Shown: in pieces, positions 1-64,000 of the stretch
Layout: every line of letters begins with the position of its first letter
Numbering within the stretch: the first letter of the stretch is position 1
Assembly: GCA_965112735.1 (NCBI GenBank)
Contig: OZ218956.1
Span: 682,001 to 746,000 of the forward strand
DNA from: Phaeosaccion multiseriatum
Lineage: Eukaryota; Protista; Ochrophyta, other classes
Length of the DNA stretch: 64,000 bases
Direction of reading: 5' to 3'
The notes under the pieces: model-generated
Databases searched by the model: none
Told to the model about the DNA's origin: nothing
The model's input: the letters and a program-made list of their open reading frames with translations, nothing else
Translations under genes and position numbers: made by a program

Positions 1-387
1 CACCCTTTGCCGTGCCTCTCTTGCTCTAATCTGCGAGTAGGCCCCCTTCCACACGGGGCCCTTGGCGAGAGACATACACAGAAGCCATGATACATGCGCA
101 CAGTTCCCACCTGAGATGTGGCTAGCCAAGCACAAAGCCGCCGCCAACACAAATCCCTGCGATGCACTCATGATTGGCAAGGGTTCAGGTGCCTCGCGCC
201 TCTTTCCTGCTCTGCTTCTCTTGTGACTGAACGATCGACAAAATCTGTTTCGTGTTTCGGCGGCTCTGCATCAACTATATCGACTTGGGGCAAACCCCAA
301 TCACGTCCAGAAGGCAGCCGATGGCTTTCCTTGTTCCCTCTTTCCTCTTTCCCTCGTGTAGCCCGAAGATCTCTCTCACGGGCGGGC

Positions 388-3300
388 ATGGGAAACGTAG
401 CGGGTGTGGAGGAGGCTCCCTCCCACCAGCAGAATGAGGGATATGCCTCCAATGTGAAGCTGATGGACAAAAACATTAGGTGTGTTGATATCTGTATCTC
501 TCTGCTCCCTCCCATGCCTCACTTCCTCGTGATCCCTCCTTCAGGCGCAAGCTCCGGGCAGGGGTACAGTACAACATGCGCATCCTAATCCGAGGGGCGC
601 GTGGGACGGGCAAGACTGCTCTGTGGAGGAGGCTGCAGGGGGAGCGCTTCGTGAAGAAGGTCCGTCGAAGGCGGGGAGCATCCCTTTCTCTCTGTCCCTC
701 TCTCTCCTATTCATTTCATGCCGCTTCTCTGGACTCTCTCACTCCGAGCAGTACCTCCCCACCGCGGAGATTCAGACGACGACCATAAACTGGGCCTTCC
801 GACACACAGAGGAGGCTGTCAAGGTAGAGGTGTGGGACGTAGTCGACCAGGGCTTCAGTCCAGACGAGTACAGCAAGCAGGAGGAAGGCGGGTCGTGGGA
901 CGACAGAATGGCTGGGCTGCCGGCAGGTCCGTCGTCTCCTCGCCGCAGAAGAGAGAGAAGCTTGGTCCGGAGCGATGCAGAAACGAAAGCCCCCAACCCC
1001 TCTCCCTTCTCTCTCTCTCTCTCTGGATGACTGACAGGCGCTCTTCACGGCCACCAGTCCCGCAGCATCGCCCCCTTGGACGCGTCTGTCGTTGATGTGT
1101 ACAGAAATGCGCACGCGGTCATCTTCATGTGAGTGCGTTGAAGGCAGAAGGAGGGATGTGTCTCCAGCTTTGCCTCAAGCCCAGCCTCCCCTTCCCCCCT
1201 CCCCTGCTGCCGCCCTCCCTCCCCAGGATCGACCCATTTGATCAGTCCTCCTTATTGCATGCGGCGGGGGGCCTGGTGGACGTGCCTGACGACATGCCCA
1301 TTGTGCTGCTGCTGAATTTCAAGGTTAGAGGAAGGGAAGGTTAGAATTTCCATCTCGTCCGACAAATAGTGGGGGCATTCACTCACGCTTTGTTTGGTTT
1401 GACCCGTCGGGGCAGGACAAAGTCGCTGCTTGGGCTAGCTCCGGCGGAGAGGCATGCGACGGGAGCAGTCCAGAGGTAAAAGGCGAGGGGGGAAGGGCGT
1501 AGGGCCGTGATTTTGAGAGGAAGTCGAAGCAAGAGCTGTGTGTGCTGACAAGAGTTGTGTGTGAGTGTGTGGTCTGGTGTAGCATGTGCGGCGCGTCGAT
1601 GTCGAGGTCGTCCTTTTGCCAGTCTGTTGCCTCTCTGCTGCTTGCTCGATCCATACCGCCTTTTGCCAGTCGGTTGTTGCGCACCGGCTGATTGATTCCT
1701 CGGTCCGTGTCCTCCCTTTGGCGGGGGGGTGGGCAGGTGAGCCTGGCGGACGTTCAAGACCTCGTGAACAGCAAACAGGCCGAGGACCGCAACGAGGCCA
1801 GACAGCGGCACGTCACGGCCTTTGACTGCTCCATGAGGGACTGCTTCGGACTAAGGGTAAGGCGGTGGAGATGGGCACCGGCGTGGGGGGCACGCAAGGT
1901 GCCCACCATGATGCCCAAGACACCCAACAAGGTTGTCTAAGATGCGGCTTTTGTAGACGTAACTCTGCTTTGTTTTTGTTCCGTCTTGTCCTCTGTCCTC
2001 GTGTGTGACCAGATACTGTACGAGTACCTGAACATCCCCTTCCTCATGCTCAAGACGCGCAGTCTCGAGCAGCAGCTGGAGCAAACCGCCTCGCTGCTCT
2101 CCTCCAGCAGCGAGGACTGGCAGGATGCTGTGCTGGAGCAGCACGACTACGCTGCTCACGTCAGTCACTTGCCGAGTGCGAGAGGGAACGCGACAGCTGC
2201 CACAGGTGCCATGGCGGGGCGGGGGTGTCGGACGCCATTCCTCGCGTGCACTGGTGGGCCTCCATCTCAACCCCACTCCTCCTCCCCCTATTGTCTGCCT
2301 ACCGGCCTGTGTCCACAACCTCTTTGTCTCTTGCACCGACCCCGCAGGGCTGTCCCACCGGGAGGAATCGTCGCGTCACAGTCATAGTCACAGCAACGAA
2401 GGGTCTCCGCCGAGGGCCCAGGTGCGTCGCGGGAGGGACGAGACAAAGGGTGTGTGTGTGCGTGCGTGTGTGACCTTACCACCGGGTGGCAATCCTCTCC
2501 CTCGCCGTTCTGCATTGCGTTGCGGTACTGTCTTGCAGGAGCATCAAGAGGAGCTCAGAAGAGCTCTGCAAGCACAGCAGCGGGAGGAAGAAGAGGGCAC
2601 GACGGGGACAGCAACAGGGTCAAAGAGGGGGAAGGAAGGGGAGAAGAAGAGGGCCAAGAAGGATAAGAAGGAAAAGAAGCGAAAGAGCAAAGGGGGGCTG
2701 GGCGGCAGCAGCGAGCAATCGGGAGGGGAGGCTTCTCGGCGCTCTGTCAAGGGGGCCACTGTCGGTACTACTTCGGAGGAGGCGGCAGGAGACTCAAGCC
2801 GCTCAAGACACAGACCTGCGGTAAGTAAAGCTTGGAGAGTGCTTTGAGTTTTCGTGCTCTCTGTCTGCCATTCACCCACACACACACTAAAACTAGGCAA
2901 CCCCCAATGGGTGCCCTTCCCTTGGACTCAGCGCTCTGCAAAGGAGGAGTTGGACGACTTCTTCGCAGAGGAGAATAGCGAAGGGGAGGGCGGAGGAAGC
3001 GGGGGAGGGCGGAGACAGGGGGGCGAGGGGAGGCAGGGAAGAATGAGCGAGGGCCATGGCGGACGAGAGAAGAAGGGAAAGAAGGGGGGCGAGGCGAAGA
3101 GGGGAGGTCTACCTGCTGAGAGGAAGCGCGTGGATGACAACAGCAATGACGGTGGTGGCGATGATGATGAGGGCTTGCCTGTGTATCGGCCACTTAAGAG
3201 GGCCATGGCAGGCTCAACGAAGGTGGAGAACCAAGCGCAGACAAGCAAGCAAGGAGGACAAGAGGCAAGCAAGCAAGGAGGACAAGAGGCAAGCAAGCAA

Positions 3301-4539
3301 GGAGGACAAGAGGCAAGCAAGCAAGGAGGACAAGGGTCGCTCGAGAGAGCGGTCAAGCAAGCTGCCTCGCCGCAGAGAAGAGAGAAGGAGAGGGAGAAGG
3401 AGGGGGGAGAGGAGGAGGAAGAGAAAGAGGAGGAGCAGGCGAAGGAGGAGCAGGAGGAGCAGGAGGAGCAGCAGGAAGAGAAGGAGGAAGAGGTACAGGA
3501 AGAGCAGAAGGAGCAGGAGGAGGAAAAGGAGCAGGAGGAGGAGGTGGCTGAGCCCAGCGGTACCTCGCCTGAGGGCTTTCCAACAGAGTCTCAAGATGCT
3601 ATAGAGGTTGAAGCGGCAGCGGCCCCTCCCTCCCCCCCTCCCGCGGGTGCTGAAGGCAAGGAGCACGAAGAGGAGGTGGAAGGCGATCCATGGATGGACG
3701 GGGCCAACGTCTCTGGTGGAGGTGACGGGCAAGATGAGTCGTCTACAGCAGGGCTGGAAGAAGGAGAATCAGAAAGAGACGAAGACGAAGGAGAAGAACA
3801 CATCGCAACCGATGATGGAGGCAAAGCACAACATCAGCGTCATCAGAAAGTAGAAGAACATGAACAAGTAAAAGCAACAGAAGAGGGAGAAGTGGCACAA
3901 GCAGAAGAGGCAGAAGAGGCAAGAGGGGCAGGAGGGGGAGCAGGAGGGGCAGTCGAGGGCGGACAAGGCATGCAAGGGGAAGGAGAGGAGGGCCAAATAG
4001 AAGAAGGGGCAGGGGAAGACTCCAATGCGGCTTCAGCTCATGCCGAGTTGACACCAGCGGAGGGTGAAGAAGGGAGACAGCCCCAGGGGGAAGCAACGGA
4101 TGGGACTCAGGCTGAGACTCAGCATCAGTGCGATGGCGATGGGGGTGATGATGAGGAGCCGAGGCGCGGGGGTAGGGGTGACAGCGATGGCAGCGATGCT
4201 GCTGCCGTGGACGCAGCAGCAGGGCCACGTGGGGAGGGTACCCAACAAGGCTTACAAGACTCACCAGACTTACAAGACCCAGGCCCCGCTGAGGACGAGG
4301 AGTACGAGCGGGACGAGCAGGAGGAGGAGCAGGAGGACGAGGACGAGGACGAGGAGGAGGAGGACGGTGGGGGGGAGGAGGAGGACGAAGAGGAGGATGA
4401 GGAGGAGAAGAAGAAGGAGGCGGAAGAGCCGAACGAGTCGGAGCTGGCCGTGGCCAAGGAGATTTTGGGGGAGTTCAAGCCCGAGGGGGGAGGGCACATC
4501 GATGACGGATTCTTCGATGACGACTCAGACTCAGACTGA
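388..4539 (+). CDS. RABL6: Rab-like protein 6 (RBEL1/PARF) homolog, multi-exon, long acidic low-complexity C-terminus
   Basis: Spliced: MGNVAG...KNIR|RKLRAGVQYNMRILIRGARGTGKTALWRRLQGERFVKK|YLPTAEIQTTTINWAFRHTEEAVKVEVWDVVD..., later 'ILYEYLNIPFLML'. These match RABL6 G-domain motifs. GT-AG introns keep frame; last exon 2932-4539. Confidence 0.9.
3242..3333 (+). repeat. 24-bp coding tandem repeat (ASKQGGQE, ~4 copies) within RABL6
   Basis: caagcaagcaaggaggacaagagg repeated. Confidence 0.85.
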
Positions 4540-4881
4540 GCCCAAGCGAACACGCACACTTCAATTTAAGTTTTGAAGTTTTCTTCTTCTCTTCGCATGG
4601 TTCTATTATTGGGATCGACATTGTATATTTCTATCGGTTAACGTCACTACACCGAAACTCAAGAGAGGTGGTTTTCCTTCCAAGAGCCGGGCTGGGGGGA
4701 AGAGAACAGCACGACACCACGACAGACCACTTCTCTGACCATACGCCCGGGGGGGGTCAGGCGGGCGGTGTCTTGCTCCCTCGCTCGCTCTCTCTTGTGC
4801 TCACTCTTGTGACCCCACCCGGCCCCGCCCCTTGCCGCCCCGCCCCGCCCGCTGCACCGCTACACCGCCACGGCCGCTCCA

Positions 4882-5608
4882 CTACACCTCAGCAGAGGCC
4901 ATGGTTGGGTCTCTGTATCTGGCGTAAATGTTTTCAATCATGATGAGTGCGGGCTGCGGGATGGGGTCGGCGTTGAGGCTGTCGATGTACTGCTCCAAGT
5001 GCTGCACGTTACGCGGCCCTATGACGGTGGCGCTGACGAGCGGCCTCGTGAAGCACCAGCGCAGGGCCATGTCCTGCAGTGTCATGCCGTTGAGCATGGC
5101 CACCTCTGCCAGATCCTCCACAGCGTCGCTGCACTCGAACGTCTTGTACGCCACCTGCAAGCCACAGCAGTTGGTGGTACAGACCACAGACAGTTGTACC
5201 ACACGGCACAGGGAGAGAGAGAGAAAGGAAGAGACAGAATGAGAAGAAGAAAGAGAGAGCGTCAGCGCAGGTGGAAGGGCCTCCAGTGTGGAGAGGGTCT
5301 CTCTCGCCTCTCTCTCTCCGCCCCTTGCTCCTCGCCTCTGACTCGCACGTACCTGGAAGCCCGGGTACTTGGACAGCCTCGTCTCGTAGCCCAAGTGCTC
5401 CATGAACTGAATGTTCTTACGCGCGTACTTGCCCGTCAGCACGCCGCCCGCCACCGGGCTGTTGGCCAAGAGGGGCAGGCCGGTGCCCAGCTTGGGGGAC
5501 AGCGTCTCCGTGAGGCCCATGTCGAGGCGGGCGCGGTGAAGGAGGTTGTACGTATTGTGTGTCCACAAGATACGCGGGAGGTCGTCCCACTCCGCATGCT
5601 CCAGGAAC

Positions 5609-5671
<63 letters not shown>

Positions 5672-7327
5672 GTGTGTGTGCGTGTGTGGGTGTGAGTATG
5701 TGGGTGGGTGGCGAGAGTGCGGGTATTAGTTATGGATTCCACTTGGCTTGGCTTCCTCTCTCTCTACAAAGGCCTCGCTTTCTTTCTCTCTTGTTTTAAT
5801 CTTACACCTTACCTTCAAGATACCAAACGATGTCTCGTCGCAAACAGCGATGTATCGAATCTTGCCTGCCTCTATCAGCTCCTGAGATGGATGGAAGGTC
5901 ATGAGTAGACACAGAACAGAAAACGTTACACGTGCAGCCTTGCCCTGCCCCTGCTCCCTGCCCCCTTGCTCCTTACCCCCTGCACCCCCATGAGCTGCCA
6001 TCCCTCGCCCTGACCTTACCTGCAGTGCCATGAGCTGCACCTCGAAGTCCACATAGTCCTCCACCTCGTCGCTAAAGTCGTACTGGTCCTCCCCCATGGC
6101 CGGAATGTAACGGTCAGGCCAGTGGAGCTGCAGCACGTCGATGTAATCCTGGCAAGAGAGGGGGGAGGGGCAAGAGCAAGAGAAGGAGGGACGAAGGAGA
6201 AGGGGGCAGACAGGAAAGGAGGGGTTCGTTTGGGGGACAAGAGTCAGGCGGACAACCCGAGACAGGCAGAGGACTGACTCAAGAGAACTGGGTCTAGGCT
6301 GGGCTGCGCTTGCTTACCGTGTCTAAGTCTATCAGCGACTGCTCCACAGACTCGAAGATTTGGTCTCGAGTCAGTGCCGTACCCGCAGAGGGGTCGCTCC
6401 GCAGACCTCCGTACACGGTGCTTCGGCCGCAGACCTAGAGAGTGCACAACAAGGGGAGAGGCACGTGAGTGAGGTGAAGAGAGAGCGGCCGACCTCTTCC
6501 TCTCTCCCTCCCTTCTGCCCTCGACCGCACCTTTGTGCTGATGATGATGTCGCTTCTTTGCTTGGACTTCATCCAGCGCCCAATGATGCGGTGGCTCTCT
6601 CCAGCGTCGTAGTCCATGGGGCTGTAGGGTAAGGGGTAAACCTCTGCCGTATCGATCATGTTGATTCCCCTGCGGATGGAGACACGAGAGACGAGAGCGG
6701 GGCACAGCGGGCAGAGGGGGGAGAGCAGTGAGGGCCTAAGTCCTTTTGCCTCCTTGCGCGCTCGTCAGGAGCCAACCTTTGTCCCTTGAGCCCCTCGTGA
6801 TGGGGGGCTCTCCTTCCACGCACCTCTCGTACGCTTCATCCATGAGCTCTATCGCTTGTTTCTCAGACGTCCTCGACCCAAACATCATCCCTCCGAGAAT
6901 CGCCTGCTCAGCGCAACGCACAAGCAAGGCGAAAGTATAAGAGACAGATGTTGTGTCCAAGCCTGGGTCCTGGACTGTCTGTCGTTGGCATACCCCCCAA
7001 ACCTCACAGCCCAGCAGCAGCCCCGCTCCCTACCTTGGGTATGCGTAGATCTGAATACGGCACGTCGAAATACTTCATCTCCTTGTTCCTTCCCGAAGCC
7101 CCTGCCGCGACGTCCATCCTGAGCGTCGTCGCGGCCTCCTCAGCTCTCCGTCGGTCTCTCCATCCCGCCACCTTGTGCGACAGCGGCCGATTGGCGCTCC
7201 TGCAACCGAGCGAAAGAGCCCCCCTGCTGCTGCCCATTGACAAGGACGGTGCTACAAAAGCATCCACGCGAGGATGCAAGGAGCAGCAGCACGCTAATAC
7301 GGCTGCTGCGAGAGGGGCTCGACCCAT
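4882..7327 (-). CDS. Aldo/keto reductase, Tas-like, predicted plastid-targeted, multi-exon
   Basis: Signal peptide + 'DAFVAPS'. Catalytic tetrad motifs IDTAEVYP, IISTK, DYIDVLQLHWPDRY; also AGKIRYI and SPVAGGVLTGKY. Introns are GT-AG. Confidence 0.9.
5611..5690 (+). repeat. (GT)n microsatellite in AKR intron
   Basis: Direct reading. Confidence 0.9.
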
Positions 7328-7531
7328 CACTCTTGCAGGCCCCCTGATGCAGCGATTCCTATGGAAAAGGGAGAGGCAGCAAAGGGACAAAGGACGCTGC
7401 GGGCTTGCTGAACAGAGAGAGAGATTTGGTTGACATTTGCGTGTGGTCCATAATCGTTACAGTAAGTCAAGGAGAGGGAGACCGGCCCGCCCGCCCCCCC
7501 TCCTTTTCCCCCCCAAAAGGAAAAAGGACCT

Positions 7532-8049
7532 ATGAGCGGGGCCTCGCAGCCGGCGCCGAAGAACACCATGTCGGTACGTGCCAGGTGCTGCTGCTCTACT
7601 GCCTGCGCTGCATAACGTCCCTCCCCCATGCGCATGTGCCCTCCAGGACAGCGATTTCAACTCGGTGTCTCGCTACGGGAAGCTGTTGGACGTCATTGAC
7701 CAGGTAGAGAACGCGATCAAACGTGAGCCGTACTCCCCACGCAGGCCCTGTGATTCAGGGGGGCTGCTGGAGGCACTCTACGGGATTGACGCTGAGTGGG
7801 ACAGCCGTTGAGTGGCACTGACTCTACCCTCACCCTCACTCGCTTGGTCTCTTCGCCTGGACAAAGGACTGGATGGAGGATCAGCTGAGCGACGACGAGA
7901 TCGAGCTTCCCCCGGGCATGCAGCAGCCGGGACGGGATGGGGAGCTAGACGCATCTCAAGACCTGCAGCAGGAGGAGCAGGAGAAGGAGGCTTTCCGGTG
8001 GACGGACTACGCCCTCGACGACCTCAGCGGGGGGAGGGGTGCCAAGTAG
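7532..8049 (+). CDS. APC13: Anaphase-promoting complex subunit 13 (3 exons: 7532-7573, 7647-7703, 7867-8049)
   Basis: Spliced product MSGASQPAPKNTMS|DSDFNSVSRYGKLLDVIDQ|DWMEDQLSDDEIELP...EKEAFRWTDYALDDL. It matches the APC13 pattern G-x-LLD-x-ID-x-x-W-x-ED-x-L and the C-terminal W-T-D-x-A-L. Confidence 0.85.
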
Positions 8050-8801
8050 GAGCTTTTGAGCTTGGGGCGTTTGTGGAGGCCGCAGTGAGTAAACGTGGGG
8101 TGGGGGCCTGAGTCAGTTGCGGGAGGCGGAACCTGGCGTCAAGACGCTCCAATAGTTTCGAGGGAAAGGTGACCCTCCCCACTCCCAAGGCCTTGCTGAA
8201 AACGAAGGGCGAGGTAGCAACAGAGAAATGCAGGGAAAGGCCTTCCACCTCTATGCACAGAGAGGGAAGGACGCCGCCACAGCCGCCCCGTCTCTTGATT
8301 GGGGACGACGTGAGAGCCTCTATGATGGATAGGGGAAACAGCAGAGAGCTTGGGGGTAGCCGCGCCGCAGCGGTCGATTGAGGGAGGCAGTTCTCCTCTC
8401 TGCTCGCTGCCTCAGCGGCAAGAGAAACGTGAGGAAAGCATCGACTCTCACCACTACTCGCACACAGGCTTCGTCCTCCCTCGTTGATTGGTTAACACGC
8501 TGGAAGCAAAGTTGACCAGCAAGGGGATGAAGTGGGCGATCCCTTTTGGTACGTACATACTTGATTCATCTTAGTAACGTTTATGTACATCTGCACAAAG
8601 CAATTTCTCGCGTTGGAGAGAGGACCTCAGGCCCTCACGATGCTTGTCCCCTCCTTGCTAGTGGCCTTGACCTATGCACTCAGTCTCCAGTGCTATCCCT
8701 CCATCGGCCAAGATGGAAATCTGCTGCCCCTGGTGAGCCACAAGCTTCCACTAGCCCCAATTCAACAGGATATCGCTCGCCATGTGGCACCCAAAGTCTT
8801 T

Positions 8802-9347
8802 TCATGCTTCACTGATCTCTGCGTCGGCCTCCTCCCTGAGCGCTTCCCTTACCATCATAAGTGCGACCCCCAGCTTGTTCTCCCCTCTCCACTGGGCCCT
8901 GTCTCTTGCCTTGGTGTTGGTAGGCGCTAGTCCGATACCCCACACACGATCAACAGGCGAGGCCTCCACTATCGTCTTACTTCCCGTGGCGAGAAGAGTC
9001 TCCTTGAGCACGGGGTCCTGAGAGAACTTTGCCATGTTCCCTGCTGCCACAATCTCTACACACTTCTCCTCCCAAACGTGTTGGTTGAAGTTCTTGACCT
9101 CTCTCCCAAGCCGCTTCTGGACTTTAGGGTCTTGAGTCGCCATGATTCTTTCCAGGCATTGGTCATCATTGAAGAGACGAGCCTTGGAGGCCATCATCCA
9201 CTGCTCTGTGTTGTTGTACTCAACGCCATCAATGGTGAAAGGAGCCGGTGTCCACTGAGAGTAGATCGCGGGGGTCTTCCAGAAGAGCACCATGTCTTCT
9301 GAGTGGTAGACGCCAGAAGGGTCAAGCACCAAATCCTCCCGCACCAT
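8802..9347 (-). CDS. NADAR (YbiA/DUF1768) family protein, intronless
   Basis: FW...YSQW...F-IDG--Y---EQWMMASKA-LF-D, 'QKRLGREVKNF', 'GNMAKFSQ', 'IVEASPVDRVWGIGL', 'WRGENKLG'. Confidence 0.93.
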   Translation of the reverse strand: MVREDLVLDPSGVYHSEDMVLFWKTPAIYSQWTPAPFTIDGVEYNNTEQWMMASKARLFNDDQCLERIMATQDPKVQKRLGREVKNFNQHVWEEKCVEIVAAGNMAKFSQDPVLKETLLATGSKTIVEASPVDRVWGIGLAPTNTKARDRAQWRGENKLGVALMMVREALREEADAEISEA

Positions 9348-9717
9348 ATTTTCCTTATCCTTCACTCTTCGCTCTTGCCCTTCACTCTTTGATCTTTCTC
9401 TTGCCCTTCTCTCTCTCTCCCTCTCGCGGAGGAGGATGTGACATGGGGGCAGCCGCCAATAGTCTTTTTGTCTTTTATTTTTCGTCTGTTCCGGGAATGT
9501 TCGGATAATGCCAAGGGGTTCTTACCTTGACAACCTTTGAGCACAAAGCCATTTGTGATTTCGATTTCTTCAATAGAGGCTTCAATTCCAATTCTCTTCC
9601 CTTTGTGAGTGACCTGTGAAGCAGAGCAGTGGCGGCATCATGGGCAAGCGGAAGCTCAGCTGCAGCAGCAGCAGTAGAAGCGGCAGTAGTAGCGGCAGCA
9701 GCAGGAGCAAACTTGCC

Positions 9718-11635
9718 ATGATCTCTCTTGTGGTCCTCTCCGTGGTCGCCAAGTTTGCGCATGCCTTTCGGCCTGCAGTCCGAGTGCTTCCTTCCCGAAG
9801 CATGAATGGAAGAGCAGGACTGAGAGTGAAGGCGCAAGAGCAGCAGCAGCAGGAGCAGCAGCAGCAGCAGCAGCAGAAGGAGGAGCGGAGAGGCGACAGT
9901 GGAGGTAAGAAGCGGACCTCCCCCCTCCCTCCTCTCCTTGCTTAGATCTGACGTTATGCTGCTTGCGCATTGCAGTCTCCGAGCATTCCTGGGATCATGT
10001 AATGAAAGCGGTTCGGGAGAGCAGCTGGCCGAACAAAGGGCCTGATGGAGGGGAGCAGGAGCAGCAACCAGTGCATCCAAACTGGCAATCCAAATTCATA
10101 ACTGTGGGCGGCGTGAAGATTCACTACAAGGATACTGGAAAGGCACAGGGCAAGCCCACGCTGGTGATGATCCACGGGCTTGGGGGTTCCACGGCAAGCT
10201 TCGACGAGATTGTGGTGAGTCTATGTATGTACCTTTGGTGAGAGAAAAACGACCTCTCAAATCCTGCCTGCTTGCTTCTCTGCCCCCCACAGCCTGCGCT
10301 CGATGGCCAGGCGCGAGTCATCGCCTTCGACAGGCCGGCGTTCGGCTGGACGGAGAGGGTTCTTCCGCCCGCTTTGTTCGACGACGCGTCGCTGCCGTGG
10401 ACGGCGTGCACCCGCACAGGGGGCGCTAACCCCTACCTCTCTGACTGGGTGTCCCGTGCTCTTTGGACCATGCTGGACCGCCTCGGGATCAAGGAGGCTA
10501 TCTTCGTAGCGCACTCACTGGGTGAGTGACGTTGGTTCTTGTTGCTCGAAGCTCCTTCTCCCTCTGACACCTTTCTGTGGCTTGACCCCTTTTCCTGCAG
10601 GCTCACACGTCGCTTTGCGCGCGGTGGCGCTCAAGCCGGACCGAGTAATGGCTGTGGTGTTGCTCGCCCCGGCTTTGATGGTCAATCCCCTGGAAAGACT
10701 CAACCCCTTGGAACGAGGCGCGGAGGCCGCTGAAGGCACTTTCTACAGCGAGGACGGCGCTCAGGGGCAAGAGCGGCGCGGGGGCGCGGCGGGGGCTCGG
10801 CGAGAGACCGAGCGGCCCTCTCTCACAGCAGCTGCAGCCGGCAGGCTCGGTGACGTGTACAGAATTGCTTTGTTCAATGTAAGCTCTCGAGAGGTTTGGC
10901 CAAGCCGCCCCTTCGCTGTTCTCGCCTTTTTACCTTTAACCTCCCTTCTACTTGTCCTTCTCCGGAGCAGATGTCCGTGCGCGACTTCCGCCTGACCAAG
11001 GCCACTCAGGTGGTGCGGTCCATGACGATGGGGGAGGATCTGATCCGAAAGGTGCAGCGCAACTTTCACGACCCATCCGTGCTGCAGGACAAGCCGCACC
11101 TCGTCAACAAGTACCTCGCCCCTCTGCGCGAGAGGCACTGGGACAGGGGCCTAATGTACTTCTACCGGGCCATCCAAACGGAGGCGCAGGCCGGTGCGTT
11201 GCGAGCGTAGTGCATACATACTCGAGTGGATGGGGAGAGGAAGGGCGGGGCGGGGGATGCCCTGCCCCCCCCCCCTGACTTGTGTCACGCTGACTGAGTC
11301 GCGCCCCTCAGTCTCCGGGCCCCTGACTCTGTCCCCATCTCATCTCGCCTCTCGCCTCAGGCATGTCGCTGCTGCAGGACACCTTGGACCTCTGGCAGGG
11401 GCCCGCCTTGGTCATAACGGGCAGGCAGGATCAGACCATCCCCCTCAGCAACAGCGCCTCCGTGGCCGGCAAATTCGAGCAGGGGCGGCTGCACGTGGTG
11501 GAGGAGTGCGGACACATCCCCATGGACGAGAGGGCCGCGGAGACGAGTTGTGCGCTGGTGAGCTTCATCAACAGCTTCCCGGTCAAGAGCGCGGTCACCA
11601 AGGCGAGCAAGCCCAATGGGCAGCAAAGCCAATAG
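9718..11635 (+). CDS. Alpha/beta hydrolase with signal/plastid-type presequence, multi-exon
   Basis: MISLVVLSVVAKFAHAFRP presequence; HGLGG oxyanion motif; AFDRPAFG; AHSLG nucleophile elbow (split by an intron); GRQDQTIP; ECGHIPMDE. Confidence 0.9.
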
Positions 11636-11738
11636 CAGCAAAGCCCGTCATCATCAAGGGCCTTATAAATAGAATGAGCACAGCACACCAATGACCCAAT
11701 GTCAATCTCCAACCGTAGCGCCCCACCTGGCTGCTCCG

Positions 11739-13984
11739 TCACTGCAGCAGTTGTGCAGACCCCAGATGAAAAGCCTCGGCACAGGGAAGAACGAGGGGGT
11801 CCTTGTCGCCCACTGTAATCTCGTAGACCTGGCCGTGTAGCTGGAAACGGACGTACAGCTGCGGTGGCTGCTCTCCTCCCTGCTGGACGTCATAAAAGCC
11901 GAGAAGTCCGGCCTTGCTGCCAGGCGCCAGGCGCAACCCCGCGCCCCGCACAAAGAACTGGAGGGGGATGGTCACGTCGATATTCTTGGCCCCCGCCGGC
12001 GTGCTGCTGGGCGACAGGTACCACTTTTGGCCGTAGTCCGTGGCGAGAGACGTCCCAAAGCGAGCCACAAGCACGACAAGCCCCCCCCGCTCCTTTTCCC
12101 TCCGCGCCTTGAGCTGCGCGGCACCCGCCATGAGCTGAACTTGGGCCGCTGCGTTCCCCCTGGCCAACTCCAAGAGCCTTGAGGGGGAGAGGTGAGTGTC
12201 CCCCCCTCGGTTGCTGCTGCCGCCGCCGCCGCCGCCGCTGCCGCTGCTGCTGCTGCTGCTGCTGCCGCTTTTCTCTTGTTGCTGCGCTTTGCGGAATCGC
12301 CGAGTGAGGAGATACACAGTATAGTCTGCTAGACACGCACAACCCATGCTGACGGCCACGGACAGCGGGGCCGTTGCGGTGTACAGCAGGATGGGGAGCT
12401 CGAAGTGGTAGGGCCCTCGGCTGAGGCGAAGGAGGACCGTCACGCCCTGGCGAGACAGCTTCACTCCGCAGCGAGACTGAGACTCACCCTCCTCATTGAG
12501 GGACCACAAGTGATTCACTTGCACGGATTGCGCCCCGTGCCCGACCCCGAGCTTCATCTCCATGTCCATCCTACTGCGCTTGCCCAACGTGTGCTGATAG
12601 CTGCCTTGTACACGAAAATCTGTCACGCAGACTTTGGCGCTCAGCGTCCCCCGCCCGCTCGCCACCACTTGCGAATGCGAGAGGGACAGTTTCGCCGCCC
12701 GCCTCCCTCTTGCAGGGTCGACTTCCATGGTGGCATGCAGCAGCCCCAGCACAGGGACAGAGGAGCATGTCGTGGATACCTGCGCAGTCGGTGTTCCATC
12801 CCTCCGCACCGCCAGCTGCGCAACGCCATTGATTCCGTCCGACAGAAGGCGGCCGGAGCTGATGCTCACTTTCTCGTCGTGCAGCAGATTTGCCTCTGCA
12901 GCCACCCACGAGCGCGGCTCCAGCTGGTGCTAGCGGGAGAGGGGGGGAGGAGTAGCAAGGAATCAGCAGCAGTAGCAGCAGAGCAAGGGGCAGAGCCAAT
13001 GGTAGGTACCTGTAGCCTGAGGGTGGCACCTCCCGAAGCCGGGCCGCCGGGTTTGGCGAGAACAAAGCCGCCGAGCCTCAGCGCGTCTGTATCGGATAGG
13101 TCCACCGTCATACCCTGCGCGATGAGAAGCGAAGTTACCTGAGGCAGGCAGCGCCGCACGAGTTGGGGACGAGGTGGGGAAGGAAAGGGGAGGGGGGCGG
13201 TTTCGTGTGGTGGTGGTCTTCTCCCATGACCAAAGGCTCTTTTTACCTGAGGGAGGTTGGGAGCGAGTCTACCGCCCTCGCTGTTGCTCCTGCTGCCATT
13301 GCACGTCACCGTCATCCCTCCGCTGAAAGGGTAGCGCGCTTGCAGGTCAGCCTGCCGCTCCTTTCGAAGCAGAGAGCGAAAGAGCTCCCTCACAGCAGCA
13401 GGCTTGTCTCTCGCAACGCAGATTTGCTTCCAGGAGGCTTCGTCTGCTTCGAGCACCTGGACGCCTTTAACTCCATGAATATCATAGGCGGCCCGCTTGG
13501 CCGGGTCAATGAGGACCCGGTACGAGCGATCCAAAAGGGAGAACTGTGTCTCTGCTTTTTCTCGAAGCTCCTCCAGTGCGATGCCCACGGAGTCTCCCCC
13601 CTCCCCACCTCCATGAAGCATCGCCTCTTGCTGGCCGTGGTGCTTGTCAGGGTGGATAGTGGAGGCGAGCTGCATGTAGGACGAGCGCAGCTCCTCGGGA
13701 GACGCCTCCCGGTCAACATTGAGAATGGAATCTGCAGGGCGGCAGGCCAATGGGGGGGGTAGCGGGAGGATGGAGGAGGGAGATCAAGTGAGCAGGAGGC
13801 AGAGCTGAAGAGGAGGAAGAGGAGGAGGAGGAGGAGGAGAAGGAGGAGGAGAAGGAGGAGGAGGAGGAGGAGGAGGAGGAGGAGGAGGAGGAGGAGGAGG
13901 AGGACAAGAAGAAGGAGGAGGAGCAGGAGGAGGGGGGAGGCACTTACAGAAATCTAGCGACGCCTCGGAAGGGGTGCCCGCCAT
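11739..13984 (-). CDS. DNAJC11: DnaJ homolog subfamily C member 11-like (J domain + C-terminal DUF3395-type domain)
   Basis: DF|YSILNV...HPDK...Y-VL-DP-KRAAYD-HG; C-terminal 'GGLVVLVARFG', 'IDVTIPLQFFV', 'SKAGLLGFYD', 'LYVRFQ'. Confidence 0.88.
13805..13935 (+). repeat. (GGA)n microsatellite in DNAJC11 intron 1
   Basis: Direct reading. Confidence 0.85.
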
Positions 13985-14073
13985 GGCGATAGCCCCCCAA
14001 AGAAAGAAGATATGGTTTGTGATTTTGGTGGAGGACCAACAAGTAGAGATGGCACTTAATGATTTTCTTTCTC

Positions 14074-14108
<35 letters not shown>

Positions 14109-14109
14109 A

Positions 14110-14858
14110 ATGAAGCTACTGGTGCTCCCCCTCGCCTGCTGCCTTTGTGGCGATGCTTTTGTTTTCCCGCTCCGTACTTCTGTGATGAGCCGCCCCGAAC
14201 GCCCTGTCACTCATGGCAGAGAGCGAGGGCTTCAGGGGCAGGAGGAGCGGGCAGGGTCGGAGGAGGACATTAATCTGAAGGAAGCGTTGGCGAATGCAAG
14301 AGCTAATGTGGCCAGCAACACATCGCCGGGGGCAGGACTCTCCACAGCCGAGGAGCAAGCAGGCAAGCCATTCTTTCCTTCCGTCTCTCTTCCGGTCTAA
14401 TCAGTACAACCACTTCCACCACGGGAAGAGTCATTTTCAGATGATAGATGTACTTGTAGACTGTGCTGACGCCTAACGCTGTCCCCCTGAGTACTGTGTC
14501 CTCCCTCCTCACCCTGTTGCACCCCTCCCTATTTCACCGCACGTCTATCCCTGACACTCCTAACCCCCCCCCCCCCCTCCTTTCCGCACCTCGCCATCAC
14601 ACTGAACCACATCTCCTTCCGAAACGCTCCACGCACGGTCCCCTAGATGCTGCATACGCTGATTTAATCTTGACGGGACTTGACTTTGAGGAGAGAGATC
14701 TGAGCGAGGAAGAGTTGGAGGAGCTGGGCCGTGCGGGGGGCATGGAGGCTAGTAGTACCAACCGGAAGGCGAAAGGGTTCCTTGGGGATATCATGGACAT
14801 TGGAAAAGCGCTTGCTGGAGGCGCCCACATTGAGCGTAAGGAAGACGGCCGGATATAG
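14110..14858 (+). CDS. Small predicted plastid-targeted protein of unknown function (2 exons, GC-AG intron 14363-14646)
   Basis: MKLLVLPLACCLCGDAFVFP presequence. Splicing AG|gcaag ... ctag|AT joins EEQA-DAAYADLI in frame; ends HIERKEDGRI*. Confidence 0.75.
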
Positions 14859-15134
14859 TAAAAATCGCCTCCCGGCATGGGTAGCAGCAGACACCCGCCC
14901 CCGGCTGTCCGACGGTAGTGCATGACGCCGGCAGTACAGTAGCAAGTAGCAGGGTAGCAGGCTGGCTGGCGCGGGCAGTACTGATAGCACGAAGTAGCCG
15001 CGAGGGGGCGGACATGTTGACACTGAAGTGGCGCTGCTCTGCGTACGTACATTTGTTTGTTTTGTATAAACTAAAACATAAACCAAAATTGTAATGATTT
15101 CCTGACTAAACAACGCTACGATACTTTCCTCTCC

Positions 15135-15943
15135 TCAAGACTCAGCCCCGCCCATGGCCCCTTCAAACGTGAACCCAGAGTAGTTCTTTACCCTCGAGCC
15201 GCCGGCGCCCGCGCCCCCCCCGGACACGTTACCAGGCACACTCGGTGGCGGCGTTGAGCTCTCCCCACCAGAGAGCGGAGGTGATAACGTCTCTCCTCCA
15301 GCGGGCACGGCGGTGGTGTCTGGTGCCTTCTCCACTTTCGCACCACCTTCCGCCGCCGCCCCCCCCCGACGCTCTGATGTCTTCTCCGCTACGGGAGAGC
15401 CTTGCACTGTGGGGGAGGTGCTGTCGCTGCCGCCGCCGTCCGTGCCCCCCAAATTTGCGCTGACGGTGCCGACGGGCCGCTCGCCAACCTTGACCAAGTG
15501 CGGGGAGGCCGGCAGGGGCTGCACAGAGAGGCCGAAGCACGCAAATTCCCCGGCGTCCTTGAAAAAGGCTCGGAAGTACACCAGCGCCAGGAAGGAGCAG
15601 CCTCTACGATCCACCACACGCAGCACGTGCGAGCAGCCGCTGGTAGGGGTGGGCACCTTGAAGAGCGCCGACGCCAGAGAGTTGAAGAACAACTGGTGCA
15701 TGTGCGTGTGTGTCGGGCGGGCAGCGGCAGGGGCAACAGTAGAGGCGTAAGTTTACTTACAGTTAGTGTTAGGGTAGGGGTCTTTGTGTCAGCCTTCACG
15801 ACACGCCACTTACGTTGTGGTCCGAGTGGTGAATGACCGTGGCCCACACGTCTCTCTTGTTCTCCATGTACATCTCGTTGGCCTCACGACTTGACAGAAA
15901 AATATCCGAAAAGCGCTGTCACGCACGCACACACAGTGAGTGA

Positions 15944-15991
<48 letters not shown>

Positions 15992-17708
15992 AGGGGGAGG
16001 GGACGGAGGGTTACACATCCGTTCCTCTATAAATTCTTGCTCATATATCAGTAAGGACGGGCCACAATGGCGCCACCCCAGACACCCCCATCACATTGAC
16101 AAGCACACACACAAGCACACACCTTGTTGTGGCTGAACACATTCTCCCCCTTCACCACGATGCGGGTGGACACGGCAGCCACGCCCCCCGCACCTAATAC
16201 CGAAATAAACTCCGGCACCTCCGACACGGGCACATGGGCCATGGGCGGGCGGGGGGGCACGACAGTGCTCTCCGACGCGTACACGAGGGCGTAGAAGCGC
16301 TGGAAGGTGTCGGGCGTGTCGATCACGCGCTCGGGGGTGATGTCGAGGGCCTGTGGTTGGTTGGTTGGGGGCAGGAGTGGGCACAAATAAAAAAGGTCAG
16401 GGCTTGCTTGCCCCAGGCGCCGTAAACAACATCCGGCAGACAACGAGCCAACGGCCCACCCCACCCCCCACGCACCTGCGCCATTGTGAGTGCCTTCCTC
16501 AGCAGATTGGTGCTTCCCCTGTCCAGCGCCAGCAGCAGCCAGTGCCGAATGACTGCCTGGGCTTTAACGCGCGAGATCTCGTTCAGCTCATTGAGTCTCC
16601 AGAACGTGCCCAAAATGGTGTTCATCAGAGACACGGGCGGCACGAGCTCATTCACATCGTGCCAGGTGAGGGTACCGCCGTCGCCACTCGCTGCGTCTCG
16701 TTGGCCCCTGGCAGCAGCCGCGGCAGCAGCACCTGACACGGGGCGTCTGGGAGAGACTCCAGGGCTGCTTCTGCTAGCCCTGTTTGACTGTGCGTCGCTT
16801 GCTGCCCCTCCTTGGCCATCGCCCCACGTGCGCTCAGCAGAATTGACGTGAGTCGCCATGGGACTGGGGACGAAGCTGGGGTAAGGGTAGCCGGAGTGGG
16901 GTGGCCGGGCCTGCTGGTACGCCTCTCTCTCCCAGTTGGGTTGTCCTGCGTGGACACTCGGATGGGTCGAAGCACCTCGGGGGAAGCCTGGGTGGCTGCG
17001 GTGGTGAGGTGGGAAGCTCAACGGGGGCTGGGGCGGTTTCCCCCCCATTGGCCCTTCCACGAAGGGTCGAGGTCGCTTCAGGGGAAAAGGGGCAAGCTGC
17101 TCTTGGAGGTGGTGATACTCCACAAAATGGCCGTCCTCGCCCCCCTGGCTTGCCCCAATAGACCCCTTGCGCCGCCCCATGCCCCCCACACCCTTGCCGC
17201 CGCCGCCGCTGCTGCTGTCCCCCCCTACAAAACCACCATAGCCACCCATGCCCTGCGGTCCTTCGTCACTCCCCTCCCCAGGCCGTCGCCGGGAAAGAGG
17301 CCTCCCCCTGCCCCGGGTTTGGGCCACGCAGTTCAACTGAAGCCTGACACAGCGCTCGCAGGGTTCACCTTTGTCGCACCGTACCTTCGATTTGCGACAA
17401 TTAATGCACGTCTTCCCGCCCGAGTCGCGCTGCTCGCGCTCAGAACATCCAAAGGGTTGCGGAGAAAAGGCCGAACCACCCTCGTCGACGGAGAAGCCCT
17501 CCTTCTGCTGTTGCAGACTCTCTGAGGAGAGGGGCCCAGAGCTGTCTTCCTCCTCCGGGCCTGCGTCGTCCCCGGAACGGGGTGCTGTGCTCGCTCCCTG
17601 CTGCGCAGTCTTGCTCCTACTCTCTCCGCTGCTGTTACTGCCGCCGCTGCTGTATCCCCCTTCCTCAGCAACAGCCTTCGGGCCGTTAGGAGAAGGGCCT
17701 TCTAACAT
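15135..17708 (-). CDS. Zn(II)2Cys6 transcription factor with C-terminal PAS-like region, multi-exon
   Basis: CINCRKSKVRCDKGEPCERCVRLQLNC (C-x2-C-x6-C-x5-C-x2-C-x6-C) followed by RGRGRP. Downstream exons join by GT-AG. Start codon uncertain. Confidence 0.85.
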
Positions 17709-18085
17709 GGCTTGGTTCCCGGGCCCCCTCGGACGCAAAGACGCTACAGTTCCTAATCTTCAACGTAAGCACAAGACTTGAAAGCCGAACCCCCTCCGCA
17801 GTGTCTAATGAGAGGCTGGGAGATGGATACAGCGATACGTCTCTTCTGCTGCTTCCAAAGTGACCTTGCCTGAAATGTCAGAAAAAAAAATCCCCCAAAA
17901 AAACAAGGTCGTGACTCGACCAAAACCAAAAAGAGAAAAAAATAATTTGAAGCGGACGAGGTGATGAGGAGGGATGAAAAAGATGATGAGCCCGATCAGT
18001 TTTAGTTTTAAGCAAATGTATTGCAATGTATTGTAATGCATGGGATAAGTGAGGAGTAGACTTGGTTCTGTTGTCTCTTTCCGCC

Positions 18086-18324
18086 TCGCTGGCCCTACGA
18101 GGAGTGCAGGCCTAGTACAGGTGTGCTGCTACCCACTGGCTGGGCGGCACCACGCACGCGCCCACGGTCACTGGGAGGCTGCCTAGAGGCGGGCTATAGG
18201 CCGCCTAGGGCTGAAAAGTGAGCGGCCTAGAGCGGCCGGAGGCCGCCGGCCTAGGCATATTTCGGTCGAAGGCCGAGCGGCCTAGCGGCCTAGAGCCTAG
18301 GCCGCTAGGCGTGCACGGGGCCGA
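18086..18324. mobile_element. Degenerate CTAGG-rich MITE-like element (family B)
   Basis: Imperfect IR (gtgcaggcctag 18104-18115 vs ctaggcgtgcac from 18305); ends ...ggggccga. 18223-18255 is 30/33 identical to the reverse complement of 59988-60020. Confidence 0.6.
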
Positions 18325-18375
18325 TTCCAGGTTCTACACTACCCACGCTCCCATCTATCGGCGAAACCCTAGTAG

Positions 18376-18615
18376 TCGACCCCTGACGCGCTATCGCCCA
18401 CATTCGCGATAGCGCGCTATCGCCCCCCCACGCCCCCGATAGCGGAAGCGGATCGGCTGGCGCCGGCGACAGCGGATAGCACGCCCCAACAACCCCCCCC
18501 CCCCGCAAAGCCGGCTGGCGCCAGCGGATAGCGTGCCGGCTGGCGCCGGCGATAGCGGATAGCGCGCCGGCTGGCGGCGGCGATAGCGGATAGCGGATAG
18601 CGTGTCAGGGGTCGA
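18376..18615. mobile_element. 240-bp MITE (family A) with 20-bp TIRs and TAGTAG flanking duplication
   Basis: Left tcgacccctgacgcgctatc / right gatagcgtgtcaggggtcga (1 mismatch). tagtag at 18370-18375 and 18616-18621. Internal ~29-bp gccggctggcgccggcgatagcggatagc repeats. Confidence 0.85.
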
Positions 18616-18744
18616 TAGTAGCGCATCACAAAAGTCGAGAAAATTTACTATTTTACCTCTATAAATTGTCTAAAATATTGCTTTTTTTTTCGTACATAAT
18701 ACTTACTCGAACTTCGTCATTCGCTCGCTCGATGCTCTGGCCAG

Positions 18745-20335
18745 CTAGGTCGAGGGTGTGAACGAAGGGGAATAGGGAGAGAAGACGGAGGGCGCTGGGT
18801 GCTGTCTTCGCTGCGGTGGTGGCGCCGGATAGTCCTGGTGGGGCTGGTGCTGGTGTTGCTGGTGCTGGTGGTGATGGTGGTGGTGCTGCTGCTGGTGCTG
18901 GTGCTGTTGCTGGTGCTGTTGGTGGTGTTGTTGGTGGCTGTGGTGCAGACTCCTGATGGAGCCCGTTGATGCCGACGACGACAGGCCTCCCCCCATACCA
19001 CTGAGGGCGGCGGCGGCTCCGGCGGAGGTCAGGGACGGTTCCGCTGAGGAGTATGACGTGGGCTGGCCATGCCTATCCTGTCCCGGCTCGACCTGCTGCA
19101 TCCAGATGCGCGTTTTGTACAGCGCAAACAAGTCGCGCACCAGCTCTCGGAAGTCCACCCTCCCTCCCGCCTCGAAGAAGAAGGTGAGCTTGTGCCTGTC
19201 GTGCTGGAACTCAGCATCCATCACCGTCATGGGCAGGCCTCTCTGCGCCACCTTGATGCGGCACACCTCCAGCACCCGCTCCTCGTCTCGGAGCTTCTCC
19301 ATGAGCATCTGAATCTCGTCCTGCGTGGCGTGGCGGAGCACTCGCTCGCGCTCAAAGTGATACGGATTGTGTCCAGCTCCACAAGCCCCGATACTGGCGC
19401 CACCGCTGCTGCTGCCGTTGCTGGCGCTCATGCTGCTCATACCGGCCCCGCCCAGGGCGGACAGTCCGCTGCCCACACTCGCCGAGCGACGGTCCTCTCC
19501 GCCCACGTCCGCCTTGTCCTCGTGCGAGGCCATCGTGGGGTTGGCGGGGTACTTGGCCGCAATGATGCCTAGGTCCTCTCCCCGATCGGCCTCCACCTTG
19601 ACGTAGTCCCCCACCTTGAGGGTCCGAGGCGCCGCCTTGCCCAGTAGGAAGTTGCGTTTCCCCCTTTTAAATTGCACGGTGTAACCGAAGCCGTCGCCAG
19701 AGTACTCTGCAATATCAAACATGTGGTGCCCGTTCGTCTTCTCCATCATCATGTGCTCCCCCGCACCCGCCCCCGCCCCCATCCCCACCCCTCTCGCGCC
19801 GCTGTCTCTGCGCCGTCCACTCGGGTTCGACGCCCCTGCCCCGGCGCCCCTACTCATGCCAAACCCCTTCTGCGCAGCCGCCGCATAGGCAGGAATGTCC
19901 ATCGGTCCCATGTTAGCAGGGATGGCAACCATTCGCATCCCGTTCGCCGCCGCCGCCGCCGCCGCCGCCATGTTCTGATCGCGCAACAGAGCCTGCTGGT
20001 GGTGCTTGTCGTGGGCCCTCTGGCCCCCGTGTGGCGGCTGCGGATGGTGGTACGCGTGCTGCCATCGAGCCGCCCCTCCCCCTGCGGCAGCAGCAGAAGA
20101 GGGACAACCGCTATTACAGCCGCTGCAGGCGCCTCCATCCAGACACTCCGAGCGGTGGTGATCGTGCCGCTGCAGCACGAGCCCCCCTCCCCCCCTCCCC
20201 CGCACCCTCGAACTCCCGCCGCCGCCACTGCTGTGCAAGTGTGGGCTGAACTCCTCTCCACCAATCACACTCAGGCTCGGAACACTCTGGTGGCGAGGAA
20301 TTCCCATCGCATAATGGTGCGACTCCCTGCCACTG

Positions 20336-20381
<46 letters not shown>

Positions 20382-21598
20382 GGTGAGTCGGGGTGGGTAG
20401 CTTGTAGTGCCCATGTGAGTGGTGGAGGCTGTAAACATCGTCGTCTATCGGCATGCCCAGCACCTCCGAGTGGGGCGTCAGGCAAGCGACACTGGGGCTG
20501 CTAAAGGGGCTGGGGCTTTGCCGCGGACTACCGTTAGCGGAGTCGCCCACAGCCCCCACACTGCTGCGGCGCCCAAAGCTCCTGACCAGATCCGTGTCTG
20601 ATCGGTTGTACGTCAGGTTCCGCGTGCGCCCCCCCACAGGGCCAGCTCCTGACGGAGTAGCGCCACGCCGCCCACTCGATGCACTCGACGCAGGCCACTG
20701 CAAGGTCGACAGGACAAGGGAGAAGGTCAGTAGCGTGTTCAGTAGGGGCAGCATCGGGGGAGGGGGGGCGGGGGGGTGGACGGACCTGTGGTGGCTGCTG
20801 CTGCGGTTGCTGCGGCTGCTGCGGCGGGCTACTCTCCCACCGGTTCAGGGCTGCGGAAGACGTGGAGGTGGAAAAGCTCGGCAATGTCGCCGCCGAGTGA
20901 GACCCAGTGAGGGAGAAGGAAATCGTTGAGGATGAGGACGAGGCTGACGGCGGTCGCCCCGTTCCCAGCGGCAGCGCACTCGCATCCCCGACAGCCCCCA
21001 CTCCCCCACTCCCCACCCCGTGCTCCGAAGGCCAACTCTGGAAATTCCCCGTGCTCTGACTCCGAGGCAGGAAGTCCTCCGCCTTGTCCAAGCTCCCGAA
21101 GGAGCGATTCTGACGCATTGAGCTGCTGGCACCCCCCCCCCCGGTATTAAACAAGGGTCCGGTGGCTGCTGCGGATCCGCCCATGCCAATCTCCGTCATA
21201 CTCTCCACGGTAGTGTCGTCTGATCCCTCTCCTGCCGAGCTCTCGTCCCCCAGCACCCCCAATGCACACAACTCCGCCGTCGACCCACTCCTCGGCATGG
21301 CTTGCTGGGGACTGAATCTGGCCTTTCGTGGAGCATCAGACGGCTGCATATCCTCCCCGTCCATCCCTTGTCCGAGCTGACTTGAAGCCGAGAACTGGGT
21401 GGATGAGGCACTACCCTGCTGCCAAAGAGGACAAGAAAACAAAGGGGGGGGGGGGCAATTTTTTTAGGGGTGGAAGCGTGGCATACCCGCGTGGCCGATT
21501 CCTCTTACCTCTGGATTCGCTGCCCACCAGCTTTCCCCCCCCCCATAGCTGTCACCTGCGGGAGACATGACCTTTGATCCCCCCTCGGCGCCGTGCAT
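18745..21598 (-). CDS. PSP1 C-terminal domain protein with long low-complexity N-terminus
   Basis: VQFKRG...GDYVKVEADRGEDLG...LPMTVMDAEFQHDRHKLTFFFEAGGRVDFRELVRDLFALYKTRIWM. The 5' exons and start are inferred. Confidence 0.88.
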
Positions 21599-21990
21599 GG
21601 GCCTATTTGCCGCAGGCCGACCGCAAGATGACCGGGCGCTCGAAAATAAGAACCCCGACCAACGCAGTGAAGTTCTGCGACCAATCTCAGAAAAACGCGG
21701 ACAAGTCGACGAGCTTGCAGGCGAACAGCAGCGTGGATGGGGCGACTGAAGAGGGAGGGCGATGTTCTGTGTGGGCTGTTGTTCTATGACACTCTCGTGA
21801 CAGATCCCTTTCCTTTCTCGTGATGCGCCTGTGATAGTGCCTCACCCGATTTTCCCAGGGGGTTCATTGCCTTACTTTGTCCCGCACGATTGATCGGCGA
21901 GCGATCAAATTCAGAGGGAGAGGGGCCCAGTAGTATTAATAGAGCAGTATTAGGAGCAGCAGCGGCAGAAGGAACATTAGCAAGAGGAGG

Positions 21991-24900
21991 ATGGTGGCAA
22001 CCGAAGCGTCTCACGAGGAGAATAAGGTAACAAGATCGAAGGGTAAGCGCGGTCTCTCCCTCTCTCACTTGTTCCCTCCCCTCCCCGCTGGTCGTTGTCT
22101 GTTGCCTGCGGCAGGATGCGCTGGAGAATAATGCGGCTCTTATGGACAAGTACAGGTACCTTGCAGAGAGCTCTCGCCCCCGACCCCGCGGAGGCACCCA
22201 CCCCCTGCTCCTCTTCTTTCCCCCGGTTTGTTCTCCCCCTCACTTTCCCGTTTCAGCCGGCAGATTGGCGCGTACGGACTGGAAGCCATGTCCAAGCTGC
22301 TCAATCTGAAGGTCAGCGAGCTTGAACCAAACCCTTTTGCAAACCCGCGCCTGTCCTTACTCACACACGCTCCTTGCCGCGCACCCGCCTGTCAGGTGCT
22401 CGTGGTGGGCCTCCAAGGGGTGGGCATTGAGACTGCCAAGGACTTGGTGTTGGCCGGGCCGGGGGCAGTTACTCTCTATGACCCTACACCAGCCACAATT
22501 GCAGATCTCGGGGCCAACTTTTTTCTGAGAGAAGACGATGTGGGGAAGCCGAGGGCGGAGGCAGTGGCATCTCGCCTGCAGGAGCTGAATGGGATGGTGG
22601 CAGTGAGTGTGGCGCCAGGAACGTCACTGACTTGTCCGCCCGAGGAGACAATAAAGAGCCACAGCTGTGTGGTGTTTTGCAATGGCGCTCAGAAGGACCT
22701 CCTGGCCTGTGATGCCGTGTGCCGAGAAGCAGGGGTGGCCTTCATCGCCGTGGGCACACTCGGGGGGTTCGGCTACGTGTTTTCGGACTTTGGCCAGGCC
22801 CATGTCATCAAGGACGCCACCGGAGAGAATGTCGCCACTCGACTTATTGTTGATGTGACCAACGACAAGGAGGGGGCCGTCGTGAGTCTCTTGGGGGCGA
22901 ATGGGGAGGAGGGCGGGAGGCTGCACGGCATTGAGTGCACCGAGCACGAGGGGTGGGTGGAGATTAGCGATGTGGAGGGCATGGACGGGGCCATCAACAC
23001 GCCCAAGGGAAGGCCCGTCAAGGTGAAAACCATGACCAAGACGGTTACGCACAAGGTGAAGAACAGCAGCGGGGAGGAGGAGACCAAGGAGAAGCAGGCC
23101 TTCGACGGCTATCGGCTGCGGCTGGAGGGGGTGGACTCCTCGGCATTGTCGCCGTACAAGAACGGGGGGGTGCTCACGCAGGTCAAGCAGCCCTTCACAA
23201 AGGCCTACCGCAGCCTGCAGGACAGCCTCTTGCAGCCGGTGGCGGAGGGCGAGTTCGGGCTCCTCTTTACGGACGGGGCCAAGTTTGGGCGGGGAGAGCA
23301 GCTCCACTTTGCCCTCCTCGCGCTGTGGGCCTTCGAAGAAGCCAAGGGCCGGCTGCCAGAGGCGGGCAACAAGGCCGAGTCGGCGGAGGTCCTGTCCATC
23401 GCGGAGGGGATGGTCAAGAAGCACAAGGCAGAGGCGGAGGGCAGCTGCTTGGTGGTGGAGGAGCTGGAGGCCAAGGTGGTGGAGAAGCTTGCGCTGTACG
23501 CTGCCGTGGAGCTGCAGCCCCTCGCGGCCTTCTTCGGGGGGGTGGTGGCGCAGGAAGTGGTGAAGCTGACGGGCAAGTACTCGCCCCTGAACCAGTGGCT
23601 GCACATGGACTTTGTTGAGGTGCTGCCCGACGAGCCTGCCGACGATGCAGGGCCGCAGGGCACCCGCTACGACCACTTGCTCACGGTCTACGGCCAGCGC
23701 TTTGTGCAGGACAAGCTCAACAACGGTATGTGCGGATGTTACGTGTGTTCTCTTGTGCTTCCTCCCCAGCAGCCCGCCCTTTGGTTCAAACACCGTTTCA
23801 CCTGTGTGCGCCTGTGTGTCTGACACCTTAGGCAAGACCTTCATGGTGGGGTGCGGTGCTCTGGGTTGCGAGTTCCTCAAAAACTTCGCCCTGCTGGGAG
23901 TGGGGGTCGGGCCCGAGGGCGGCATCACCGTCACGGACAACGACCGCATCGAAGTGTCCAACCTCAGCCGACAGTTCCTCTTCCGGGAGGAAAACGTGGG
24001 CCAGCCCAAGAGTCAGGCAGCGGCGGATGCCGTCATTGCGATGAACAAGGCCATCAAGGTCAGCAGTGGTAGTGCTGTGGCTGTCTCTTTGGCTCTGGAC
24101 TAGTCTAATACATCGTCGCCATCTGATGGTCGCCTTTTCCTTTGCTCTCTCTCTCTCTCCTTGCAGCTCACCACGATGGAGACATTGGTGTGTCCCGAGA
24201 CGGAGTCAAGCTTCCCCGACGCGTTCTGGGAGAGCCAGGACTGGATCACCAACGCGCTCGACAACGTCAAGGTAAGCTGCCTGCCGCCCCCTCCACCTAC
24301 AAAGCCCTGCTGCTCCTCGCCTCTGACCAGGCCCTCTCGCTTTCCTTTCGTGTGTGTGTGCTGTTGTGTTGCTCACCAAGGCTCGCCTGTACGTGGATAG
24401 TCGGTGCGTGTTCTACGCCAAGCCGCTCCTGGAGAGTGGAACCCTGGGCACCAAGTGTAATGTGCAGGTGGGTGGATGGGGTACGATCGTTCTTACTGAG
24501 GGTCGCTTCACGTCTGTCGCTCCTCCACCCCTTTCTTGTCTCCTCTCTCGTCTCTTTCTCTCCCTCTCCATGTCTCTTTTGTCACTCTCACTCTCTCACA
24601 CCCTCTGCCTCCTCTCTTTCTTGGTTCTCATGTGTATCCCGCTCCTTTGCTCTCTTATTCTCTCCCCGCTCTCTTTTTTCTCTCCCATCTGCCGGACCTG
24701 ACTCGTCTTCCACAGGTGGTGATTCCGCACGTCACAGCCTCGTACAGCGACGGGCCCAAGGACGACAACAACCAAGACAGCATCCCCATGTGCACGCTGC
24801 GCAACTTCCCCAGCCTAATCGAGCACTGTATCGAATGGGCCCGAGCGCAGTTCGAGGACACCTTCGTCGCCCCCTTCGGTACGGCTGCAATTTAACTGTT

Positions 24901-26608
24901 AACTACGTGCACACATATACACACACCACACTTGTTGTAGACAGTAGAGTAGTCGAGCTTAACTTCCCCCCAAACCCCCCTCACCAGCCTGCCGCTCGTT
25001 CTCTTCCGCCATGCCATGCCTCCTCAGCGGAGGCGAAGAAGTTTGTGAACAACCGCGACGCGTTCCTATCGGCCATCCGCTCCACGACATTGGACAACCC
25101 CAACAAGGCCAAGGCTTTGTCAGCATCGCTTAAGGCGGCGGCCGATTTACAGGTGCTGAAGGACATTGTGGACAAGGGGAGGAAGGGCCTGACCTTCTCT
25201 GACTGCCTCACCGAGGCTTTCGGCATCTTCCACGCTGTGTTCCGCGACAAGGTGCTGCAGCTCATCCATAGGTGGGTCGATGTGGGGTGGGGGGTCGGTG
25301 GGCTGGTGAGAGAGTGGGCGGGTGGGTGGGTGGGTAAGGGAGTGGGTGGATGGGTGTGGAAGTGGGTGGGTGGATGGGTGGATAGGTGGGTGGGTGCGGG
25401 GGTAGGTGACAAAGCGGGGTGGTAAGTAACTCAATGACCATTCGTTTAATGAACACACATATTCCTGCTGCAGTTTTCCGGAGGATCACCGCGTGGAGAG
25501 CGGGGAACGCTTCTGGACCGGCGCCAAGCGCTTCCCCACGGCAGCGCATCTCGACTTTAGCAACCCGCAGCACATGGCTTTTGTCATCTCCGCAGCCAAC
25601 ATCCTAGCCGCAGGGTACGGGGTCTTGCCTCCTCCAGAGGAAGCGCTTTTGCCTCTCGACGCGCCCGAGAGGCAGGTGGAGGCCGCGGTGGCTCATTTGA
25701 CCACGCTTGACGTGCCCATGTGGACGCCTTCAGGGGAGAAGGTGGACCTGTCGGAGGGGGGTGAGACCACGACCGAGGCTGCTGATGATGCCATGGATGT
25801 AACTGACGGCGACGGCGATGATGGCAGCCTGGACAAGGTAGCGGCTCTGCTGCAGGAGCTGCAGGAGGTGGATCTCAAGGGGCTGCGCTTCAGCCCCGCA
25901 GACTTCGAGAAGGACCAGGACCTCAACTTCCACATCGACTTTGTCTCAGCGGCGGCCAACCTCCGCGCACACAACTACCGCATCAAGGAGACGAGTCGGC
26001 ACTCGTGCAAGATGATCGCGGGGAAGATCATCCCTGCACTAGCCACCACCACGGCCTCGGTGTGTGGCCTGGTCATGGTGGAGCTGCTCAAGGTGCTGCA
26101 GGGCAAGCCGCTGGAGGCCTACAAGGACTCCTCCAACAACCTCGGCCTCAACAGCTACTTCTTCAGCGAGCCCGCCCCACCTGAGAAGGCCAAGGACGAA
26201 TACGACCCCATCAACATGGCGGAAGTGCGCTGTGTGCCCTCGGCCTTCACAAAGTGGGACAAGACCGTGGTGGACTGCGGTGACCTCACTCTCCGGCAGT
26301 TCCTTGACGCCTTCAAGCAGCAGACGGGCCTCACAGTGGAGCTGTTGTTTCACAGCGTCAGCGAGCTGGAGGGGGCCCAGCGAGGCCTCATGCTGTTCGA
26401 CTTGGAGGCGTGGAGCCCCAAGCTCAAGGAGCTATATGCCTCCAAGATGGACTGCAGTCTGCGCAAGTGGACGGCGGAACGCTACCAAGAGGCTCCGGTG
26501 GAGGTGATGCTGCCCACTCGCAAGTATGTAGAGCTGCAGGTCACTGCGCTGGATGACGAGGGTAACCCCTGCAGAGTGCCGGCGTGCGTGTACCGCTGGG
26601 CGAGGTAG
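21991..26608 (+). CDS. UBA1: Ubiquitin-activating enzyme E1, multi-exon
   Basis: YSRQIGAYG; VGCGALGCE; [10 protein letters not shown]; ALDNVKAR; ESGTLGTK; catalytic [18 protein letters not shown]; FEKD; [13 protein letters not shown]; C-terminal UFD. Confidence 0.97.
25283..25421 (+). repeat. (GGGT/GGAT)n imperfect microsatellite in UBA1 intron
   Basis: Direct reading. Confidence 0.75.
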
Positions 26609-26785
26609 AGCGTCGGCAGGGCAAAGGACTCGAACAGTGGCGGGGCCCACTCAGCCCCCCTCTTAATTTTAATTAATTAAGAAATTCCATGTCAACTGTA
26701 AGGTTACACTCTGACGGACCGCCCCTTGCCATGTCAACACGCCGCGGCAGGTAAGTAAGTAAGACGGTGCTGTCACTCAGTCTTG

Positions 26786-27490
26786 TCACGCGGTGTTGTG
26801 TCGACTCCGCCTCAGTAAGAGCGCCTCGATTTGCTCTAGCGAAAGGCCCTTGGTCTCCGGGACGTGTTTCTGTGCGTGTTGGGGGGTGCGTGTGGGGCGG
26901 CAGTACAGGGCCTCAGACACGAGGGGGACAGAGGCACCTTTCGCGGTTGTGGGGTTGGGGTGGCACGTTACCTTAATGAAGTACAGCGCATACACGTCGA
27001 GCGCAGCGAAGAGGCCGAAGGTCCAAGACACCCCCACGTACTCCATAAAGCTGAAGGAGGGCACAAGAGAGAGAGAGAGAAAGGCAAGAGAGAGAGGTAG
27101 AGAGAGAGAGAGAGAGAGAAGGGGAGGGAGAAAGGTGGTCAGCAGGCCGAGGGTACCGAGTACAAGCGAAGGGGTCAGGACAGGACTTCAGAGCCGCGCC
27201 GCCAACGGGAGGCCTTTGCTTCTCCTTGGCACACACGCCCACGCCAACGTACCTCGGGAAGACGAGCGTGACGACAAGGTTGCTGAAGAAGTTCATGACC
27301 ACCGACACCGAGATGGCCTTACCGCGCACCTCCAGAGGGAAGATCTCGCTGATGATGAGCCACACCACTGGCCCGAAACCCACCTAGGGCGGACAGAGGG
27401 GCAGGGGAGGAGGAGAAGCGGTGAGGAGGAGGAGGAGGAGGAGGAGGAGGAGGAGGTGAGGGAAGCGGCAAGGGGAAGGTGCCCCCCATC

Positions 27491-27531
<41 letters not shown>

Positions 27532-27544
27532 ACAACAACAACAC

Positions 27545-27643
<99 letters not shown>

Positions 27644-29421
27644 GCATAGCAACAACAACAACAACAGCCGCAACACAGACGCCCGAGAGTATGGCGCCCT
27701 CACCTGATAGCCGCCAATGTACAAAAACATTGCCATGAGGATGTACACCTTTTGAGTGTCCAGGCCCTGCGCCCCGCAGCACGTACAACTGCTGCTGCTG
27801 CTACTGCTGCTGCTGCTGGAGGAGGCGCAATCGCAGGCAGAGGACGCCCAGCTGCACTGGCTTGAGCAGTCGGATTGCGAGTGATAACCGTTGCAGTCGT
27901 CCTCACTCTCGTAGGGGAACATGAAGGCCACCACCAGCACTACCAGCGCCACCAGCATGAGCACGCAGCCTATGTTTAGCAGCTTCACCCTGCCACGCCC
28001 GTCCACCGAGAAGACGGCGACGAGCGTGGCGCACAGCTTGAACGCGGCCACCATGACCGACGCGCTGTTTCCCAGCCCCACGTCCGCGAAGATGCTGTCT
28101 GCGTAGTACAGCACGGAGGGCTGGCCAGTCACCTGAGCTCGGGGGTGTGGGGCAGGACGGGCGATGAGGGGAGGACACGGGACCGGGGGCGGTGGGGTGG
28201 GAGGAAGGATCTCCTCCTCCTCCTCTTCATCCGCCTCCTCCTCCTCTTCCTCCTCCTCGTCGTCGTCGTCGTCGAGCAACCCTACCTGCTGCAGCACCAC
28301 GAGTCCCACTCCGACCATGAGGGCGGGCCGGCAGGTCGGAGACAGGAGCGCTCGGAAGCCCACAGATGCCGCCTCCGCGCCCTTCTCTGCGGACGCCTGG
28401 ATCTCGGCAATGGCCAGCTCGCTGCCGGTTGTGCAGGGCAGGCAGTCAGCGGTAGAGGGAGGGTCAGACGCAAGATGCAGACAAGCACATTATTTACGGG
28501 GGGGGCACTTTGCACGTTGCCCTTGCACTTACCTGATGGTCGGCGTGACGAAGTGCAGCGACTGGCGGGCCTGCACCATCCGCCCCTTGAGCACCAGCCA
28601 GCGCGCAGAGGGAGGCATGCAGTACATGCCGCTGCACATGAGCAGGGCGGGGATGGCGCCTAGCGAGTACACGGTCCGCCAGCCCCCCACAGTGTCCTCG
28701 TACATCCAGCCCAAGACGTAGCCCAACAGGATGCCCACCACCACCATGGCCTCCTTCATAGACACGAGCACGCCGCGCACGCTCGCAGGAGCCATCTCAC
28801 CAATGTACGCAGGGGCCTGTGGTCGCGCGAGGTGGGGGAAACAAGAAAGTCCCACCAATTGTAAGGAGCGGGTCGGACGAGGGCCTGCGACTTCATGGTA
28901 CTCACCCCGTGCATTGCAAAGCCGCATCCGAGCCCGTAGCATAGGCGGCCCGACATGAGAACGCTGACTCCCAGCGCAGGAGCCCAGGACGAGTTTCCAC
29001 TGACACCCTCTACGATGCTCCCCACAAAGAACAGGATGGACGCAATTATAAGCTCCACCCTTCGCCCAATCAAGTCCCCTACACGAAAGCAAATGATGCT
29101 GCCAAACATGGCGCCCAGCACGCCGCTGGACGTAATAACGCCCTGAAGAAATGTGCTGTTCGCCACCACACTACTCCACGTGACATCTGACAGGTCGTCG
29201 TCGACGAGCATGGCCAGCACAGAGCTCGTCGCACCAATATCGTACCCAAAGAGCAGGCCACCGAGGGCTGGAAAGAAGAACACAAAGAAAGTCCTTTTTC
29301 GGCTGTAAGTGACGGAAGCTCCACTCTTCACGTCTCCTCCACCTCCTCGTCCTAGTGCTGCCGCGGCTGCATCATTCTCCTCCTTCAACAATGGCGTATT
29401 CTCGTATCCCTTTTCCATCAT
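26786..29421 (-). CDS. MFS sugar porter, vacuolar glucose transporter (VGT)/xylose-H+ symporter-like, multi-exon
   Basis: GGLLFGYDIGATS; D-IGRR; PAYIGEMAP--VRG; LQQ|VTGQPSVLYYA; YQ|VGFGPVVWLIISEIFPLEVRG; VPETKGLSLEQIE; N-terminal ENTPLL dileucine motif. Confidence 0.93.
27489..27665 (+). repeat. (CAA)n microsatellite in sugar porter intron
   Basis: Direct reading. Confidence 0.9.
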
Positions 29422-29716
29422 TGCTGCACGCAATGGCAGCGAGTCAGAAGACGCGAAAAAGCGCCAAGGAAGTTCCAAAACTGCCTCCCTGATGCCTTCT
29501 TCGAGACAAGAGGCCCACCTACTCAGTCGAGCCGATGTACAGCGATAGAAGCTGTAAAGAAGCGAGCATCTCGTCTTGCAGAAAGAAAAAGGGGTTCCGC
29601 GAAACCGGAGCCAGCTGTGAGTGAGCCCCTGGATCACCAACCCTTACACCTTATACCCCCTCTCTCACTTCTTGTGCTTCTCGATCCAAGCAGTTGTGGG
29701 TGATGACTTAAGCTCC

Positions 29717-30844
29717 ATGCGGTCGTCATGGTGGGCGAAACTCGCCGTGTATCTGCTGACGGGAGCAGCCCTGGTTATGATGGCTTCGTTCCTGCGGGTG
29801 ACGAGGATAAATGGGTCCGAAAGGCCAACTGGCGACATGACGCTTACCGCGCGGCTGTTTGGCTGGACCAAGCTTGTGCGATGCCAGTATGTGTGCGAGG
29901 ATTTGTCTTCGTATACGGCAGAGGTGTGGAGTCGACAAGATGTGCGAGAGAGGTATGACGCCGAATTATGGCGGCGAAGAGAGAGAAAGTCTTCGCGCCG
30001 GAGCCTGTTGGCAATCACCACTTGCAACCAGTGGCACATTACAGAGACATTGCTGCGTCACTTGGTGGATAGCTATGACAATGCGGGGGTAGAGAGAAGC
30101 TTCGATGTGGTGGTGATTGACGACAACAGCGAAGATGGCACGCCTGCAAGAGTGGCAGACTCGTTCGGGCCAGACACTTTCTATGTGGTGACTAAGGAGA
30201 AGCCCCGCGGCCTGACGCACAGCTGGAATGTGGCGTACCAAATCTTCAAGGGGGAGGGCTACGAGAACTTCTTCCTCGTGAACAATGACCTCATCATTCC
30301 GCGGGGAGCCCTGGAGCGCATGGCGGAGGCTCTCGAGACTGACTCGCGCATCGACGAGCTGGGCCCGCTGTACCACGAACAGGGGCTGGGCGCGGGGGCC
30401 AAGGCAAAGAACTACCCATACCAAAACGTTGCTGTCACCAGGCCGGACAGTGGTGCTGAGAAGCTCCTGGACGACTTGCCGCTGAGCGTGGACGAGATTC
30501 AGCGACGGGTGGAGCTGGTGCCAGGGGCGGGGGGGGGGGCGGTTAGCGAGGCGCCCATGGGCATGCTAGGCAGCTTCCTGGGCTTCAATCGACGCATCAT
30601 TGCCAAGGAGATACAGCCACACCACCTGTTCTGCCCCAGCTTGGTCAACCTCGGCCAGGAGGCGGAGATGCGGTGCCGCACGGGCGACAAGGCCATCCAC
30701 GCCTTTGTGAGTCGGGAGGCCTTTGTGTTCCACTCCAAGGGGGGCACTTTGGGCGGCTACGGGCAGGCGGGCAGAAACAGCATCATGGAATGTCACAGCC
30801 CCGCAGCGAACGCCGAGAATGCGCCTCCCGCCGCCGGCGAGTAG
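29717..30844 (+). CDS. Glycosyltransferase family 2-like (GT-A fold), type II membrane, intronless
   Basis: N-terminal TM; VVVIDDNSEDGT; RGLTHSWN; FFLVNNDL; VFHSKGGT. Confidence 0.85.
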   Translation: MRSSWWAKLAVYLLTGAALVMMASFLRVTRINGSERPTGDMTLTARLFGWTKLVRCQYVCEDLSSYTAEVWSRQDVRERYDAELWRRRERKSSRRSLLAITTCNQWHITETLLRHLVDSYDNAGVERSFDVVVIDDNSEDGTPARVADSFGPDTFYVVTKEKPRGLTHSWNVAYQIFKGEGYENFFLVNNDLIIPRGALERMAEALETDSRIDELGPLYHEQGLGAGAKAKNYPYQNVAVTRPDSGAEKLLDDLPLSVDEIQRRVELVPGAGGGAVSEAPMGMLGSFLGFNRRIIAKEIQPHHLFCPSLVNLGQEAEMRCRTGDKAIHAFVSREAFVFHSKGGTLGGYGQAGRNSIMECHSPAANAENAPPAAGE

Positions 30845-30953
30845 AAGGGTCGGGGCAGTATGGGTGTAGGACGTCGAAAGCCAACAGGATATTAAAAAAG
30901 CACTCAGCTCTGCAATTACTAGGCCAAGTGTGCCTCTTTTCTTCCTTGCTGTG

Positions 30954-31142
30954 GCACAGGAAAGCTATGCCATCGATCCTCCATCCGCTCCCCCCATGCA
31001 TCAGCACAGCAAAGCTATGCCATTGATCCTCCATCCGCTCCCCCCATGCATCAGCACAGGGAACGACCGTATTGCGCCCCTCTTCTACTTTTGTGGCACA
31101 GGAAGCCCTTTGCCATCGATCCTCTATCCGTTCCCATGTATC
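30954..31142 (+). repeat. 50-bp tandem repeat (2 near-identical copies + 1 degenerate copy)
   Basis: gcacag(g/c)aaagctatgccat(c/t)gatcctccatccgctccccccatgcatca at 30954 and 31004; diverged copy from ~31095. Confidence 0.85.
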
Positions 31143-31186
31143 TCGTCAAGCAGCACAAGAAACACCCCTTCTCAGGCGCTGCTCCC

Positions 31187-33151
31187 TCAAGTGTCTTCGT
31201 TGCTGGCTTGCATGACGCTTCCATCGCTTCTGCTGCGGCTGCGGCTGCGGTTCCTCCTGTCAGACTGCTCATTCTCCTCGTCGTGGTCCTCACTCTTCCT
31301 CCCTCTCTCTCTACGGTCGCTGTCCTCCTCCTGCTCAGCCGAGTCCTCCTCCTCCCCCCGATCAGCTTTGCTCCTCCTCCTCCCCTGCTGCTGGCCCTGC
31401 TGGTCCTGCTGAGTCACTGGGTTTACTACTGTGGCAAAGTAGTCGTCAAGAGCCGCCACGGCTCCATCTATATCCTGGTACTCCACAATGTGCCCTCGCC
31501 CGTCCCCCTTGATCTTGCTGGACAGATTCCGCCCGCTGCTCGCGTCGAACAAGCAAAGGGAGCTCTTCTTCCGCCGGCTGGCCCAAAAGCAGAAGTCGTA
31601 ACCGACTTCATGTGAGGGCAAGGTCAAGTCCAGCACCATCAAGTCTGCGGCCTTCATCTTGTCCAGCTGCCCCGACAAACAACGCGCACCAAGAAAACGA
31701 CCACAACATGCGTAAGTGAGATGATGGGAGAGAGGGACAGAGAGTCTATGCACACGCAGCACAGCACACAACACAACGGACCTGCGTACGGCTGTGAGCG
31801 AGCTCCGGGTCTTCTCCCACCGCCCCATGTCTATCCTCTTCTTCTCTGGTCTCGGACGCGTCCCCGTCCTCGTCCTGAGAGCCTCTCCTCCGTCCGTCCT
31901 CGCTTGTCTCACCCTTCACCTTCACCCCCTCGCTTGGCTCTCCATCCACGCTCACCCCCTCGGCTTCAGGAGGGTTCAGCACCTTCCCGTACTCCTTTTC
32001 CTATGTATGAAACACGGCAAGAGAAGCGCCTCAGGTCAGGCCCGTCTTGAGTTGGAACACACACACAGGGACAGGTGAGTACTGTACCTCGATTCGCTCC
32101 GCAATCCTCCGAACAAGCTCGGGGTTGGCGAGGGAGGGAAAGCTCAAGTACACCCGATGTGCCTTCGTGGCGTTCGTCGCAGAGGCGTTCGCGTCCGAGT
32201 AACGAGCGTATTTGCAGCTGGTGATGCGCAGGCTGTCCTGTTGGCGGTCTATTTTGATGACGCCCTTCTCACCGATGGCATGAAGGAGCTCTCCGAAGCG
32301 TGAGTACGCGCTGTGGGCAGGGCAAGAGGTCAGAATGGACCCTCTAAAAGTTGGAAGCTTCTCCCAAGCCATGCCATAGGCTACGCAACGCACCTGTTGG
32401 CCACGCTGTAGTCTCTATTGATACGCTGCATGCGGTCATTGACGATGCTCGCGTTCAGCGGGAAGCGCCGACCTGCCTCGCACACCTCCTAACATGTCCG
32501 TGTTCATCAAGGGCAAAAGGAGGGGGCTTAGCAAGGGGGTGTTCCGCCTCCCTCCTCTTGCGCACCCACGGACCCACCTTTATGGCTTGGATGAAAAGCT
32601 GGTCGACCTCATCCTTTTCCAGAAACTTTCCCCTCATGTGGCGAGCCCCTCCCCCCCGACTGCGCCTACCCGCATCGGTTCTGCTATGGCCGTTGCTGAA
32701 GGACGGTGAGGGGGTGAGGGTGAGGGTGAGAGCTGCAAGAAACTCACGCTCACAAAGTCCATGGACTTACCGATTACTGTCCCCATTCCGAGCACCATTT
32801 CTACCGGCATCCCTGTCCCTGTCTCTGTCCCTGTCCCCTCCTCTATCTCTAAACCCGTCCCTCTCTCTACTGTTCCTGTGGCTCCTCGAGTCTCTAGTGT
32901 CCCTCCCGCCTCGCCGATCTCGACTCTCCCGCCGGCCATCTCGAGACCGGCTTCTCCTGAGGGGGGAAACGGGCCAGCAGCGGCGGCAGGTCAGACACAC
33001 AAGGGTAGGCTTGCTGTTATGGAGGCAATGTCCCTCAACCAACCCACCTCGAGTCCTCCCTTCTCCTCCCGTCTCTCTCCCTCGATCTGCTCCTATGGCG
33101 TGAGTCAGCCCTGGGCCTGCTGCTCCGGTACCGGTCCCCGTCGGGCGCCAT
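31187..33151 (-). CDS. RS/RD-rich + LOTUS(OST-HTH)-like + DNPH1/RCL-like domain protein (7 exons, ~474 aa)
   Basis: Exons 33151-33048, 32956-32771, 32695-32578, 32488-32394, 32310-32088, 32000-31782, 31666-31187 splice in frame with GT-AG. 'AADLMVLDLTLPSHEVGYD...LCLFDASSGRNLSSKIKG...EY...ALDDYF' is DNPH1-like. Confidence 0.78.
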
Positions 33152-33343
33152 GGGGCTACTCGTGTATCGACGGAGGTGTGGGTTTTTCAAGGTTGTGCCC
33201 ATATGCTGATGACATGCTGGTCTGCCTTTGCCCCCCTCCTGAGAGAGAGACCTTGAAAGGAAAGGAGGAAGCCTTTCCAGCTGAGAGAGAAATGACGTGA
33301 GGCCGCGCACCGTGTTGTCTTCCTTTCGCTGCGCTGCTTCTGG

Positions 33344-34418
33344 ATGGGTGTGAGTGTCGATGACCTCACTCCCATGGTGTCTGGCGCGGGGGCTGGGGTG
33401 GTCTGCTCCGTAGTGTGCTCGCCGCTGGATGTGGCCAAAGTGCGAGTCCAGATGCAAGGTGAGAATCTTGCTCTAACGTCTACAGGGAAGTGTTCGTGCT
33501 CTCACGCCCCCTCCCGCTCCCCTACTCTTTTGTCTGCCTCTAGATGCCATTTTCTTCAGGGCGAAGGGAAGCGCCGACAAGAAGTACCGGGGTATTATCC
33601 CCACCCTGCGCACGATCCGGCTGGAGGAAGGGTATCGCGGCTGGTACAAGGGACTCACACCCGCCCTTATTTGCATACCCGTGTTTTGGGGCGTGTACTT
33701 CCAGGTCTATGAGAAGGCCAAGGCCGGCTTCTCGGCCCGGACAGGGCGCGACGAGTTTGTGCTGTCCGCCATCACCGCCGGCCTCATCACGGACTGCGTG
33801 ACGAACCCCTTTTGGGTGGTGCGGACGAGAATGCAGACGGCAGCCATGCACGCCAGTGTAGACGGGACTCAGAAGATGCCGGTCAAGGGCATGTTTCGCA
33901 CTTTTTCCACAATTTTGAAGACCGAAGGTGTGTACGGCTTCTACCGAGGGCTAACTGCCTCCTTTCTCGGCCTGGCGCACGTGGCCATCCAGTTCCCCTT
34001 GTACGAGATGATGAAGAAGAAGGCCCGGGAGAGAAACGAAGATGGGGTGGAGCGGCCGCACCAGCTGGTGCTCGCCTCCGCGCTGAGCAAGCTGGCAGGG
34101 TCGTGCGTCACGTACCCTCACGAGGTGCTGCGCTCGAGGATGCAGGACGACCGCCACCACAAGCCACTAGGGCTCGTGGGCATGGTCAAGCGCATCGTGC
34201 ACAGGGAGGGCGTTGGGGCCTTCTACACGGGCTTCCGCCTCAACATGGTGCGGGTGGTGCCCTCCTGCATGGCCACCTTCCTCAGCTACGAGTTCATCAA
34301 GCGAAAGATGACGAGCTTGGCAGAGGCCAGGAGGCAGCAGGCGACGGCGAACACGGGGGGCCGTGCCGCCAACCACTCTGCGCCTGTCCTCGTCGCGAGG
34401 CAGCAGACAAGAAGCTGA
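33344..34418 (+). CDS. Mitochondrial carrier, NAD+/folate transporter subgroup (NDT1/SLC25A32-like)
   Basis: Three carrier signatures: SPLDVAKVRVQ, NPFWVVRTRMQ (W variant), YPHEVLRSRMQ; also HVAIQFPLYE. One intron. Confidence 0.92.
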
Positions 34419-34917
34419 CCTCTCTCTCTTCCCCTCTTGTTGGGCCCATCTGTAAATCCACCAATTTAACTCTCGCTCCGGGCTTCATTAGAACGACATG
34501 CTTCCATTCCATTAAATACAAGACCAATGTTATAATTCCCTCCTACATGACCCGTTTGGTGGTTCGTGTGACCTTCGCACACCTCACCCCACACGAGGTG
34601 GGGGTCTGTGTCGGGAACAGAGCGTGTAGGGCCACAGCATCTGCTGTCTGTCGCTGCATTCGCTTCTCATGGGCGGGTGATGCACCTCCATCAGAACGGA
34701 CACCTGCCCTGCTGTACCACCAACAAGCGCGGTACGTAGCCCTGGCGTGAGAACAAGGGTGAGGATGTGATGATGGGTCGGCTGAGGCCGCGATCCTGTG
34801 CCCACACACTCCAACCCCCTCGTCTGGGGAAGGCCACTCCTAACTGGCATCACTCCCATGCCTACGGCTTCTGTATCATTCCGCCCCCAATCAGTTGGTG
34901 TTAAAGTGCATTATATC

Positions 34918-35923
34918 TCAAGTCTGCTGTGCATTGGTGCCGTTGGCGGTTCCGGCGTGAGCGTCCTCCCCCTGCGCTTCTCCATTCTCTTTATCTTGTG
35001 CTGCCGATGGGATGGTAACTCCCTGCGCCTCTAGCTCTGCCCTTCTCCGCTTGTTCTCCCTTGCCAGCTCCATGCAGGCAATTTCGATCTGCAGGTTCTT
35101 GTGCACCAACTCTCCCCTCTTCCACCGGAGGCCCTCGAGCTCGGGCCGCACCTCTTCCTGCTGAGTGTACCGCTGCCTGTTGATGGCCGCCGCCTCTTCC
35201 CGCACCCGTTTTGTCCTCTCTTCCACCAGTTTCGTCGCCCCCTTGACGTACTGGTTGTGGGACAGCCAAGCACTGGCGCCAAAATTCTGCAGCAGCTCCA
35301 AGTTCATTTGCCTTGTGGAGAAAGGAAGAAACGAGAAAGGAGATTGGTTGAAAAGGGGGTCTCTCTGCAAGCTCCTGCTGCCTGTGCTGCTAACTCACCG
35401 ATTCTGCTGGTGCTCCAGCTGCGCCTTTGCATTCCTGACCGCCCCCTTCCACGCAGAGAGATCCTTACCAAGCTCTGACGGCGGCGGTCTGGCATCATAG
35501 CGTGAGCGGTCCAGCGGCTGCGACGCCCTTCCGGCCGACACGCGCTCCCACTCGTTCCTAAGCAGCTCCGAGGACGCAAAGCGCAGCTCTGGGTAGGGAG
35601 GCAGACTCTGGCTCTCTCCCAAATAATCCCGCTCTGGCAGCTGCGCCATCTCCTCCTCCACAAGCTGGTGCACGTAGCCTTGCATCTATCGGGCATGAGA
35701 GCAAAGGAGGTTTGAGAAACGCGAAGCTTGCCTGTTCCTGTGCTGTTAGCTCTACTTTTGTTTCACAGCAGGTCCTGCCCACCCCCTTTTTCGATATCCC
35801 CTCTCTCACCCCAGGGTCGTCGTACTCCGTGTCGACGTAGGGGAGCGCATTCTTCGCTTCCAAGGGCACACTTGAAATCGATTCTGCAGCCGAGGGCACG
35901 GCATCGTCCTGCATGCTCTCCAT
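34918..35923 (-). CDS. SPF27: Pre-mRNA splicing factor SPF27/BCAS2
   Basis: ALPYVDTEY...VHQLVEEEM...LDRSRY...W--AV-NA-AQLEHQ--R|-MNLELL--FG--AW--HN. Confidence 0.92.
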
Positions 35924-35995
35924 CTTGCGCGTGCGGGTGCAAAACGATTGGGATGTCCAAACCATCTCCCCTTTAAGTGCCATCCTTGATTCCGT

Positions 35996-38278
35996 ATGCC
36001 ATTCTCCGGGTCGAGAATACAATCAACCATGCATCGCCAGCACCTGCCCTATCAGGCTCTCGAGTCCCGTGCAGACCGCCTTTTGCTGCAGCTCGGAGGT
36101 CCCCAGCAGCAGGTCATTTGGGGAGTTGGGGAGCCAGAGAACGAAAGCAAGCAATTTGACGACAGCTCCCCTGTTCTCCCCTGTTCCCCCACTCGCCTGG
36201 AGAGTGGAGGCGGCGACTCTCCTGGCAGGCAACGTGAAGAGCTAAAGGACCACCACGAGTACCAGGATCAGCAGCAGCAGCAGCAGCAGCGGCGGCGGCG
36301 GCGGCGCAAAGAGGAGGTGGGGCCAGTCAGTCCAGGCCAACGGCAAACAGCAGGCGGTGGTCATAGAGCAAGAGTTCGTAAGAGAGCACCTCTAAGGAGT
36401 GCGGATGGTCCGTATGTCTCTGGCTTTGTTGCGAAGGGTAGACAACAGGCCGAGAGTCGAGCCAAGGAGGCTTTACGGCAGTTGAGAGCTCAAAGGAGGG
36501 CAGCTTCGGCGGAGGTGGGACACCAGAAGCGACAGAGGCCGCCGCAACAGCCCGACACTGGTCCTTCCGGGCATCAGAGGCTCTCTCCGAGACATGATCC
36601 GGCGAAGTGGGACAGTGTTGATCGAGAAGAGGGTGGTGCGTTCTGGCACTTGAAGCAGCAGCTCGCGGCTGAGGCCGAGAGGGAAAAGGACAAGGAACAG
36701 CGAAAGGCCGAGGAAGAGGCAGCGGCGGCGAGTGGGCCGCGATGGAACGACCGTTTTGCTGTTGACGAAAATGAGGAGAGAGGGCAAGTACCCTACAGTA
36801 AAGAAGCCCGGGCGAGGGCGGCTGAGGAGAGGCTACAGGCGAGCTGGAGAGCCGAGCAGCAGCGGATGCAGGGGCAGAGGCGGCGCCCTCTAACCCACGC
36901 GGGGTACCATGGCCCGCGACCCTCCTCCACGCAGCACCGGGAGTCTGCTCTGCGCCAGCGGTGGGAGCGTGATTTGCAGCCAGCGCCCCTCGACAGCGCT
37001 CCTCCCGTTGCTGCCCAAAGGCTGCATCGCAGTGTAGGCGTCCAGGCCTCCCCCTGCAGCCCTTCGCGTGAGACGCACCAGCACCACCCGCTGCACGCAC
37101 GCCCCTCAGAGACTGAGTTTGTGCGAGTGCTCGCCTCCGGCCCTGCCCGTGCGCCGCACAAAACGCGCGGCACGCACCCCTTCGACCTGCGTGTGGTGCA
37201 GGAGGTGCTGGCCATGGACGGGATGGAGCGCGCCTGCCAGGCCTGCGACGACAAGCCGCCCAAGGCGAGCCCCTCCCCACTTCGAAGCCTTCCCCGGCAA
37301 GCCTTGCAGGTGCTGGACCAGCGTGTGCAGCTCGGTCTGGTCAGGGACATGGCTAAGATGGTGACCGCGGTGGCTGGGCTTGTGGGTGGGCCTGCCGAGG
37401 GGGGCGCAACCAGGCGGAGCCGACGAGGGCAGCGCGCAGGTTCACGGAGGGGCGCCTCGAATAGCGAGGAGCGACACGGGGTAGCGCCCACCTGGGGGGG
37501 GGAGAAGCGCAAAGGAGTTGCCGACTCGAGAAGAGAGGAGTGCGAAAGAGGGGCAGCCTCCAGGAGCGACGACGAGGAGGAGGACGAGGACGAGGACGAG
37601 GAAGAGGACGAGGAAGAGGACGAGGAAGATGACTCCTCCAGAGCGGGTGCAGGTAAGGAGGATCTCTTGCGAAAGATTCTTGCCAAGCTCGAAGTTGCCG
37701 AGGCTGCAGAGGAACGTGTCAAGGAGAGATTTCTCATTGGGCGGCGGAGGGCACCCGGCCAAGGAGCAAAGGCGAAGCAGTGGTGGGCGGACGAGGGATC
37801 GGACAAGGATGAGCCGTTCGACTTGGGCATCCCACTGAGCGCAGTCACGGAGGTGCCCATGTCAGACGGGGGGGTGGGGAGTAAAGGCGACTGGGAACGA
37901 AGCGGGGAGGAGCCAAACCCGACTGAGAAGGATGAGGGTGAGCAAGGCGAGGGGGAGGAGGAGGAGAAGGCGGAGGAGGAGGCCGAGGAGGAGGATGAGG
38001 AGGAAGAGCAAGACGAGGAGGAGGAGGCCACGATAAAGCGCCTCCACGTGGACGTGACGTTCGATGAGTCGCGGCGAGAGAGGCTCGAGGGGCATCGACA
38101 CGAGTTCCTGCGCTTTCGCCGGCTGCAGGAAGCCGCGCTGCAGGGCACGGGCATGGTGCAAAGCGACGTGGCAGAGCTTCTGGCAGATGAAATTGTGGGG
38201 GGACTCGTGGAGGGCTGCGTTGCAGAGCTGGACCACCTCTTTCAGGGCTACGCCAAGCATCTTGTTCGAGCCGTGTAG
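35996..38278 (+). CDS. Intronless low-complexity/coiled-coil protein with C-terminus resembling moonraker (KIAA0753)
   Basis: 760-aa ORF. C-terminal 'RHEFLRFRR...AELLADEIVGGLVEGCVAELDHLFQGYAKHL' resembles the moonraker C-terminal helical motif as I recall it. Start may be 36029. Confidence 0.6.
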   Translation: MPFSGSRIQSTMHRQHLPYQALESRADRLLLQLGGPQQQVIWGVGEPENESKQFDDSSPVLPCSPTRLESGGGDSPGRQREELKDHHEYQDQQQQQQQRRRRRRKEEVGPVSPGQRQTAGGGHRARVRKRAPLRSADGPYVSGFVAKGRQQAESRAKEALRQLRAQRRAASAEVGHQKRQRPPQQPDTGPSGHQRLSPRHDPAKWDSVDREEGGAFWHLKQQLAAEAEREKDKEQRKAEEEAAAASGPRWNDRFAVDENEERGQVPYSKEARARAAEERLQASWRAEQQRMQGQRRRPLTHAGYHGPRPSSTQHRESALRQRWERDLQPAPLDSAPPVAAQRLHRSVGVQASPCSPSRETHQHHPLHARPSETEFVRVLASGPARAPHKTRGTHPFDLRVVQEVLAMDGMERACQACDDKPPKASPSPLRSLPRQALQVLDQRVQLGLVRDMAKMVTAVAGLVGGPAEGGATRRSRRGQRAGSRRGASNSEERHGVAPTWGGEKRKGVADSRREECERGAASRSDDEEEDEDEDEEEDEEEDEEDDSSRAGAGKEDLLRKILAKLEVAEAAEERVKERFLIGRRRAPGQGAKAKQWWADEGSDKDEPFDLGIPLSAVTEVPMSDGGVGSKGDWERSGEEPNPTEKDEGEQGEGEEEEKAEEEAEEEDEEEEQDEEEEATIKRLHVDVTFDESRRERLEGHRHEFLRFRRLQEAALQGTGMVQSDVAELLADEIVGGLVEGCVAELDHLFQGYAKHLVRAV

Positions 38279-38350
38279 TGTGTCTCTCTTCTCTCTATCT
38301 TAAATCATGAGGTGCCTCTGTTTCGTGCGCTCCAAGGAGCGCACTCTCTC

Positions 38351-38946
38351 TCAAGTGTTTTCTAAGAAAGCCTCTTCTTTGCGCCGAAGCGCCTCCTCCT
38401 TTACCTTCAGCTCGGCCTCAAGCTCATCCAGCTCCTTTAAACGATTCTTCACGTAAGTATCCTCTGCCTGCTGCTTCGTAGCTTGGTGATCCTCCACCCG
38501 CTGGCGCAGGGTTTCCTGGGGGGTCGTTCGGCGGGGGTAGAGAAGAGGCGAGCGTTTAGAGAAAGAGACAGGCCATACCCCATCTCCCCGCCCTTGCTCA
38601 CCACTATCTCCAGCTGGTCCTGGGCAGCTTTCTTCTCGGCATCCGCGAGCGTCTGGAAATATCTTCCCAAGCTGGCATTTGCCTGGGAGACACCACGTGA
38701 GGGAGTTTGAGCGCCCTGAGTCATCGGGGAAAACATGAGATCTGAGTCCGCTCATAGACCCACCTTTTGCCTCTTCTCATCCATCTTGGCGAGCTCCTCT
38801 CCAGACAGGGGCTGCTGCTGACCTGCAAAGAGCCTTTGCCGGCAAGATACAGAGCCTCCTCCAAGAGCCGTGGCAGGAACAAAGCCCTTGGCCTCGAGAG
38901 CCAAGAGCAAACAACAAAGCACCGCCAGCAGAACCCGCCCAGCCAT
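38351..38946 (-). CDS. Small predicted plastid-targeted coiled-coil protein of unknown function (3 exons)
   Basis: MAGRVLLAVLCCLLLALEAKGFVPA presequence; exons join RQK|ANASLG...QLEIV|ETLRQ...FLENT*. Confidence 0.72.
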
Positions 38947-39101
38947 GTCTGGGATCTGGTCCAAAGCCATCTAACTAGTCGTTCATTCCCCAAATGCCCA
39001 AATGAGGCCTGGGATAGTCGCCAAATTGAAGAACCACATCGCCAACATCACCGTTACTATAATAGCAGCTTCTCCCGAGTCGGACGCTGGCTAGGGGAAA
39101 G

Positions 39102-40522
39102 ATGGCCGGAGACCACCAGACGAAGGGGCAGGGGCGCCGTATTACAAAGGAGTTGATGATATCGAACTGCACGACAACGCGGAGAAGAGGCATGAACGAC
39201 GACAAGTACCTGCTCCATGTAACCCACCTCCATTTAAATGGGAAGAATATTCGATCGCTGGAAGGAAGCCCGTTGAGTGAGGCTCCTGGTGTGAAGGTGC
39301 GTCGATGGAGGGAGGGAGAGGGTCCCGCCGATTTTCATCAACACCTTACCTTTCTTGTCTCTGGATGTCATCAGGTCCTGTATTTGTACGAAAACAGGAT
39401 TGATCGGATCATCGATCTGGACAAAATGTACGAGATTGAAAGTCTATTTCTTGAGCAGGTGTGTTCTTGGTCGAGGGTTACATTGATAGAATAAGTGTTG
39501 AAGGAAGAGTGGCCTGCTCCTGATTTTGGATTGACCTGGACCTCTCAGCCTCAGCACCTGGCCTTGTCGTGCGTCGTCTCTCCTCTATGCAGAATAACAT
39601 CCGTGTGATGGAGGGCATTCCGTGCCGCCGCTTGACAAAGCTCATGCTGGACAGGTGGGTACCTGTAACAAGCCGCTAGTGGGGGGGGAAGGGAGCCCTT
39701 AAGGCTCACCCCTAACGCACACTCCTTCTCGTCCGTGCCAGGAACGAAATTTGCCGCGTCGAAGGTTTGGAGTCAGCAGCTTGTCTGAGAGAGCTCCACG
39801 TGGCCAACCAGAGTCTGCAGGACGGCCAGGCCTTGACCTTTGCCGGCGCTTCCATCACAGGGATCATGCACTCTCTGGAGATTCTCAATGTGAGTACAGA
39901 GGCTGAGGGGCGCTGCACATGACATGGCATCCCTTTCACAGATGAACAATGACTGACTCCGGCTGGTTCTGCCAGGTCTCGGGAAACAATATTTCAAACA
40001 TTGAGCCCCTGCTGGACTTGGTGCAACTGAGAAAGCTCAACATGGCCAAGAATGCCGTCGAAGATATGGCCTCCGTGGTAGATCTGTTGACGACGCTGGA
40101 CCGCTTGGAGGACTTGGATCTGCGCGGGAACCCCATCTGCGCAGAACGCAAGTACTACGAGCGGGCCGTGACGAGAAGCGGCCGCACGCTCCAGACCTTT
40201 GATGGCCGGAAGGTGGGTTGGGCATTGATTGCCAAGGGAAGCAAGCGGCCGATACTATAGTTAGTGCCTTGTCTCGTCTTGCCTGATTGCGTGTCTCCAA
40301 TCAATTGCGCCATCCTCGCAGGTCGAGGCCCGACACCGCGAGATGCTAAAGAGCATTGACATGCACACGCGTAAGGTGCGCCAGGTGGAGCAGGCCAATG
40401 CGGCGGCCGCACACATGCACGGGAGAGACGAGGAGAGGCACCCGGCCAGGCCAGATCCGTCGGCGTTGGGCGTCGACGGTCCCGAAGAGATGACAGTGTC
40501 AGTCATGCCGGTCACCTACTAA
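39102..40522 (+). CDS. PPP1R42: Leucine-rich repeat protein PPP1R42/LRRC67-like, multi-exon
   Basis: RITKELM...VTHLHLNGKNI; VLYLYENRI; LRELHVANQSL; LEILN|VSGNNI; LDLRGNPIC--RKY; FDGRK. Confidence 0.82.
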
Positions 40523-40659
40523 AGAGGAGGCCACCCGCTCAGATGTTTCTGGGAAGAGTCGTGCTGGAGCCCAAGTTTGCGATACACTCTTTGTACAGTT
40601 TCCGTTTACTACAGAATTATTGAAGTAATTATATAGCCTACCTACCCATCCACTGGTCC

Positions 40660-43600
40660 TCACAGCAGATAAGTCTGAATGGAGTGTGGGGGGATGGAGG
40701 CCCTGAGTTTCATCTCGTCTGCAGGGAAAGTCAAGTGGAAGGCAACTTGCTCGTTGCCTTCGTTCAAGACCACGACGGCGAAGCGTCCGTCCTCCCCCAT
40801 CACAGCAGAGGCGGTGAAGAAGGGCCAACCGGCCGTCAAGCAGTAGCCACTCCCCGGCACAGTAATGGCCGCGTCGCCCGTGTCGCCCACTGCCCACTGC
40901 TGCAGACCATCAGCCTCAACACACGAGGAAAGAGTCACCACCGCCCCCGACTCCATAGAGCTTGTCGAAAGACAAACGTCCTCTGGCCAGCCCGCAGCAG
41001 GGATATTCAGTCTACTCGTCTCCGTTTCGGGCTCAATATTGCTGAAGTTTGTGATGGGGGGGAAGCTGGCCGTGGTGTTAAGCACCAGGCGACCCAGATC
41101 CCCGTAATACACCCCGGCGTCTTGACTGTCACACGCCACGAGTGTGACCGCCAGGGTGTCCTTGTTCACGCCGCGGCTCAGACACACCGGCGCCCAGTAC
41201 TCGATGCTCTCCGTCATCATATCGCTCATCTCCAGCTTCCCGTCTTGGCGCATCGTCCAGCTCTGGCGAACGCTCCCTTCACAGCCGTAAGTGGCCGCCT
41301 CGTACCCGACATGTACCCCGCTGGGCCTCAGCCCTCCCTGGCTGTACTGCCCGCTCGCCTCCACTCGCAGCACGCTGCTGCCCGGGGTGAAGAACTTGGA
41401 GATGTGTCCCATAAAGTAGAACATGGGCTGGAACACCACGTCCGTCCACACCTCGTTCGCCAGTATGGGGGCGTCGCACAGGTTGCCCGCGTGGTTGGGG
41501 CCTCCCTCGTAGTCCAGCAGGAGGTTCCAGTCCACCCACGAGTGCATGTAGCGGTTCAGACCCGCCAACACGTCGTGGGCAACGTGCTCGGCGCGGTAGA
41601 GGCTGTGTGCGAGTGGGCAAGAGATAGAGAGAAGGGGGGGGGGGAGGGGAGGGGAGGGGAGGGGGCTGAGAGAGCCGCACATCCGGTACGAACAGACATA
41701 CATACACACGCACACACATACATACACACGCACACACGCAGCACACACACCCGCACCTGCCCTCGAAGGTGTGGTCTGCGTGCGGACAGTTGCAGGACTC
41801 GGTGGACATGAGCAAGCGCTCCTCCTCATCCCCACCCAGCAGCAAGTAGGTAGGCTCCAAGTTCCCCCACGCCGTGCTACCGTCCAGCCCGCGATCACCG
41901 CCTGCCGCCCACCGCACACGAGGGAGAGGGAGAGGCATGCATGAATTCATTCATTCGTTCATTCATCATCCATCGTGCCTTTCGGCCCTTGTCGGGGCGG
42001 AGAGGAGAGGGGAGGACAGGAGAGGAGAGGACAGGAGGGAAGAGAACAAGAGGGGACAAGAGAGGCTCCCAGAGCATACATGCTAGACAAGGACGCCCTT
42101 CCACCTCCTCCCCCTCCAGCTACACTTACCTCCAAAGTACCAATGGAAGCCCATCCCGTCCACATACTGGGCGAGGGCGGGGTCCTCCATCATGACTTTG
42201 GTCCAGGCCACCAGGTGGTCCCTGCGAGGGGAGCGGTTACCACGGGGCACGGGAGTGAACAAAGAAGAGGGGTGAGGAGGGGGGGTGAGCTAGGTATCAC
42301 GAGCCGGAAAGCGAGTGTGTAGGAACACACCCTTTCGCTAGACTGACATCCATCCGCAGTCGTGAACCAAGTAACTGAGGGAGGTGTCAGTCTAACAAAT
42401 GGGCGTCTTCATACAAGTGCGCCTTGCTACTTCTTACCTGTTGTGGTCGTAAGAAATGATTTTGACCTCAGGGTGGTCGGCTCTGATGCGCGGCCCCAAG
42501 TGGTCCTTGATGAAGGCACCCATGAACGGCGCATCGTACACACACGCCTCCCACGGCCCCGCGTTCTCAGGTTCGTTCTAGCAGTGGCGAGACAGAGGAA
42601 GTTCAGCCGAAGCGCGTGACTCAGCAAGGGCGTGTAATAGTAGACAGACGGGGAGGAAAACCCGCTTGATGTATGCAGCACCTCCTCACCTGGACAGTGA
42701 GCCCCCACATGTGCACTCCGCTCTCCTTGTACGCGTTGATGAACTTGCTAAAGTAAAGCGCCCAAGAGGCCAGCGTCTATAGAGGAGCCAGAGGAGGGGG
42801 TGCGCGAGCGTGCTTCAAAGTGAGTCATAATCTCCCGAGGCCCCATCTTCACCGGCTATGCCCCTTCCTCACCTTGGAGTCGCCGAGGAGGCCCTGCGGC
42901 CACGAGCTGGCAATCATGTGCTGCTCCCCATCCACGGGAGCCTTCATCCACGCGGGGGGGGACCACGGAGAGACAAAGAGCTTGAGGCCGGCCTCTCTGC
43001 TCATTGCCCGCTTGATCATGGGGATCTTCTGCACTTGGTCGTGCTGCACCTCCGTGTCGAAGTGCTGGCGGTACAGTATGGGGTTTCAGGAGAGGAGGTA
43101 CCGATCCGCAGCCATGAACAAGTGCGGGCAGGACACAACAGAATGGAGAAAAGCCTGGTGCTTGCTCAGTGATGCTCAGTGCTCTCGGCACATGCGCTAA
43201 CCTTCAGTTCGTAGTCGCCGGTGACGTTGTCGAAGTTGAACTGATCGACGCTGAAGTCTGTGGAGTCCATGGGCACGCGACCGATGGTGTATCCGATACC
43301 ATCGGGACCAAAGTAGGCGTCCATCATCTATAAGGCACGGCATACGTTCGTTCGGTCCAAACTTGTTAGTTTAAAGAGCGCACGAGCCTGTGGCAGCATA
43401 CCATCGGGTGGCCTTTCCCTCACCTTGTCCTGGGCCGAGGGAGGGAGCTTGAAGAAGTTCAGGGCTGCGGCATCCGTAAAGGCCCCTCCAAAGCCCAAAA
43501 TCTGCGCCAGGAGCAGCGTTTTAAGGGCAAGGTCAGAGGAGCGGAGGAGCAAAGAAAGAGGCCACCCCCTCACCCCCCCCCCCCCGACTTTCAGTCACCC

Positions 43601-44169
43601 ACCCGTTGGCGCCTCTGATCGGAAAAGATGGACACGCTTCCTTGCTGAGCGTCTCCCTCGCACGAGCAGCGAGGGCAGAGGCATTTGGCTGTCTGGGGCG
43701 TCTCCTCTGCACTTCTCAGCACCATGTTCTGTTGCTCATAAGGGCTGGTCTGATACACTTCCACCACACGATCGCCACCTCGCCCCTCTACTTCGGGCCC
43801 GACACCAGTCTCTGGCCCGGCACCATGACCATGATCGCTGAATACCGCATCGTCATCAGTGAAGGAGGTGCTTGTGCTCCAGCTCAAGCCGTTGCTATCA
43901 TGATCGTGGTCGTGATCGTGGTCGTGGTCGTGGTGATGATGTTTCCTGCTGGACAAATTCGAGTAAGAACCCTGTGCATCCCCCTTCCGGTGATGTGCGA
44001 CAAACACTGTCGCGGCGACAAGAAGAATCCCGCCCAGCACTAAGATGGCGCCCAGCTTCGCACGAATAGAGCCTCGGGATTCGCCTCCGCCTCGGGCACG
44101 GCTCGAGGGAGGGTCAATCTGGGGGATGGAGGAGTAGCCACTACGCCCTGCCATCGCGTTGTCCAGCAT
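40660..44169 (-). CDS. Glycoside hydrolase family 30 (glucosylceramidase-like) with N-terminal TM and ricin-like insert
   Basis: ILGFGGAFTDAA; RVPMDSTDFS; SPWSPPAWMK; TVQ|NEPE (acid/base); GVGFHWY; STESC (nucleophile); WVDWNLLLD--GGPN; QPMFYFMGHISKF. Confidence 0.93.
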
Positions 44170-44387
44170 GTCTCGCGCGACGTCACTACCCTGTGGCCTC
44201 CTCCTCTAGATGTGTGGGCGTGAGAGAGAGGGAAAAAGGAAAATACATGAGTTGGTGATACACAGGTACTTTCCTTCTTCATTTCCCTTTCCTCTTTCCT
44301 CCACTTATACTCTCCTCTTCCCTCCCCATTCCAGCAAAAATGTCTACTGAGGGCTGAGGCTCCATAGACCTTCATCCATGAAGGCAG

Positions 44388-45997
44388 ATGGATCTGGTGA
44401 GCAAAGTTAAGGCCCTCACCCGAGAGTCAGAGGCTCGACTGCAGGAGGCGGAGAGGGCGAAGCAGCTCGCCTGCTCCTTAAGAGAAGAGGGTCGCCAGCG
44501 AGACAAGAAACTGCTGCTTGCTTTACGGCAGAGGGATGAACTCGCAAGGAGGGTGAGTAGAACGGCCAAAGGAAGCCCGCACATCGTCATCCTTGTGTCG
44601 CGGTTGACTCACTCATGTCTCTTCTCTTTCTTTGTACACGTTGGTTTCAGCTTCGCGTGTCTACCACGAGCGGCTGCGCGGCGAAGGCGGCGACAACCGA
44701 GCTGAGCGCCAAGCTGGAGAAGGGCACGCCGAGCGCTCGCTTAATTGCCAAGACGAAGGCGCTGAGAGACACACTAAACAAACTGCAGGCGACGGACGAG
44801 GCCAATACGGTGCTACTGGCGGCCAGGACAGAGGCTTTGTCGCAGGCGGAACGGGAGATTGCTGTACTCAAACGCGCGCTGCACCTCCGTGCGGAGGAAG
44901 TGGGATTCTCCCCCCATGTGGCCGAGGACATTGCCCGGCACAAGGAGACCCTCCACTCTCTCGCCCTTGAGCTCTCCCAGCGGTTAGACCTCTGCGGAGC
45001 GCTCACGGAGAATGTAAGGAGGCTGAAGCGCGAAGTGGAAGAGGGGAGGCGGAGGGGCGAAGAGGCCGATGACCACAATGGGCACCTGACTGCGCAGTTA
45101 TTGGACACCGCGGAGCAGCTCCAAGGCTTTGACGACGCTTTTAGAGCCACAAAGGATGAGTTAGTTGAGGCGTCACGTCGGAGGGACTCTCTCGAGGAGA
45201 GGTTGACGAGCGTCTCGAGCGAGCGGGACGCCCTCTCCCTGCGGCTAGACGACGCGGAGAGTCGGGCTGCGGCCAGTGAGCAGCAGCACAGAGAGAGCCA
45301 GGCGGGGGCTCTGCAGGCTCAGGCAAAGGCTCGGGCACACGAGAGCGAGGCCCGCGAGCTCAGGCGACGGGTTGGGGACATGCAGAAAGAGGCGAAGCGG
45401 TCCGCCAGAGAGGCCAGGGCGGTGCAGCAACAGGCCGAGCAGGCGGGGCAAGGGGCGGCACAAGCCACAGCGGCGCACGAACGAGCATCGCAGGAGCTGG
45501 CGGGGAAGGAGGAGCTACTCTCCAAGCTCAAGGCCGAGATGAACGCTCTGCTGGAGGACCTTGCGCAGCAGGCGGAGCAGCGGCAGGCGGCCTCGCTCTT
45601 GCTCGATGAGCAGACTCACTTGCTCGACGAGCGGACTCGGGCCCTCTCCAAGGCGCAGCACCAACACGCACACGCAGCGCACCGTGCCGAGGCCCTGGAG
45701 GAGGAGCTGGAGCGAGTCACTAACGCCAAGGAGACGCTGCAGAGGGCCCTGTTAGAGCAGCTCACACACCTGCGGGCAGAGGCACGCGTGCACCAGGAAC
45801 GGGCAGAGAGGGCAGAGGAGGCCGTGGCCGTGCTGCGGAGGGAACTGGCGGAGGGGCTTGGGTTGGCGTCACAGGGGGGGGGGTCCAGGGGGGGGGGAGG
45901 GGGTGTTGCAGAAGCACATGGCGACACCTCTTCCTATATTCACTCACCGGAGCACCACGAGTGCTCCGCCGCGGCTCAGTCCTACGGCTTCTCTTGA
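44388..45997 (+). CDS. Coiled-coil protein of unknown function (2 exons)
   Basis: Heptad-rich E/A/L/R/Q sequence; intron ~44553-44650. Confidence 0.7.
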
Positions 45998-46152
45998 GCT
46001 TTGTGCGGAGACCCTTGGTTTCTTTCTAACACGATTTATGTATTTATGTATTTATGTTATTTATAGAGTTGTTGATTTCTGCTCTCAAGTGAGTGAAAAA
46101 CTTCTGTTCTTTCTTCCGTGAATGTCGCGAGAGGCGCGGCACCTGGCGCTCA

Positions 46153-46410
46153 TCATGCGCCTTGTCTTGCTGCTGTATCACCAACTGCTGCTGCTGTTAC
46201 TGCTGCTGCTGCACCGTCTAAAGGGGCCTTTATGGGAGCGAGAGCCGCAGAGGAGGGCATGGGTCCGCCCCGGCCCTGTGTCCCCTTCCCGTTGTGTGTG
46301 GCCCCCACCCCCACCTCCGCCTCTTTCACAGCGGCGTCCCAAGCCCCCCCTGTCACGTGCCCGCTGCCCCTGACGGCCATCGCCTCTTGCGCCTCTTGTT
46401 TCACTTGCTC

Positions 46411-46456
<46 letters not shown>

Positions 46457-47996
46457 CGGCGGAGAGCCCGCGCGGCCCCCTTCTTCCTGCCCCCCCTCGC
46501 ACCATCGTGGCGGGGCTTGGGCTCCTCCTGCGCCTGCTTGCTGCTGGAGTGGTCCAATTGCAACGCGCCGGCGGAGGACGAGGAGGAGGAGGAGGAGGAA
46601 GCTTCTTTGGCTAGGCCGAACGCCTTCGCCCCCGCCTTGGGGCTGTACTTTGGGCTGTAGGGGCTCGTCACCATAAGGTCCTTGTTCACCCCTCCCACCA
46701 TCACCACCGGCGCCAAGCGGGGTCTCCCCCGCCTGTCCGCCACCCTCTTTCTTGAGGTGTTGGTGATACTGTAGGGCTTGGACAGCACGGGCTGCCCCAG
46801 CATGTCACGGCTTGCTGCTACTGCCGCCGCCGCCGCTGCTGCTGCTGCGCCTCGAGAGTTCCACGGGGGCAACGGTTTGGGCGGCTGCTTGTTCCTACCC
46901 TTCGCCTTCCTCCGACGAGCGCGGAAGGGCCTCGCAGCGGGCGCTACGGAAGAACGGGGGGACATGGTACTCCCGAGCCCTTCGTCCGCACGCGCCCCTG
47001 CCAGTCGGGCCTCGCGCTCTCTGACCAGCACTTGCTGCTGCTCCTGCCAGGATGAGCCGCGAAGCTGCCGTAGGGGCTCTGGGGAGGCGTGCTGATGATT
47101 CGCCTTGAGATTGTCCTTGCGATTGGTCTTCCTCTGTGCGCTCATATCGCCTCCGCTGAGGGACTCGAGCTGTGCGTTCTGGCCGCGCTGCTTCTGTGCG
47201 CCCGACTTCTGCTGCGGCTGCTGCTGCTGCTGCTTGTCAGAGGGCCGCGATCTCCCCACCTTCCCGCCCCCACCCGCCAGGCCTCCGCCCCCGGCTCCTG
47301 CTCCTGCTCCTGCTTCTGCTCCTGTCCCTGCCCCTGCTCTTGCTCCTATTCCTACTCCTACTTCTGCTCCTGCTGCTGCTCTTGCTCCTGCCCCTGCTCC
47401 TACCTCCCCACGCTGGCGCCGGCGAGCTTTGCCCGGAGCAAGGGCGTCCTTGGGCGCGTCGCCGAACCCCTTACTGAGGGCCGCACTACTGAGCCCCGCA
47501 CTGCCCGGTGCCTCGGCCTTCTTCGTCCTCTTACTTCCACGATCTGGCGCTGCCGCCATGGTGACCACAGACGGCTTGACCATGACCTTACTACCACTGG
47601 CACCAGCACCAGCACATGTTTCAGCACACGCATCACCAGCACTACCAACCGCAACCCCAGCCGCAGCCGCAGTAGCAGTGGGTTGAGGCTCGTCAGCAAC
47701 TGTGCTTGGCTGCTGCAGATACTCATAGAGGAGACACCCCTGCCCCTCAAAGTCGGCCGGGCTGGAGGGTTGCGACCCATCAGAGGCCACCTCCTCCTCC
47801 ACAACCACGGCTTCATCCTCTCCGCCCTCGCCCTCCTCGTCCTCCATGCTGCACCCTTCCTCCTCTACTTCCATGGCGTCGTACCTCCCGTCCTCCTCGT
47901 CCGAGAAGCTCGCACAGAGCTTCTTGGCACCACCCTTCGGCTGCCTGTCCAAGCCACTCCCCCCTCCCTCCTCCTCCTCGACCACCTCAGCGGGAG

Positions 47997-48034
<38 letters not shown>

Positions 48035-49087
48035 GCCGCTTGCCCTGCGGCCTCTTCGGCACTGACCGGGATGCTCTCCTCGACCTCAAGTGCCCCTTCG
48101 CTTTCTTTCTCGCCTGGGGAGACCCTCCGGACGACGATCACCTCTTCCACTTCGTCTTGCACAGGAGACGCAGCGGAAGCAGGCGCAGAAGCAGCCTCGG
48201 GGGGGGCAAATGGAGCAACAACTTCTTCTCCCCCCCTTCCCTTCGTGCGGCCGTTACCTGCCTCACTCCTGCCGACAGCGCCGATCGGTGTGACGGTGAC
48301 CCTCTTGGTCATGAGCCTCGACCTCAACACGTTACTCGCGTTGCTTACGCCAGAGCCTGACTTCGCCGCCACCACCGTCTTGAGAATACCCACGAGGGTC
48401 GGGCACAGCCAGAGCAGCTGCGATGGGTGTGGTTGTCGGCAACAGAAGAAACGAGAAGAGAAGGGTGAGGTTGAGGGCTTTGTTCGGGAGGACGGGGCGC
48501 AGGAGAGGAGAGAAGAGGAGGGGAGGCAATGTGTATGGATCAGCAGTCAGAGCCATCAGCGCCAGCCTTGTTACCTCTCTGCTCACCTCTTTGCAGCCCA
48601 CCGCAGCGGCGATGACCTCCTGCGGCAGGGGCGAGGGGTGGCAGTCCAGCAGCTGCACGAAGGCGTTCATTGACCATTCCTCCAGCCGGGGCAAGCCGAA
48701 CATGTGGGCCCGGATCATCGCCTTCTCCTCCTTCTGCGCCAGGGTGAGGTGGTGCACCAGCAGAGGGACGGAGGCCTGCGGGTCCTTGAAGGAAAACTTG
48801 ACCTTCTTGCCCTCTGCAGAGGAGGCGGCGACGGGAGTGTCGACATCAAACTCCGCGCTGAGACTCCTCATCTGCTCCATGTGCAGCTTCTCGTGCCAGT
48901 CCGCGATGGCCCCATGCAGCTGGTGCCTGCTGTGGTGCGACAGCTTGTTGTGCACGGTCTGGCGCATCACGAGGTCGCGGAAGGTGATGGTGACTTCGGG
49001 CTGCTCCTCCCTCCAGATGAGTTGGCAGCTGTGCAGCACCTGAGAGAGAGAGAGGGGGGGGGAGGGGAGGCGGGTAGATGGATACGC

Positions 49088-49136
<49 letters not shown>

Positions 49137-50331
49137 GCAGCATATGAGTTGCACGACCGACAAGACAAACACCTTCCGAGCTGCCTATCGATCCTCTCAG
49201 TCACATGGTCAGTTACACGGTCAGGCACATGTGAGCCACGTCAACGCATCGCACCTTCAAGTCGTCGCTGAGGGAGCAGCCGCTGACGGGGATGGGGTAC
49301 ACGCTGTCCAGCAAGCCCTGCGGGATGGCTGCGCTGCCGATGCAGGCCAGCACCTTGAGCACGAAGAGCTGTTGTGCGCTGAGGTTGGACAGGTAATCCA
49401 TGATCTTTGCCTCCACAGGGGCAGGCACCGTGTTCTCCAGCATGCGGTACACGTTCTTGCCCGGAGTGAAGGCCCACACGTCTCCCTCGGAAGCTGCTGC
49501 TGGGACGTCCTCGCCAGCAGTGGCAGGAAGAGTAGGAGTAGGAGGAGGAGGAGGAGCAATGATAGTGGCATCGTCGCAGGCGGCAGCGGGGGCAGCCGCG
49601 GCAGCAGCAGCAGCAGCTCTTTGGTTTGGGGTGCTTCCCATACCCTTCTCCTGCATCAAGCGACAATACTGCACAGCAAAGGAGAAGCACAAGGACAAGT
49701 ACAAGCACAGCAGGGGAAGAGAAGAGAAGGGGTTCGTGAGAAGCTGCCTCACGATTCTACCAGCTACAGCTACAGCTACAGCTACAGCCACAGCTACAGA
49801 CACAGACACAGCTACAGCTACAACTATAGCTACAACTACAACACAACTACAACTACAACTACAACTACAACACAACTACCAGCCTGTCTCGTGCGTACGT
49901 ACCTCCACAGCGTAGAAAGGGTTCCCGTGCGTGCGCAGGTACAAGGCCAACATGGCGGTGGGCTCCACGGCCTTGCACTGCAGCACCTCACACGCGAGGC
50001 GCTCCGTCTCTGCAAAGCTCAGTGACCCCACAGTCAGCGTCTCGAGCAGAGACGTGTACTTGAGAGAGCTCGTGATGGTGGCGAGCTTCACGGCGGCGGG
50101 GTTCCAGTAGCGCTTAAAGCCGCTGTCCCTGCGCGTGGAGTTGGTGCCGACCTCTGCCGGCTGAGTTTTGCCCGTGACACCTTCCATGAAGGCCGCTGCA
50201 GAGGAAGAGGAAGCGGCGCAACAGACGTTCGTCGTCAGCAAAGCGACACAACACAACCAGCACAACAACAACACTAACAAAACCAGCGCCGCCACCACAA
50301 CCACCACAACAACAACGCCATCATCATCATC

Positions 50332-50400
<69 letters not shown>

Positions 50401-53400
50401 AACAGCAACAATAAGTGGTGTTGGCACCTTCCCCTTCTTCCTTGTACCTGCGCCGATGTTAAGACCCGCGTTGACGGCGTTGGGTTTGGAGGGTGCGGGT
50501 GCCCCCCCGCTTGCCGCCCCGCTTGCGGCCTCGGCCACCGCCCCATTCTCCGCCCCCCCAGCGGTGGGGGCGTCCAAGTTGCGGACAGTGCCGCCCCCCT
50601 TCAACACGGGGGGCTTTGGGCTCCCGCTGCGCGTTGGCCGAGGCGAGTCCGCTCCGTGTCGCTGCCCCTCGGCCCCTCGAGACTCCGGCACCAAGGGCAG
50701 CGGCGGGGAGGCGAGGATGATGAGCAGCCGCTTGGACAGGTACTTTAGCGCCGCTCGAATGAGGTCGCAGCTCTGCATGTCCACCTCGGACAGGTCGTGG
50801 TCGAGGATGGCCACCACGGCCTCGCCGCCGTCGAACAGCGTGGGCAGCGTCAGCATGGCCAGCAGCACCTCGAAGGTCTCTCTGTCCGGCCGGGAGTCGC
50901 CCTTGCGGGGAGGGGCAAGCTTGTGCACCGCGGCTCGAGTCACGTCGCACACGAACATCTGCGCCACATGCTTTCTCGAGAGGGCGGGGAGCTCGACGTC
51001 GAGCTGCTCGCAGAGGATGTGCACCGCGCCGTGGATGTTGGCGGGGAAGAACGTTTCGCAGAACTTGAGGATGAACTTTCCTCGCGTCCTTCGCGAGTCG
51101 TCCCTCCTCACCACCTCGGAAACCGCTCCGAAGGCCCCTGCCCAGCTTGGCAAGCTCTCCTCGTCCCACTCGTCTTCCTTGGAGGTACCCACCCGCAGAG
51201 CGCCGTTGGATCGCCGGTTTTTGACGCCAGTGGGCGCGCTCGAGCCCCTTCTCCTCAAAGGGTCCCCCCCCCCGGGAGAGTTACGCCTCTGCGCCCTCTC
51301 CTCTTGCTCCTGACCGTCGTTCATTTCCTTGAGAGCCCTGACCTCCGCCTCGAGCTGGACCGCAAGCTCTTGCACTTCTCGTCTATTAGCGATGTCCCTT
51401 CGCTCCTCTGACGTCACTCGACTCGCCAGCGAGGGAGACACCTGCTCGCTCCTGCCGCGACTTTTCCGCCCCTCAGCGCGTGCATCTTTATCCCCTTCTT
51501 CCCCCCACGTTATTCTCCTCTTGGAGGAAGCGGACTTTGGCTTCACCGCATGCCCTAGTGCCGCGTCTTGCTGACTCGGGAAAGGGGACCGCTGCCCCTG
51601 CTCTTTGTTCTGCTGCCCCTCCCCCCCAGTCTCCTCCCCCACTTGCTGCTGGGCAGGTCTCCCCACCAGCAGCCGGCCCGACTTCCTGCGTGCCCCTGCT
51701 GCCTCCAACACGTGTGCCTTGTACAGCAGCAGGATGCTCAATAACACCTTCCTCCACGCCATGAAGGGCCGCCCGCCCTCCCCCTCCCTCTTGTAACACA
51801 CCGCCTGGTGGACGATGGCGCCCCCCTCTCCCTCCGCCTCCCTTGTCACCGCTCCCACCCCTAGGATGTACACATGCCTGGCGAGCTCCCTCTTCCACTC
51901 GGCCGCGCAGTGCACCTGCAGAGCCGTCTTTCCGCTACCCGGCGGCCCCTGCAGAATAACCAAACCTCCGTCAAACCCTTGCACGAGTGCCGTGACTCGC
52001 TCATTGAGGCGTGCCAGCACCTCCACCTGCCCCACCAAAGGCACCTCGCCTCCCAGCCCCGACTTGGAGCCCCCTGCGCGAGTTTGCGCCCTGACAGGTT
52101 GAAAGCCTGGTGTCAGGTGCATCTTGCCTTTCAACTTGAAGTCGCCAAGCTTCTCGAAGTGCACCTCCGAGGCCCCCGCGTGCCGCACTTTCTCCTCCAC
52201 CACCGCCACCCCCTCGAAGGGCCGGAATTGAACGTGCTGCAGCTGCTTCATGCCCACCGACATGAGTCTGGCGGCCGTGTTGACCACGTCCCCCATCATG
52301 CCAAACTCACGCCGCTTGGTCCCGATGGACGCTGTAAAGACCTGCCCCAGGCTGATGCCGATGTAGCCTTTGGTCTGCTGCTCCTCCAAGGCGGCAAGCA
52401 TCTGCAAGGCACACATGCTGGCCTTGGCTGCGGGGTTGGAGCCAACCATAGGAGGCAAGCCAAACGCCCCCACCAGTACCGTGCCCTTGTCGTCTACGCT
52501 AAACTCTTTAATCACGCCTTGCCATCTGAGCCCAACCAACAACAGCAGGAAGTGGACAGCGAGGGATGGTATCAAGTATCGGTGAGGAAGACGCAAGAGA
52601 CACAAAAAGCGAGAACGAACGAAAGAGTGGGGGAGGGGGGGGGGGGGACGCAAGAGCCCGCCGTACCTTCTCATGGCGACTTGAAGGGTGCGGAAAGCCG
52701 CCTGCATGGCCTCCAGCGTCGGTTGCGGCAGCGCCAGATTGACAAAGATGATGGCTGCGCGGTGTATCTCGGCGAACCAGCCGGACTCCTCGGCCTCCAC
52801 CTCGTAGAGAATGGGCGGGGGGATGAACGAGCGAATAGCCCTCTCCAAGCGGCTCCGCACGGCCACAATGCGCTTCAGCAGAGCGTCGGGGTAGTTCTTG
52901 TAGTCATTCCCAACGTTGCACTGCCTGCCGTGGTCCGCCGCTAGCAGCTCCTCTAGAACCCGGAGCCTGTGCTCCACGCCGGACTCTTCCACCCCGCGCT
53001 CCTCCAGCCTGAAGTTACCGTTGGGCGTCTCCGTCACTTCCCAAGCGGTCAACTCCTCCGTGTCCAGCAAGTCTCTCATCTGCTCCCAGTAGCCCTTGGA
53101 GACCACCATCTCTCCCGCCTTGCCGTCGTCCAACGCCGTGTCGAGCTCTCGAAAGGGACTCCCTGCCGCGACATAGTGCCACCCCTCCCCCGCGGCCCCC
53201 ACCGTGTAGAGTTCCAGCGGCCCCACCCCGAGCGCCACGTGTAGCTTGAGGTGGTGCCCAAGGATGAGCTTGCCGCTGAGGCGCCGCATGGCTAGCAGAG
53301 ACACCAGGGCCGCCCTCTGTAGCAGGGAGGCGAAGGAGTCGTCTGTCACGGGGTTTCCCGAGGTCTCTACAAACACCGTAATGAGCGCATCGCCCGCCAG

Positions 53401-54117
53401 CCGAATCACATCGCCAGAGAACTCATGCAGGGTACCCATGAGCTGACCAAAGAACGACTTGAGCAACTCCTTTAGTTGCTCGGCGCCGTACCCGGCCTGA
53501 TCTTCTGCAGTGACCTGTTCGTGAGTGAGTGAAGCGAGTGAGTGGGTGAGTGAGAGAGGGTGACACACTGTGTTTACTTCCATGCGGGCGCTCCATCTGC
53601 AGCTCACCTGCAGATTTAGGAGCTGCACCGAAAGCTTGGTGTTCATCATTGCCGACGCCAGGCCGCTTGGGTTCTCTACATCTGTGCTCGCAACATACGA
53701 CGCAGAAGTGCTTGCGGTGACCGAAGCATCCGCGCGATCCAGGGTAAGGTGTCCTTTACCAAGGCCCTCCGCTAGACTCGTAAAGGAGCAGAGGTCGAAC
53801 ATGACCACGACAGTTCTCTCCAGGCAGACGTGGCTTGGCACCATTTCCAGCGTGTCTGACTGCGTGTCCGCTGCCCCGTCCATACGCAGGAGCTGCTCCA
53901 ACACGACATTGGGAACAAAACTCGCGTATGTGTGGAGCTTCTGCAGCCGAGCCTGCTCTAATAGTAGGCCCGCGCTCTGTCGATTGAGCAGCGCCGTCTG
54001 GATGTTTTTCTTCCATCCTGCCCCCCCCGTTACTTGCTGTCGCGGCTTCTTGCGCTCCCCTCCTTCCGCCGGGAGCTTGAAGGTTAAGGAGCGCAAGGAA
54101 GAGTCTGGCCGTGACAT
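46153..54117 (-). CDS. Soluble adenylyl cyclase-like (ADCY10 type): tandem class III cyclase domains + P-loop NTPase + long disordered C-terminus
   Basis: MFDLCSFT; GDVIRLAGDAL; DDKGTVLVGAFGLP; RREFGMMGDVVNTAARLM; LKGK; GPPGSGKT; THGNPFYAVE. Exon joins near the C-terminus are less certain. Confidence 0.88.
49088..49136 (+). repeat. (CAGA)n microsatellite in cyclase intron
   Basis: Direct reading. Confidence 0.85.
49761..49878 (+). repeat. (GCTACA/ACTACA)n hexamer repeat in cyclase intron
   Basis: Direct reading. Confidence 0.8.
50330..50410 (+). repeat. (CAA)n microsatellite in cyclase intron
   Basis: Direct reading. Confidence 0.85.
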
Positions 54118-54565
54118 GGTGGCCCTCAACCACCCGTCACCATCTTCTCCTCCTGTCAGTCTCTTATCAAAGCCAACCTGCCTAGCCTAGCCATTGCAGC
54201 GTGTGGCAGGTACGAGGCACGCTCCAATGGGATGCTATAGTCCGGGCCCCGTCGGCCCCGGAGGAGACACTCAGAAGAGTAGCATAGTTCGCTCCCGAGC
54301 AAAGACGATTCCGCTTCAACCTCTTCTTCCTCTTCCTTCTTCTTCTGCTGCTGCTCCTGCTCCTGCTCCTGCTGCTCCTGCTGCTCCCGCTACTATTGCT
54401 TCCTGTTCTAGTGCTGCTGTTGCTGCTCTTATTGCGTTTACTATCTACTAGGTGGCGGTGGTATGCGAAAAATCGAAACGCCCGCCGTGGTGGTGCTCCG
54501 GTGCCTGGCTCACAGGATCCGGTTGAGGGGGGGACAAAAGTGCTGGGTGCTGTATCGAAAGAGAG

Positions 54566-55148
54566 ATGGATGTGGAGGACGCACCAGCTTCAGCGGCAGG
54601 GGCGGATCAGGACGGCCAGCAGAATCAGCCCGAGCCCCCTGCAACAGCACCGTCAGTAGCAGTAGCAGCAACGGCGGCGGCGGAGAAGAGCGGCACCGCC
54701 AAGAGGACTCCAGGAGACTTTCTGAAGCACGTGTTGGGCCGGCCCGTAGAAGTCAAGCTAAACTCGGGTGTTGCCTACAAAGGTGCGCTCCAACGGGACT
54801 GCGGATGCCGCTCCCTGCCTGGGTTGTTGCGGTAACCGTCTCTCTCCCTCTCTTGCTCTGTTGCGTACCTGGTCCCAACAATCTCTCCCCTCTGTATTCC
54901 ACTGTGCGCAGGTGTTCTCGCGTGCCTCGACGGGTATATGAACATCGCCATGGAGCAGACGGAGGAGTACATCGATGGACAGCTCAAGGCCAAGTACGGA
55001 GACTGCTTCATCCGAGGAAATAATGGTATGACGCCTACCGCTTAGTGGCATTGGGCTGGGGTTCCGTCCAACGCTGAGACTTCGTCCCCCCCCTCTCGTC
55101 TGTCCTGCTGGCCCCACAGTCATGTACATTTCGACCGCGAGGCGGTAG
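54566..55148 (+). CDS. LSM6: U6 snRNA-associated Sm-like protein LSm6 (3 exons)
   Basis: TPGDFLKHVLGRPVEVKLNSGVAYKG|VLACLDGYMNIAMEQTEEYIDGQLKAKYGDCFIRGNN|VMYIST. Confidence 0.96.
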
Positions 55149-55477
55149 CGTGCGGCTGCCGGGGTGGGAGAGGACTGCGCTGGAGGTTAAGGGGTTGCCG
55201 CCTGGTTGTTACCGGATATATCCATCTGGCATGGGCAAGGCATGTCTGTGTATATTGACCGTTGGGAGTATTTGCGGCGGAGGTAAAGCAAAAGGCGATG
55301 ACCTCACACGCCACGGAATACATGGGTTGTCGCTGCGCTCGCCTGATGTAGTGTGATCCTTTCTCGCCCCGGCTTGACCCTGGACGGCCTCCCCGTCGGA
55401 CGGGCCTGTGGAGCCGGTAGGCGCTGTTGTCTCACAGACAGGCGGGCGCCTAATCTATAAGCCAATGTATAACCTAA

Positions 55478-57270
55478 CTAACCGCTGTTGCGCATGCCCG
55501 CTGCGATCCCGTTGATGGTGATGACAAGCGCGTCTTGTAACTGCTGCTTCTCAGTGTCGTTGGCGTATTCCTGAGGGGAGGGCGACCAAACCAAACGAAG
55601 AGCACCAGAGCAGTCGGAGGAAGGGCAGGCAGGGGAGGGGTGAGGGGAGGACTGCAAACCTCGATGTTGGCCTAGCCTTTGGTCTTGAGTCGAGCAGCCA
55701 CTGTACGTCTCACTCACCTCGTTCCGAAGGCGCTGCAAGACCCGCACCTGCAGCACGTTGAGCGGATCCACGTAAGGATTGCTGCGGAGGCCAAAGGCAC
55801 ACAGGGGGGAGGAGGGGAGAGAGAGAGGGGGGGGGGTGCTGTGAGTACCAGCCCAACGCATCCACTTTAGCGCGGTGTACGTACCGCAGCATGAGCTGCC
55901 ACTTGAGCAGCGCGTTGTCGCTGATCAGCTCCGGCTTTTTGGACACACCAAGAACCGCTTCCCTGGTCTTGTCGAGCTTCCCCCGCAGTGTCTCACCCAG
56001 CTCCTTTGCCTGAAGAACGTTGGAGAGAGGGGTAGGGGGGTTAGAACAGAAGAATTTATACTTACTTGACTGCACTCCAGCCTCAGTGCCTCCGGCCCCC
56101 TCCCGCCCTTCCTCCCTCTCCTCCCCACTCACGTCCCCGTCCGCCACCAGCATGTCGTCATAGTGCTTGGAGATACTTGTGTCGCTCTTGGCCAGCACCA
56201 TCTCAAACAGGTCGATGTTGGTCTTGAAGAAGGGCCAGTTGGTGTACATGTCAGCCAGCACCTCCGGCGAGTCTGCATGGACGCTACTCAGCCCCTCGCC
56301 CACACCCAGCCACGCAGGGAGGGTCATGCGCGTCTGTCGAGATGGAGGCGCAAGGGTAGAGGGTAAGGCGTTGCTGCATGTCAGACACATAGAGAGGTTG
56401 TAGGCTGCGGGCGGGGCTTTCAAGCTGCGGCCCTCGCGCACCTGCGTCCACGCAAAGACCCAGGGAATAGCTCTCAGCGTTTCCACTCCGCCTGTGGGGC
56501 GGCGCTTAGCGGGCCTGGAGCCAATGTTGAGGCTGGCCAGCTCCAGCTCAGGCGTGGCAGACCTGTCGTGGAAGGGGGGAGGGGGGAAGACAAAGGGAGG
56601 AGAGGGAAGAGTGGGTCAGTTGGCCGGTGCCAATGATGACCGCGCAGCGCCTCACGCCTCGCCAGGCAGCCACAAGAGCTCACCGGAAGTAGGGCACGAA
56701 GTTGGGGTTCTGCCTCACGACGTCGCGGTAGTCTGCGCAGCTCACGTCACTGAGCTTGGCCATGGCGGCCCGCCACTCCTCTCGCGGGATGGGCGGCTCC
56801 ACGAAGGTGTCGTGCAGCACCCCCGCCGTGTAGATGTCCAAGGTGCGCTCGGCGATGCCCCTGGTGCCGAAGTTCTGAGTGATCATCTCTCCCTGCTCCG
56901 TCACTCGGAACCGCCCCTCCACGGTGCCAGCAGGCTGAGACAAGCAGGAGCAGCAGCAGCAGCAGCAGACACACAACAAGCGTAAGCCAACAATAAAGGG
57001 TGACGGGCTTCTCTCTTGCGCCGCATCATGAGCCTGCAACTTTGATCCAACCTGCGCCAAGATGGCCTCGTACAGCGCCGGGTTGCCCCCACGGGACACT
57101 GTCCCTCCCTTGCCGTGGAAGAAGGTGAGCTGCACCCCGTGTTTCCGTGCCGTCTTGGCGAGCTGCTCCTGCGTCTCGTACTGGGCCCACGCTGCTGCTA
57201 GGCGACCGGCGTCCTTCGCGCTGTTGGGAACACACGCACACACAACAATAACAACAACAACAACAACACC

Positions 57271-57338
<68 letters not shown>

Positions 57339-59741
57339 CGACAACAGGACCAGTTCCAGTTGGAGGGGTGTGCCGGGGCTGCGCGAGAGTAACCACGCGA
57401 CGCCACTGACCTATCCGAGTACCCAATCATGACCTCCTGCTTCCCGTCGATGTGCCCGCGGTACCAAGGCATGCTCCACAGCTCGTCCATCGTGGCGGAG
57501 CTCCCCTCCAGGTCGCTGAGCGTTTCGAAGAGAGGCACCACACGCATGTCCCAGTCCAGCTTGGCCTCCTTCTGCAGCAACTTGACCCCCAACACGTCAC
57601 TGGGTGACGTGGCCATGCTAATCACGTACGCCCCTAGTGACTCCTCACCCAACTTGGCGATGGCATCAAAGGTGCCCAGCGTGTCCACGACAATGCTGTC
57701 GAAGTCCAAGTCACCCTCCTTCAAGTCTCCAAAGCTCTTTGAGAGCAGCGGGCGTTTGCTGTTGAGCTCCTTTATCAACCACGTCTGTCTGGTCTTTTCG
57801 TCCCACTGACTGTAGCTGCCAACGCCAAGGTGCCGTGTGATAGCATCAAGGGCTTCGGTATGACGCGTCGACTCTTGCCTGCACATGTACGGTGGTGTGT
57901 GGGGAGACTTAAGGCCTGGCATTTCCCAAAGAGGGGCCATATCTGACCTGTGGATCGACTACTAACCTGACGTCCAAAGGAATCAACGACAGCCCGAAGC
58001 AGCGCACGCGTCGAATCAAGTCCTGCAACGTCGAGAAGGAGGGGGGAGAGGGGGAGGAGGAGGAGGAGGAGGAGGAGGAGGAGGACGACGACGACGACGA
58101 CGACGACGAGGAGTCAAGCTCTGTGTGTGCTTGTTGACCTTACTACTTCATGAAGCCCCCGCCCTGCCACTCACCAGCAAGCCCCCGTTGGCCATCCCGA
58201 GCTGGCCAGTGCTGGTGAGAGAGTCGTAGAGCAGTTTGAGCTGGTCCAGCACTTCCTCCCTTCCGTTCAGGGGCAGAGCCTTGACGTCAAAGGGCATGTC
58301 TCCCGCCAGCATGGCCGCGCACTTGGCGATGGTCTCATCGAGCTTAGACTCCAGCTCCACGAGCACGGCTCTGTACGGCTCGCGGACAGCGCCAACGCGT
58401 GCTCGGAGCTCAGGCGAGCACTGATTCAGAAAAGACACAGCATGATTCAGAAAAGACGAAGCGGAAGTGCAAAGAGGGGTGAAAGCAGCAACACGCCCTG
58501 GGTCCCACCTTGCACCTTACCTTTGTGGTGGAGAGCTCCATGCGCAGCACACTGACATCCCTCTTGAGCAGACTGGCGGCTTGCCACCGGGCCTCGAAGC
58601 TGACTCTGCAGGTGATCTGCGGGGGACGGGAGAGAGAAGGAGGGGCATGAGCAGGGGCACGCGGAGGAGGCACATGGAACCGGGGAGGCAAAAAAAGCGT
58701 ACCTCTGGCGTGACGTTGGGGTTGCCGTCCCGGTCTCCGCCCATCCAGCTGGCAAACACCACAGGCGCCACGTCGGCGGGGAGGGGCTTGCCGAGCTTGT
58801 CTGTCAGCGTCTTGTCCACCTTCCGCAGCCACGAGGGAACAGCGTTCCACAGCACCTGCTCGATGACTGCCATACCAGCTCGCGCCTCGTCCTTGGGCGA
58901 CGGCTTGACTCGGCGAACCTCGTCACTGTTCCAAATACTCTCCACCGTGGAGTTGAGCTGCGAGTGCAGCTCCGCCACTTCGACATTGGTCAGATAGCCG
59001 GCACCGGCGTCTAATTGCTGCAGAATATTGCCAATCTTCTTATGCTTGACGAGCAGCGTGCGACGGTTCACCTCCGTGGGGTGCGCTGTCAGCACAATCT
59101 CAACCTTTTGCCGCGCAATGGCATCTAACATGGCCTCCGAAGACGGCGCCTCGCCCGCCATGGCCTGAAGCTTGGAGATGGTCCCCAAAGTGGTGTCCCC
59201 CCTCTGCGGAAAGGCATCTCCCTCGTTCACCATGGCTCGCAGGCGCCGAAGGCGATGATGGGACTCGGCCGAGTTTGCCAGAGAAAAGAAGTGGGTGAAG
59301 GCCTTAGACACCCCCAAACTCTCTTCTGCCGACAGGGTCTTCACTTTCTCTGCCAAGAGCCCCAGGTTTTCTTCCTTTCCATCCCTCCACCCTCGGGCCA
59401 GCAGCCGCATGTCCTCTACGTTCTTAAAGAGGCTGTCTCCTCCGTGCTTCTGGATGGTGTTGCCCAAGATCGCCCCCAGCGTCTTGACATCCGCCCGGAG
59501 AGGCTTGTCAAGCTCTGCCTTGCATACCGCGAATCCTCGCTGCTTTATCCATTGAGGTCTAACGATGCGTTTGAGAAGGTGCGGGAAAGGGGGGAGGCTC
59601 AACACAGAGCCACGAAAAAGGACAACAGCAGCCACGCACGCACCAACTTTTCGCCTTCTCTTTTCGCTTCACGTACCTAGCCGAAGCCAAGAAGCCAGTC
59701 GCTCTCGCCCTGCTACTGCTACTTGCACCCAAACGCAGCAT
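55478..59741 (-). CDS. PEPC: Phosphoenolpyruvate carboxylase with mitochondrial-type presequence, multi-exon
   Basis: VLTAHPTE; [12 protein letters not shown]; LDVRQES; VVPLFET; QEVMIGYSD|SAKDAG; [12 protein letters not shown]; RVTEQGE; [12 protein letters not shown]; [10 protein letters not shown]. Confidence 0.97.
57243..57345 (+). repeat. (CAA)n microsatellite in PEPC intron
   Basis: Direct reading. Confidence 0.85.
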
Positions 59742-60069
59742 CGTGCTCAGCGGTGAGCAGCACCCAGTAGCAGGAGGATGCACACACGAACGAACGAGAA
59801 GGAGGGAAAAAAAATGCAAATATGAATTTCAGGGGGGTCGGGGTCACACACACACACACACAGGATATACACTTACACAGGATCCACCAAGGATCAAGGA
59901 TTAGATCAAGATGATAGTCGGCTCCAGACTGGCCTAGAAGCCTATATACTCTAGGCCCTAGGCCGAGCGGCCTACGCCCGCTCTAGGCCTAGGCCGGCGG
60001 CCGTTGGCCGCTCTAGGCCGGCCATTTTTTCATTTTTTCTCCCTAGGCCGGCGGTTCTAGGCCTAGGCC

Positions 60070-60219
60070 TCGACCTATCTGATTAGTAATTACGGCCGGC
60101 GCAGCCGGCCTGATTACTGATTATGACCGGCGCCAGCCGGCCTGAGTACTGATTATGCGCCAGCCGGGGGCTGATTACTGATTACGGCCGGCGCACACCG
60201 TAATCTTGTCCAGGGTCGA
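60070..60219 (+). mobile_element. Family-A MITE-like unit, left copy
   Basis: Starts tcgacct (degenerate TIR) and ends atcttgtccagggtcga. 60133-60214 is 77/82 identical to 61522-61603. Confidence 0.7.
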
Positions 60220-61478
60220 GAGGGAGGGAGGGAGGGAGGGAGGGAGGGAGGGAGGGAGGGAGGGAGGGAGGGAGGGAGGGAGGGAGGGAGGGAGGGAGGG
60301 AGGGAGGGAGGGAGGGAGGGAGGGAGGGAGGGAGGGAGGGAGGGAGGGAGGGAGGGAGGGAGGGAGGGAGGGAGGGAGGGAGGGAGGGAGGGAGGGAGGG
60401 AGGGAGGGAGGGAGGGAGGGAGGGAGGGAGGGAGGGAGGGAGGGAGGGAGGGAGGGAGGGAGGGAGGGAGGGAGGGAGGGAGGGAGGGAGGGAGGGAGGG
60501 AGGGAGGGAGGGAGGGAGGGAGGGAGGGAGGGAGGGAGGGAGGGAGGGAGGGAGGGAGGGAGGGAGGGAGGGAGGGAGGGAGGGAGGGAGGGAGGGAGGG
60601 AGGGAGGGAGGGAGGGAGGGAGGGAGGGAGGGAGGGAGGGAGGGAGGGAGGGAGGGAGGGAGGGAGGGAGGGAGGGAGGGAGGGAGGGAGGGAGGGAGGG
60701 AGGGAGGGAGGGAGGGAGGGAGGGAGGGAGGGAGGGAGGGAGGGAGGGAGGGAGGGAGGGAGGGAGGGAGGGAGGGAGGGAGGGAGGGAGGGAGGGAGGG
60801 AGGGAGGGAGGGAGGGAGGGAGGGAGGGAGGGAGGGAGGGAGGGAGGGAGGGAGGGAGGGAGGGAGGGAGGGAGGGAGGGAGGGAGGGAGGGAGGGAGGG
60901 AGGGAGGGAGGGAGGGAGGGAGGGAGGGAGGGAGGGAGGGAGGGAGGGAGGGAGGGAGGGAGGGAGGGAGGGAGGGAGGGAGGGAGGGAGGGAGGGAGGG
61001 AGGGAGGGAGGGAGGGAGGGAGGGAGGGAGGGAGGGAGGGAGGGAGGGAGGGAGGGAGGGAGGGAGGGAGGGAGGGAGGGAGGGAGGGAGGGAGGGAGGG
61101 AGGGAGGGAGGGAGGGAGGGAGGGAGGGAGGGAGGGAGGGAGGGAGGGAGGGAGGGAGGGAGGGAGGGAGGGAGGGAGGGAGGGAGGGAGGGAGGGAGGG
61201 AGGGAGGGAGGGAGGGAGGGAGGGAGGGAGGGAGGGAGGGAGGGAGGGAGGGAGGGAGGGAGGGAGGGAGGGAGGGAGGGAGGGAGGGAGGGAGGGAGGG
61301 AGGGAGGGAGGGAGGGAGGGAGGGAGGGAGGGAGGGAGGGAGGGAGGGAGGGAGGGAGGGAGGGAGGGAGGGAGGGAAGGAGGGAGGGAGGGAGGGAGGG
61401 AGGGAGGGAGGGAGGGAGGGAGGGAGGGAGGGAGGGAGGGAGGGAGGGAGGGAGGGAGGGAGGGAGGGAGGGAGGGAG
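60220..61478 (+). repeat. (AGGG)n tract, ~1.26 kb, ~315 units, a single variant near 61378
   Basis: Direct reading. Confidence 0.97.
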
Positions 61479-61603
61479 TCGACCCTGGACAAGATCATCT
61501 GATTCTGATTACAGCCGGTGACCAGCCGGCCTGATAACTGATTTTGCGCCGGCCGGGGGCTGATTACTGGTTACGGCCGGCGCACACCGTAATCTTGTCC
61601 AGG
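61479..61603 (+). mobile_element. Family-A MITE-like unit, right copy
   Basis: Starts tcgaccctggacaagat (exact inverse of 60203-60219) and ends with truncated TIR atcttgtccagg. Confidence 0.7.
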
Positions 61604-62260
61604 CCTAGGCCGGGGGGGCTGCGCCAAAAATAGGCCTAGGCCGGGGACCTGCGGCCCCCTCTAGGCCTAGGCCGGGGGCCTGCGGCCCCCCTAGGCCGGC
61701 CGAATTTCGTCTCTAGGCCTAGGCTTCTAGGCCAGTCTGGAGCCGATGGTAGGATCAGGGGGGGGCCAAGGCCTTGGGGGGGGGATGCAGTCCTCCTCTT
61801 CTTCCAGTTTCCTTGTCCGACACCCTTGACCCCGGGGCAAGAGGAAGGTTGTGGTCATTGTGGTAGTCCCAGTATGAGGAGGAAAGGAGGGGGGGGGGGA
61901 GGAAGGCATAAAAAGAGTAAAGTTTCCCTTTTCCCTCCATACTTGGCTGCAGCGACTCCTCTTGCTAGTTCGTACAGCAGCAGTCCGCCACGACACCACC
62001 GACCACACTCGCTGCTCTACGCAGAGGGCTTCCTCTGTACCTTACTAGGCCGAAAGTAACGTCAAGAAACACGCGCGCGCCCACAAACCCGGGGGGAAAA
62101 AAAAACTAAATGACAAACGGCCAACGCGTGCTCAGCTTTCCGTCTTCTCTTGCGCGAGCGAGGACACTGGGCAGCCAGTGCTAGCGTGCTCCGGTTTGAC
62201 TAGCCTGGGTGGAGGGGAAGGAAGGCAGCTAAGCTGCTTTTCCCGGCTGGGAATTGGTGA

Positions 62261-64000
62261 ATGATGTCTTATGAGGGCCTGCCCACAGAGAAACAGGCCA
62301 TGGCAGCAGCAGCAGCCGTGGCCGCGGCAGCAGCAGCCTCAGCCTCAGCGCCCACGGGTGCTGCAAATGAATTTTCCAGATCGATCCATCTTCCGCCAGG
62401 CCACATGCTGGCCGCTGCTGATTCGGCCGAGTTTGAAGATGACGACGATGAAGACGACGACGAGGAGGACGGGAAGGATACCGAGGGCAAGGCGGGGGGC
62501 AAGGAGAAGAAGAAGCAAGTCAAGACTCGCTGGTCTCAGGGCGAAGAGGAGGTGCTAAAGAGGGGGGTGGAGCGGCACGGGCTGCAGCAGTGGAAGCTGG
62601 TGGCCAAGGACCTACCCGGCAAGACTGATATGCAATGTTTCCATCGTTGGCAGAAGAAGTACAACAATGGAAACAAGGGACCGTGGTCGGCGGAAGACGA
62701 CGAGAAGGTGGTGAGATTAGTGGGCGAGCTAGGAGCGAGAAAGTGGAGTCAGATTGCGTCGAACTTGCCAGGACGGACGGGCAAGCAGTGCAGAGAGAGG
62801 TGGCACAACCATTTAAATCCGCACATCACCAAGAGGGCGTGGACCTACGCTGAGGATCGCGCCATTCTCGAGTTGCACCAGTCGCGTGGCAATCGGTGGG
62901 CGGAGATTGCCAAGATGCTGCCGGGACGGACGGACAATGCCATCAAGAACCACTGGAACTCCAGCATGAAGCGCAAGGTAGGTCGGACCGGGGCAGAGCT
63001 CCGCTAGTCTCTTTGGCCTAACTCAGTGTTGTTGCTGCGTACACAGGCCGAGACAGTCCTACTCTCCACCACCTTGAACTGGGCGAGTCCAGAATGGGCT
63101 TCTTACGGCTTCAAGAACATCATTGACATGGCTGTGGCGGCGGTCAGGGGCACGATTACTGTGCACAACCCGAACGAGGCCCCGACTCGGAGAGGTGAGA
63201 CCCCCACGCCCCCCCTTCTCCCCCCCCGGCCTGTCTTATGTTTGTTGTGCCGTTTGTTCTACAGGCCGGCCCCCTCGCAAGCGTAGTCCCAGTGAGGAGC
63301 GCCGCTTCAACGAAAAGAAGGCGGAGAAGGCAGAGAAGGCGCGCCTGAAGAGCGAGAAGGAGGGCAAGGCGGACAAGAGCAAGAGGGGCAGGGCGGCAGC
63401 CCCTCCACTCGCTGCCTTGGAGAGCACCAGAAGCAGGTCGTCGGTATTCACACATTCCGCCAAGGAGAATATCCAGCCTGCTGCACGCGCGGCACTGGGG
63501 TCCTTGTCCTCCACCGGGCCCCCCGCCGGTCCAAAGCAGTACGCAGAGGAGGGCGACACACACCAACCCAGTGCGATAACGCAAGGCGGGTCGGTGGAAG
63601 ACGAAGCGGCTCGACTGTTGCACCTACGCCTCCCCGCGCCGCATTTGGAGCGTGACCAACTGCAGCAGCAGCACAATTACTTTGACGTGCAACAGCAGAT
63701 GCAGATGCAGCAGCACCAGGATAAAATGGACCACCTGCAGCAGCAGCAGCTGCCTCGGCACCAGACGGCCCACCAGCGACAAGTGACGCAGCACCAACAT
63801 CAAGAGTATTGCCGCCTGGAGATGCAGCAGCAAATGGATCAACAGCAACAACAGCACGGTTTGGGGGGGCTTCCCCCAAAGCAAGCACAACGACTCTTTC
63901 CGAATGTGACACAGCAGGAACAAGACTACCAGTATCATCAGGGGCCGCACGACGCTTTCTGCGAGGACTTGGACTCTACTCAGGAGGTGATGATGGCCCA
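62261..64000 (+). CDS. Three-repeat MYB (R1R2R3) transcription factor, 3' end beyond window
   Basis: R1 RWSQGEE...[12 protein letters not shown]; R2 KGPWSAEDD...[17 protein letters not shown]; R3 AWTYAED...[24 protein letters not shown]; then spliced exons and a Q-rich region. Confidence 0.95.

Follow-up and report, generated by a model that had tools for sequence, protein, structure and literature searches.

A young MITE family of Phaeosaccion multiseriatum carries a nested pair of related MITEs around an (AGGG)n microsatellite

Maize Ac/Ds macrotransposons are composites bounded by two copies of an element. Bacterial TIME-COMPs are likewise composites, bounded by two MITE copies (PMC4133298). 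Among MITEs that are linked to repeated DNA, DTC84 of Donax trunculus and pearl-like elements contain tandem repeats (PMC3879986), and the Mutator-like Ac-mMITEs of pineapple are microsatellite-associated and microsatellite-targeting (PMC8449440). A 6-bp TSD is found in several superfamilies of DNA transposons: Dada has a 6-7-bp TSD, lacks TIRs and targets snRNA and tRNA genes (PMC3706591), IS3EU/GingerRoot elements have TA..TA termini and a 6-bp TSD, and Polintons, with a 6-bp TSD, are large and self-synthesising (PMC10045372).

The element considered here lies in a 64,000-nucleotide stretch of P. multiseriatum DNA, the window (assembly GCA_965112735.1, contig OZ218956.1, positions 682,001 to 746,000 of the forward strand), and is a single 1,829-bp member (59918-61746) of a non-coding family termed O. 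Like DTC84, O is a non-coding high-copy cassette whose inverted-repeat arms surround internal repeats and a microsatellite, with repeat number so variable that nearly each copy is unique. However, DTC84 is unrelated to O in sequence, its core repeats are its own and its putative target duplication is AA, whereas the interior of O consists of two copies of another MITE and a tetranucleotide repeat, its TSD is 6 bp, and an empty outer version exists. O resembles the Ac-mMITEs as a MITE family that is tightly tied to one microsatellite motif and that is frequently clustered or nested. The Ac-mMITEs insert into (TA)n and so have the repeat outside, whereas O carries its repeat inside and has diverse outer flanks; the repeat on both outer sides that marks microsatellite-targeting elements (Ac-mMITE/Micron) is not found around O. 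As in TIME-COMPs and Ac/Ds macrotransposons, two direct copies of a small element appear to have moved the intervening DNA with a single target duplication. Unlike in those systems, the cargo is a microsatellite and not genes, a single composite insertion is documented, and later spread was by the ends of the host MITE. The mechanisms are each already known; what is new is the O family and the combination, i.e. a MITE-pair composite with microsatellite cargo that is nested in a sister MITE and was then amplified.

The 6-bp-TSD superfamilies were considered as a home for O and set aside because ends, targets or size misfit. The TSD of O is like that of Dada, but O has 27-bp TIRs and unrelated target sequences; it is like that of IS3EU/GingerRoot, but the termini of O are TC..GA; Polinton falls in the same rejected group. 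The TSD of the Drosophila P element is 8 bp, against the 6 bp of O.

The coordinates of the window copy are collected in Table 1. The outer TIRs, direct units, inner inverted repeat, array, CCTAGG-rich subtermini and the GAG at each core junction had all been placed correctly in the initial annotation of this DNA. Its statement that the element is non-coding holds as well: the only ORFs over the tract, at 60182-61498 (minus strand) and 60206-61534 (plus strand), are LPPS and REGG repeat translations, so that there is no coding capacity. Against the other copies, three changes are private to the window copy: ~10 bp of T-rich sequence are duplicated in the O left arm, the array within unit B is shortened by a deletion, and 9 bp are lost at the B/O boundary, among them the last 5 bp of B and part of the right TAGGCC. 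By arm identity its nearest relatives are C12:1381624 and C8:2442235 (99.3% each), and in the arm tree it pairs with the C8 copy, whose core is 1,399 bp.

Table 1. Features of the O copy in the window (positions are those of the window)
Feature	Position	Strand	Evidence
Left outer TSD, TGATAG (1 mismatch to right copy)	59912-59917		Read from sequence
O left TIR, 27 bp	59918-59944	+	100% complementary pair; 184 genome matches vs 0 in control
O left arm: TIR, doubled CCTAGG/CTAGGC words, 7-bp GC hairpins	59918-60069	+	Fold z = -4.5
CCTAGG-rich subterminal repeats, 30/31 bp	59949-60019 and 61601-61697		Tandem Repeats Finder
Left TAGGCC, 6-bp duplication from entry of the inner composite into O	60064-60069		Flanking TAGGCC pairs; empty sites
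Unit A, M copy: doubled GATTAC words, GGCCGGC hairpins; right terminus adjoins repeat	60070-60219	+	Fold z = -3.5
Direct repeat between the units, 82 nt each	60133-60214 and 61522-61603		77/82 = 94% identity
Inner inverted repeat, 17 nt, adjoining the core on both sides	60203-60219 and 61479-61495		100% complementary
(AGGG)n cargo, period 4: 314.8 units, 99% pure (99% matches), one AAGG variant unit	60220-61478	+	Tandem Repeats Finder
Unit B, second M copy, left 17-bp TIR intact	61479-61603	+	Fold z = -6.3; comparison with other copies
O right arm; 31-bp repeat, 3.2 copies	61604-61746	+	Comparison with full copies
O right TIR, 27 bp	61720-61746	-	100% complementary to left TIR
Right outer TSD, TGGTAG	61747-61752		Read from sequence

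Searches of the nuclear genome (67 Mb in 22 contigs, ~60% G+C) place this copy in a mobile family. The 27-mer of the O TIR, counted at up to three mismatches, has 97 forward and 87 reverse matches, 184 in all, the first 100 among the matches listed being all perfect; the reversed 27-mer that served as control has none, and the structure is thus far beyond chance. Arm queries match dozens of loci across contigs at 84-100% identity, and 33 complete copies were rebuilt from the fetched loci after overlapping ones had been merged. The TIR is perfect in most O copies. Outer TSDs are perfect over 6 bp in 25 of the rebuilt copies and over 7 bp in another three, with unrelated flanks, and the mean pairwise identity of the arms is 97.2%, which indicates a young family. 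The (AGGG)n core is present in all 33 copies and its strand is constant relative to the arms. The features by which MITEs are recognized are all seen in O, namely TIRs, a TSD of fixed length at unrelated sites, and high copy number together with a homogeneous, non-coding sequence. With high confidence, O is a young family of ~90 non-autonomous cut-and-paste DNA transposons with a nested structure. The proposal of a composite, non-autonomous and multi-copy transposon with a G4-capable microsatellite is thereby borne out by the TIR matches, the TSDs and the empty sites described below, and stands also because both the TIRs and the inner units are multi-copy.

The fullest copies of O have, from left to right, the O left arm, TAGGCC, unit A, (AGGG)n, unit B, a further TAGGCC and the O right arm. 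Without its interior O is a ~280-bp MITE whose 27-bp TIR begins TCGGCTCCAGAC and whose arms are made of doubled CTAGGC words and GC hairpins. Units A and B are both copies, in direct orientation, of a second MITE, termed M, which is ~130-200 bp long; its TIR is TCGACCCTGGACAAGAT, and it contains doubled GATTAC-type words and, again, GC hairpins. In the fullest copies B is intact as a small MITE, bounded by TIRs of 17-19 bp (TCGACCCTGGACAAGAT...) and containing GGCCGGC-loop-GCCGGCC hairpins; in A, 11 bp are absent inside the left TIR. As single-stranded DNA the O left arm, A and B fold far better than their shuffles (Table 1), the O right arm being the exception (z = -1.7). M is a family independent of O: its termini have 313 matches in the genome, plus/minus pairs of termini ~200 bp apart occur remote from any O copy (C5:102749-102961 and C3:5047058-5047255), and one O copy is itself nested in a solo M-like element free of AGGG (L021 272-1953). 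The inner units had been called MITE-like at the outset, and as M copies they are just that.

The two families are built on one plan. Over their first 12 bases O (TCGGCTCCAGAC) and M (TCGACCCTGGAC) are identical at 8/12 positions, and every difference is a transition. Two further families of the same kind were encountered: a related 414-bp MITE inside the core of one O copy (L005 540-953), with the TSD GAGGGA, and a related 239-bp element elsewhere in the window (18377-18615), with the TSD TAGTAG. The terminal motif TCGRCYCNNGA and the length of the TSD are common to O, M and the 414-bp and 239-bp families. The architecture, which the initial annotation had not recognized among described superfamilies, is a nest of two MITE families with one building plan and not a new superfamily design. 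One transposase lineage probably serves all four families, given the common terminal motif and the equal TSD length. O and M add two families to the set of elements with TC..GA ends and 6-bp TSDs, a set whose transposase lineage may be undescribed.

How the interior came to lie within O can be read from the hexamer TAGGCC. Of 13 copies that could be assessed, 10 have TAGGCC at both sides of the inner block, and neither unit has a TSD of its own, A being flanked by TAGGCC and AGGGAG and B by AGGGAG and TAGGCC. Filled copies have four TAGGCC, so that an empty O should consist of a left anchor, three TAGGCC and a right anchor. This predicted string occurs exactly at C4:1592428, 34 bp from a perfect O TIR, and at C13:1470797; a third occurrence, at C16:1632498, lacks one base. 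The control had no match. Both anchors are exact in only 20 of the 33 copies, so that the three empty O copies found correspond to a true total of roughly 5, and with so few of them the independent life of O is thinly documented. A single TSD round the whole block, none around each unit, and a matching empty site show that A-(AGGG)n-B went into O in one piece, duplicating TAGGCC. A composite would further be expected at more than one independent site, and here it was found in O only: the A-left variant had no match in the genome in any context other than after the ...GGCC of O. Since the composite is not seen moving alone, its capture as a composite rests on one insertion event. The case is a clean natural example of a eukaryotic MITE pair that carried the DNA between its members along as a composite, and the genome still preserves the empty site.

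The repeat itself appears to be unremarkable in this genome. Overlapping matches to six AGGG units number 80,525 and to seven units 73,947, from which it follows that there are 6,578 pure AGGG runs of at least six units (at least 24 bp), with a mean of 17 units and making up ~0.68% of the genome. The O family, at ~3.8 runs per copy, accounts for roughly 5% of the runs and for roughly 18% of the repeat units, the latter share being extrapolated from a biased sample. The (AGGG)n was thus not made by the O family, and its cargo is an ordinary genomic microsatellite; where it had been left open whether the element carries or generated the repeat, carriage stands and generation does not. Related MITEs do land in AGGG runs, as the L005 insertion with its GAGGGA duplication demonstrates. 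It is most economical to suppose that M inserted twice into a single genomic AGGG run and that the pair, with the repeat between them, later moved together as a composite.

The alternative that survives best is an origin in situ, in which one M copy inserted into O with duplication of TAGGCC, was tandemly duplicated, and acquired (AGGG)n de novo between the copies, e.g. from the AGGG of the M terminus (CCAGGGTCGA) during gap repair, with expansion before O amplified. The TSD and the empty sites fit this sequence of events as well as they fit capture, the M terminus does place AGGG directly at the junction, no composite is seen outside O, and tandem duplication of core, B and 21 bp of O arm has taken place in one copy (C2:2158253). 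However, it needs the birth of a microsatellite as well as a duplication in a genome that offers 6,578 ready AGGG runs, within which related MITEs land as in L005; moreover the divergence between A and B, a whole module plus several substitutions, exceeds that from copy to copy in the family. Origin in situ is for these reasons considered unlikely, and the related earlier suggestion that a short spacer expanded between tandem copies, while possible, is a less economical explanation than capture of an existing run.

Targeting of AGGG by a MITE was the other suggestion of the initial annotation. In the form weighed here, an AGGG tract was originally part of O or surrounded it, and its two edges then received separate M insertions because M prefers that repeat. 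The related MITE within one core and the occurrence of some O insertions in CCCT-like targets would agree with such a preference. Yet empty O copies are without A, B and AGGG together and have exactly one TAGGCC fewer than filled ones, and A and B are without TSDs of their own. Only 55 of the 313 M termini adjoin AGGG, which is about what the O family itself contributes, and the one solo M-like copy that was read, which holds an O copy, has no AGGG. Targeting of AGGG by M is thus largely refuted and very improbable. That the structure is an assembly artefact or a plain segmental duplication is scarcely credible, since ~90 loci show this architecture, each in flanks of its own and with its own TSD, even though long pure microsatellites are error-prone in assemblies and some copies (a C9 pair and a C5 triplet) truly are segmental duplicates.

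These same duplicates give information on what happened to the cargo after insertion. Core lengths in the 33 copies range from 116 to 2,321 bp with a median of 688 bp, tract lengths in the assembly being possibly imprecise; the longest cores are also the purest, and the window copy ranks seventh in core length with 1,256 bp. The C9 segmental duplicates have flanks that are 99.3-99.9% identical and the same TSD, and their cores are 900 and 580 bp; the cores of the C5 triplet are 452, about 470 and 176 bp. Since duplicates of one insertion differ in their cores, length changes after insertion. In the arm tree cores of more than 1 kb occur in at least six branches, beside sisters with short cores. 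The 17-bp inverted repeat that brackets the tract was considered as a driver of expansion and rejected, since cores are just as long (up to 2,321 bp) in a subfamily without the left TIR of B. The dispersed, strongly length-unstable tracts (116-2,321 bp) constitute many independent replicates for the study of repeat expansion. Judged by its letters, the window tract is predicted to be G4-capable, since it fits the canonical G4 motif (G3 runs with 1-nt loops) ~78 times, and as a perfect homopurine mirror repeat it should be H-DNA-capable as well; both predictions follow from established knowledge of such sequences. The MITE has acted as a vehicle by which a microsatellite capable of forming G-quadruplexes or triplexes was copied to ~90 loci, many of them near genes.

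A history in five steps can be proposed. Two M copies would first have come to bracket a genomic (AGGG)n run. The A-(AGGG)n-B block then inserted into the sister family O and duplicated TAGGCC, a step to which the target duplication and the empty sites attest. An 11-bp deletion in the outer TIR of A may next have locked the cargo in place, its position in this order being the likeliest one. The loaded O was then moved in trans to ~90 sites by way of its own perfect TIRs, such insertions duplicating 6 bp and occasionally 7 bp. Finally cores have grown and shrunk site by site, as is evident from the duplicates, presumably through slippage or unequal exchange.

The source of the transposase was sought in several ways. 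None is encoded in the window, and among pairs of O TIRs in the genome no autonomous partner with the same termini, as had been envisaged, was found. The one long pair, at C9:215018-221463 (6.4 kb), was examined as a candidate and proved to be an O copy split by a 5.8-kb LTR retrotransposon with a chromodomain integrase, whose 250-bp LTRs recur ~5.5 kb apart at many loci. Inspection by eye of ORFs of at least 220 aa in 160 kb of O-copy flanks gave nothing transposase-like, a Pfam scan for the NHL domain gave three unrelated matches, and neither the O TIR nor the M TIR had a match in metagenome scans.

Loaded O is present in ~90 copies versus roughly 3-5 for empty O, and it can be asked whether the cargo made O successful. 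Excision, copying by gap repair or the capture of targets might be raised by the M units, which would provide additional words for the transposase to bind, or by the (AGGG)n with its proneness to G4 and H-DNA; this is regarded as quite unlikely. If it were true, the microsatellite would enhance transposition by virtue of the structures it forms, and promoters would be seeded with kilobase-scale G4 tracts by the O family. A weak hint in this direction comes from the outer target sites, where 10 of the 25 perfect TSDs are pyrimidine-rich on the AGGG strand of the core and none is purine-rich. Taken over all 25, the bias towards pyrimidine lacks significance (15 vs 10, p = 0.42; Wilcoxon p = 0.19), and oriented insertion into pyrimidine-rich targets was consequently rejected as a conclusion and kept as a hint only.

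The spacer in which the window copy lies would be an example of such a promoter. A PEPC gene on the minus strand has its first exon ending at 59635 (Pfam PEPcase, E = 1.4e-68), and a MYB-like gene, recognized by eye from its ORF translation, starts on the plus strand at 62261. The element fills 1.83 kb of this 2.6-kb divergent PEPC-MYB promoter region.

The copy of the outer MITE (O) in the window takes up most of the spacer between a divergently oriented pair of genes, encoding PEPC and a MYB-like protein. Among the 33 complete family copies, i.e. O elements loaded with an (AGGG)n core between two direct copies (A and B) of the inner MITE family M, that were rebuilt from loci L001-L060, 25 have perfect 6-bp target-site duplications (TSDs); read on the strand where the core is AGGG, 10 of these 25 are pyrimidine at five or more of six positions and none is purine-rich. 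This is a post hoc observation, and the overall pyrimidine bias of the 25 perfect TSDs is not significant (p = 0.19-0.42). Pure (AGGG)n runs of at least 24 bp number 6,578 in the whole genome, occupying about 0.68% of it at a density of roughly one per 10 kb.

Other elements are nested in, or around, family copies. The MITE found within the core at L005 has a TSD that is perfect and reads GAGGGA when taken on the G-rich strand. At L021 the nesting is reciprocal: the host is an M-like MITE that lacks AGGG, its word array is interrupted by the O copy, and its right part is partly duplicated ~200 bp downstream. The retrotransposon at L052 has 250-bp LTRs with TG..CA ends and, by eye, a chromodomain-like tail on the integrase C-terminus; visual inspection places it with the Ty3/gypsy chromoviruses. 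At least 15 near-identical copies of this type occur genome-wide, with open frames reaching about 1,800 aa.

Cores may also be rearranged or interrupted. In the A-core-B-core-B copy, the extra unit arose by tandem duplication of a segment made up of the core, B and 21 bp from the right arm of O, and not by a new insertion. The telomere-type array within the L018 core may mark a place where the G-rich tract broke and was healed by telomerase. The clusters of termini on C3 and C4 may represent copies that are giant or nested several times over, or else composites lying outside O.

Positions of genes, elements and rearrangements (C, genome contigs; L, loci)
Feature	Position	Details
PEPC gene	window 58517-59635	minus strand
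MYB-like gene	window 62261-63007	plus strand
MITE related to family, within AGGG core	L005 540-953 (C2 copy 1937005-1938779)	414 bp; TIR TCGGCCCTGGAAGAGG
O copy in solo M-like MITE	L021 272-1953 (C1:2931273-2932954)	
LTR retrotransposon in family copy	L052 2038-3235 (C9:215553 onward, to about 221350)	5.8 kb
A-core-B-core-B family copy	C2:2158253-2160369 (L015/L034)	
TTAGGG array embedded in a family copy's (AGGG)n core	L018 3027-3123 (C11:2432211-2432307)	~17 units
M termini, A-type junctions and lone O TIR, clustered	C3:1258621-1266238; C4:155765-161621	6-8 kb; positions only
Sister-family MITE	window 18377-18615	239 bp; TIR starts TCGACCCCTGAC; perfect 6-bp TSD TAGTAG

The sister-family MITE elsewhere in the window shares the building plan of O and M, with GCCGGC hairpins adjoining doubled GATAGCG words in its interior.
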